Below the pieces are notes generated by a model, which was not told the DNA's origin, ran no database searches, and worked only from the letters and a program-made list of their open reading frames with translations. Position numbers and translations under genes: made by a program. A stretch of 32,000 nucleotides of DNA from positions 20,232 to 52,231 of the forward strand of contig JAEOTO010000032.1 of the NCBI GenBank assembly GCA_016839805.1, in the 5' to 3' direction. Of the stretch, positions 1-32,000 are shown piece by piece (position 1 is the first letter of the stretch; each line of letters opens with the position of its first letter). Source of the stretch: Candidatus Hermodarchaeota archaeon. Lineage in GTDB: Archaea > Asgardarchaeota > Hermodarchaeia > Hermodarchaeales > Hermodarchaeaceae.

Positions 1-1227
1 ATGTCGTAGTCGTTCGGTGATGACATCGGCGCGAACAGCTGTTTTGATATTGGGTGTTCGTCCTCGTGTCGCAGTTCGTTCTAGCTGATATTTGATATCG
101 CGGCAGAGATTGAGAAAAGCTACACGGAACAGACTTGTAAGTAAGTCTCCTGCCAACTTCAATCGCTTGTTGGCATAATGGTCCTTATCATCTTGCTCAC
201 GTTGATCAACACTGAGTTCCAAGAGTCGTTGAGTCATTTGACCTACGTAATGTGCTTTAGCCATTGCAGATCCTGAATCAGTCCCGATATGAGGAAGGAG
301 ATATCTATTGAGAACTTGCTCAGCGCGTCGTAAACGATAATCTTTCGTTTGTCCAACAGCAACACGTTTTCCAATGTAATCTAGAGCATTTTCACGGGTT
401 GCCTTGGAATCTTTGGGAACTACTAGGGACTCAGCTGCATGAAAACTTGGTATTAATTCCTGGGCTAATGATGGATCATCTGTAATTGTAGCAACGACTT
501 CTCGGTCAGTTACCAATCCTAGGGCTCGCATTAACACTACAAGAGGAATTTTACCAGGGACTGATGGGAAGGACACCCGGAAAGTATGATCCGTACGCCG
601 TTCCATCGTTACAGGGGCACGGAATCCTCGGGCGGTAGAAAAAACTTTGGCCATATGAGTGCATGCACTACTGCTAGTAGCTTCTTCGATAAGAATTCGA
701 TTTGGTGCTAGATCTTCCTGAGTAACCAGGACCCGTTCTGATCCATTGATGATAAAATATCCACCGGGATCATTCGGGTCTTCTCCAGCCTCAACCAGGT
801 CTTCAGGAGTCATTGCCGAAAGCCGACAAAACGCTGACTTAAGCATTATCGGGAGACGCCCAACATAAACACTAGTAGTTTCCTCATCATATTCCATACC
901 CGTTTTCTTGTCTCGATATACCGGTGTCATTTCAAGATAAATGGGAGATGAATATGTGAGGTTACGAATTCTAGCCTCAGCGGGGGCGATATTACGAACG
1001 GAGCCATCGGCTTCACGGACCGAAGGATTCTGGATTTCCACACGCCCTAACCGCACAAAATAATCCTTATCAGGAATGTCAGGCTCGATTTTACCAACAT
1101 CGCTAATAATTTGTTGAAGACGCCGTTCAACAAAGTCATTATATGAATCCAGATGCTGGCGTACCAATCCCTTCGAAATAAAAAAGGATTTCATAACTGC
1201 CCAACGGTCTTCAGATGTAAGTACCAT
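1..1227 (-). CDS. rpoB: DNA-directed RNA polymerase subunit B (Rpo2), N-terminal 409 codons; runs off the window start
   Basis: Absent from the ORF track because it is truncated at the window edge. Manual minus-strand translation from ATG at 1227 gives MVLTSEDRWAVMKSFFISKGLVRQHLDSYNDFVERRLQQIISDVGKIEPD..VRLGRVEIQNPSVREADGS..PAEARIRNLTYSSPIYLEM. The SFF..GLV.QHLDSYN.FV and EAR.RNLTYS motifs are the conserved N-terminus of the archaeal/eukaryal second-largest RNAP subunit. The frame stays open to position 1. Confidence 0.85.
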   Translation of the reverse strand, partial: MVLTSEDRWAVMKSFFISKGLVRQHLDSYNDFVERRLQQIISDVGKIEPDIPDKDYFVRLGRVEIQNPSVREADGSVRNIAPAEARIRNLTYSSPIYLEMTPVYRDKKTGMEYDEETTSVYVGRLPIMLKSAFCRLSAMTPEDLVEAGEDPNDPGGYFIINGSERVLVTQEDLAPNRILIEEATSSSACTHMAKVFSTARGFRAPVTMERRTDHTFRVSFPSVPGKIPLVVLMRALGLVTDREVVATITDDPSLAQELIPSFHAAESLVVPKDSKATRENALDYIGKRVAVGQTKDYRLRRAEQVLNRYLLPHIGTDSGSAMAKAHYVGQMTQRLLELSVDQREQDDKDHYANKRLKLAGDLLTSLFRVAFLNLCRDIKYQLERTATRGRTPNIKTAVRADVITERLRH

Positions 1228-1239
1228 ATTCCACCCTCA

Positions 1240-1529
1240 GAGACGATTCTGCTCAATATGCGACGGGAATCTCACCCTCACCAGACGGCATCATACTTCC
1301 ATGAGCCCATATAGCTAAAGCCCGCATGAGAAACTTAGAATCCTTTGCCCTATGAACCAGAGCGGGTACATCGTCTCATTAGCAATTTTTGCCCAGGCAG
1401 AAACATGCGGCGCCAAACCAGCCGTCGCTCCAGCGAAGCATACCGTCTGCGGAGTTAAGGCGACAATGTACAAACGCCTTTTTAAGCTTTCGATTAAACA
1501 TTGCAGGTTTCGATTAAACACTTCGTGAG
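1240..1529 (-). ncRNA. Candidate guide-RNA (omega/reRNA) scaffold and right-end region of the TnpB-1 element; boundaries not determined
   Basis: About 300 nt between the TnpB-1 stop (TAG 1530-1532) and the rpoB start. The only ORF is an unconvincing 68-aa GTG ORF. Several local stems are visible on the minus strand (GGCG..CGCC, TCGCT-GGA-GCGA, CCCGC...GCGGG). In IS200/IS605 elements the TnpB guide RNA derives from the 3' end of tnpB plus the right end (established knowledge). The call rests on position only. Confidence 0.3.
1488..1520. repeat. 13-nt direct repeat tttcgattaaaca x2 (1488-1500 and 1508-1520; period 20 nt)
   Basis: Read directly from the sequence: ...gctTTCGATTAAACAttgcaggTTTCGATTAAACActtcg. 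It lies 10-40 nt downstream of the TnpB-1 stop on the minus strand, where it reads GTTTAATCGAAA. Confidence 0.9.
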
Positions 1530-2729
1530 CTACCCCGTCTTTGCAGATGAGGTTTCCTGCTTCATCGTTTCAGCCAGTGCTGACAGCTCCACAGGCTCTT
1601 CCCGAGGCTCCCTCGGTGCCATGACGGACCGAAGTCCTATCATCTTGATATTTTTTGCAGCATTGATGTCCCGATCATGATGAGTTCTACATTCTGTGCA
1701 AACCCATTCACGATCTGCAATTTGAAGCGCGGTATTCTTGAATCCGCAAGTTGAACATAGCTTGCTAGTTGACTCAAAGCGTCCAATCTCGATTAAAGTC
1801 ACGCCATGCATTTCGGCTTTATCTTTCAACATCCGAAGAAAGCTAGACCATGCCGCGTCTGAGATTTGTCTTGCCAGCTTTCTGTTACTCATCATACCTC
1901 GAACATTCAAACTCTCTACTATAATCGCTTGGTTCTCGCGAATTAGTCGTGTAGATAGTTTTTGTTGAAAGTCCATTCGCTGATTGGTAATGCGTTCGTA
2001 GCATTGAGCTAGCCTGTGTCTTGCCTTCTCTCGGTTTTTCGAGCCTTTCTTCTTTTTGCTTAACCTTTGGTGTAGACAGCGTAACCTTTTGAGCGCATGC
2101 TGAATCGGTCTGGGATTTCCGATTTTCTCACCAGTGGATAGTGTAGCATAGGAAGTGAGTCCGACATCAATTCCAACTGAACCCTGTGTGGTGACCAAGC
2201 TCTTCTCAGGAGGTTGTTTCCCATCCTCTACAACGATACAAATGAAGAACTTACCCGTGTTAGTAGAAACGATTATACATTCTTTCGGATTGCCCGTGAA
2301 CCTTCGATGGAAGACGGCCTTTACTTTCCCAATTTTAGGAAGACGCACTCTTCGAGCTTCAAAGTCAACCTTAAAATTAGGGACAACAAAGGACTGACGA
2401 TGAGCTTTTCTCCTCTTGAACTTAGGATATCCAGGGTTCTCACCAAGCTTTACTCGCCGAAAGAAGTGTTGATATGCTAGAACTACCCGCTTAACAGCAT
2501 GTATAAGAGACTGCGAGTAGGCTTCCTTCAGAAAAAGATTGGCTTGTTTCAGACTTGTGAGTAAATAGTTTAATTCGTACCAGCTGAGACATTTACCATC
2601 AGCCTCATAGGCATGTTTCTTCCTTTCGAGAGCCCAATTATAGACGAACCGACAAGCATCGATATTTTTTCGAATTTGTTCACGCTGAACCTTATTCGGG
2701 TATAGGCGATACCGGTAGGTCCGCAGCAT
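1530..2729 (-). CDS. tnpB: TnpB / IS200-IS605 OrfB-family RNA-guided endonuclease (TnpB-1), no adjacent tnpA
   Basis: ORF-track protein. N-terminus MLRTYRYRLYPNKVQ; RuvC motifs GIDVGLTS, IIVESLNV and DRDINAAKNI; zinc finger CSTCG...CTEC. ATG at 2729 (MLRTYRYRLYP) is preferred over GTG at 2744 because it matches the family N-terminus. Confidence 0.9.
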   Translation of the reverse strand: MLRTYRYRLYPNKVQREQIRKNIDACRFVYNWALERKKHAYEADGKCLSWYELNYLLTSLKQANLFLKEAYSQSLIHAVKRVVLAYQHFFRRVKLGENPGYPKFKRRKAHRQSFVVPNFKVDFEARRVRLPKIGKVKAVFHRRFTGNPKECIIVSTNTGKFFICIVVEDGKQPPEKSLVTTQGSVGIDVGLTSYATLSTGEKIGNPRPIQHALKRLRCLHQRLSKKKKGSKNREKARHRLAQCYERITNQRMDFQQKLSTRLIRENQAIIVESLNVRGMMSNRKLARQISDAAWSSFLRMLKDKAEMHGVTLIEIGRFESTSKLCSTCGFKNTALQIADREWVCTECRTHHDRDINAAKNIKMIGLRSVMAPREPREEPVELSALAETMKQETSSAKTG

Positions 2730-2796
2730 ATAATTACGTTCCACAGGTAGCTATTTGAAGTCCTTGATTCGTACCTGCTTCACGCAAAAGGAAAAG

Positions 2797-2934
2797 TGGC
2801 GCCCGCTCCGGGATTCGAACCCGAGTCCTAGGAGATCCGCAAATCTATGAATCATCATAGACCGTTGACAGTCCCAGATGATAAACCTGGCTTCGTGTTC
2901 GCGCCAAAATGGCAACGAAATACACTAAGCGGGC
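2797..2934 (-). tRNA. tRNA-Asp(GUC) with two introns: D-loop about 29 nt, anticodon loop about 31 nt; CCA encoded
   Basis: Minus-strand read: GCCCGCT TA GTGTA[..intron..]GCCAGGTTTATCAT C TGGGA CTGTCAA[CGGTCTATGATGATTCATAGATTTGCGGATC] TCCTA GGAC TCGGG TTCGAAT CCCGG AGCGGGC G CCA. The acceptor pairs 7/7, the anticodon stem is TGGGA/TCCTA, and the loop is CT-GTC-AA. An oligo-T tract (CTTTTCCTTTT) follows. Exact intron borders are inferred. Confidence 0.8.
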
Positions 2935-3008
2935 CCTTGTGTTTTTGTGAGAATTACATTGCGTGATTTAAAGGTTCCTCTGGTCTGAGTTACTTGTTCG
3001 GAAGGATA

Positions 3009-3140
3009 TGGTCCCGGCGCCCGGATTTGAACCAGGAACCATCTGGTATCTGCGTTGGTTGACACCGGGTCATTGCCATATGGCTCAGGGTGCGGTGGTT
3101 ACCTACAGCCAGACGCTCTACCAGGTTGAGCTACGCCGGG
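3009..3140 (-). tRNA. tRNA-Tyr(GUA) with one canonical-position anticodon-loop intron of about 55 nt; CCA encoded
   Basis: Minus-strand read: CCCGGCG TA GCTCAACCTGGTAGAGC G TCTGG CTGTAG[intron]A CCAGA TGGTT CCTGG TTCAAAT CCGGG CGCCGGG A CCA. Confidence 0.85.
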
Positions 3141-3183
3141 ATGGTGCGAAAAGTAGCTTTGGTTGAGTAGCTTATAAGAGTTT

Positions 3184-3672
3184 TCAAAGGATTTCATGGA
3201 ATATCTGGGTTAGGGTGTCAATGATTGATTGTGCAGCAACTTTTACAGGTTTAGAGAAAGGTTGGGCGAATTCGTCCGTGAAGGGCTGGATGCCAAGAAT
3301 TAGGATTGTGGTTGTGATACTATTTTCGATGTATTCAATGAAGAAGGTGAGGGGAAGTTGGTGTGATGAGAAGGCAATGCCTCCGATTGAGGTTTTATCT
3401 ATTAAACGAATTGTTCCGGGTTCGGCTTGCATGAGAGCAGCGTCAATGAGTAGAATGAAAGAAGGATTCGAGTCGATGAGGTGGGTAATGAAGTTTTCAG
3501 GCACAGTACTGGCGTTAATTAATTCTATATTTGGTGGATTAAGAGCTTGAAGGTGGTCTATAATGTAGGGTCCGATACCATCATCAGCTTTCATGTCGTT
3601 GCCAATTCCGACGATTACACTTTTGTTTGATTTCTTGAAGGTGGTTTTAAGTTGTTGCTGCCAGGATTGCAT
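3184..3672 (-). CDS. Hydrogenase maturation protease family (HycI/FrhD-like endopeptidase)
   Basis: VIVGIGNDMKADDGIGPYIIDHL matches the GxGNxxxxDDGxG signature of hydrogenase maturation proteases. The start is set at ATG 3672 (MQSWQQQL), which avoids overlap with the divergent endA-like gene; the track ORF extends to 3843. Confidence 0.7.
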   Translation of the reverse strand: MQSWQQQLKTTFKKSNKSVIVGIGNDMKADDGIGPYIIDHLQALNPPNIELINASTVPENFITHLIDSNPSFILLIDAALMQAEPGTIRLIDKTSIGGIAFSSHQLPLTFFIEYIENSITTTILILGIQPFTDEFAQPFSKPVKVAAQSIIDTLTQIFHEIL

Positions 3673-3742
3673 TGTATTTTTGGAGACGGGAAGAATGTTA
3701 TATAGCTTCGCCTCTTTTCGGTTCAGTAAGTGGTGAAGGATT

Positions 3743-4339
3743 GTGACAGATGAGAAATCCTTGGAGATAAAAGCTCCTGAAGATGAACGTCCACAACTCC
3801 CGGATGAATCTATCCCTGCACAATTTTCACGCGGTCGAGTCACTGTGAAGGGAGAGCAGGCGCCCCTACTGTATGAGGCTGGATATTATGGTACCTTGAA
3901 GAATGGAAATAAATTGATATTAGAGCCAGAAGAAGTTTTATTGTTAGTTCGACGCCAACGCATTCAAGTATCGGATTCAAAGGGAACTAATTTTGAATTT
4001 GCTGATTTACTGGAACAACTTGGTGAACGGCATCCAGGTTTGTGGACTAGGTTTCTTGTATATAGTGATCTACGAAGCCGTGGATATGTCGTCCGGACAG
4101 GATATGGTAAGGGGTTATTATTTCGGGTATATCCACGTGGAGCTAAACTCAATGAAGCGACAGCAAAATATTTCGTGTGTGTCATTTCAGAGGGGGTGCC
4201 ATTAAAAGTTACAGAAATTGAGACTTTCAGTAAGCAGGCAAAGCGCAATCGAAAGAAGCTAATGCTTGCTGTCCTAGACCGACAAGGTGAAACGACCTAC
4301 TACCTTGTAGCTCCTGCAGATATTGTTGCAGAGAAATGA
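3743..4339 (+). CDS. endA: tRNA-splicing (intron) endonuclease EndA family; catalytic His position substituted (possible structural/beta-type subunit)
   Basis: FLVYSDLRSRGYVVRTGYGKGLLFRVYPRG....KYFVCV...RKKLMLAVLD..TYY aligns with the EndA C-terminal catalytic domain (M. jannaschii [41 protein letters not shown]...RKKLLIAIVD). GTG start. Confidence 0.85.
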   Translation: MTDEKSLEIKAPEDERPQLPDESIPAQFSRGRVTVKGEQAPLLYEAGYYGTLKNGNKLILEPEEVLLLVRRQRIQVSDSKGTNFEFADLLEQLGERHPGLWTRFLVYSDLRSRGYVVRTGYGKGLLFRVYPRGAKLNEATAKYFVCVISEGVPLKVTEIETFSKQAKRNRKKLMLAVLDRQGETTYYLVAPADIVAEK

Positions 4340-4353
4340 TATAATTGGAGGAG

Positions 4354-4475
4354 TGGCGGGCCCGCCGGGATTTTCGGCGTCTCTGAAGAAAGACGCATTC
4401 GAACCCGGGATTACCAGCTTAGGAGGCTGGCGCCTTCTTCGGGGATATGCTCCAATCCGACTTGGCCACGGGCCC
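4354..4475 (-). tRNA. tRNA-Arg(CCU) with two non-canonical introns (D-loop about 19 nt, T-loop region about 26 nt); CCA encoded
   Basis: Minus-strand read: GGGCCCG TG GCC AAGTCGGAT[TGGAGCATATCCCCGAAGA]A GGC G CCAGC CTCCTAA GCTGG TAATC CCGGG TTCGAAT[GCGTCTTTCTTCAGAGACGCCGAAAAT] CCCGG CGGGCCC G CCA. The anticodon loop is CT-CCT-AA. Intron borders are approximate. Confidence 0.8.
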
Positions 4476-4522
4476 TTGACCTTCAATTGCGCAAAGAAGT
4501 TAGTACTTATGCTCTTTTTGCT

Positions 4523-5209
4523 TTACCGTTGCAGTAGCGTCGCACCTTTGCCCTTACCGACGTAGACGACATCTGCATAAGTGGGGAAGAGACCGTTTTC
4601 GAGAACCCCTGGAATGACGTTCAGACGTTCTTCTAGCCTAGCAGGGTTTGGAATTTGTGGAAATGTTACATCTAGTATGAAGTTTCCATTATCAGTGATT
4701 ATTGGTCCAGCCTTTCGATCAGCTTGACGAAGCCTCGGTGAGCCGCCTAGTTTTTGGATTCGATCCATAGTAAGAGCAAGAGCGTCTGGCAGTATTTCTA
4801 CTGGAACTGGCATCCTGGTGCCCAACTTATCAACGAGTTTGGCACTATCCACGATAATAATTAGTTGTTGGGCTGCTGCGGCTAATATCTTCTCCCGCAG
4901 GAGTGCAGCTCCACCCCCCTTGATAAGTGCAAGTTTCGTGTCAACTTCATCTGCACCATCCACTGCACACACAAGACTTGTAACACGCCCAAGCGGCAGA
5001 GTAGCGATTCCCGCATCATGAAGTCGCAGCTCTGTGGCATAAGAGCTAGGAACGGCCGTAATTGAAATATTTTCAGCCGCGACCTTCTCGACTAGTAATT
5101 CAATAAAAAGTTCAACTGTTGATCCAGTTCCAACGCCTAGACACATTCCATCTGAAACGTGGTTGATTGCCGCTTCTGCAGCCAGACGTTTTTCCTCAGC
5201 AGATGTCAT
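4523..5209 (-). CDS. rpiA: Ribose-5-phosphate isomerase A
   Basis: GVGTGSTV, VPSS, DGADEVD and LIKGGGAALLREKI are the RpiA signature motifs; 228 aa is the typical length. Confidence 0.93.
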   Translation of the reverse strand: MTSAEEKRLAAEAAINHVSDGMCLGVGTGSTVELFIELLVEKVAAENISITAVPSSYATELRLHDAGIATLPLGRVTSLVCAVDGADEVDTKLALIKGGGAALLREKILAAAAQQLIIIVDSAKLVDKLGTRMPVPVEILPDALALTMDRIQKLGGSPRLRQADRKAGPIITDNGNFILDVTFPQIPNPARLEERLNVIPGVLENGLFPTYADVVYVGKGKGATLLQR

Positions 5210-5317
5210 TTTGTATCCATCCTTCTACCAGATACACACGTATATCATTTCAAACACTTGACCCTTAAAAATCCCATATAGAAATCAAGTTACTTAAAGA
5301 AAATAAATAGTGTAAAG

Positions 5318-5327
5318 ATGGAGCCTC
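5318..5327. repeat. 10-nt direct repeat atggagcctc, copy 1 (copy 2 at 6961-6970 is the 3' end of tRNA-Thr(GGU) plus 1 nt)
   Basis: Exact 10/10 match read from the sequence. On the minus strand it reads GAGGCTCCAT, which is the acceptor 3' strand + discriminator + CCA + 1 nt. Confidence 0.9.
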
Positions 5328-5537
5328 GGGCGAGAAAGTTCGTGTCCATGAAGTACACGATTCGTTGGAATAGTGCCGATATCGAGAAAAGGGAAATACA
5401 CTAGCGTTCTTGCTAAGCAAGAAGGCTGAAAAATATCGGTCTTATCCGTTCCATATCAGGGCCCTTTCCGTTGCCCTCACCATCCAGCCATTTATGGTCA
5501 TGGAGGGCGTGTTTGCGTTACCGACAAACATAGCGAG
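5318..5537 (-). ncRNA. Candidate guide-RNA scaffold / right-end region of the TnpB-2 element, ending in a tRNA-3'-end-like fragment
   Basis: No credible ORF. Visible stems on the forward strand: CCGATAT 5376-5382 with ATATCGG 5433-5439, enclosing hairpin cttgctaagcaag 5409-5421, plus hairpin cgtgtccatgaagtacacg 5341-5359. It sits immediately 3' of a TnpB-family gene. The call rests on position and structure only. Confidence 0.3.
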
Positions 5538-6890
5538 TTATTCCATCTTTACTATTTTCTTAATTTGACGTTTACCACGACGTGCTAGTTCAATTGCAGC
5601 GTTTACATCTCTTGGGAGTTTTATGCCACAGGCAGGACACCGAAAAACAGAATGACTAAATCTCGTTAACAGACAAAGACATCCCCGAGGGCAGATGCAA
5701 CTAGAATAAGCTGCATTTACCCAAATGACCGGAATACTATGTAATGCCGCGTTTCTCTGGATGGTTTTCCCCATTTCTCCTCTAGCCCATTTACTAAGTT
5801 GATCCCGTAATTTCGGCTTTGCCCAAGGTGTTCTTCTTCGAGTAGGTTGATAAGTGCTAAGATTTTCAAGAGAAATAATTGGGTGATTAAACTGGGCTGC
5901 GTAGCGTACTATCACGTTAGCAGTTGTGTTAATCCAATGTTTAATTATACGTTGGGTTTTTTTGTCGAGGGCTTGGATCTCTTCAGACTTATTTAGTCTT
6001 GAAGCTTTTTTTCGTTTCCCCCAAAGTTGTCCTAGCTGATGTTTAAGCCGTTTCCCGGATACTACCTTTGCAGGAAGTATTCGTTCGTCATTGGAAATTG
6101 CTACTGCAGCAGCAAGAGAATTAATTCCCAAATCAACACCTATCACTGTTGGATTGGTTAAATTTTCTATTTTGGGAACATTGACTTTAGTTGTCACTGG
6201 AACAGCCAAGTAGACTTTCTCTTCACGGTTAATGAGCCTTGGAGCTCCTATCGAATATCCTTCTTTTCCATTGAGTGCTTGACGGATAAGTTGTTCAGGT
6301 TTGCCACCAATAACAGCTCGTGTTTTAACAACCACCCTGTCAATAGATACATGGATATCTTGAGTGTCTGAGTCAATGAAAATCCGTAGGTTGGTCTGAG
6401 GCCATTGACCACGTTGACTGCCTGGCCAACCTTTGAGGTTATCTGAATATGAAACTATTCGGTTTAGCCCCGGCAAAGGTTCAGGTAAATCAATACATTT
6501 CTTCGAAGTCCATCTAGTCCAACTCTTTAGTATTTCGTAAGTTAGAACGCGTTCCTTTTTCCAATAAGATAACCATTGATAGGCTTCTCGTCCTGCCCGA
6601 TCCAACATACGTGCTGGAAGTTGAGCAAAAGTTGGATGTTTCCGTAATTCGTGATAGATTTCCTTTTCTGTACAGTTTCCCTCCTGTAAAAGGTTAATAA
6701 ATCGTCGGATTGCTCGGGTGTATAATCGTCGTAATCGATAAACTACATTTGTAGTAACTTCAGGTAAACTAAGCCAAACAGTTCGTGTAACGGATTCAAT
6801 CGTTTGGATATGATTTTGAACTCCTTTAAGCGGTCGTTCAGAGGATTCAACTACTTCAGATAATGCCGCGATCTCTATTTGACCCATCAA
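5538..6890 (-). CDS. Divergent TnpB-like RuvC nuclease (TnpB-2, 450 aa), no adjacent tnpA
   Basis: C-terminal half carries GVDLGINS (RuvC-I), PIISLENL (RuvC-II Glu), a Cys-rich finger (SSCICPRGCLC...FRCPACG) and PRDVNAAIELARRG (RuvC-III). The N-terminal ~240 aa are divergent and lack the YRYxLxP start seen in the other two copies. Start is TTG 6890 or ATG 6887. Confidence 0.8.
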   Translation of the reverse strand: MMGQIEIAALSEVVESSERPLKGVQNHIQTIESVTRTVWLSLPEVTTNVVYRLRRLYTRAIRRFINLLQEGNCTEKEIYHELRKHPTFAQLPARMLDRAGREAYQWLSYWKKERVLTYEILKSWTRWTSKKCIDLPEPLPGLNRIVSYSDNLKGWPGSQRGQWPQTNLRIFIDSDTQDIHVSIDRVVVKTRAVIGGKPEQLIRQALNGKEGYSIGAPRLINREEKVYLAVPVTTKVNVPKIENLTNPTVIGVDLGINSLAAAVAISNDERILPAKVVSGKRLKHQLGQLWGKRKKASRLNKSEEIQALDKKTQRIIKHWINTTANVIVRYAAQFNHPIISLENLSTYQPTRRRTPWAKPKLRDQLSKWARGEMGKTIQRNAALHSIPVIWVNAAYSSCICPRGCLCLLTRFSHSVFRCPACGIKLPRDVNAAIELARRGKRQIKKIVKME

Positions 6891-6961
6891 TCCAACCTAA
6901 TACCAAATAACATGAACACGCGTTTATTTCCATTAGAGACTTGGTTATAAATGAAAAATAA

Positions 6962-7038
6962 TGGAGCCTCAGCCGGGATTCGAACCCGGGATCCCCACCT
7001 TACCAAGGTGGTGCGCTACCATGCTATGCCACTGAGGC
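6962..7038 (-). tRNA. tRNA-Thr(GGU), intron-less, CCA encoded
   Basis: Minus-strand read: GCCTCAG TG GCATAGCATGGTAGCGC A CCACC TTGGTAA GGTGG GGATC CCGGG TTCGAAT CCCGG CTGAGGC T CCA, followed by TTATTTTT. Confidence 0.93.
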
Positions 7039-7051
7039 TTGACAAATGATA

Positions 7052-7233
7052 TGGTGCCGAGGGCGGGCGTTCCGCGAACTCCAACGGATTTCGTTTCGAA
7101 CCCGCGACCTCCAGATGTCTCCGGCGCCAGTCATCATAATATTCTGACCCTGGGGCAAAGCCCTATGAGTATCGCCCTAATATTCCAAGAATGGTTACTA
7201 GTCTGGCGCTCAACCAGGCTAAGCTACCTCGGC
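7052..7233 (-). tRNA. 182-nt multi-intron tRNA, isotype unresolved (possibly CAU): about 79 nt inserted in the anticodon loop and about 26 nt in the T-loop; CCA encoded
   Basis: Minus-strand read: GCCGAGG TA GCTTAGCCTGGTTGAGC G CCAGA [86 nt] TCTGG AGGTC GCGGG TTCGAA[..]CCCGC CCTCGGC A CCA. Acceptor, D, anticodon and T stems all pair. A single-intron solution gives A34 anticodons, which is implausible. A CTCATAG heptamer sits inside the insert. Confidence 0.7.
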
Positions 7234-7349
7234 AGGAGTTATCCTCAATTGGTTCCTTTTAAGCATTATTCTACTTTCTCAACGTATTATCTAAACCCAT
7301 TTCTAATGCAACAGAGAGACGCCCTATGAGTCTGGCCGTTGTCCGAAAC

Positions 7350-8567
7350 CTATCCACTAAGACCTGCAAACTTAGTAGTGTTCGGTTCCTGCATCATCGA
7401 CGGGCACTGACCCGTAATAAGCCTGCAACCTCCCGTCTCAAGACAGGCGTTTTGTGTCTCCGACCAACTGGCGGCGACTAATTCTAAATTAAGACTTGCA
7501 TTCAGGTCACGGTCAATCACTAAACCACAATGTTCGCACGAAAAAAGGCGAGTAGATAAAGCCAGTTTAGATTTAATGTTACCACATTGAGAACATCGCT
7601 TTGAGGACGGAAAAAACCGAGGTGCAAAGATTAACTTGGATCCGTACCATTTCGTTTTATATTCGAGTTGACGACGAATCTCGGAAAAGCTCACATCTGA
7701 AAGAGCTTGGCTCAGAAATTTATTTTTAACCATTCCTTGAACATTTAGATCTTCAACAACGATTTGGCTGTGGTTCTTTGCCAAGTATGTCGTTAATTTG
7801 TGAAGACAGTCTATCCGAATGTTGCTTATACGCCAATGTAACCGACTCAGCCTGATAACGGCTTTTTGACGATTCCTTGACCCTTTTTGTTTACGTGAAA
7901 TCTGGCGAGATATACGCCTTAATTTTCGCATTTTTCTTGGAAGTGGACGTGGATTCTCAAAAACGGTTCCACAAGATAGTGTTGCTAAAGACTTGATTCC
8001 TAAATCAACACCAACTTTCGGACCTTTGATTAGTAATGGTTCTGGTCTCTCTTGTTCAACGGTGAAGCTGATAAACCAGCGATCTGCCTTTCTAGAAATT
8101 GTGGCAGAAAGTATTCGCCCCGAGACATTCGATTTTTCCTTCAGCCTTAATTGACCTAGCCGAGGAAGCTGAACTGATTTTTCAAATAATCTAATTGTAC
8201 CCAGTAGTTTGAAACTATCATGACGTCCCTTCTTTTTGAACTTGGGAAATCCTACCTTCTTACCCTTCTTTCTCCCACGCCAGAAATTGGCAAAGGCTTT
8301 ATGAAGGTCGCGAAGTGCCTCTTGAGGGGCACATTTGGACACTTCATACATCCAAGGATAATGGTATCTTTTTCTTCGATTCAGCTCACGGTGCTGTCGA
8401 AAATAATTCGTAAAACGATCCTTTCCTTTCTCTGAGTTAAAGCGTTTGATTCGTTCTTCCAATCCCCAGTTGTAAACAAATCGAGCGCAACCTGCGTGCT
8501 TCACAAGTAGTGTTCGCTGTCGGTTGTTTGGATCCAATTCGTACCGATATCCACGAAGAACTAGCAC
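7350..8567 (-). CDS. tnpB: TnpB / IS200-IS605 OrfB-family RNA-guided endonuclease (TnpB-3), no adjacent tnpA
   Basis: N-terminus LRGYRYELDPNNRQ; RuvC motifs VGVDLGIKS, IVVEDLNV and DRDLNASLNL; zinc finger CSQCG...CEHCG. GTG start at 8567. Confidence 0.9.
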   Translation of the reverse strand: MLVLRGYRYELDPNNRQRTLLVKHAGCARFVYNWGLEERIKRFNSEKGKDRFTNYFRQHRELNRRKRYHYPWMYEVSKCAPQEALRDLHKAFANFWRGRKKGKKVGFPKFKKKGRHDSFKLLGTIRLFEKSVQLPRLGQLRLKEKSNVSGRILSATISRKADRWFISFTVEQERPEPLLIKGPKVGVDLGIKSLATLSCGTVFENPRPLPRKMRKLRRISRQISRKQKGSRNRQKAVIRLSRLHWRISNIRIDCLHKLTTYLAKNHSQIVVEDLNVQGMVKNKFLSQALSDVSFSEIRRQLEYKTKWYGSKLIFAPRFFPSSKRCSQCGNIKSKLALSTRLFSCEHCGLVIDRDLNASLNLELVAASWSETQNACLETGGCRLITGQCPSMMQEPNTTKFAGLSG

Positions 8568-8646
8568 GTCTTTACTATCCCCAATATCTGTGGAACGCGT
8601 TTACCATCTGCACGCTAATTGCAAGTGTATAGTTTTTTAGAAAAAG

Positions 8647-8671
8647 TTGGTATATTATTCACAACAGACCC
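8647..8671. repeat. 25/26-nt dispersed motif TTGGTaTaTTATTCACAAC-AGACCC (second copy at 11413-11438, TTGGTtAaTTATTCACAACgAGACCC)
   Basis: Hand alignment gives 23 identical positions of 26, with one 1-nt indel. Both copies are in the same orientation and both are intergenic or at a gene end. Confidence 0.8.
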
Positions 8672-8798
8672 GGTTGGAAAAGTGATGTCCCTAAGGGAAA
8701 AGCAATTACGCGAAGCATTTTTTAGCAACGAAATAACGTTGTCACGCCACTAAAGCGCGGGGGCGTGTCCATGGGTCAGCGCCCTCAATGACTAAGTG

Positions 8799-8909
8799 GC
8801 GGGGGTTTCTACAGTATCGTAGACCCCATAGCCAAGCTTGGTCAAAGGCGCAGGACTTAAGATCCTGTCTCGTAGGAGTTCCCGGGTTCGAAGCCCGGCC
8901 CCCGCACCA
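8799..8909 (+). tRNA. tRNA-Leu(UAA), class II, with a ~23-nt intron after position 9 (acceptor/D junction); CCA encoded
   Basis: GCGGGGG TT[TCTACAGTATCGTAGACCCCATA]GCCAAGCTTGGTCAAAGGC G CAGGA CTTAAGA TCCTG TCTCGTAGGAGTT CCCGG GTTCGAAG CCCGG CCCCCGC A CCA. The anticodon loop is CT-TAA-GA and there is a long variable arm. Confidence 0.85.
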
Positions 8910-8958
8910 ATTCGTCCTCCGAAGAATTAATCTACCGTGTTTGTATAACTGAAAATGA

Positions 8959-9033
8959 GCCTCCGTAGCATAGTGGTGGTGCATTGGCCTTGTAAGCCAA
9001 CGGTCCCGGGTTCAAATCCCGGCGGAGGCTCCA
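8959..9033 (+). tRNA. tRNA-Thr(UGU), intron-less, CCA encoded
   Basis: GCCTCCG TA GCATAGTGGTGGTGC A TTGGC CTTGTAA GCCAA CGGTC CCGGG TTCAAAT CCCGG CGGAGGC T CCA. Confidence 0.93.
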
Positions 9034-9082
9034 TTTGCACCTAATACGGGGTTATAAACGGAACTCAGAAGGAGGGAATACA

Positions 9083-9814
9083 ATGAAGCAACTTTGGGTG
9101 CTTAGTACCAACAAGCCGTATCAGACCATGATTACACTTGGAGTTGTGCTTGTTATACTTGCTTTAATTAATGGCCTTCTTAGATTGGTTCTTAGTTGGT
9201 TTCTTGGTTGGATAATTCCCCCATTTTTTGAGTTGATTTATTATTGGATAAGCGTGTTTTGGATTGTGTTGGGCGTATATTTTCTGTTCTTTACCGGATT
9301 TTTATATCACGAATCACGGAGAATCCACCGTGATCCCTTTCCTGAAGAGAGTATCTGCTCAAGTCAATCTGAACGGCTCGCATATGATTGGTGCGCGATT
9401 TGCGGACGCCTTGCTTGCCCAGACGAGTTGATACGAATCCAACAATCCTTAACTTCCTCTTATGGTATGTTTAGCTTTGATGGAGTAGCCTGTCACGATT
9501 GTGCACAGCGTCGTGTGAAAAGGTATGCAATTTTATCACCCGCCCTATTTGCCATTTTCTTCCCGTTGGCGCTGATTCCTCTAGTGAGTCTATTGCAAAT
9601 GATGCCACCGAGTTTTAGCATCATCGTTTGGACCGTCTTAGTAGTTATTTTAAGTATTATTGCTATCTTCGGTGTTTGGAATTGGCGACGCCTTTTCCGT
9701 AAAGTGATTACCCCTTTATCTCAACAACCTGATCTGATGATTTCCATTAAAGAACGACTGGCAGAAAAGGGCATGGTGGGCAATAAGGCTGTATTTCGTA
9801 AGATTCCCAAATAA
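9083..9814 (+). CDS. Hypothetical multi-pass membrane protein with a Cys-rich (zinc-ribbon-like) cytoplasmic loop
   Basis: ATG 9083 is preceded by GGAGGG at a 6-nt spacing. Hydrophobic segments flank CAICGRLACPDE...CHDCAQRR. No family recognised. Confidence 0.6.
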   Translation: MKQLWVLSTNKPYQTMITLGVVLVILALINGLLRLVLSWFLGWIIPPFFELIYYWISVFWIVLGVYFLFFTGFLYHESRRIHRDPFPEESICSSQSERLAYDWCAICGRLACPDELIRIQQSLTSSYGMFSFDGVACHDCAQRRVKRYAILSPALFAIFFPLALIPLVSLLQMMPPSFSIIVWTVLVVILSIIAIFGVWNWRRLFRKVITPLSQQPDLMISIKERLAEKGMVGNKAVFRKIPK

Positions 9815-9885
9815 TGAGCCTTCTCTCTCATCTTACTGCATTAGATAAGATTTATCAAGCACCCGCCATTTCCTATACGCGCATC

Positions 9886-10021
9886 GGGCCGGTAGTCTAG
9901 TTATCCGGTTACAATATGTGCTGGACTAGAGCGGTATGATGCGAGAAGATAAAACGGGTTCTGTTTTTCTCGCAAGGTTTGGGACCTCGTGGTCCCGAGT
10001 TCAAATCTCGGCCGGCCCACC
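9886..10021 (+). tRNA. tRNA-Pro(UGG) with two introns (D-loop about 30 nt; anticodon stem position 30/31, 31 nt); CCA encoded
   Basis: GGGCCGG TA GTCTAG[TTATCC..GGACTAGAGC]GGTATGAT G CGAG[AAGATAAAACGGGTTCTGTTTTTCTCGCAAG]G TTTGGGA CCTCG TGGTC CCGAG TTCAAAT CTCGG CCGGCCC A CCA. After intron removal the stem is CGAGG/CCTCG and the loop is UU-UGG-GA. CTTTTT follows. Confidence 0.8.
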
Positions 10022-10077
10022 ACTTTTTCAACGCAGGAGAGTTCGTAACCTTTTTATAGCAGAGATTGGTGATGCTG

Positions 10078-10199
10078 GGTGGCGCGGTCATAGAAGCTGG
10101 GTCACACCCGGTCTCGTCAGATCCCGGAAGTTAAGCCGGTTTCGTCGCTGTGAGTACTGATGTCCGAGAGGTGTCGGGAAAATGGTGAACTGCGCCACT
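10078..10199 (+). rRNA. rrf: 5S ribosomal RNA (stand-alone, not next to 16S/23S)
   Basis: GGTGGCGCGGTCATAGAAGCTGGGTCACACCCGGTCTCGTCAGATCCCGGAAGTTAAGCC....GAGTACTG....GGGAAAATGGTGAACTGCGCCAC. The termini pair (GTGGCGC/GCGCCAC) and the conserved 5S core CCCGGAAGTTAAGC and GTACTG is present. An oligo-T tract follows. Confidence 0.9.
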
Positions 10200-10301
10200 T
10201 CTTTTCCTTTTGAGTTTACCTCGAAGTTGTGTAACCCTAAGCAAAGGTTTTTATTTTACGCAGAACCCGTTCCGGCATCACCTCTAGGAACCGTGAAGCT
10301 G

Positions 10302-11420
10302 ATGATGCAAGTTCCGGGCACAGAATTCAACTGGATTTTTAATTTGATCTTTATAGTCATGTTTATGTTCATCTATTTGTACGGCACCCGCCTACAGTCC
10401 TATATTTGGACAAGGCAAGCTGAAGCAGGGTTAGCTCAGTTAGAAGCTTTGGCTAGACAGGGAAGACAAATTGCTCATAATACACTTAAGGATCTCAAGG
10501 TGAAAGAGCAGGACATTAAACCTACAATAGATGACTTCATAGAATACTTCGTAATCGAACCAGTTGATAGAGATCCGGCAGGTGTTATTGGTCGAATTGA
10601 TCATCTGCTCACTGTGCGCCAGGACGAATACGAAAAAGAAATGGAACAACTAGCCCCAACAGCAACCCTAGAGCAAAGAGCCAATGCCGAGAGTGTTCTG
10701 TCTGGTGTGATGGCTCTCAATTATGTCTACCGTGTCGTTCGACATTTCTTACTCTTAGGAAAGAAAACAAAGAGCATCTACTATACGATGCAATTACAAA
10801 TGCAATTACCTATGATCATTCAAATGGCGAAAGCCTATTTTGAAGCCGTTCGGGCCTTTTCCGATGGCAAACCCATCGGTGACGGAATGGGACCTCTTGC
10901 TATTGCTCACTTTGCTAAAGAGATAAAAGCGGATAAGATCGAGGAGTTAGACCCACGGACAATAGCTGTTGCGGGTGAATTTGAAGGACGGGACTTGTGG
11001 TTTGTTCGTGCCAAGGGGCCAGCAAGCTTTGTGGGACATCCAGGTAAGGGCGTTGAAACCCTTGTTGAGCGGAATAAAGGTAAGATTGCAATGGTCATTA
11101 CAGTCGACGCTGGGATGAAACTTGAAGGCGATGATAGCGGTCATGTTATTCGAGGTGTTGGTGCAGCGATTGGTGATGCGGGTCCTGAAAAAATCGCAAT
11201 TGAAGAATCGTGCCGGAAATACAATATTCCATTGTATGCCATCGTTATCAAAGAAGCTCTAGAAGATGCACTTGCTCCAATGAAGAAAGTTCTTGTGGAT
11301 TCTGTCCATTTGAAAGAGAAAGGTGTAATTGATAAAATCAAAAAACGTATACTGGATAGAACCAAGAAGGGCGAACGCATTATTGTGGCTGGAATTGGCA
11401 ATACAATTGGCATTGGTTAA
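10302..11420 (+). CDS. Conserved archaeal protein with an N-terminal TM anchor (DUF1512-like by recollection)
   Basis: The track ORF starts at 10182 but its first 40 codons overlap the 5S rRNA, so the start is reset to ATG 10302 (MMQVPGTEFNW..). At 372 aa it matches the ~370-aa archaeal DUF1512 architecture. The family assignment is from memory and was not searched. Confidence 0.6.
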   Translation: MMQVPGTEFNWIFNLIFIVMFMFIYLYGTRLQSYIWTRQAEAGLAQLEALARQGRQIAHNTLKDLKVKEQDIKPTIDDFIEYFVIEPVDRDPAGVIGRIDHLLTVRQDEYEKEMEQLAPTATLEQRANAESVLSGVMALNYVYRVVRHFLLLGKKTKSIYYTMQLQMQLPMIIQMAKAYFEAVRAFSDGKPIGDGMGPLAIAHFAKEIKADKIEELDPRTIAVAGEFEGRDLWFVRAKGPASFVGHPGKGVETLVERNKGKIAMVITVDAGMKLEGDDSGHVIRGVGAAIGDAGPEKIAIEESCRKYNIPLYAIVIKEALEDALAPMKKVLVDSVHLKEKGVIDKIKKRILDRTKKGERIIVAGIGNTIGIG

Positions 11421-11513
11421 TTATTCACAACGAGACCCCTCAATTTTGAAGAATCTTGGCTAGGAGTAAAACTTTTCCAGCAGAACATTAGAGCAGGGCA
11501 TGAGGACTGAATC

Positions 11514-12011
11514 TTGTCCAATGAACCGTATGAATGGGCAGCCATTGGTGGAACCTTTGATCAATTACATAAAGGACACATGACACTGCTCCGTCGGGCT
11601 TTTGAATTGGGCAAAAAAGTTCTCATCGGGTTAACCACCCAGGAAATGGTTAAGCATAAACAAGACTGGGAAATCATCGCTAGCTACGATGAGCGAAAAG
11701 TCGAGTTGGAAAAGTGGCTGAACTCCGAGGGATATGAAACCCGTTACATCATACGCCCGTTGCACGATAAATTTGGTCCAGCCATATCGGTGCCCGAACT
11801 CGAACTAATTGTTGTCAGTGAAGAAACCTGCCCAGTAGCAAAGGAAATTAACGAGATCCGTCGAGAACATGGACTCTCCCTCTTACATATTGCCGTTCTA
11901 ACGATGGTTATGGCAGAGGATCAAATTTCAATATCTTCAACCCGAATCCGAGCTGGAATCATCGACCGTGATGGTCATGTAATTTATCGAGAAGTAGCTA
12001 GCCACCAGTGA
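11514..12011 (+). CDS. coaD: Phosphopantetheine adenylyltransferase, archaeal type (cytidylyltransferase family)
   Basis: GGTFDQLHKGHMTLL (the (H/T)xGH nucleotidyltransferase motif) and ISSTRIR near the C-terminus; about 165 aa. TTG start. Confidence 0.8.
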   Translation: MSNEPYEWAAIGGTFDQLHKGHMTLLRRAFELGKKVLIGLTTQEMVKHKQDWEIIASYDERKVELEKWLNSEGYETRYIIRPLHDKFGPAISVPELELIVVSEETCPVAKEINEIRREHGLSLLHIAVLTMVMAEDQISISSTRIRAGIIDRDGHVIYREVASHQ

Positions 12012-12019
12012 AAGACTTT

Positions 12020-12365
12020 AAGAGGCGCCGTTGACTTTTGGCTTCCAGCAATGAAGGGATAACAGCCACTTTCGAGGACGAACCTGAAGAGTTCCTTCTT
12101 ATGATGGTTCGTGCAAATTCGTGGCGACACTGGAGCAGCGTTGAAGGTTATGAGGCATGTGACAGGCTCCTGCTTGATCTAGGACGTGTAGTCCAGAGGT
12201 GATTGTGGGGGCAACCCACGATGTCCACACTTCGACGCCGGGTCGCACTGTGCTCATTACGCCCGACATATTAAGAGAGGACCTGTCGGAGGACTCACGG
12301 CGATTCGCCCACCGATGATGATGGGGCGTTAGTGTATCGGTCGACAGGGCCTAAGCGACCCACCC
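12020..12365 (+). ncRNA. rnpB: Structured non-coding RNA, candidate RNase P RNA (atypical)
   Basis: A 377-nt ORF-free gap, visibly more GC-rich than its flanks. End-to-end helix GGCGCCGTTGAC (12024-12035) with GTCGACAGGGCC (12341-12352), 10/12 pairs. GTGGGGGCAACCCACGATGTCCACAC resembles the E. coli M1 segment GGGGGGGAAACCCACGACCAGUGCAACAG. CGACAGGGCCTAAGCG resembles the CR-V/P4 3' strand CGACAGAACCCGGCUUAUCG. The canonical GGAAAGUCC and GGUAAGAGC motifs were not found. Confidence 0.4.
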
Positions 12366-12388
12366 TTTCTTACTGAACCTTAAACCAG

Positions 12389-13243
12389 GTGACGAAAATA
12401 TCCCGTCGACCTTCACCCTTCCATGAATTTCTGACAGCCCAACTTGGTACACAGATTCCTTCAGAACTGCTCCCTCGCCGTCTCAGAATATTAGGTCATG
12501 TAGCTGTCCTCTGGTTACACCCTCAAGTGGAACAGTATAAGGAATTAATCGGTCAAACGGTATTACGATATAGCCCAAAAATCCGGTCAGTCCTCAGACG
12601 AACAGCAGCTATTGCTGGTCCATTCCGTCAACCGGCAGTTGAATTGATAGCAGGTTCTCCTGAAACCGAGACTGTTCTCAAAGAAAACAACATCATTTTT
12701 CACCTAGACCCAATGAAAGTAATGTTCTCACTAGGGAATAAATCAGAACGGCTTCGAATGAGTCAGGTTGGATCTGGTGAGACGGTTATTGACATGTTCA
12801 CAGGAATTGGCCAATTTTCTCTCCCCCTTGCAGTTCACGCTCACCCAATTGTCGTACATGCAATTGAATGGAATCCAGATGCCTTTGAATACCTTAACCA
12901 AAATATTATGGCGAATAGGATTTCAAAGATTGTCAAGGCGCATTTTGGTGATTCAGCAATTATAGCTCCGAAAATTAGTCAAGGATGTGCGGATCGTGTC
13001 ATAATGGGATTGATTCAAGGGACATCTAGATATATCAAACAAGGAATTTCGAGTCTTCGACCTGGAGGAATTATGCACCTCCATGAAGTGGAACCAAAGG
13101 ATAAGATCCCCGCATCGATTCTTTCCAATCTAGAAAATTCTGCTGGCTTACTTAAACGTGAAATAGCATTACTTGAGACCCGTATAATTAAGACCTATAA
13201 CCCACAATTGAACCATTTTGTAATGGATGTCCAGGTTAATTAA
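12389..13243 (+). CDS. Met-10+/Trm5-Taw2 family SAM-dependent tRNA methyltransferase (m1G37 or wyosine pathway)
   Basis: VIDMFTGIGQFSLPLA (SAM motif I), AIEWNPDAFEYL and the NRI motif of the Trm5/TYW2 family; 284 aa. GTG start. Confidence 0.8.
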   Translation: MTKISRRPSPFHEFLTAQLGTQIPSELLPRRLRILGHVAVLWLHPQVEQYKELIGQTVLRYSPKIRSVLRRTAAIAGPFRQPAVELIAGSPETETVLKENNIIFHLDPMKVMFSLGNKSERLRMSQVGSGETVIDMFTGIGQFSLPLAVHAHPIVVHAIEWNPDAFEYLNQNIMANRISKIVKAHFGDSAIIAPKISQGCADRVIMGLIQGTSRYIKQGISSLRPGGIMHLHEVEPKDKIPASILSNLENSAGLLKREIALLETRIIKTYNPQLNHFVMDVQVN

Positions 13244-13259
13244 CAGAAAATGGACTCGT

Positions 13260-14372
13260 CTATCGAGTAATTTGATATTGCGAAATTTCTTGAAATAATT
13301 TTATGGCTTCAGGTGTATCATCAAAGTATTTTCGGACAGGCTCAAGGAGATCGATAATTGCCTTCGTTGCCGCCTGCTTGAGATCCAGTGGATGAACTGC
13401 ACCTGACGCATATAATTCCTCAAGTTCATCAGCACTTGTAACGCTCAATGCACCGCCGTATTTTTCTGATCTCTCTAGGTGTAATGTGAACCCGTCCTGT
13501 GAAAATAAGAGATTACGAACATAGTTGAGTATAGGATTACCTTCTACAGTCTGAGCCGGACAATAAGCATTACGAATTTTCTTCGTAATTTCTCGTGACG
13601 AATCATGAATCAGGATTGAATCCCCGGGCTTAGATTTCGACATTTTAGAAGCCGTGGCTAAGTCTTGAGCAGAAAATTCGATTCCTATATCCATTCGCGA
13701 AGTTCCAGTTAGACCAGGCAAAAGCGGCATATGGATTCCCACTGGTTTCCAGTCTAGCTTCATTTTATCTGTCACTTCGCGAGCTAGAACATGAGCACGT
13801 CGTTGATCCATTCCTGCTAGACAAACCTCATACTGTTGGTCAATAATATCTGCAACCTGCAAACAAGGATAAATTAACTTGGAAAAGTCTATTGTGGCTT
13901 CTTCTTCACTTCGCCCCATAATATCTGTTGACCTTCGGACTCTTGCTAAAGTCAGATTTTTAGCAACTTGTAAAACCTTTTCCCAATACTCTAATCGACG
14001 CATTAGGTCCTCAGCTGTGACGATGTGTACTTTGCGCAGATCAACATTAAGTGCCACAAAGCAATGTCGAAGATATTCAGCACACTGTCGAATTCGTTCA
14101 ATATTGCCACCTAGTTTGTCATTAATTTGTGCATGCCATGTTGCAAGCAATATTTCCATTCGGACACCCAAATCTACGAGTTTGTTGAGTTTCTGAACCC
14201 AGCCAATCCAGCCGATATGGAATAACCCACTGGGTTCAACACCCACATAACCTCGAGGTTTCTCCTTGCGTTCGAATATCTTAGCAAGATCTTCCAACGT
14301 TAAGATTTCCTGTGTGTGTAGTGCAGCTTGTTCAACATCAGGCGGAAGGTTATTCACAGGTAACACGTCCAC
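13260..14372 (-). CDS. tyrS: Tyrosyl-tRNA synthetase (class I, archaeal type)
   Basis: GVEPSGLFHIGW (HIGH region), YPCLQVADI, GMDQRRAHVLAREV and KMSKSKP. The track ORF begins at TTG 14453. GTG 14372 is preferred because a TTTATATT box lies about 22-25 nt upstream, which implies a leaderless mRNA. The start is uncertain. Confidence 0.85.
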   Translation of the reverse strand: MDVLPVNNLPPDVEQAALHTQEILTLEDLAKIFERKEKPRGYVGVEPSGLFHIGWIGWVQKLNKLVDLGVRMEILLATWHAQINDKLGGNIERIRQCAEYLRHCFVALNVDLRKVHIVTAEDLMRRLEYWEKVLQVAKNLTLARVRRSTDIMGRSEEEATIDFSKLIYPCLQVADIIDQQYEVCLAGMDQRRAHVLAREVTDKMKLDWKPVGIHMPLLPGLTGTSRMDIGIEFSAQDLATASKMSKSKPGDSILIHDSSREITKKIRNAYCPAQTVEGNPILNYVRNLLFSQDGFTLHLERSEKYGGALSVTSADELEELYASGAVHPLDLKQAATKAIIDLLEPVRKYFDDTPEAIKLFQEISQYQITR

Positions 14373-14390
14373 GTGTCTCGGGCATGTTTT

Positions 14391-14402
14391 GTTTAATATA
14401 AA
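14391..14402 (-). promoter_or_regulatory. Putative archaeal TATA box (minus strand TTTATATTAAAC) for tyrS
   Basis: Forward gtttaatataaa at 14391-14402. Its distance to GTG 14372 fits the archaeal TATA-to-TSS spacing of about 25 nt (established knowledge). Inference only. Confidence 0.35.
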
Positions 14403-14486
14403 AAGACACCGATGTAAACCTACTCCCTTTATGAAAGGGTAATAAAAATACAAACCACAGTAATTGCTTGAAATTGGCGAAGCTTC

Positions 14487-14885
14487 ATGGTTCGACAGCG
14501 TAAAAACACTAATAGAACTCAGGAAATATTCGAAGAGCGTTTCAAAAAAGGAGTTAAGCTCTTATTAGAGCTTTCTAGTAAGGGTGTGCCCATTGCCGTG
14601 GAGGGAATTAAAGATATTACTGCTCTTCGTAGGATGGGATTAACTGGGCCCATACATACCCTAACGGGTCATAGCATCGTGAGTCTAGCTGATGAGCTTG
14701 CGGATTCAAATCAGCTTTTGATTTTATTTGACTTTGATCGCCGCGGAGAACAACTTTCTAGGCAATTAACACACCAATTACAAGGTCGAGGCGTACATTT
14801 GTTATTGAAGGAACGGAGTCAGTTACGACGTGCTTTCTGTTGGTATTCTCGAGTTATTGAAGGACTAAGATTCCCCGTGAAATAG
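14487..14885 (+). CDS. Small Toprim-domain protein (archaeal small primase-like, UPF0292-type)
   Basis: PIAVEGIKDITALRRMG (Toprim Glu) and LILFDFDRRGEQL (DxD); 132 aa. Confidence 0.75.
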   Translation: MVRQRKNTNRTQEIFEERFKKGVKLLLELSSKGVPIAVEGIKDITALRRMGLTGPIHTLTGHSIVSLADELADSNQLLILFDFDRRGEQLSRQLTHQLQGRGVHLLLKERSQLRRAFCWYSRVIEGLRFPVK

Positions 14886-15051
14886 TTCGAAAGGCGGAAA
14901 GTTTTAATGTGTTTCATTCAAGTGGCTATTTGCATCACGCTTACAAAGTTGCATTATCTAATCAAAAACAATCAGAAAAAATAACGGCGCACTCACAATC
15001 ACGCGCCGCCACTAAAAAAAATTACAATTCACTAATCACTAGGTGACGATT

Positions 15052-15195
15052 ATGGTAGCAAATGCAGAAACCACTGGTACCACTAAATATTGTATTCGTG
15101 GGAAAATTGAAATTGATGGAGTAGTAGAAACCCCGGATGTTGTAGGCGCCCTCTTTGGCCAAACTGAGGGCCTACACTTCATATCATTGATTTGA
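15052..15195 (+). CDS. dnaG: DnaG primase/exosome-associated protein, N-terminal fragment (47 codons, ends at TGA 15193-15195)
   Basis: Manual translation: [72 protein letters not shown] is the conserved archaeal DnaG N-terminus. AGGTGA lies 5 nt upstream of the ATG. Not in the ORF track because it is under the length cut-off. Confidence 0.8.
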
Positions 15196-16363
15196 AGGGG
15201 CAATCGGCGAAGATTTGGACCTCAGAGAATTGCAACAATCGGGACGAATTGGTCGAATAAAAGTTGAGCTGCACTCGGAAAGTGGCAAATCAAAAGGTAC
15301 TATTACCATTCCATGCAGTCTTGATCGAACGGAAACTGCAATCCTTGCAGCAGCCATTGAAACGGTGGACCGCGTGGGTCCCTGTGCTGCTAAGATTACA
15401 CTAGAAAAGGTAGAAGACGTTCGAGAAGAAAAACGTAAACGCATTATTGACCGTGCTGTAGAACTATTACGCGACTGGGAGGGAGAAATCTCCCCAGATT
15501 CGCAGGAAATGACCGACACTGTAGTTAGCGAATCCCGTACAGCCGATATAACGAAAATTGGTAAAGATAGGCTTCCGGCAGGCCCTGATACGCAAAAATC
15601 TGATACCATCATTATTGTCGAAGGACGTGCTGACGTACTCGCACTACTTAGAGCTGGTATTAGAAATGCTGTTGCAGTTGAAGGTACCTCGATTCCAAAA
15701 TCATTACGCGAAATTATTAACTCAAAAACGGTAATTGCCTTCCTTGACGGAGATCGAGGAGGCGATCTGATTCTCAAAGAATTATCTCAAGTCTCGAATG
15801 TAGATTTTGTTGCAAGGGCACCTCATGGTAGAGAAGTAGAAGAGCTTACACATAAAGAAATTACCAAGGCGCTTCGCCATAAGGTTCCTGCTGAACAACT
15901 AACTGGGAAACCAAGGAGAAGGAAACCTACAACGACCCCGAGGACAAAACAGCAGATACGTCGGACCAAACCACAGAAGACCAAAGAACCGCCTCGGAAG
16001 ACAAAAACCACTACTACAAAAAGGACTTCACGAGCTAAAGCGATTGAAAAAGCGAAAGTAGAACCAAAGGAGTTGGGCATTCCAAAACCAGTTCTTGATT
16101 CTGCCGAGAAGATACAACAGACTATGATGGCTGTTATTTTTGATGATAATTTCAAACAACTTCAAGAACCGCATGTTGGAGAACTAGCAAACGAGTTACA
16201 GAAGCTTGACAAAGCAAATACGCTTCTTCTAGATGGCGTGGTTACTCAGCGTCTCATTGATATTGCAGAGGAACGAGGGGTTAGGTTGATTATTGGTGTT
16301 CGTATTGGTAATATTGTCAAGAAGCCTGCAAAAATGCGAATTCATACATTTGATGAGTTATAA
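15191..16363 (+). CDS. dnaG: DnaG primase/exosome-associated protein, main body in the +1 frame relative to the N-terminal fragment
   Basis: The frame opens at 15191 ([25 protein letters not shown]...), which continues the DnaG consensus LDLRELQ.GRIGRI. Toprim motifs [10 protein letters not shown] and [12 protein letters not shown] are present. The track calls TTG 15215 as the start. Confidence 0.85.
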
Positions 16364-16452
16364 CATGCCATCATCCTGTCAAGTCAGCAAGGCTTAAATA
16401 TCGAGCACTCTCAGGTTCGCCTCGACCCTATCAATACAGTGAGTGTGTTTTC

Positions 16453-16749
16453 GTGGCTGAAACAAATGCAAAGCTCATCCGAGTCCTTCGAGCAGTCGCA
16501 TTGCTCTTCCTAGTTGCAGCAGCAGCCCTTATCTTGTTAAACCTGGTTCCCGGTATTTCTTGGGAACTACCTTCTGCCGTTGTTTTTTTGGGCTTTATAC
16601 TCATCGGCGGTCTTAGCTTTGGTATTTCTGGATTGATGTCAGAAAATCCTCAAATAACCCGAAAGTTATTCTTTGAATGGCTTATTGTTGTTGCCGTGAT
16701 TCTCATATGGGTCGTTGGTGTCTATTCTTTACTAATTCCAATTACATGA
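16453..16749 (+). CDS. Hypothetical small membrane protein (3 predicted TM segments)
   Basis: 98-aa ORF with a GTG start and strongly hydrophobic segments, ending 9 nt before atpD. No family recognised. Confidence 0.5.
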   Translation: MAETNAKLIRVLRAVALLFLVAAAALILLNLVPGISWELPSAVVFLGFILIGGLSFGISGLMSENPQITRKLFFEWLIVVAVILIWVVGVYSLLIPIT

Positions 16750-16758
16750 GGTAGCATC

Positions 16759-17412
16759 TTGTCTGAATCGGCTGGAATCATTGCAGGTGTTCGTCCAACA
16801 CGAATGGAGTTACTAGCCTTAAAGGAGAGACGTGAACTAGCTGCACGTGGTTATGAACTTCTCCGAGAAAAACAGGATGCATTGGTCCGTGAATTTTTCG
16901 CAATATTATCTGAGGCGAAGAAGTATCGAGAAGAAATGGAAACTACTTTGGCTGAAGCTTTTTCATCGTTTATGGAAGCAAAATTAGTTGAAGGCGGAGC
17001 AAAATTAGAAGAACTATCTTTGGGTGCAAGAAGTCCGATAGATTTTGAAGTTGAAACAAGGAACACGATGGGGGTTTCAGTGCCCATATTCCGGATTACA
17101 CAACAGAATGAAGAACACCACCTACATTATAGTCTGGCCAGTACTTCTGCTGCCGTAGACAAAGCCACTCAGAAGGTACGTTCAGCCCTCGATAAAGTTG
17201 TGCGCCTTGCGGAAATTGAAGCAACAGTCAAACGGCTTGCTGCTGAAATTGAGAAAACAAAACGGCGTGTAAATGCCTTAAACTACGTGGTTCTTCCCCG
17301 AATCAATAATACAATCCGATACATTGAGCTCATGCTTGAAGAGCAAGAAAGAGAGGATCTATTTAGAATGAAACGTGTTAAGGCTATGTTGGAACGCAAA
17401 GCTCGTATGTAA
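16759..17412 (+). CDS. atpD: A/V-type ATP synthase subunit D
   Basis: RPTRMELLALKERRELAARGYELLREKQDALVREF and the C-terminal KRRVNALNYVVLPR are typical of subunit D. The TTG start is preceded by GAGGT at 6 nt. Confidence 0.9.
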   Translation: MSESAGIIAGVRPTRMELLALKERRELAARGYELLREKQDALVREFFAILSEAKKYREEMETTLAEAFSSFMEAKLVEGGAKLEELSLGARSPIDFEVETRNTMGVSVPIFRITQQNEEHHLHYSLASTSAAVDKATQKVRSALDKVVRLAEIEATVKRLAAEIEKTKRRVNALNYVVLPRINNTIRYIELMLEEQEREDLFRMKRVKAMLERKARM

Positions 17413-17417
17413 CTGTC

Positions 17418-17843
17418 TTAGCCTTGAGTAAGAGTAATTATTGCCTTAGCCAGGTTCCCGTCCGTCGCTCGCAACGCCTCTCGGGCGTCCTCCTCAGAAA
17501 CATTAGCTTGACTTGCTACTAGTTGAACATCCTCTTCTGTAAAAGATCGAGGAGGAGCTATTGAAGTTCCTTCTTCAACTGCAGTGGAAGCTGTTATTCC
17601 TCTTTCCTCAGATTGGCCTACTATTTGATAAATATCGTCACCTTGTGCTTTCATTAAGAGTACTTGAGGTTCGGGAAGGATTAATTCTTTGTCAGGAAAA
17701 CGAATAAGGACCTCTGTGACGTCATCTAATTGTTGAAAATCGACGCCCATGCGTCGCATTTGTCGCTCCATTGAGCGCTTCTTTGACTTGACTTTTTTTA
17801 CTTTTACCAAATTTGATCCCTCATTTTCACAACAAATTCGCAT
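17418..17843 (-). CDS. nac: Nascent polypeptide-associated complex protein (archaeal NAC, with C-terminal UBA)
   Basis: RQMRRMGVDFQQLDDVTEVLI (NAC domain) and VSEEDAREALRATDGNLAKAIITL (UBA). The start codon is uncertain. Confidence 0.85.
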   Translation of the reverse strand: MRICCENEGSNLVKVKKVKSKKRSMERQMRRMGVDFQQLDDVTEVLIRFPDKELILPEPQVLLMKAQGDDIYQIVGQSEERGITASTAVEEGTSIAPPRSFTEEDVQLVASQANVSEEDAREALRATDGNLAKAIITLTQG

Positions 17844-17859
17844 TATTGATTGACATAAT

Positions 17860-18372
17860 TTAGGTTTTTCTTTTCTTGCTTGAATGCCGCGTTTTAACAG
17901 CTACACCACGGGACAACTCAAGCATTTCTTGAGGACTTAATTGAGCCATCCCCACAGCAAGAAGAGTATCTTTGTCATCTACGACAAGGACTTCATCTCC
18001 TGCCCGCAAATCGGGATCTACCTCTTTAATGTGTTTAGCAAAAACGCTGCGGCCTTCTTTAATAAAAGGTGCGATCTCTTGGCTTACAATTACACGAAGC
18101 TTCGGGTAGGGAGCTGTTTGATGTAAACGCATAGCACCAGTCATGGTTAAGACAATTCGTCCATCATGTGCTCGAATAGTAGCAAGAACTTTAGATTCGA
18201 GTAACACTCTACGAATTTGACCTGATCTTTTGGAAATCTCTAACTCACAATTATCTGGGAATAGCAGGTGTCCAATTGAAGAGCTGAATTGATAGTTCGC
18301 TATACCTCTTGCCCTAAGCAATGGATCATCAATCTCGATTTGGCTCGCCTCGTCTTTCTTACAATAGATCAT
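17860..18372 (-). CDS. PUA-domain RNA-binding protein
   Basis: C-terminal [38 protein letters not shown] is a PUA-domain signature. Its start overlaps the PAN stop by 4 nt (ATGA), suggesting an operon. Confidence 0.75.
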
Positions 18373-19583
18373 CCATAAATGTCTGTCGCGTCGCTACGGT
18401 CAGCAATGTTGCCTAAAACTTTGGTTATGGCTTTGTTGAAGTCATCCCGGCTAACAACATCCCGAAGTTCTCGAATAGCGAACATTCCCGCTTCGGTGCA
18501 AATTGCTTTTAGATCGGCTCCAGATGCCCCATTTGTTTTGGCGGCAATTAAGCTAACATCTACATCAGATTGGATGTTCATATTTCGCATATGAATTTGG
18601 AGTATCTGTATTCGAGCTTCTTTATCAGGAAATGGAAATTCGATAATGCGGTCAAATCGTCCTGGTCGAGTTAACGCATTGTCTAGGATGTCGGGTCGAT
18701 TAGTGGCAGCGATAATTCGAACATCACCACGAGGATCAAATCCATCGAGCATGCTGAGGAGTTGCATAAGAGTACGTTGCACCTCGCGATCTCCGCTTGT
18801 TGCTATATCGAGTCGTCGACTTGCAACAGCATCTAATTCATCGATAAAAACAATACTTGGAGAACGTTTACGAGCCATATAGAAGATTTCTCTAACGATG
18901 CGTGCTCCTTCGCCAATGAATTTCTGCACTAATTCGGAACCAATGACGCGAATAAAGGTGGCTTTTGTTTCATGGGCTACCGCTCGGGCGAGTAGGGTTT
19001 TTCCTGTGCCAGGTGGACCACATAAAAGAACGCCTTTGGGCGGTTCAATACCGACTTTTTCAAAGAGCTCAGGGTGTAGAAGGGGAAGTTCAACTGTTTC
19101 ACGAATCTCTGCAATCTGCTCTTCTAATCCACCAATATCCTCATACGTAACATCGGGACTTTCTTCTACATTCATAGCCTGAACAAAAGGATCAACCGAA
19201 ATGGGTAAGACATCTACAACCGCCAGGGTTCGCTGGTTAAGAGCTACTTTCGCTCCAGATTCAAGTTTGCTTCCAATAATTGATTCGGGGTAATTAACAA
19301 CGAATTGTGGTCCCGTGCTACTTTTCACAATTACTCTGCCATCACCAAGAACATCGATTACTGTGGCTGAGACCAATGGAGGTTGTCTTAGCTTATTCAG
19401 CTCTGCCTGTAAAATCCGAACTTCATTTTCAAGTCGAGTACGTTCAGCTGTGATTTGTTCCTTTTCGAGTTCTAACTCACGGACTCGTTGCTCCAATAAG
19501 ATTGTACGTTCAGCAAGAGACATGTAATCTTCAGGGGAGATCGCTTTTTTACGAATATCAGTGGAATCGGTCATTGCAAGCAC
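18369..19583 (-). CDS. pan: Proteasome-activating nucleotidase (AAA+ ATPase, Rpt homolog)
   Basis: N-terminal coiled coil, Walker [12 protein letters not shown], Walker [32 protein letters not shown], and a C-terminal Hb-Y-X tail (IYG). Confidence 0.95.
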
Positions 19584-19716
19584 TCTGAGTTAAACGCGCT
19601 AAAAGCTTTTTTTATTCCTCCAGTGTTAATATAAAACCTCATTAGGAATCAGTTAGAATGAAAAGATACTTTTAGATATTCGCGGGTAAAGTGTTAGATG
19701 GTGGCGAAAAAGCGTC

Positions 19717-20217
19717 ATGCCAACCTGTGAGATATGTGGTCGCGAATGCAAGTCAACGAGAGAAATTTCCCTTGAAGGAGCATGTCTCCAAGCCTGTAGT
19801 CGTTGTGCACAGCTAGGAGAACCTGTGCAACGAAGAAAAAAACCAAGCTCTCAGACTCGCCCAATAGCAAAACCCCGTTCTTCCTCAACTCGATATACCA
19901 CAGTTCGCCCTCGTTCTCAAAGACGCGAGTTGGTACCGGTAGAAGATTTTACTAAGTTAATTCGAAGGGCAAGAGAAGAGAGAAAGTGGTCACAAAAAGA
20001 CGTTGCTAATAAACTCCATGAAAGAACATCAGTCATCACAAAAGTTGAGAGTGGAAAAATGGCTCCCACTATCAATCTGGCAAGAAAACTGGAACGCCTG
20101 TTTAAACTAACACTTCTTGAAGAAACAGAATCCATTGACCTTTCACCCACTCCTTCACACAGTACAGCAACATTGGGAGATGTTGTTCAGATAAAACGAA
20201 AGAAACCCAGCTCCTAG
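19717..20217 (+). CDS. mbf1: Multiprotein bridging factor 1 (archaeal MBF1: zinc ribbon + HTH-XRE)
   Basis: N-terminal CEICG....CSRC zinc ribbon and an HTH region (IRRAREERKWSQKDVANKL.ERTSVITKVESGKMAPTINLARKLE). Confidence 0.85.
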   Translation: MPTCEICGRECKSTREISLEGACLQACSRCAQLGEPVQRRKKPSSQTRPIAKPRSSSTRYTTVRPRSQRRELVPVEDFTKLIRRAREERKWSQKDVANKLHERTSVITKVESGKMAPTINLARKLERLFKLTLLEETESIDLSPTPSHSTATLGDVVQIKRKKPSS

Positions 20218-20265
20218 ATTGATCGTAGCCGAGAGAGATACATATTGAAAGGTCGAGATTCCTTT

Positions 20266-20814
20266 ATGAAACCCCCAAAATGGCGCATAGTTGTATTAAG
20301 GCTGGATCATCGCCCTGAACGTGATAAACGAGTAACAACACATATTGGATTAACCGCACGGGCGTTTGGGGCATCAGGTCTTTGGACGGCAGGATTGAAG
20401 GATCTCAAAATTGTTGAGTCAATGAAACAGGTGACTTCACAGTGGGGTTACAAGAGATTTGAAGTCATAACTGGAGTTAATTGGCGTCACCGGTTACGGA
20501 AGTGGAAAGAAGAAGGAGGTGAAGTTATTCATCTTACGATGTATGGGTTACATATTGACAAGGTAATATCAAAAATTGATTCTTCACCTCGAGCTAAACT
20601 CATTGTAGTGGGTAGTTCAAAGGTTCCCATTGAGGTTTTCAAAGTTGCTGATTATAACGTCGCTATCGGTCATCAACCTCATAGTGAAATTGCTGCGCTG
20701 GCAATTTTTCTCGACCGACTTTTTCAAGGAAAAATGCTTCATAAAAGGTTTCTTGATGCTAAAATGGAAATAAAACCTACAGCAGATGGGAAACGGGTTA
20801 AGGAACCGGAGTAA
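20266..20814 (+). CDS. tRNA (cytidine56-2'-O)-methyltransferase aTrm56 (SPOUT)
   Basis: VVLRLDHRPERDKRVTTHIGLTARAFGA is the aTrm56 N-terminal signature; HQPHSEIAALAIFLDRL lies near the C-terminus. ATG 20266 is preferred over TTG 20245. Confidence 0.85.
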   Translation: MKPPKWRIVVLRLDHRPERDKRVTTHIGLTARAFGASGLWTAGLKDLKIVESMKQVTSQWGYKRFEVITGVNWRHRLRKWKEEGGEVIHLTMYGLHIDKVISKIDSSPRAKLIVVGSSKVPIEVFKVADYNVAIGHQPHSEIAALAIFLDRLFQGKMLHKRFLDAKMEIKPTADGKRVKEPE

Positions 20815-20887
20815 TCATGATACGGATTGGGTCCAAGAACTGGATTTTGTGAAACAAAAAGGTCTATATTCCATGCCGGAGTAGATT

Positions 20888-21409
20888 ATGTGTAAATCTA
20901 TGTCTGGACGTGAGATGCTAATTAAGCAGGTTGTCATTGAGTTCGCCGGTGATGACGCATTTGAAGTTGCGTCGCGTTTGAAAGAGGATGAAGAAACTAC
21001 AGATGAGGAAATTGCCAATCAAACAGGCATGCGCCTCAATGCTGTTAGGAAAATTCTCTACAAGCTTTATGACCTTCATTTGGCGTCCTATCGCCGTACC
21101 CGCGATAAAGAAACCGGATGGTTTGTCTATTACTGGATATTAGAGCCGGAACGCATCCATGATCTTTTACGCGAGAAAAAAAACAAGGTCCTTGAACGAC
21201 TAAGACAGCGTCTAGCATACGAAGCAGAAAACACCTTCTACCATTGTAATCATGATGGCTGTCCACGTCACACCTTTGATGAAGCCATGACAAACGCCTT
21301 CAAATGCCCAATATGTAATAACCAACTTGTCCACGTCGACAATACCCAAATAATCTCGATTCTACGCAAACAAATTGAAGTCTTAGAGGAAGATATCAAG
21401 CCAAATTAG
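20888..21409 (+). CDS. tfe: Transcription factor E (TFE-alpha, TFIIE-alpha homolog)
   Basis: Winged-helix region (TDEEIANQTGMRLNAVRKILYKLYDLHLASYRRTRDKETGWFVYYW) followed by a zinc ribbon (YHCN...CPICNNQL). Confidence 0.9.
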   Translation: MCKSMSGREMLIKQVVIEFAGDDAFEVASRLKEDEETTDEEIANQTGMRLNAVRKILYKLYDLHLASYRRTRDKETGWFVYYWILEPERIHDLLREKKNKVLERLRQRLAYEAENTFYHCNHDGCPRHTFDEAMTNAFKCPICNNQLVHVDNTQIISILRKQIEVLEEDIKPN

Positions 21410-21480
21410 TGTGTGCAAAGAAGGTTTCTTTATTCCAAGGAGACCTTTTTAGGGGAGCATCGAATAACGGAATTCAAGTT

Positions 21481-21589
21481 GGGCCGATGGTCTAGCTATC
21501 TACTGGGATACTCCCCCGGTGGACTAGAAGGTTATGATATCGCGCTTACACCGCGATGGTCGGGGGTTCGAATCCCTCTCGGCCCACCA
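21481..21589 (+). tRNA. tRNA-Val(UAC) with one D-loop intron of about 33 nt; CCA encoded
   Basis: GGGCCGA TG GTCTAG[CTATCTACTGGGATACTCCCCCGGTGGACTAGAA]GGTTATGAT A TCGCG CTTACAC CGCGA TGGTC GGGGG TTCGAAT CCCTC TCGGCCC A CCA. Confidence 0.85.
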
Positions 21590-21700
21590 TCTTGTTACTC
21601 ATCTTCACAATCATGATGAAAGACTACAGAGTTTGTCGCTGCCTAAAACCAGCAACATAAACTTATTAAAGAGCGTTATTTGTACCTGCAACGACCCCGT

Positions 21701-21786
21701 GCCGGGGTATCCTAGCCTGGTAGGGAGCAGGCCTGCTAAGTCTGTGTCCATGGGACTCACGGGTTCGAATCCCGTCCCCGGCGCCA
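21701..21786 (+). tRNA. tRNA-Ser(GCU), class II, intron-less, CCA encoded
   Basis: GCCGGGG TA TCCTAGCCTGGTAGGGA G CAGGC CTGCTAA GTCTG TGTCCATGGGACTC ACGGG TTCGAAT CCCGT CCCCGGC G CCA. Confidence 0.93.
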
Positions 21787-21826
21787 TAAACTCTTTAGTA
21801 CAAGTAGACTCGGAGATGTTTTGTCT

Positions 21827-22333
21827 ATGCCGTTTACTCCCTTTCATCTAGGTCCTGGACTCCTCATTGGATTGATTTTTTTTCCCCTGTTATATCTTCC
21901 AGCAGTCTTACTTGGAAGTATAATTGTGGATGTTGAACCACTAAGTTTTCTTATTCTTGGTCTCCCCGTTCTTCACCTATTTTTTCATACTTTTTTGGGA
22001 GCAACAATCATGGCTCTCATCCTTGCCCTAATCGTGTTTCTGCTCCAAGAATTATTGGGAAGCATAATGAGAGTTTTTCGTCTTCCACAAAAAGCCTCTC
22101 CTATGAACATAACTCTCGCCGCTCTGATAGGAGCCTATTCACATATTATTTTAGACGCGTTTTTGTATCCTGAGATGCAACCATTTTGGCCCCTATTGGG
22201 CAATCCCTTTCTTGGCCTTGTTTCGAGTTCCACGGTGTACCTTTTCTGCATAATCTGTTTCATTATAGCTATCCCATTATACATTTTCCAGATTTGGCGG
22301 ATAAAACAGCAGACGAAGAAAATGATTATATAG
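21827..22333 (+). CDS. Hypothetical integral membrane protein (possibly membrane-bound metal-dependent hydrolase, DUF4184/YdjM-like)
   Basis: MPFTPFHLGPGLL start, four or more hydrophobic segments, and His/Asp-containing HTFLGA and YSHIILDAF. The family call is tentative. Start is ATG 21827 or TTG 21821. Confidence 0.5.
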   Translation: MPFTPFHLGPGLLIGLIFFPLLYLPAVLLGSIIVDVEPLSFLILGLPVLHLFFHTFLGATIMALILALIVFLLQELLGSIMRVFRLPQKASPMNITLAALIGAYSHIILDAFLYPEMQPFWPLLGNPFLGLVSSSTVYLFCIICFIIAIPLYIFQIWRIKQQTKKMII

Positions 22334-22351
22334 CGCCAAGTTGTGGAAGCT

Positions 22352-22705
22352 GGTTGGACGGTGAGCCTAGGCGGGGGGCTAGAAGCCCCGCAGCGCCGCT
22401 ACGGGCTGGCTAAGGCTCCCCTGTACCGCAGATGCTCTATACGGCGGGCTGAATGCCGACACTAGGCTTTCTGACCTGTTGTACGACTTGCTGTTCGTGG
22501 CAGTGACGATCCGCCTCGGAGGATCGCTGGTGGCGGTAGGCTTTTCGTAGGAAGGGCTGAATCGCCTTTATCAGGTAAACCCAGCGAGACCCGGGAGGGA
22601 GCAGCGTAAGCCTGTACTGTAGATGCTTCCGAGATCCGGGTCCGAGACCTGGCGGTGAGTACGGCATCAGTGAGGGTTGACGACCGTCGGGGCTCCCGTC
22701 CGCCT
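22352..22705 (+). ncRNA. ffs: Signal recognition particle RNA (7S/SRP RNA)
   Basis: 5' GAGCCTAGGCGGGGGGCT resembles the archaeal Alu-domain start GGCUAGGCCGGGGGG. CAGGTAAACCCAGCGAGACCCGGGAGGGAGCAGCG resembles the helix-8 consensus CAGGUC..CCGGAAGGAAGCAGC. The 5' GGACGGTGAGCC pairs with the 3' GGCTCCCGTCC, and CTTTTCTT follows. Ends are good to +/-10 nt. Confidence 0.8.
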
Positions 22706-22710
22706 TTTCT

Positions 22711-23670
22711 TCATGTATTTTGTGTAGAAAAACCTAGTTTCTGGCGGTATAAACAAACAGCGCATATGTCCTGAGAGGTTATTTCGCTACAGCTGTTGCA
22801 TTTCTGATAGGGCTCGTCTTTGCTGCTTTTAATTGAATTAATAATTTTCAAAAAAGACGCATGTAGATTGAACTTAGAACCGGAATGTCGGTCTTCGAAT
22901 GTATTCAGCCATTCACGGATTTCCGAGCGCAATGAAGTCTCCTTATATGGACAGGGTGGGTGGTAAAGAGGAAGTTGTAATAGTTTTGAATAGAGTGCAA
23001 TATCCTTTTCCAGTAGGTGATACATGGGTTTGATTCGAGGAATAAGCCATCCCTCAACGCCTTTGAGGAAAGGAGTTATCCGGGCTAATCGTTGTAAATC
23101 ACCCCGTACGAGATTCATCAACATAGACTGAACTTCATCATCTAAATTATGTCCTAAGGCTAGTTTGTCCGCATTGATTCTTCGAGCAAGGATGTTTAAT
23201 CCCTGTCGTCGAAGTGTACCACAATACGCACAAGGAGAGAGAGGTGATTGGGTTTTTTGTGCCCGTTCAGCGATTTCATCTAGAGTTAGTGAAAAGATGT
23301 CTTGATAAGATGACGTGACATGTTCCACACTGAGTTGCTGAGTTACTTGCCGTAACACCCTTTGGCGTTCTTTATCTTGCCTATTACCTTCTTGAAGTGT
23401 AATAGCAATAACCTCAGACTCAGGAAACTGCTTTTGAATATCCACAAGTATTGCGAGCAAAACCGTGCTATCTTTACCACCTGAATAAGCTACAGCTATT
23501 CGATCAGTCCGGTGGAGCATTTTGTACCTAGAAATTGCAGTTCGTATTGCTGCGATAACGGATACCCGGAAACAATTATCACATAAGGCTTCACCAGAAT
23601 AGGGACGGGAGATGATCGAAGGAGCTTTGCAAATACTACATTCGTTAGTCATTTGGAACCAACTTAACAA
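22711..23670 (-). CDS. tRNA 2-thiolation PP-loop ATPase, TtuA/NcsA (Ctu1/Ncs6) family
   Basis: PP-loop AYSGGKDS, N- and C-terminal CxxC zinc fingers (CSICK..CDNC and CNSC..CAVC), cluster cysteines (PCAYCG, PPCPY), and LGHNLDDEVQS. Confidence 0.85.
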   Translation of the reverse strand: MLSWFQMTNECSICKAPSIISRPYSGEALCDNCFRVSVIAAIRTAISRYKMLHRTDRIAVAYSGGKDSTVLLAILVDIQKQFPESEVIAITLQEGNRQDKERQRVLRQVTQQLSVEHVTSSYQDIFSLTLDEIAERAQKTQSPLSPCAYCGTLRRQGLNILARRINADKLALGHNLDDEVQSMLMNLVRGDLQRLARITPFLKGVEGWLIPRIKPMYHLLEKDIALYSKLLQLPLYHPPCPYKETSLRSEIREWLNTFEDRHSGSKFNLHASFLKIINSIKSSKDEPYQKCNSCSEITSQDICAVCLYRQKLGFSTQNT

Positions 23671-23699
23671 GGAACACTAGCCAATAAATTTGCGTTTCT

Positions 23700-24950
23700 T
23701 TACCTAAAGAACATAGCTAGTAAAACGGGGTTCAGGATGGTAAAGAGAACATTCACAATAAGAATTGTTAGAGCTGTGATTCGGAGGCCCCAGAGCAGTA
23801 CTCTACCACTTGTTCGCTCCAATGAGACAGTCACATCGATCAATTCCTTCCAGAGTCGATCACCATCTAAAGGCGGAATTGGTAGCAGGTTAATGAGACC
23901 GAGACTAATGGTGATAATGAAGAACCAGGCGAGGGCTTCCCGGAATTGAGCACCTCCGAGTGGCCCAAGTAAACTAAAGGGATAATGTAGTGGAACATAC
24001 GTTTGTAAAAATATTCCAATAAAGGCTTGAGAGGAATTAGCCGGATTTCCACCAACATTAAGCGAAATTGGAGACAGCCCCTCCACAGTGAGAATTACTA
24101 GATCACCGGGATGAGCTCCCCTCATGAAATTACTAAGATCATCACTAGTCTGAATTGCGGTTCCATTCATTCCAGTGATGACCATACCCGGTGCTAGGAC
24201 ACCATCAGCAGGGCTACCTGTTACAACCCTATTAACCAGCACACCACTTGGAATTGGGATTACAATAAGTGTGGTAAATACTAGGGCTATGAGCGCGACA
24301 GCTAGATTTGCTCCAGACCCAGCAGCAAAGAGCCGTGCACGTTGCCTGCGATTCGACTTGAGTTTAATATACTCATCATCGGGTTCAACAAAGGCCCCGA
24401 AAAAGACCAGAAAAAGAAAAATCCCAGAACTCTTTACAGGAAGGTTATCAGCCCGTGCAGCTATACCATGAGCAAGTTCGTGTGCAACGATGGCAACAAC
24501 CAAAGGAATTAGAATCATCAAGAAAAACTGATAGGACATGGTAATTCCGGGGATGAGGGGGGCGACTGCACCAGGGGTTCCGGGTTGTCCTAGAAGGACT
24601 TTGAGAAATTCCCAAATATTACTGCCCAAGGCGTAAAGTGAATAGATTGAGAAAAAGAAGCAGATCCCGATAAAGGCTGACCATATGTATCGCCATGCGC
24701 GGGGATGCCAATTTCCGATGCGGTCTAAGAAATTATTAAATCGTTCAGTTCGGGCAAAAAGCATGAATGGACCGACTTCGATCCCATAGCGTTCTAGCTT
24801 GAAGTAAGAGGCAAGACCGATTATTATCATCCAGATAAGAAGGATTGCAAACCACGGTAGTAATAGGAGCAGGATGTCGGTTTGTAGCATTCGTGTTATC
24901 GCCTCAGAGGTCTCCACAGTCCACATATGCGGTATAAATGTGTGATGCAC
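23700..24950 (-). CDS. Site-2 protease family (M50) intramembrane metalloprotease with PDZ domain
   Basis: HELAHGIAA (HExxH) within a TM segment, NLLPIPPLDGDRLW (the LDG motif), and a PDZ-like GSPADGVLAPGMVITGMNG. GTG start at 24950; alternative ATG at 24926. Confidence 0.85.
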   Translation of the reverse strand: MHHTFIPHMWTVETSEAITRMLQTDILLLLLPWFAILLIWMIIIGLASYFKLERYGIEVGPFMLFARTERFNNFLDRIGNWHPRAWRYIWSAFIGICFFFSIYSLYALGSNIWEFLKVLLGQPGTPGAVAPLIPGITMSYQFFLMILIPLVVAIVAHELAHGIAARADNLPVKSSGIFLFLVFFGAFVEPDDEYIKLKSNRRQRARLFAAGSGANLAVALIALVFTTLIVIPIPSGVLVNRVVTGSPADGVLAPGMVITGMNGTAIQTSDDLSNFMRGAHPGDLVILTVEGLSPISLNVGGNPANSSQAFIGIFLQTYVPLHYPFSLLGPLGGAQFREALAWFFIITISLGLINLLPIPPLDGDRLWKELIDVTVSLERTSGRVLLWGLRITALTILIVNVLFTILNPVLLAMFFR

Positions 24951-24995
24951 CGATGAGAGAGAAGCTTTTAAAAAATGCGGTAGGGGCTCGTTTTC

Positions 24996-25331
24996 ATGAA
25001 TGTGAATCTAATGTCAGAATTTATTATCGTATTTGTCACTGTTGGAAAAGAACCCGAAGCGCAAACCATTGCTAGAACCCTTGTTGATGAATCAATTGCA
25101 GCTTGTGTAGGAATAGTACGTCAGAAATCGATCTACCGATGGAAAGGAAAAATTGTTGATGATAACGAATTCTTGTTAATAGTTAAAACTAAACACGATC
25201 AGTTTTCGAAACTTCGAGATACTGTGTTAAGGTTACATAGCTATGAAGTCCCTGAAATTATTAGTATTGAAATCCAACAGGGACATACTACGTATTTGGA
25301 GTGGATAAAAGAAAACGTTGAGACTGGTTAG
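24996..25331 (+). CDS. cutA: Divalent-cation tolerance protein CutA
   Basis: VFVTVGKEPEAQTIARTLVDESIAACV....SIYRWKGKI..DNEFLLIVKT.......LHSYEVPEII matches the CutA1 fold signature. Confidence 0.85.
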   Translation: MNVNLMSEFIIVFVTVGKEPEAQTIARTLVDESIAACVGIVRQKSIYRWKGKIVDDNEFLLIVKTKHDQFSKLRDTVLRLHSYEVPEIISIEIQQGHTTYLEWIKENVETG

Positions 25332-25355
25332 GTGTCAAATTAGGAACGAGCAAAA

Positions 25356-26069
25356 ATGCCACGAGAAAAACCTGTACGCCGCGACACTGGAAGTCGAGAA
25401 GTAGAATATGCACCAGAACAATGGGAGATCCTTTCAGCCCTTCGAGAGCAAGCACTGACACTAATGACGGAACTTGAAAGCACTGGTGTAGAACCAATAG
25501 CCCATGGAAGTATTTGTCGTGGTGATGTATCTGAACACAGTGATGTGGACATATATCTTCCACGTGTCTTACCATCTTTTACTGTGGAATTGGCCTTAAC
25601 CCAGGCTGGATATCAAATGATCCATCGGGAGTTAGTTCACGCAACTCCTTTCCATGCAATCAAAGCCCATGTCTATTTACCGAAGAACTCGGTGGTCACG
25701 TTCCCATTGACTAGCCCTGCACCCATTGAGCTCGAATTTTACCGATTTGGTGGAAGTTTAACAAAACAGGTTATTCAAAATGAGATACGAGTTCCTGGAG
25801 TAGATAAACGACTTGTACTCATCGAACCGACCAAAACAGGTCACATAGAAACTCCTGTCATTGGTAATGAAATGATAGTAGCGAAAAAAGTCGGTGTTAA
25901 CCTCAAAATCGTTGAAGAACGTGTGAAAATCCTAATGCGCCGAGACGAGGTTGGTCGAACTGGAGTCTACTTAAAACGCCAACTTGCCCCAGAGGACACA
26001 TTCGAATCACTACTCAAACAGGTTTGTGATCGTGATCCAGTCGTTCGTCGGAGAGTACAAAAGGGGTAA
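25356..26069 (+). CDS. Pol-beta-superfamily nucleotidyltransferase domain protein (uncharacterised archaeal type)
   Basis: HGSICRGDVSEHSDVDIYL matches the GS-x(9-10)-DxD nucleotidyltransferase motif; 237 aa. It is tightly coupled to the downstream radical SAM gene (6-nt gap). Confidence 0.7.
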   Translation: MPREKPVRRDTGSREVEYAPEQWEILSALREQALTLMTELESTGVEPIAHGSICRGDVSEHSDVDIYLPRVLPSFTVELALTQAGYQMIHRELVHATPFHAIKAHVYLPKNSVVTFPLTSPAPIELEFYRFGGSLTKQVIQNEIRVPGVDKRLVLIEPTKTGHIETPVIGNEMIVAKKVGVNLKIVEERVKILMRRDEVGRTGVYLKRQLAPEDTFESLLKQVCDRDPVVRRRVQKG

Positions 26070-26075
26070 TTCAGT

Positions 26076-27161
26076 GTGACACGCGAAATTACTCTTTCAC
26101 GAGGGAATTCTCCCCATATCGGAAGCCTTGTGAAGGGATGTCGAGAATGCATGAAAGGTGCAAAACTTGTCCTTTTTATTACAGGAAAGTGCTCAAAGTC
26201 GTGTTTTTACTGTCCCATTTCCGAGGAGAGACGTGACCGAGATATCGTTTTTGCTAATGAAGTAGAGGTAGATCACATCCAACAAGCTCTAACTGAAGCG
26301 AGACTCATTAACGCAACAGGTATGGGAATTACGGGTGGTGAGCCTTTAATTGAGGTGGAACGCACGTGTCAATTTATCCAAGCCTTCAAGCAGGAGTTTG
26401 GACCGAAATTCCATGTTCATCTTTATACGGGTCTTGAACCTGTGCCCATTAATGCCGTGGAGCAATTACTAGAGGTTGGTCTCGATGAGCTTCGTTTACA
26501 CAGATTCCATGTGGGACAAGATTACTCTCGATTACGTGAAGTGACTAAAGGTCGTGCCCGGTTGGGTGTGGAGGTTCCGATGATTCCCGGAATGATAAAT
26601 CAATTGAAGAAGATGTTTCGCCAGCTTGATGAAATCGGCATCGACTTTGTGAATATTAACGAATTGGAATATTCTGAAGTAAATGCAAAGGAGCTGAAAC
26701 AGCGAGGATTACAGCTAGATCCTGATACGATGACTGCAGTTCAAGGCAGTGAAGAAGAAGCGATCACCCTTTTAGAATGGGCAACTACCGAGACACAGTT
26801 AAATGTTCACTTTTGTCCCTTATCACTAAAGGATGGCATTCAACTTCGAAATCGCTTCAGACGACGAGCAAAAAATGTAGCTAAACCATTTGAACAGATA
26901 ACCGAAGAGGGATTACTGTTGAAGGGGATTATCACGCCACCCCCCAATATTTCCCTGATTGCTTTATCTAAGATTCTTCTAAACGAGTATCAGATTCCCC
27001 TTGACCAGTTTTGGATTAATGAATCACTCGGGCGAATCGAAACGTCAACTACTATTGTCCATCGGTTAGTTAACCAACTAAAGGTGAAGAAAATTCAAGT
27101 TGGTATCGCAGAAGAATATCCAACAATCAACCGAATTCAAGTATCTTATGTTCCCCTTTAG
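26076..27161 (+). CDS. Radical SAM protein (pyruvate formate-lyase-activase-related, uncharacterised archaeal type)
   Basis: CSKSCFYCP is the CxxxCxxC 4Fe-4S/SAM motif, and GITGGEPL is a SAM-binding GGE motif. GTG start. Confidence 0.8.
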   Translation: MTREITLSRGNSPHIGSLVKGCRECMKGAKLVLFITGKCSKSCFYCPISEERRDRDIVFANEVEVDHIQQALTEARLINATGMGITGGEPLIEVERTCQFIQAFKQEFGPKFHVHLYTGLEPVPINAVEQLLEVGLDELRLHRFHVGQDYSRLREVTKGRARLGVEVPMIPGMINQLKKMFRQLDEIGIDFVNINELEYSEVNAKELKQRGLQLDPDTMTAVQGSEEEAITLLEWATTETQLNVHFCPLSLKDGIQLRNRFRRRAKNVAKPFEQITEEGLLLKGIITPPPNISLIALSKILLNEYQIPLDQFWINESLGRIETSTTIVHRLVNQLKVKKIQVGIAEEYPTINRIQVSYVPL

Positions 27162-28252
27162 TTTTCAGGTAAGGAGAAGCGCAGAAGCGCCACAATTCCA
27201 CCTAGTCCTTCAAGCTGTTTACCAGCCTGGTGTTCAGCACTAAATATTTCAATTGAACCCGCCTGCTCTTCGACTTGTCGCATCATGATTTCCATTTTTC
27301 GCCGTTGCTCCGGAGGAACCTCACGGAACGTCTTGTCAAGGATGAGCAAGGTTTCAACGGCCCCAAACTGAACTGCCCGTTTAATTTCATCCCACCCATA
27401 CGTGGTTTTTCCTGTACCTTGACCTAGGTGCCGCATCACCTCATCCATAAGATGAACCTCTTGGTTTAATCGAATCTCACTGGCGATTCGCTCGATTACA
27501 CCCCGATTAAGAGCTTCATAGATACCACCTATTGTTCCAGTACTTACATGTTCTAAGAGAATGCGATCCTTGCTATTAGGCACTTTATTCTTCAGATAGG
27601 CAGCAAGTTTTTCTTTTGTTGAGCCAGGACCAACGATTACTACTCGAGTCACATCTGGTAATCGGTCGAGGAGCTCATGAAGCTGGGTGGCTATTCCGGC
27701 AAACATCTGGGTGATTGTATCGCCAGATTGAACATATTTTCCGTACTTTCCCCGAGCCGTGCCATGCACTTCAACTCGAACATCAATACCTGAATCATCA
27801 ATAATTCCAATCGACGCCTGGTCTTCTTCTACTGCTATGATAATGAGACGTTGACCTTTTCGTGACACAGCATCCTGTAACCGACGAAGTAGTGGACGTG
27901 GCCAGCTTTCCTTGACAATTTCAACCTTTAGTCCGGGTTCGATATTTATTGTGTGATAGGTTCCAAGCGAAACAAAATCTTGTGGACCCTCAAGTATTTG
28001 CCCTTTGACACGAAGACGGTTAGAGTACTTGTGCAAAGCTACTTCTTCCACCGTCAAACGAATAAACATCCGACGACGTTCACCCTTATCCGGGCGAGCA
28101 GTATCTCCTAGATCTCGACGCACTCGGCGAACAGTTCGTGCTGCCACTTGATCACCAGGGAGGATAACATTGTACAGGTGCCATAAGTCATCCATATCTT
28201 CAGGAACGACTACAACAAGTCCGGCTTTTAGTTTCTTAGTGACAATCTTCAC
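27158..28252 (-). CDS. pelA: Pelota (Dom34) mRNA surveillance / ribosome rescue factor
   Basis: PEDMDDLWHLYNVI.PGD, IIIAVEE..A, VIVGPG.TKE, and a C-terminal eRF1-like domain (YGWDEIKRAVQFGAVETLLI). GTG 28252 (VKIVTKK) is preferred over the upstream ATG at 28294. Confidence 0.9.
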   Translation of the reverse strand: MKIVTKKLKAGLVVVVPEDMDDLWHLYNVILPGDQVAARTVRRVRRDLGDTARPDKGERRRMFIRLTVEEVALHKYSNRLRVKGQILEGPQDFVSLGTYHTINIEPGLKVEIVKESWPRPLLRRLQDAVSRKGQRLIIIAVEEDQASIGIIDDSGIDVRVEVHGTARGKYGKYVQSGDTITQMFAGIATQLHELLDRLPDVTRVVIVGPGSTKEKLAAYLKNKVPNSKDRILLEHVSTGTIGGIYEALNRGVIERIASEIRLNQEVHLMDEVMRHLGQGTGKTTYGWDEIKRAVQFGAVETLLILDKTFREVPPEQRRKMEIMMRQVEEQAGSIEIFSAEHQAGKQLEGLGGIVALLRFSLPEN

Positions 28253-28325
28253 GAACAACAGCCTCAGTAACTGATTAGACCAAGATGCACACACATATTT
28301 CTATCCACTGCAAGATTACATTGAA

Positions 28326-28796
28326 ATGTTAAAGATTCGACCAATTGAAAACCACGAAGTAAATCAAATAACTCAAATTGAATTTGAATCGTTCACTGAC
28401 CCATATCCAAAGGACCTGTTCCAATATCTGGCAAAAATGTCGCCGGAATTATTTCTCGTTGCCGTTGACGAAGACATAGAAGAAAAGGGAATTTTAGGAT
28501 ATGCAGTGGCTGATATTAAGCGCCACGTCCCATACCGAATTGGCCATATTCTGTCAATAGCCGTATGTAAGCAATATCGTCGAAGGGGAATTGGAAATCA
28601 ATTACTCTCTGAACTAATACATTTGTTCAAGTCAAAAGGGTGCAACAGCATTGTGCTTGAAGTTCGAGAATCGAATCTCAAAGCAAAAGCTTTGTATCAA
28701 AAGTTGGGTTTCTTCGAAGTGAAGCGAAGACGCAGATATTATGAAGATGGGGAAGATGCTATTGTAATGACCTTGGATTTGGAGGCCGCGTTGTGA
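28326..28796 (+). CDS. rimI: GNAT N-alpha-acetyltransferase (RimI/Ard1 family)
   Basis: ILSIAVCKQYRRRGIGNQLL (the Q/RxxGxG/A acetyl-CoA motif) and LEVRESNLKAKALYQKLGF. Confidence 0.85.
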   Translation: MLKIRPIENHEVNQITQIEFESFTDPYPKDLFQYLAKMSPELFLVAVDEDIEEKGILGYAVADIKRHVPYRIGHILSIAVCKQYRRRGIGNQLLSELIHLFKSKGCNSIVLEVRESNLKAKALYQKLGFFEVKRRRRYYEDGEDAIVMTLDLEAAL

Positions 28797-29860
28797 ATCC
28801 CCCTGAACCCCAATTATGCTTATTCATCCTATCAGGTGAGCACGAGACACTTCCACAAGCAGAACTCTGTGCAGCATTAGAAGCAGAGGGCTATGCTTTT
28901 ACGATTCATAATCGTCATCGCCGAATTTTACTTCTTAGAGTTGATCCTGAAGGGGCAAAAATTGCGACGCAACGCGCTGGGCTAGTCAATCATGCAAGCA
29001 TTGTAGCTTTTGAATCTCCTACAATTGAGGAGACAATCCTTCAATTTATGAAAAAGACAAAGTTTGAGCAGTGGCTCAAACCCCAAAATCGGTTTAGCGT
29101 GAAAATTACCCGCGTTGAACGAGAATCTATCCCAATTGATGTAGATGAACTTCAAGGTAAACTGGGCTCTCAAATTTGGCATGTCATGAACGGAAGCGTT
29201 GAAGTAGACTTAGCAGCCCCGGATGTTTTATTCCTAGGCGTAATCGCTGGTAATCTGTTCTTTTTTGGTCCTCATCTCGCTTCACGCGATCGAGTTGGGT
29301 TTTTTCAGAGACGCAGTCCACATCGCCCATTTTTTGTTCCTAGCGCAATTCACCCCAAAATTGCTCGGGTAATGGTCAATTTGAGTCGGGTAGCTGCCAG
29401 CGACCGGTTCTTTGATCCCTTCTGTGGCACAGGTGGACTTCTCATCGAAGCCGCAGACATTGGTAGCTTTCCCATAGGTCTTGATATCGATATTTCAATA
29501 CTCGCAGGGTGTCAAAAAAACCTGAATCATTATGGGTTTAATTTCAATGGGATAATAGCTGATGCACGAGCACCACCAATACGTTCGGAAAAAGTAGAGG
29601 CAATTGCCACAGACCCTCCTTATGGAAGGTCGAGTTCGACAAAAGGGTCAGCGGTTGTCAATCTTATCGAAAAAAGTCTAACGGCAATTGCGGATACCCT
29701 CGTACCAGGGGGTTATCTCTGTCTTGCTTTGCCCTTAGAGTATTTTAAAGAAGAAATTATACCTAAAGACAGCTTTGAAATTGTAGAGATGCATACAATG
29801 CGAATTCACCGAAGTTTACAACGACATATTGTTGTCTTACAAAAGAAAGAGCAGTGTTGA
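28793..29860 (+). CDS. THUMP-domain tRNA (guanine10-N2)-methyltransferase, Trm11/TrmG10 family
   Basis: N-terminal THUMP-like region, SAM motif DPFCGTGGLLIEA, and catalytic TDPPYG. It overlaps the rimI stop by 4 nt. Confidence 0.85.
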   Translation: MNPPEPQLCLFILSGEHETLPQAELCAALEAEGYAFTIHNRHRRILLLRVDPEGAKIATQRAGLVNHASIVAFESPTIEETILQFMKKTKFEQWLKPQNRFSVKITRVERESIPIDVDELQGKLGSQIWHVMNGSVEVDLAAPDVLFLGVIAGNLFFFGPHLASRDRVGFFQRRSPHRPFFVPSAIHPKIARVMVNLSRVAASDRFFDPFCGTGGLLIEAADIGSFPIGLDIDISILAGCQKNLNHYGFNFNGIIADARAPPIRSEKVEAIATDPPYGRSSSTKGSAVVNLIEKSLTAIADTLVPGGYLCLALPLEYFKEEIIPKDSFEIVEMHTMRIHRSLQRHIVVLQKKEQC

Positions 29861-29868
29861 AATTAGAA

Positions 29869-30780
29869 ATGAGGGTACATTTCTTAGGAGTAGGGGGTGG
29901 CATTCCTTCATTGAAACGCTCTTTACCAGCGATAGCTATCTACTTCCGTGGGAAAATCATACTCTTTGACTGTGGCGAAGGCACTCAAACTCAGTTAAAA
30001 CACGCTAAACTTAGCCCTCAACAGATAATTGAAGTCTTTATCTCACATCTTCACGGTGACCATGTTCTTGGTTTACCGGGATTACTTTCCACAATGGCCA
30101 TGCTTAACCGTTCAAAGCCATTGACTGTGTACGGTCCGATCGGCATCAAGAAATTCATTGAAGTCACGTTAGAATTGACTAAGGCACAACTCGAATTTGA
30201 TTTAACAACCAATGAAGTTGAGGAAGGAACTATCTCCCGCCAACCCCAATACCGAGTAGACTGTCTTCCTGCTCTCCATAGCATTCCTTCGCTTTCCTTT
30301 ATTCTTCGAATGGCAGACAAACCAGGGAAATTCGATGTCTCGAAGGCTCAAAAATTAGGAATTCCATCAGGTCCACTTCGTAAACGCCTTCAGCAAGGAA
30401 CTCCTGTGAAAGATTTGACAGGAAAAACAATCTATCCAGAAGACGTGATTGGACCTTCACAAAAAGGTATAATTATTGCCTATTCGGGTGATTCTGCACC
30501 AAATCCTAAATTTGCAGCAAAAGCAATGAAAGCCCAACTTCTCATTCATGATGCCACTTTTTCTGATGCACACATTGATAAAGCAGCAGAATTTCTTCAT
30601 TCAACCGCCTCACAAGCAGCTCAAATTGCCGTTCAAGCCAAAGCAACACAACTTGCATTAGTGCATATTAGTCCACGATACATCGCATCCACGGAACATG
30701 AAAACGAAGCAAAAATAATTTTTCCTCGGAGCTTTGCCCCTAATGATCTTGACGTGATTTACCTAGATGCTTATGGCTAG
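29869..30780 (+). CDS. rnz: Ribonuclease Z (tRNA 3' endonuclease)
   Basis: MRVHFLGVGGGIPS..R..PAI.....ILFDCGEGTQ, the HLHGDH metallo-beta-lactamase motif, and C-terminal LVHISPRY. ATG 29869 is preferred over GTG 29854. Confidence 0.9.
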   Translation: MRVHFLGVGGGIPSLKRSLPAIAIYFRGKIILFDCGEGTQTQLKHAKLSPQQIIEVFISHLHGDHVLGLPGLLSTMAMLNRSKPLTVYGPIGIKKFIEVTLELTKAQLEFDLTTNEVEEGTISRQPQYRVDCLPALHSIPSLSFILRMADKPGKFDVSKAQKLGIPSGPLRKRLQQGTPVKDLTGKTIYPEDVIGPSQKGIIIAYSGDSAPNPKFAAKAMKAQLLIHDATFSDAHIDKAAEFLHSTASQAAQIAVQAKATQLALVHISPRYIASTEHENEAKIIFPRSFAPNDLDVIYLDAYG

Positions 30781-30814
30781 AAGAGATCATCACTTGATCT
30801 ATATTCATAGCAGA

Positions 30815-31252
30815 TTATTCGAGTTTAAGGTCTTTCCGAAACTGCGGTTTTCCTTTTACCGTTGGTGGAGCAACATAGTCAATAACATCCTGCAAATTAT
30901 TTGCTTGGATTTCAACTCGTATTGGACCCATACCTGAGACGTCATTCTCATCAGAAAGATGAAACCGATTCATGAAAGCGGCTTGGCGTTGCATCCAAAA
31001 AACCAACGTATCATTTTGAAGAGATTTCATGAACCGTTGTCTAACCGCCTCTAAAATGCGCTGCTCACGAAACTTCTTAGCCAAAGTAGTAATGGACTCA
31101 GACCCTGTGGCAAACCCCTTTAATATTGTCCGATTTTTTGAACCCTTGTCCGCATCTATAGTAATCGGAGGGCACAGATTTTTGAAGGCTAACTTAACCT
31201 TTTCTAAATCCTCGGTCGGTTTGATATCCGCCCATAATCTGAAATGAATTAT
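30815..31252 (-). CDS. UPF0201/COG1931-like small archaeal protein; start codon non-canonical or disrupted
   Basis: The track ORF (TTG 31084) covers only the C-terminal 89 aa. The same frame is open up to 31255 and encodes SIIHFRLWADIKPTEDLEKVKLAFKNL, which is the family-typical N-terminal strand plus the PTED..KV motif (from memory). No ATG/GTG/TTG occurs in frame there. GGAGGG lies 7 nt upstream of ATA 31252. Confidence 0.55.
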   Translation of the reverse strand: MIHFRLWADIKPTEDLEKVKLAFKNLCPPITIDADKGSKNRTILKGFATGSESITTLAKKFREQRILEAVRQRFMKSLQNDTLVFWMQRQAAFMNRFHLSDENDVSGMGPIRVEIQANNLQDVIDYVAPPTVKGKPQFRKDLKLE

Positions 31253-31271
31253 TGACTAACCCTCCATTGCC

Positions 31272-31838
31272 TTAATCGAGGTTGAATATGTCTTTCAATA
31301 TCTTGCGAACGCAGGTAGTCAATTCCTCAATATTTTCCTCATTGACTAACATGATATCTGCTTGAGCAAAGATGCGACCTAATCCGATATCAAGCTCTCG
31401 GGCATCTCTTTCAAGGAAGACCTCTTTCGTAAAAGTATCATCAGCACGACCCCGTTTTTGTAAACGTTTGAATCGAATTTGCGGAGATGCATGAACAGCC
31501 ACGACGGTAACAAAATGAAATGCCTCTTGAAACGCTCGAATTTCAGACTCACTCCGAGCCCCATCAATTACAATATGAGAGCTGGAAACCTTCCGGATTT
31601 CATCAATACATCTTTCAGCAATAACGGCATCACCGAATTGCTCACGGAGTTCAAGCATAACAGTCCCCAGACTTTGAGGTGTAAGCGGGAGCTGCTGGCT
31701 AGTAACTTCTTTGCGAACCACATCTCCCATTACAAAGACTGGAATTTTTAGTTCCTTGGCCACAGTCGCACCGATGGATTTTCCTGATCCTGGCATTCCA
31801 CAAAAAACGACAGCATGTTTTACCTGCAATGCAACCAC
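31272..31838 (-). CDS. P-loop nucleotide/nucleoside kinase-like protein (UPF0200 / dephospho-CoA-kinase-like archaeal family)
   Basis: Walker A GMPGSGKS near the N-terminus, VIDGARS, and RFKRLQKRGRADD (lid-like). It sits next to a UPF0201-like gene, a pairing I recall from other archaea. GTG start. Confidence 0.7.
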   Translation of the reverse strand: MVALQVKHAVVFCGMPGSGKSIGATVAKELKIPVFVMGDVVRKEVTSQQLPLTPQSLGTVMLELREQFGDAVIAERCIDEIRKVSSSHIVIDGARSESEIRAFQEAFHFVTVVAVHASPQIRFKRLQKRGRADDTFTKEVFLERDARELDIGLGRIFAQADIMLVNEENIEELTTCVRKILKDIFNLD

Positions 31839-31854
31839 AAGGGATGATTAAGGG

Positions 31855-32000
31855 TTATTTGTAAAGTTCCTTTTCTTTTAAAGATTTGATCACTTCTACA
31901 TGTTTAAATGTGGACTCATTAAGTGAAGAGAGTCCATTTGAGAGGGCATGATGAAGAGCACCTTTTAAGACGCGGTCCTTTAAGTCACGACCTGAATATC
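31855..32000 (-). CDS. C-terminal 47 codons of an unidentified protein (gene continues beyond the window end)
   Basis: Manual minus-strand translation: ..YSGRDLKDRVLKGALHHALSNGLSSLNESTFKHVEVIKSLKEKELYK*, with TAA at 31855-31857. The frame is open to the window edge. Function not recognised. Confidence 0.4.
   Translation of the reverse strand, partial: YSGRDLKDRVLKGALHHALSNGLSSLNESTFKHVEVIKSLKEKELYK

Follow-up and report, generated by a model that had tools for sequence, protein, structure and literature searches.

Transfer RNA introns of a Hermodarchaeia genome and their association with TnpB-family cassettes carrying predicted tRNA-derived guides

Intron-rich tRNA genes have been described in the Asgard lineages Atabeyarchaeia and Freyarchaeia/Jordiarchaeia (PMC11291895; bioRxiv 10.64898/2026.10.13.758758), where multiple non-canonical bulge-helix-bulge (BHB) introns, many of them in the D- and T-arms, escape standard tools and are accompanied by two EndA paralogues and repeated recent gains. 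The preprint (bioRxiv 10.64898/2026.10.13.758758) reports 2.2 introns per gene in Jordiarchaeia/Atabeyarchaeia, 1.54 in Pyrobaculum calidifontis and 0.91 in other Asgard families; its text does not mention Hermodarchaeia, TnpB, homing or horizontal transfer, and it leaves the arrival route of the introns open.

The same features recur in the 2.3-Mb Hermodarchaeia (Asgard) genome from which we analysed a stretch of 32,000 nt, hereafter the window. The genome has ~51 introns (± 2; exhaustive BHB search misparsed Phe, which was set by hand) in 46 tRNA genes, or 1.1 per gene with 31 of 46 genes (67%) interrupted, whereas the Jordiarchaeia/Atabeyarchaeia type reaches 2.2 per gene and 92–97% of genes. 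The initial annotation had called the load extreme. It is half that of the richest Asgard families, falls short of the ~2 introns per gene and >90% interrupted genes of an extreme-load Asgard genome, and is usual for Asgard archaea, a pattern already published. The accompanying proposal of BHB-type introns and a heteromeric endonuclease holds up: two EndA paralogues are encoded, one with a Tyr-His-Lys triad (contig C26) and the window's copy without the His, and the predicted enzyme is of the two-subunit, broad-specificity (alpha-beta)2 type.

Multi-intron tRNA genes of the Thermoproteales (Pyrobaculum, Thermofilum; PMC4090602) are alike in positions such as 20/21, 30/31 and 59/60, in their (alpha-beta)2 endonuclease and in having up to three or more introns in one gene. 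Unlike in the Thermoproteales, there are no near-identical introns across tRNA types here, and the spread runs from species to species at one and the same locus.

Three mobile systems also bear comparison. The tRNA-Thr(GGU) insertion element of Caldiarchaeum subterraneum, considered with the Randau-Soll protection idea (PMC3293823), is likewise mobile DNA that delivers a tRNA copy with an intron and leaves part of the old gene in place, but that model invokes an integrase at an att site, whereas the carrier here is an RNA-guided nuclease predicted to be directed at the intron-free allele. Homing in phages, free-standing or collaborative (SegB of T4; endonuclease-intron pairs; PMC2988022, PMC13565253) also sets a nuclease beside a conserved target, renders the donor immune by sequence change or intron, and co-converts flanking DNA; the phage enzymes are protein-guided and the introns group I, whereas the present case would involve an RNA-guided TnpB, a protein-spliced BHB intron and a cellular chromosome. 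IS607/IS605 TnpB with its omega RNA (10.1101/2023.11.20.567912) shares the TnpB domains, a right end in GG and a guide taken from the bases past that end. Here, in contrast, a transposase is lacking, the cassette itself contains the guide, and the predicted target of that guide is the other allele of a neighbouring essential gene and not the excision joint.

Where the initial annotation counted at least 11 introns in 10 tRNA genes, the introns themselves stand but number 12, in 7 of the 10 genes (Table 1). These inserts are archaeal BHB-type tRNA introns, far above chance. A strict BHB motif, with the full 4-bp central helix and an outer helix, occurs at 10 of the 12 junctions against ~0.4 expected from dinucleotide shuffles, a count that is partly circular because the parser sets exon boundaries partly by BHB score; the two relaxed junctions have three pairs and one A.G mismatch each. 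When the 12 inserts are cut out in silico, ARAGORN returns 10/10 ordinary cloverleaves with the expected anticodons. In a parser-free check that needs no motif, natural intron-free alleles of relatives equal the predicted spliced sequence for Asp 14/15, Asp 37/38, Met 30/31, Pro 17/17a and Pro 30/31. The genes are almost certainly functional, with the introns presumably excised by the (alpha-beta)2 endonuclease and the exons ligated, as known archaeal biology would suggest.

Table 1 Features of the window (introns are listed beneath their genes)
Feature	Coordinates	Strand	Details
tRNA-Asp(GUC)	2797..2934	-	introns 14/15, 37/38
Asp 14/15 intron	2892-2920		29 nt; relaxed BHB
Asp 37/38 intron	2835-2865		31 nt
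tRNA-Tyr(GUA)	3009..3140	-	37/38 intron 3048-3102, 55 nt
tRNA splicing endonuclease subunit	3743..4339	+	predicted structural; without catalytic His
tRNA-Arg(CCU)	4354..4475	-	introns 20a/21, 59/60
Arg 20a/21 intron	4437-4454		18 nt
Arg 59/60 intron	4371-4397		27 nt
Predicted guide of 450-aa nuclease	5319..5332	-
450-aa TnpB/Cas12f-like nuclease	5538..6890	-	RuvC D-E-D intact
tRNA-Thr(GGU)	6962..7038	-	intron-free
Elongator tRNA-Met(CAU)	7052..7233	-	182 nt; introns 30/31, 37/38, 59/60
Met 30/31 intron	7171-7202		32 nt; patchy
Met 37/38 intron	7117-7163		47 nt; relaxed BHB
Met 59/60 intron	7069-7094		26 nt
Predicted Met guide	7321..7335	-	15 nt; directly past element's right end
IS607-type TnpB and right-end RNA scaffold	7336..8567	-	ORF 7350-8567, 405 aa; scaffold ends at 7336
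Conserved Leu leader	8757..8798	+	42 nt; starts with second copy of tRNA-Leu nt 1-7
tRNA-Leu(UAA)	8799..8909	+	8/9 intron 8807-8829, 23 nt
tRNA-Thr(UGU)	8959..9033	+	intron-free
Pro promoter	9842..9885	+	44 nt; surviving piece of Pro cassette
tRNA-Pro(UGG)	9886..10022	+	introns 17/17a, 30/31
Pro 17/17a intron	9903-9931		29 nt
Pro 30/31 intron	9946-9976		31 nt
tRNA-Val(UAC)	21481..21589	+	17/18 intron 21498-21529, 32 nt
tRNA-Ser(GCU)	21701..21786	+	intron-free

Most of the placements first proposed agree with this register. Thr-GGU, Thr-UGU and Ser-GCU had been named as the only genes without introns, and these three are the only ARAGORN calls in the unspliced window. The canonical Tyr intron is recovered by both the strict parse and the spliced cloverleaf, and the D-loop introns of Asp, Pro, Arg and Val, the Asp anticodon-loop, Pro 30/31 and Arg T-loop introns all reappear. 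For the 182-nt gene, the anticodon-loop and T-loop introns had been recognised and the third, at 30/31, missed; the gene is the elongator tRNA-Met(CAU), and a one-intron parse with A34 anticodons was rejected because relatives without the 30/31 intron read Met directly. The Leu-UAA intron, placed after position 9, lies at 8/9; placing it at 9/10, or taking nt 1-7 of the exon from the upstream copy, gives a poor helix and no U8, and the leader found no consistent hand fit as nested BHB intron, split tRNA or tRNA-Sec. T-loop introns had been described as rare, yet 59/60 is the second commonest position in this genome (7 introns, against 14 at 37/38, in the genome-wide calls).

Three window introns, Met 30/31, Pro 17/17a and Pro 30/31, belong to mobile cassettes made up of a TnpB-family nuclease, an RNA scaffold, a predicted guide of 13-17 nt, a promoter and a replacement tRNA front half. 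The IS607-type TnpB of the Met cassette has an intact RuvC D-E-D triad and a conserved right end, which comparison with ~60 further copies from the family defines; no serine transposase ORF lies between 8567 and the Leu promoter, and an IS607 GG-core left end was not found. Its predicted 15-nt guide equals the Met anticodon arm as it reads in relatives that lack the 30/31 intron, and the match extends to 17 nt against the allele of the sister genus. Nowhere else outside the tRNA genes does the genome match a tRNA over a greater length; among 400 random positions, 399 match tRNA over ≤11 nt, and the remaining one, of 40 nt, presumably lies inside a tRNA gene. An att-site duplication was rejected as the source of the match, since the copies lie only ~90 bp apart, promoter included, and an integrase is absent. 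Against cleavage of the Met target speaks the GCG at its TAM place, with no GG before the target: IS607 TnpB is reported to require a TAM ending in GG (10.1101/2023.11.20.567912), although empty sites of other copies are only G-rich, with no firm TAM motif.

A metagenome pattern search gave four matches, three of them unrelated AT-rich DNA. Contig JGI2171J19970_10030496, from a second species, carries the same Met cassette with a crossover inside the gene. It agrees with the window in the guide (15/15), promoter (47/50) and 30/31 intron (31/32), and over the 45 nt next to the guide at 67%. Towards its 3' end, however, the Met gene of this contig matches a different host, G006 (17/17, 26/26 and 12/12), and that of the window its sister G013 (15/15, 25/26). 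Five relatives have the Met 30/31 intron but lack this nuclease there, and the intron may therefore be older than the cassette.

The window's Pro promoter matches at 100% the one in a species whose EndA is 80% identical. Its Pro introns are 93% and 90% identical to those of the distant G001, whose Arg and Leu introns reach 63-70%, and both are missing from sister G013 and three other genomes. The nuclease adjoins the two-intron Pro allele in five relatives, the same 13-nt guide, which also matches the donor's own exon, is retained at four loci, and the stranded intron-free front of the old Pro gene at three. G006 and G008 share 91.6% identity across the DNA of the Pro-cassette nuclease and 72.5% across the host gene next to it. 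The window's 450-aa nuclease is of the same family, and its predicted guide equals the tRNA-Thr(GGU) 3' end of relatives, unlike the window's own allele. Judged by this mosaic sequence, the cassettes have very probably moved sideways between species.

We favour, at a probability of about 0.6, an explanation in two layers, in which old, vertically inherited introns are overlain by RNA-guided homing cassettes. A guide copied from a tRNA gene would be aimed at the intron-free allele, the nuclease would cut that allele in a recipient, and repair from the donor would copy cassette and intron into it. The Met donor would be protected by its intron, which splits the seed 4 nt into the target, and the Pro donor probably by replaced bases at the TAM site, a TAM deduced from two targets. 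The targets are present in recipients and altered in the donor, and the co-conversion tract crosses species. Relic scaffolds in G005 and G006 point the same way: they lie upstream of a Leu-CAA gene with an 8/9 intron, and their guide comes close to the spliced 8/9 junction (at most 14/17). Homing of this kind would account for the spread and retention of existing introns, not for their first origin.

Passive scarring, which we regard as unlikely, would instead have a transposon hit a tRNA gene and the survivor possess an intron-bearing second copy by ordinary recombination; the "guides" would be decaying flanks and the introns either selected once as escape or bystanders, with no ongoing drive. 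The whole old 3' half of tRNA-Leu(UAG) does follow the right end in G003 and G010, as an insertion leaves it, many cassettes are relics without a nuclease, and the Met intron occurs more widely than the nuclease does. Decaying flanks, however, sit poorly with matches of no more than guide length (13-17 nt) at Met, Pro, Leu-CAG and Leu-CAA, with guides conserved while adjoining bases drift, and with cassettes that move between species and whose crossovers fall just beyond the target.

The association has bounds. Only ~9 of ~65 right ends have tRNA-like guides, and the TnpB copies bearing them are not one clade (3 changes, quick tree). The Thr, Leu-CAG and Leu-UAG cassettes escape by base changes, without introns. 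In the L161 contig one copy is frameshifted, and several copies are relics. The flank of the TnpB at 1530-2744 matches no tRNA, and the TnpB upstream of tRNA-His in G006 has no tRNA guide.

Eight window introns are old, common to the genus and inherited vertically, and 9 of the 12 show no cassette link. The Val 17/18 intron is found in 19/19 family genomes and Tyr 37/38 in every relative read; both Arg introns and Leu-UAA 8/9, with a strict BHB built on the acceptor stem, are fixed in the family. Asp 14/15 occurs only in this genome and its sister and is a recent gain without visible carrier. The initial annotation had asked whether its D-loop site was ancestral or had spread, and the answer is divided: the introns at Val 17/18 and at Arg 20a/21 are long established and fixed, the one at Asp 14/15 was gained recently, and Pro 17/17a has spread sideways.

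It is improbable that all introns are genus-ancestral, with the patchiness of the three cassette introns due to repeated loss, their identity to constraint, and TnpB merely sitting in an intergenic safe harbour. Tyr and Asp 37/38 introns are likewise 84-88% identical across distant species, four losses account for Met 30/31 on a tree whose deep branches are weakly supported, and unrelated TnpB copies without a tRNA guide occupy the Leu-Met gap of G008 and G011; but guides equal to spliced junctions, common foreign promoters, the stranded Pro front and the mosaic Met genes are then left unexplained.

Thermoproteales-type transposition, in which introns are copied between tRNA types within a genome, would produce the single recurrent D-loop site first proposed for Asp, Pro, Val and Arg, and is very improbable. 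The register gives four different D-loop positions, with the Arg intron 3' of the D-loop GG, and together with the intron-free alleles it rules out a shared site. Pro and Val D-loop introns do have like ends, and the complementarity noted between intron end and upstream exon is genuine; that pairing is the BHB central helix, however, which already demands such ends. Two Leu 8/9 introns are 74% identical, yet no pair among 44 introns of the genome reaches 80% (best 74%), which argues against recent copying, though less against old copying. That some inserts stay unspliced in pseudogenes or misparsed genes, as the two relaxed junctions might hint, is hardly credible when each window gene is the sole one for its anticodon in the full 46-gene set, all stems are intact, and BHB pairing is retained with divergent loops in 13-19 relatives.

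By itself the number of introns extends a published pattern to one more Asgard family; the cassettes matter more. What appears to be new is that a few introns travel between species in cassettes whose RNA-guided nuclease is predicted to target the intron-free allele; a literature search, with most subscription papers outside its scope, found no paper on TnpB-driven tRNA intron spread. The most recent survey states the arrival and persistence of archaeal tRNA introns as open, and the idea of introns as a shield of tRNA genes against mobile DNA was previously without direct evidence. Because one genus supplies the nuclease and its guide as well as the sensitive and the resistant allele, the route is testable. 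Sideways-moving alleles would make gains on the species tree look terminal and repeated, and standard tools would call the essential elongator Met gene Thr, or miss it. More tentatively, RNA-guided homing may be a general engine of archaeal tRNA intron load, its TnpB cassettes targeting tRNA genes time and again, selecting or carrying intron alleles as immunity, sweeping them across species and then decaying; if this doubtful extension were true, past sweeps would have left as scars even introns that are now fixed, among them Leu 8/9 and its duplicated leader.

Ten tRNA genes were recovered in the window by insert-tolerant profile alignment followed by scoring of bulge-helix-bulge (BHB) motifs, with the parse of Met-CAU set by hand; ARAGORN called three on the unspliced window and Rfam matched six. 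Seven of these genes carry 12 introns in total. Once spliced in silico, every one of the ten is recognized by ARAGORN, and the stems are normal. The BHB motif is strict at 10 junctions, against ~0.4 expected from shuffled introns, and relaxed at two. Since the intron boundaries were chosen partly by this motif, the spliced sequences were compared with the intron-free alleles of relatives, and are identical to natural alleles for Asp 14/15, Asp 37/38, Met 30/31, Pro 17/17a and Pro 30/31. With cloverleaves restored and strict motifs far above the shuffles, the introns that the initial annotation placed at many non-canonical positions are real, although its count was one too low. Its Leu-UAA position, after nucleotide 9, was off by one, and the D-loop site it considered recurrent resolves into four different positions, with the Arg intron coming after the GG.

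Features in the window, in the genome that contains it (contigs C22 and C46) and in relatives (L003, L120); intron labels are flanking standard tRNA positions
Feature	Coordinates (strand)	Remarks
tRNA-Asp		introns 14/15 and 37/38
tRNA-Tyr	3048-3102 (intron)	intron 37/38
tRNA-Arg-CCU		introns 20a/21 and 59/60
tRNA-Met-CAU	7117-7163 (intron 37/38)	introns 30/31, 37/38 and 59/60
tRNA-Leu-UAA		intron 8/9
tRNA-Pro-UGG		introns 17/17a and 30/31
tRNA-Val-UAC		intron 17/18
EndA subunit ORF	3743-4339	no catalytic His
Second nuclease-family ORF	5538-6890	
Predicted Met guide	7321-7335	15 nt
IS607-type TnpB	7350-8567	no transposase; RuvC triad intact
Leu leader	8757-8798 (+)	
Membrane-protein ORF	9035-9814	no Pfam match
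5S rRNA gene	10080-10198 (+)	ordinary
Region at the dnaG start	about 15170-15215 (+)	frame opens abruptly at 15215
SRP RNA gene	22359-22698 (+)	ordinary
Pro-CGG	C22:233176-233376 (-)	four introns, genome maximum
Leu-CAA	C46:45258-45445 (+)	four introns, genome maximum
tRNA-Ile	C22:96220-96366 (-)	anticodon UAU, two introns; usual archaeal Ile2 is CAU
Partial second Leu-UAA, Ca. H. yapensis	L003:16470-16571	
LAGLIDADG-like ORF	L120:691-1371	Pfam LAGLIDADG_3

The tRNA gene complement of the host genome is complete, with 46 genes, of which 31 are interrupted, by ~51 introns (a total including five genes corrected by hand); this is 1.1 per gene, and the window, at 1.2, is typical. The load had been called extreme, whereas published values reach 2.2 introns per gene in the richest Asgard families; the remaining Asgard families have 0.91, and Pyrobaculum calidifontis has 1.54 (bioRxiv 10.64898/2026.10.13.758758). 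Interrupted genes make up 92-95% of the tRNA genes in three complete Asgard genomes (PMC11291895). T-loop introns are likewise not rare in the host genome, where 59/60 ranks second by frequency; the position is already listed for archaea (PMC4090602). The genome encodes two EndA paralogues, one in the window and one, with Tyr-His-Lys, on contig C26. Compared by the endonuclease gene, the closest named relatives of the host belong to Hermodarchaeia: a Hermod MAG at 93% and Ca. Hermodarchaeum yapensis at 80%. BHB introns are spliced by EndA, and (alpha-beta)2 endonucleases handle non-canonical intron sites; judged by sequence, the paralogues fit this type, which supports the heteromeric enzyme suggested initially. 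Given a mid-range load and an endonuclease of known type, the load is a known phenotype of moderate strength rather than an extreme one, closest to the multi-intron tRNAs of Asgard archaea and Thermoproteales.

Intron age was surveyed across 13-19 family genomes. Arg 20a/21, Arg 59/60, Leu 8/9, Val 17/18, Tyr 37/38, Met 37/38 and Met 59/60 occur in every family gene read, with pairing conserved and loops diverged. Asp 37/38 is present in all genus members read, and Asp 14/15 was seen only in the window genome and its sister, G013. Within the genus, six genomes have Met 30/31 and five lack it, as does the sister genus; both Pro introns are present in six genomes and absent from four, including G013. 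No pair of introns from different tRNA types reaches 80% identity, so recent copying of the Thermoproteales type is not seen. At ~85% identity between species, the 37/38 introns of Tyr and Met are far better conserved than other fixed introns (60-70%); they retain short motifs in other Asgard families, and may have their own function, such as modification guiding.

The right end of the window's TnpB was set by ~60 homologous ends with differing flanks. The predicted guide directly after it is identical to the Met anticodon arm with 30/31 removed, an identity that reaches 17 nt when the allele of the sister genus is used. Outside tRNA genes, the genome has no longer match to a tRNA. In the window's Met gene, 90 bp away, the 30/31 intron interrupts the target after 4 nt. 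An independent metagenome contig (JGI2171J19970_10030496) carries the same cassette, its TnpB DNA 88% identical; the predicted guide agrees at 15/15 positions and the next 45 nt at 67%. The Met promoter (47/50), the 30/31 intron (31/32) and the initial 32 nt of the following intron (31/32) are shared, and the remaining Met gene tracks its host, the window matching G013 and the metagenome contig matching the relative G006 exactly. In these alignments, the shared stretch is a conversion tract spanning two species, which ends ~25-35 nt past the expected cut.

A second cassette involves tRNA-Pro. Four relatives (G005, G006, G008, G009) and further contigs have the two-intron Pro allele and a nuclease gene in back-to-back arrangement, and this nuclease belongs to the family of window ORF 5538-6890, whose own predicted guide equals the relatives' Thr-GGU 3' end; the window's Thr-GGU differs by base changes. 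The G008 locus runs from an ancestral LAGLIDADG-like gene, the old promoter and the stranded first 20 nt of intron-free Pro, through the predicted guide, scaffold and nuclease, to the two-intron gene with a new promoter in front. The predicted 13-nt guide, Pro 18-30, is common to four loci, and the 17/17a intron alters the bases immediately 5' of the matching stretch. Between G006 and G008, DNA identity is 91.6% in the nuclease versus 72.5% in the adjacent host gene. The window retains a remnant, comprising both introns and a 44-nt promoter that matches the G006 one in full. Most relatives have a LAGLIDADG-like ORF between Thr-UGU and Pro; the window has neither this nor the Pro nuclease there, and an unrelated membrane-protein ORF instead.

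Other tRNA genes show related traces. Upstream of Leu-CAA in G005 and G006, relics of the scaffold include a decayed version of the spliced 8/9 junction, next to a gene that has the 8/9 intron. Relics also precede Leu-CAG in three genomes, with a 16/17 match to another allele, and in G003 and G010 a TnpB separates a recoded Leu-UAG gene from the old 3' half. Guides resembling tRNA occur at about 9 of ~65 right ends, on elements that do not form one clade. Separately, a conserved 35-42 nt Leu leader directly after the promoter begins with a repeat of tRNA-Leu nt 1-7. It recurs upstream of Leu-CAA in relatives L136 and L141 and on host contig C46, and both Leu genes that carry it also have the 8/9 intron; leader and intron are both missing from two genomes of another Asgard family (L040, L041). 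No BHB reading of the leader was found, and it may be what an old insertion at 7/8 left behind. A partial second Leu-UAA, noted at L003 and L170, lies 4.6 kb from the first copy in Ca. H. yapensis and has an 8/9 intron of its own, different from the other; the placement is like that at an integrated element's border.

The introns, their motifs and patchy distribution, the cassette anatomy, guide identity and cross-species mosaics are all evident at the level of sequence. TnpB takes its guide for cleavage from the sequence that follows its right end (10.1101/2023.11.20.567912). In the mechanism we propose, the nuclease would cleave the intron-free tRNA allele, the cut allele would be repaired from the donor copy, and the intron would give the donor allele immunity. 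Three points cast doubt on this mechanism: the Met target is without the GG of the target-adjacent motif reported for IS607 enzymes (10.1101/2023.11.20.567912); the Met 30/31 intron is more widely distributed than the nuclease, and may predate their partnership; and nine of the 12 window introns have no visible cassette link. Horizontal transfer, as the cassette-linked sideways movement of three introns, is well supported, and it is plausible that the cassettes act as a drive.

The closest known counterparts of the cassettes are the Caldiarchaeum element and the Randau-Soll idea (PMC3293823), together with free-standing or collaborative homing in phages (PMC2988022, PMC13565253). In a recent survey, tests of mobile elements revealed no general route, and neither TnpB nor horizontal transfer is mentioned (bioRxiv 10.64898/2026.10.13.758758); our literature searches found no paper on tRNA intron spread driven by TnpB. 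The cassette-linked spread of three introns is a new form of known homing and directly testable, and the cassettes explain the spread and retention of some introns rather than their first origin.

What the first reader, a model, noticed from the sequence alone, without database searches (positions are those of the whole stretch)
5318..6970. Divergent 450-aa TnpB-like nuclease locus bracketed by a 10-nt repeat of the tRNA-Thr(GGU) 3' end, with a ~220-nt structured non-coding tail
Seen in sequence:
- ORF 5538-6890 (minus strand) keeps a complete RuvC-type catalytic context (GVDLG, SLENL, RDVNAA) and a Cys-rich finger.
- Its N-terminal ~240 aa are unlike the two canonical TnpBs in this window.
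- No transposase (Y1 TnpA, serine recombinase or integrase) is nearby.
- The gene starts 71-74 nt after the encoded CCA of tRNA-Thr(GGU).
- Downstream of the stop, about 220 nt are ORF-free and contain nested stems: 5376-5382 pairs with 5433-5439 around hairpin 5409-5421, and a further hairpin lies at 5341-5359.
- The tail ends in a fragment resembling a tRNA 3' end (minus strand ..ACGAACTTTCTCGCCCGAGGCTCCAT).
- The last 10 nt of that fragment (GAGGCTCCAT) are identical to the end of the intact tRNA-Thr at 6961-6970.

Inference: the ~1.64-kb segment behaves like an insertion delimited by a tRNA-derived repeat, and the tail is the likely guide (omega) RNA. IS200/IS605 elements normally make no target duplication. 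A tRNA-end repeat would therefore be unusual: it could reflect tRNA-targeted homing, an att-like site, or a decayed tRNA half.
Basis: partly seen in the sequence, partly recalled or inferred. Interest (0 to 1): 0.7.

Follow-up and report, generated by a model that had tools for sequence, protein, structure and literature searches.

The report
RNA-guided nuclease gene targeting a tRNA
A divergent TnpB-type RNA-guided nuclease gene sits inserted at the end of an archaeal tRNA-Thr gene. Its guide RNA appears to carry the displaced original tRNA end, so it probably cuts tRNA copies that lack the insertion; this may also help explain why archaeal tRNA genes collect odd introns.

Summary
Window 5315-6961 (minus strand) is a 1.64-kb insertion between tRNA-Thr(GGU) and rpiA in an Asgard archaeon.

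- **Empty sites.** Related genomes (L037, L040) have the tRNA followed directly by rpiA.
- **Gene.** It encodes an intact TnpB/Cas12f-fold nuclease from a tiny Asgard-only clade, under purifying selection (dN/dS about 0.2).
- **Tail.** It is a conserved, covarying omega-RNA-like scaffold.
- **The "10-nt repeat".** It is really the displaced 3' end of the ancestral tRNA. It matches 14/14 (16/17) to the allele in the empty-site genome L040, and it starts 5 nt after the scaffold end, where a TnpB guide lies. It is the most conserved 30 nt of the locus.
- **Resident tRNA.** It carries mismatches at the 3rd and 5th bases of that 14-nt match. One (the T-stem base) shows a compensating change on the other strand.
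- **Parallels.** Paralogues beside tRNA-Pro, and a canonical TnpB in this window beside a tRNA-Met-like gene, carry 13-15-nt copies of the neighbouring tRNA at the same position. In two cases the match is to the intron-less form and an intron splits it in the resident gene. In the third an intron abuts the match.

Best reading: a transposase-less, RNA-guided homing element whose guide is the naive tRNA allele. Cleavage, TAM and RNA expression are untested.

The parts
6962..7038 (-). Resident tRNA-Thr(GGU), intact. Its T-stem pair 49-65 is C-G and its acceptor pair 6-67 is A-T.
   Evidence: ARAGORN; Rfam tRNA 59.5 bits. All four occupied lineages share the 3' part CCCGGGTTCGAATCCCGGCTGAGGCTCCA. 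The two empty-site alleles read GCGGGTTCGAATCCCGCC(C/T)GAGGCTCCA.
6891..6961 (-). Left end of the insertion. It is a promoter-like leader: a TATA-like TTTATAA at 6945-6951, then the conserved motif AAGTCTCTAATGGAAATAAAC.
   Evidence: The leader motif TTTTCAnTTATA..GTCTCT..AAAnATAAC is shared by subfamilies A, B and E despite about 50% protein identity. It starts 1-5 nt after the tRNA CCA. That it is a promoter is inference.
5538..6887 (-). Gene for a 449-aa TnpB-family nuclease (subfamily A), with intact RuvC D252/E341/D427 and a Cys4 finger.
   Evidence: AlphaFold2 model mean pLDDT 73.7. Foldseek top hits: AsCas12f 8j3r (E 3e-14, TM 0.53, alignment spanning essentially the full length) and ISDra2 TnpB 8h1j (TM 0.42). 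dN/dS 0.18-0.21.
5338..5531 (-). Omega-RNA-like scaffold (194 nt). It runs from hairpin GUUUGUCGGUAACGCAAAC to the final hairpin UCGUGU..ACACGA followed by AC.
   Evidence: Conserved in all subfamilies; nhmmer finds it once in the window and only downstream of family genes. In the RNAalifold structure 90.3% of cells are paired and 14 of 35 pairs have changes on both sides. Between 0 and 1 of 500 shuffles reach the observed values (347/500 for one measure, further pair types).
5333..5337 (-). Linker UUUCU between the scaffold end (..CACGAAC) and the tRNA-derived segment.
   Evidence: The same position reads TTTC/TTTT in subfamilies B and E. Whether it belongs to the scaffold or to the guide is not resolved.
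5318..5332 (-). Displaced 3' end of the ancestral tRNA-Thr(GGU): CGCCCGAGGCUCCA plus U. This is the putative guide.
   Evidence: 14/14 identical to the L040 empty-site allele; only 9-10 nt match the resident alleles. It lies 47 nt from the rpiA promoter motif TTTTTAAGGGTC; the intact tRNA end in L040 is at about the same distance. It is part of the longest invariant block (30 nt, 5315-5344) among four lineages whose dS is 0.5-0.8.
5542..5552 (-). 5' strand of a long-range closing helix (GUAAAGAUGGA). It covers the last codons of the ORF.
   Evidence: An 11-bp perfect inverted repeat with 5312-5322, present in the minimum-free-energy folds. It covaries: window UAAAG/CUUUA against L001 and L004 UUAAG/CUUAA. 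It is non-coding in L004, where the ORF ends earlier. Duplex z = -3.2 to -5.4.
5312..5322 (-). 3' strand of the closing helix (UCCAUCUUUAC). It spans the last 5 nt of the putative guide and 6 nt of tRNA trailer.
   Evidence: Subfamily E has an equivalent helix in the same place with an unrelated sequence (GGCUUGGGGUG/CACCCCAAACC; -26.1 kcal/mol, z = -4.0).
5296..5309 (-). T-rich tract (UAUUUAUUUUCUUU) after the closing helix. It may be an archaeal oligo-T terminator.
   Evidence: Read directly from the sequence. L001 and L004 also have T-runs here. That it terminates transcription is inference.
4523..5209 (-). rpiA, the conserved downstream neighbour. It marks the right flank of the insertion.
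   Evidence: Pfam Rib_5-P_isom_A, E 4e-61. The order rpiA, tRNA-splicing endonuclease, HycI is the same in occupied and empty genomes.

Best explanation
The locus is a transposase-less mobile (or once-mobile) unit built around a TnpB-family RNA-guided DNA nuclease. It sits at the 3' end of the essential tRNA-Thr(GGU) gene.

**Shown**
- The unit is absent from the same site in related genomes.
- A complete, slightly different tRNA lies on its left.
- The original tRNA 3' end (CGCCCGAGGCTCCA), followed by the native trailer and the rpiA promoter, lies on its right.
- That fragment starts 5 nt after the end of a conserved, covarying RNA scaffold transcribed with the gene.
- It is invariant in four lineages that differ at half or more of their synonymous sites.

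**Inferred**
- The scaffold plus the fragment is the omega RNA, and the fragment is its guide.
- The nuclease-RNA complex recognises and cuts naive tRNA-Thr(GGU) genes, like the one in L040, just 3' of the T-loop.
- The break is repaired by recombination with an occupied copy. This copies in the nuclease gene together with the resistant tRNA allele. That is RNA-guided homing, as shown for IS605 TnpB, but at a fixed site like a free-standing homing endonuclease gene.
- The resident tRNA escapes because two changes create mismatches at the 3rd and 5th bases of the 14-nt match. These are position 65 (C to G; its partner at 49 is the complementary base in both alleles) and position 67 (C to T).
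- A long-range helix pairs the 3' end of the guide with the RNA's 5' region and is followed by a T-tract. It probably sets the 3' end, stability or processing of the RNA.
For: **Insertion**
- Empty sites occur in L036-38 and L039-41. The junction alignment A3 shows the relic, trailer and rpiA promoter collinear with the empty sites.

**Nuclease**
- The catalytic triad and zinc finger are invariant.
- The gene meets the TnpB and TNB family cut-offs and has a Cas12f/TnpB fold.
- dN/dS is 0.18-0.21.

**RNA**
- Fold z-scores are -4.6 and -4.5. Fourteen pairs covary, and 0-1 of 500 shuffles reach the observed values on four of five measures.

**Guide**
- The match is 14/14 to the naive allele against 9-10 nt to the resident alleles.
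- The relic lies in the longest invariant block of the locus.
- The same geometry recurs independently three times:
  - Subfamily E has a 15/15 match to the antisense strand of intron-less tRNA-Pro, 4 nt after its scaffold end. The resident tRNA-Pro has an intron splitting that site.
  - Subfamily B has a 13/13 match to tRNA-Pro. A D-loop intron in the resident allele replaces the 5' context TCTAGTTC with ACTAGAGC.
  - The canonical TnpB at 7350-8567 has an element end (..AACGGC) fixed by three independent contexts. In the window it is followed at once by CAGACTCATAGGGC. That is the anticodon arm of the neighbouring tRNA-Met-like gene in the form found intact in L036-38. In the resident gene an insertion of about 31 nt splits it.

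**Patchy distribution**
- By neighbouring genes, occupied L001 is closest to empty L040 (rpiA 85.7%, endA 81.5%, HycI 80.2%).
- Yet L001 carries the same T-arm and acceptor 3' sequence as the other occupied lineages.
- No transposase or integrase was found in the window or called in any fetched locus of this family.
Against: - No RNA, cleavage or TAM data exist. The guide assignment rests on position and conservation alone.
- The 5 nt between scaffold and match (TTTCT) do not match the target (AATCC), so the guide register and the TAM are unknown.
- The Hermodarchaeum genome that carries the element also has another Thr-type tRNA with a 15/15 match to the same segment (L004 1-52, L022 6555-6655). 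Targeting must therefore depend on flanking bases that I cannot define.
- How the complete left-hand tRNA was restored at the first insertion is unexplained. IS200/IS605 elements make no duplication.
- Element divergence (72-81% aa) is as deep as host-gene divergence (67-86%). Long vertical residence with losses cannot be excluded, and only two empty lineages and four occupied lineages were sampled.
- In the canonical TnpB case the tRNA-derived segment is only 14 nt and is not continuous with a tRNA, so a simple insertion does not explain it.
- Subfamilies C and D show no tRNA link in their short contigs.
Confidence: 0.6

Rival explanations
1. Remnant of an integrase-type integrative element. 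A virus or plasmid integrated into the 3' end of tRNA-Thr by site-specific recombination and created attL/attR copies of the tRNA end. It later shrank to a TnpB gene, which was only cargo. The tRNA fragment would be an att scar with no role in RNA guidance.
For: - Direct repeats of a tRNA 3' end around an insertion, with the tRNA kept intact, are the classic signature of archaeal and bacterial integrative elements (established knowledge).
- The B paralogue is flanked by a 62-nt, 75%-identical copy of the tRNA-Pro 5' end plus promoter.
- In Caldiarchaeum a 1.87-kb insertion at tRNA-Thr(GGU), flanked by a tRNA fragment, was attributed to a recombinase-bearing element (PMC3293823).
Against: - No integrase was found in the window or called in any fetched locus of the five subfamilies.
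- In the two subfamilies with mapped ends (A and B) the unit is always about 1.6-1.8 kb and holds only the nuclease gene and its RNA.
- An unused att scar should decay. Instead it is the most conserved 30 nt of the locus, at dS 0.5-0.8.
- It starts 4-5 nt after the RNA scaffold end in A and E, and 0 nt after it in the canonical family.
- Part of it pairs with the RNA's 5' region and covaries.
Confidence: 0.1
2. Domesticated host system. The nuclease and its fixed guide no longer serve their own spread. They work for the cell, for example by destroying incoming DNA that carries a Thr-tRNA-like attachment site, or by binding or regulating the tRNA/rpiA region.
For: - There is a single copy at a syntenic site in four lineages, under purifying selection.
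- The guide is fixed, and the RNA's 5' region has co-evolved to pair with it.
- Domestication of TnpB has a precedent in the TldR repressors (PMC10705468, abstract listed).
Against: - Catalytic residues are intact, unlike TldR.
- The guide matches the allele of genomes that lack the element rather than the host's own tRNA. That is what a homing element needs. It is not what a defence against elements adapted to this host needs.
- Presence is patchy among close relatives.
- A 16-mer scan of IMG/VR gave only chance hits in GC-rich phage coding regions.
Confidence: 0.15
3. Inactive fossil. A TnpB element inserted once, the nuclease RNA no longer guides anything, and the conserved tRNA-like block is kept for another reason, such as terminating transcription before rpiA or stabilising the mRNA.
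For: - The block is part of a strong helix followed by a T-tract, just upstream of the rpiA promoter.
- One B copy (L006) has an in-frame stop.
Against: - The protein is under purifying selection with all catalytic residues kept.
- The 10 guide bases that are not in the helix (CGCCCGAGGC) are also invariant.
- Three other family or neighbour cases place a tRNA-derived 13-15-mer at the same position.
Confidence: 0.1

Closest known systems
IS200/IS605-family TnpB with omega RNA (ISDra2, GstIS605): RNA-guided homing that restores the transposon
   Same: - RuvC-type nuclease with a TNB zinc finger and a Cas12f/TnpB fold.
- A structured RNA starting at the 3' end of the gene.
- A guide taken from the DNA just beyond the element's right end.
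- A predicted role in cutting copies that lack the element, so that recombination copies it back in.
   Different: - There is no TnpA anywhere in the window.
- There is one copy at one fixed site per subfamily, not many copies.
- The N-terminal 200 aa lack the HTH_OrfB_IS605 domain and are found in only about 10 protein clusters.
- The insertion is flanked by a duplicated tRNA end, so an essential gene stays intact.
- The guide is fixed and conserved, and is partly paired with the RNA's own 5' region.
Free-standing homing endonuclease genes (intronless homing), e.g. phage T4 SegB in the tRNA gene region
   Same: - A nuclease gene lies between conserved genes and is present or absent among relatives.
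- The target lies in the neighbouring gene of nuclease-less genomes.
- The resident allele is protected by substitutions.
- Flanking sequence appears to travel with the gene.
- SegB also acts on a tRNA gene cluster (PMC13565253).
   Different: Target recognition here would be by an RNA that carries a copy of the target, not by the protein. The enzyme family is unrelated (RuvC, not GIY-YIG or LAGLIDADG).
tRNA-gene-integrating archaeal elements, and the Caldiarchaeum tRNA-Thr(GGU) insertion (Sugahara et al. 2012, PMC3293823)
   Same: An insertion of about 1.6-1.9 kb at tRNA-Thr(GGU) is flanked by a tRNA fragment, with the functional tRNA kept. In Caldiarchaeum, as at the tRNA-Pro paralogue loci here, the functional copy has an extra intron that the fragment lacks.
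   Different: That element was inferred to carry a recombinase (813-bp ORF) and occurs in several copies. No RNA-guided nuclease or guide was proposed. Here the only gene is a TnpB-family nuclease, and the fragment sits at the guide position.
TldR (TnpB-like nuclease-dead repressors) and Cas12f
   Same: The fold is TnpB-derived. Like TldR, there is a fixed guide encoded next to the gene at a stable chromosomal site. The closest solved structures are Cas12f.
   Different: The catalytic triad is intact, so it is not TldR. There is no CRISPR array and no repeat family in 5150-7350, so it is not Cas12f.

Membership tests
TnpB (RNA-guided endonuclease, OMEGA) | RuvC-like catalytic D-E-D triad | tested here: met
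   D252 (GVDLG), E341 (LENL) and D427 (RDVNAA) are invariant in 11 family members.
TnpB (RNA-guided endonuclease, OMEGA) | Zinc-finger target-nucleic-acid-binding (TNB) domain and family HMM above cut-off | tested here: met
   PF07282 scores 46.3 bits (cut-off 26.3). NCBIfam guided_TnpB scores 111.7 bits (cut-off 100). PF01385 OrfB_IS605 scores 28.9 bits, just under its 30.5 cut-off.
TnpB (RNA-guided endonuclease, OMEGA) | WED/REC N-terminal half with TnpB/Cas12f architecture | tested here: inconclusive
   There is no sequence match for residues 1-200. The AlphaFold2 model (mean pLDDT 73.7) aligns over essentially its full length to AsCas12f (TM 0.53) and to ISDra2 TnpB (TM 0.42). Model confidence is moderate.
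TnpB (RNA-guided endonuclease, OMEGA) | Structured omega RNA encoded at or after the 3' end of the gene | tested here: met
   A conserved 194-nt scaffold has 14 covarying pairs, with 0-1 of 500 shuffles reaching the observed values on four of five measures. Fold z = -4.6. Expression was not tested.
TnpB (RNA-guided endonuclease, OMEGA) | Guide is the target-derived DNA immediately beyond the scaffold or right end | tested here: inconclusive
   The tRNA-derived 14-mer begins 5 nt after the scaffold end and continues into the native flank. The 5-nt linker and the register are unresolved.
TnpB (RNA-guided endonuclease, OMEGA) | TAM-dependent, guide-dependent DNA cleavage | not testable with these tools
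   This needs biochemistry. The candidate 5' contexts are GAATCC (A), TAGTTC (B) and AGGTCC (E).
IS200/IS605 insertion sequence (autonomous or TnpA-mobilised) | Y1 transposase TnpA in the element or nearby | tested here: not met
   No PF01797-type or other transposase or recombinase is found among the ORFs of the 32-kb window.
IS200/IS605 insertion sequence (autonomous or TnpA-mobilised) | Multiple copies in different genomic contexts | tested here: not met
   Subfamily A is always between tRNA-Thr(GGU) and rpiA. B and E are always beside tRNA-Pro. The scaffold is single-copy in the window.
IS200/IS605 insertion sequence (autonomous or TnpA-mobilised) | Insertion without duplication of target sequence | tested here: not met
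   The tRNA 3' end is present on both sides.
Integrase-type tRNA-integrating element | Tyrosine or serine integrase gene within the flanking repeats | tested here: not met
   The only gene between the repeats is the nuclease. The same is true at the other subfamily A loci and at the occupied subfamily B loci.
Free-standing homing endonuclease gene (intronless homing) | Present or absent at the same intergenic site among relatives, with the target intact only in genomes lacking it | tested here: met
   Occupied: window, L001-3, L004/15-17, L018. Empty: L036-38, L039-41. The 14/14 match is to the empty L040 allele only.
Free-standing homing endonuclease gene (intronless homing) | Cleavage-induced gene conversion with co-conversion of flanks | tested here: inconclusive
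   All occupied lineages share the tRNA T-arm and acceptor 3' sequence while their anticodon stems differ. L001 groups with empty L040 by host genes. This is suggestive, but the sample is small.
TldR (nuclease-dead TnpB-like repressor) | Loss of RuvC catalytic residues | tested here: not met
   The triad is intact and invariant.
Cas12f (type V-F CRISPR effector) | Adjacent CRISPR array and adaptation genes | tested here: not met
   There are no CRISPR repeat hits at Rfam gathering scores, no repeat arrays in 5150-7350 and no cas genes among the neighbours.

The most novel reading that the evidence does not exclude
TnpB-family nucleases in these Asgard archaea behave as RNA-guided homing endonucleases aimed at tRNA genes, and they drive an arms race with those genes. 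Each carries, as its guide, a copy of the neighbouring tRNA: its naive form in three of the four cases, and a site abutted by a resident intron in the fourth.

The resident tRNA escapes either by stem substitutions, at least one of them compensated (tRNA-Thr), or by a bulge-helix-bulge-type intron placed within or at the edge of the target (tRNA-Pro, tRNA-Met-like). The resistant, intron-bearing allele would then spread together with the nuclease gene.

This would give a concrete, testable mechanism for the origin and spread of non-canonical tRNA introns in archaea. It would be the RNA-guided counterpart of the Randau-Soll idea that disrupted tRNA genes protect against mobile elements.
Probability: 0.4. 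Interest if true: 0.92.

Novelty: new variant of a known kind. Interest (0 to 1): 0.8.

Why it matters
- **TnpB beyond its transposon.** TnpB is known as a helper of IS200/IS605 and IS607 transposons, which move with a TnpA. Here a TnpB clade appears to have become a stand-alone, site-specific homing element in an essential tRNA gene. It keeps the gene working and uses the displaced gene end as its guide. That broadens what RNA-guided nucleases do in nature. It also offers a compact (449 aa) Asgard enzyme with a defined natural target.
- **Archaeal tRNA introns.** Three further cases, one of them a canonical TnpB in the same window, place a tRNA-derived guide-like segment against a site that an intron splits or abuts in the resident tRNA. 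This makes an old question directly testable, namely why archaeal tRNA genes carry introns at odd positions. One would cut intron-less and intron-bearing alleles with the cognate nuclease-RNA pairs, and survey the right-end flanks of all Asgard TnpB genes against tRNA intron sites.
- **Literature.** I found no paper in the held library that links TnpB guides to tRNA introns.

Tried and rejected
- **Third tRNA gene or split tRNA.** I asked whether the tail end belongs to a third tRNA-Thr gene or a split or permuted tRNA. There is no 5' acceptor strand in the tail and no T-arm, and ARAGORN and Rfam find nothing.
- **Bulge-helix-bulge site.** I asked whether the closing helix is a site for the splicing endonuclease, giving a circular RNA as reported for haloarchaeal omega RNAs (PMC12558985). 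It has a 6-nt one-sided bulge and a 4x2 internal loop, not the 3-4-3 motif. This is not supported, though circularisation is not excluded.
- **Viral targets.** A scan of IMG/VR for CTCGCCCGAGGCTCCA gave 12 hits. All lie in unrelated GC-rich sequence, apparently phage coding regions.
- **Chance repeat.** Rejected: 3 observed against 0.03 expected, plus the synteny evidence.
- **Exact-sequence look-ups.** Looking up the window protein and P0001 in the contig index found nothing. One look-up failed for lack of capacity.
- **Right end of the canonical TnpB.** Comparing the two canonical copies in the window failed because they are only 34% identical. It was solved with L054 and L055 instead.
- **History of the tRNA-Pro (B) locus.** Its downstream region is a fold-back of tRNA-Pro exon 1 and intron sequence that I could not resolve into a simple series of events.
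- **TAM consensus.** I tried to derive one from three target contexts. There are too few cases, and the register is uncertain.


Full report
**Origin and setting**

The window is archaeal. It holds an archaeal SRP RNA and a 5S rRNA. Homologues of its genes come from Asgard archaea labelled Promethearchaeota, Hermodarchaeota, Hodarchaeota and Thorarchaeota.

On the minus strand the local order is:
- a canonical TnpB (7350-8567);
- a multi-intron tRNA-Met-like gene (about 7052-7233);
- tRNA-Thr(GGU) (6962-7038);
- the ORF in question (5538-6887);
- a 220-nt tail;
- rpiA (4523-5209), then tRNA-splicing endonuclease and HycI.

Every other ORF scanned in the 32 kb (all those of at least 111 aa) is either a housekeeping-type gene or has no Pfam match. 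None is a transposase or integrase.

**Check of the observation**

The 10-mer GAGGCTCCAT occurs three times in the window against 0.03 expected. The third copy is the end of tRNA-Thr(UGU), so the motif is the Thr-type acceptor end plus CCA.

**The protein**

- It passes the NCBIfam guided_TnpB and Pfam TNB cut-offs, but only over residues about 200-440.
- D252, E341, D427 and four cysteines are invariant in the family.
- A profile search of PDB sequences finds TnpB, Cas12f and Cas12g, again only for the C-terminal half.
- An AlphaFold2 model (mean pLDDT 73.7) aligns over essentially its full length to AsCas12f (E 3e-14, TM 0.53) and to ISDra2 TnpB (TM 0.42). The N-terminal half is therefore probably a divergent WED/REC module.
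- An exhaustive profile search of 1.84 billion representative proteins finds only 10 clusters at E <= 1e-30. The thousands of ordinary TnpBs match only positions about 200-440. This is a small clade. Every member that carries a source label or an organism title comes from Asgard archaea.
- Between lineages dN/dS is 0.18-0.21 with dS 0.5-0.8, so the protein is under purifying selection.

**The tail is a conserved structured RNA**

- All subfamilies (named A to F here; 44-54% protein identity to A) share a scaffold after the stop codon. It has a first hairpin (GUUyNNGGyAACRNNAAC), several conserved motifs, and a final hairpin followed by (G/A)AAC.
- On a 9-sequence alignment the consensus structure has 35 pairs. 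Of the cells, 90.3% are paired and 14 pairs change on both sides. Between 0 and 1 of 500 shuffles reach the observed values on four of five measures; on the fifth, further pair types, 347 of 500 do. Slid controls drop to 31-48% paired.
- Single-sequence folds have z = -4.6 and -4.5.
- No Rfam family matches.
- nhmmer finds the scaffold once in the window, and elsewhere only behind family genes.

**The locus is an insertion**

I used rpiA homologues to find orthologous regions. Two lineages have tRNA-Thr(GGU) followed by rpiA with nothing in between. They are L036-38 (labelled Hodarchaeota) and L039-41.

In L040 the tRNA ends ..GGGTTCGAATCCCGCCCGAGGCTCCA. About the same distance downstream as in the window comes the rpiA promoter motif TTTTTAAGGGTC. 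In the window the tail ends ..CACGAACTTTCTCGCCCGAGGCTCCA, and the same motif follows 47 nt later.

So the right-hand "repeat" is the original tRNA 3' end, left in place next to its native trailer. A complete tRNA lies to the left of the insertion.

The relic matches the L040 allele 14/14 (16/17 if extended). It matches the resident tRNA alleles for only 9-10 nt. It has C at tRNA position 65, like both empty alleles. All four occupied lineages have G65, paired with C49, and T67, paired with A6 where the 5' strand is available.

**The relic is under selection and sits at the guide position**

Among four occupied lineages the longest invariant block between the end of the ORF and rpiA is the 30 nt CACGAACTTTCTCGCCCGAGGCTCCATCTT (5344-5315). 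Overall, 65% of columns are invariant.

The relic begins 5 nt after the scaffold end. In TnpB systems the guide is the flank immediately after the scaffold (established knowledge; see also PMC12558985). On that basis the guide is most likely this tRNA fragment.

Counted from the start of the 14-nt match, the naive L040 allele matches throughout. The resident allele mismatches at the 3rd and 5th bases.

**Independent parallels**

1. *Subfamily E (L033).* Four nt after its scaffold end comes CCAAACCTCGCATCA. This is 15/15 identical to the antisense strand of the intron-less tRNA-Pro found in L037 and L040. The tRNA-Pro next to E has an intron that splits this site, leaving only 9 nt contiguous.
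2. *Subfamily B (L005, L006, L019-23).* The invariant segment TTTCGGGTATGATGCGAGCAAAC contains 13/13 of tRNA-Pro (sense strand). In the resident allele a 29-nt D-loop intron is inserted exactly at its 5' edge. The context changes from TCTAGTTC to ACTAGAGC.
3. *The canonical TnpB at 7350-8567.* Its family's right end is fixed at ..AACGGC by three different genomic contexts. In the window the next 14 nt are CAGACTCATAGGGC (7334-7321).
   - That is the anticodon arm of the neighbouring tRNA-Met-like gene, in the form found intact in L036-38.
   - In the resident gene an insertion of about 31 nt interrupts it (7200-7170).

For a fixed guide position, a 14-15-nt exact match to about 400 candidate positions in a neighbouring tRNA has a probability of about 1e-6. 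I calculated this figure myself; it is not a tool result.

**Distribution**

Each subfamily is tied to one site. A lies between tRNA-Thr(GGU) and rpiA. B and E lie beside tRNA-Pro.

The window itself lacks B. Its tRNA-Pro region is collinear with the B-occupied loci minus about 1.8 kb. The promoter junction looks like a crossover between the two promoter copies, so this is probably a secondary loss.

By host genes, occupied L001 is closest to empty L040, yet it has the occupied-type tRNA 3' half. This fits spread with co-conversion. The sample is small, and the elements are as diverged as their hosts, so vertical descent with losses is not excluded.

**Closing helix**

The last codons of the ORF (5552-5542) pair with 5322-5312. 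That stretch is the last 5 nt of the putative guide plus 6 nt of trailer. Both minimum-free-energy folds extend this into a helix of about 20 bp, and a T-tract follows.

It covaries within A, and it stays conserved in L004, where it is no longer coding. E has an equivalent helix of unrelated sequence. B, C and D show none.

Its role is unknown; it could set the 3' end, stabilise the RNA or mask the guide. It is not a canonical bulge-helix-bulge motif.

**What remains unexplained**

- How the left-hand tRNA was completed at the first insertion. Either the element carried a replacement 3' end, or the unit arose by recombination.
- The register of the guide and the TAM.
- Why another Thr-type tRNA with a 15/15 match is tolerated in the Hermodarchaeum genome.
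- The fold-back structure downstream of B.
- Why the canonical TnpB's tRNA-derived segment is only 14 nt.

**Comparison with the literature**

TnpB-driven homing is established for IS605 (abstract of PMC10690162; review PMC13565253). Fixed-guide domesticated TnpBs exist in the TldR repressors (PMC10705468, abstract listed).

A 2012 study described a 1.87-kb insertion at tRNA-Thr(GGU) in Caldiarchaeum, with a flanking tRNA fragment and gain of an intron. It proposed a link between mobile elements and tRNA introns (PMC3293823). The Randau-Soll protection hypothesis is summarised in PMC4390854.

I found nothing in the held library that links TnpB guides to tRNA alleles or introns.

**Verdict**

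The locus is best read as a new variant of TnpB biology: a transposase-less, tRNA-targeted, RNA-guided homing unit. The wider implication for tRNA introns is plausible but unproven.

Noticed in passing
window 7321-7352 and 7160-7205 (minus strand): The canonical TnpB (7350-8567) ends its conserved scaffold at ..AACGGC (7340-7335). The next 14 nt, CAGACTCATAGGGC, equal the anticodon arm of the adjacent tRNA-Met-like gene without its extra intron. That form is intact in L036-38. The resident gene has an insertion of about 31 nt splitting the site.
   Followed up: partly
window 9840-10023 (plus strand), compared with L022 3700-5700 and L006 5700-7700: The window is an empty, probably secondarily vacated, site for the B paralogue of this nuclease family, beside tRNA-Pro(UGG). 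The tRNA-Pro keeps two introns. The promoter junction TTAGATAAGATTTAT|CAAGCACCC looks like a crossover between the two promoter copies seen in occupied genomes.
   Followed up: partly
window 7052-7233 (minus strand): A tRNA-like gene with anticodon CAT and several introns (GCCGAGGTAGC..CTCGGCACCA) is missed by ARAGORN and by Rfam at gathering score. Its intron content differs between the window, L004, L037 and L040.
   Followed up: partly
L036-L041, e.g. L037 1312-1959 (minus strand): In genomes with an intron-less tRNA-Pro, the slot between tRNA-Pro and tRNA-Thr(UGU) holds a LAGLIDADG_3 homing-endonuclease-like gene (E 3e-12). In the window the same slot holds an unrelated ORF (9035-9814) with only weak, membrane-protein-like Pfam hits. 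In other lineages the tRNA-Pro side of that interval also holds the B or E TnpB-like gene. This tRNA cluster seems to be a hot spot for homing-type nucleases.
   Followed up: partly
L031 about 1-60 and about 2050-2110 (also L032): The subfamily D element is flanked by an imperfect direct repeat of about 45 nt (CCTAAATTTTTGG..CCCTTCACTTC). A related CTTTCCCTAAATT sits right after its RNA scaffold. This may be the same target-copy logic at a non-tRNA site.
   Followed up: no
L006 about 6225: The B-family gene in the Promethearchaeota MAG DZ2M.271 has an in-frame stop or frameshift. It is either a pseudogene or an assembly error.
   Followed up: no
window 1460-1530 (minus strand): Downstream of the second canonical TnpB (1530-2744) there is a tandem direct repeat of TGTTTAATCGAAA (..GAAGTGTTTAATCGAAACCTGCAATGTTTAATCGAAAGCTT..). 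Its meaning is unknown.
   Followed up: no
window 8829-8898 and 21516-21582 (plus strand): Two weak Rfam tRNA hits (29.1 and 34.7 bits) are not called by ARAGORN. They are probably further intron-containing tRNA genes. The first lies just upstream of tRNA-Thr(UGU).
   Followed up: no
L022 6555-6655; L004 1-52; L006 about 8520-8612: A third tRNA with a Thr-type acceptor stem (GCCTCGG/CCGAGGC) and an intron is not called by ARAGORN. Its 3' end matches the putative guide 15/15, but with a T-loop spacing one base longer.
   Followed up: partly
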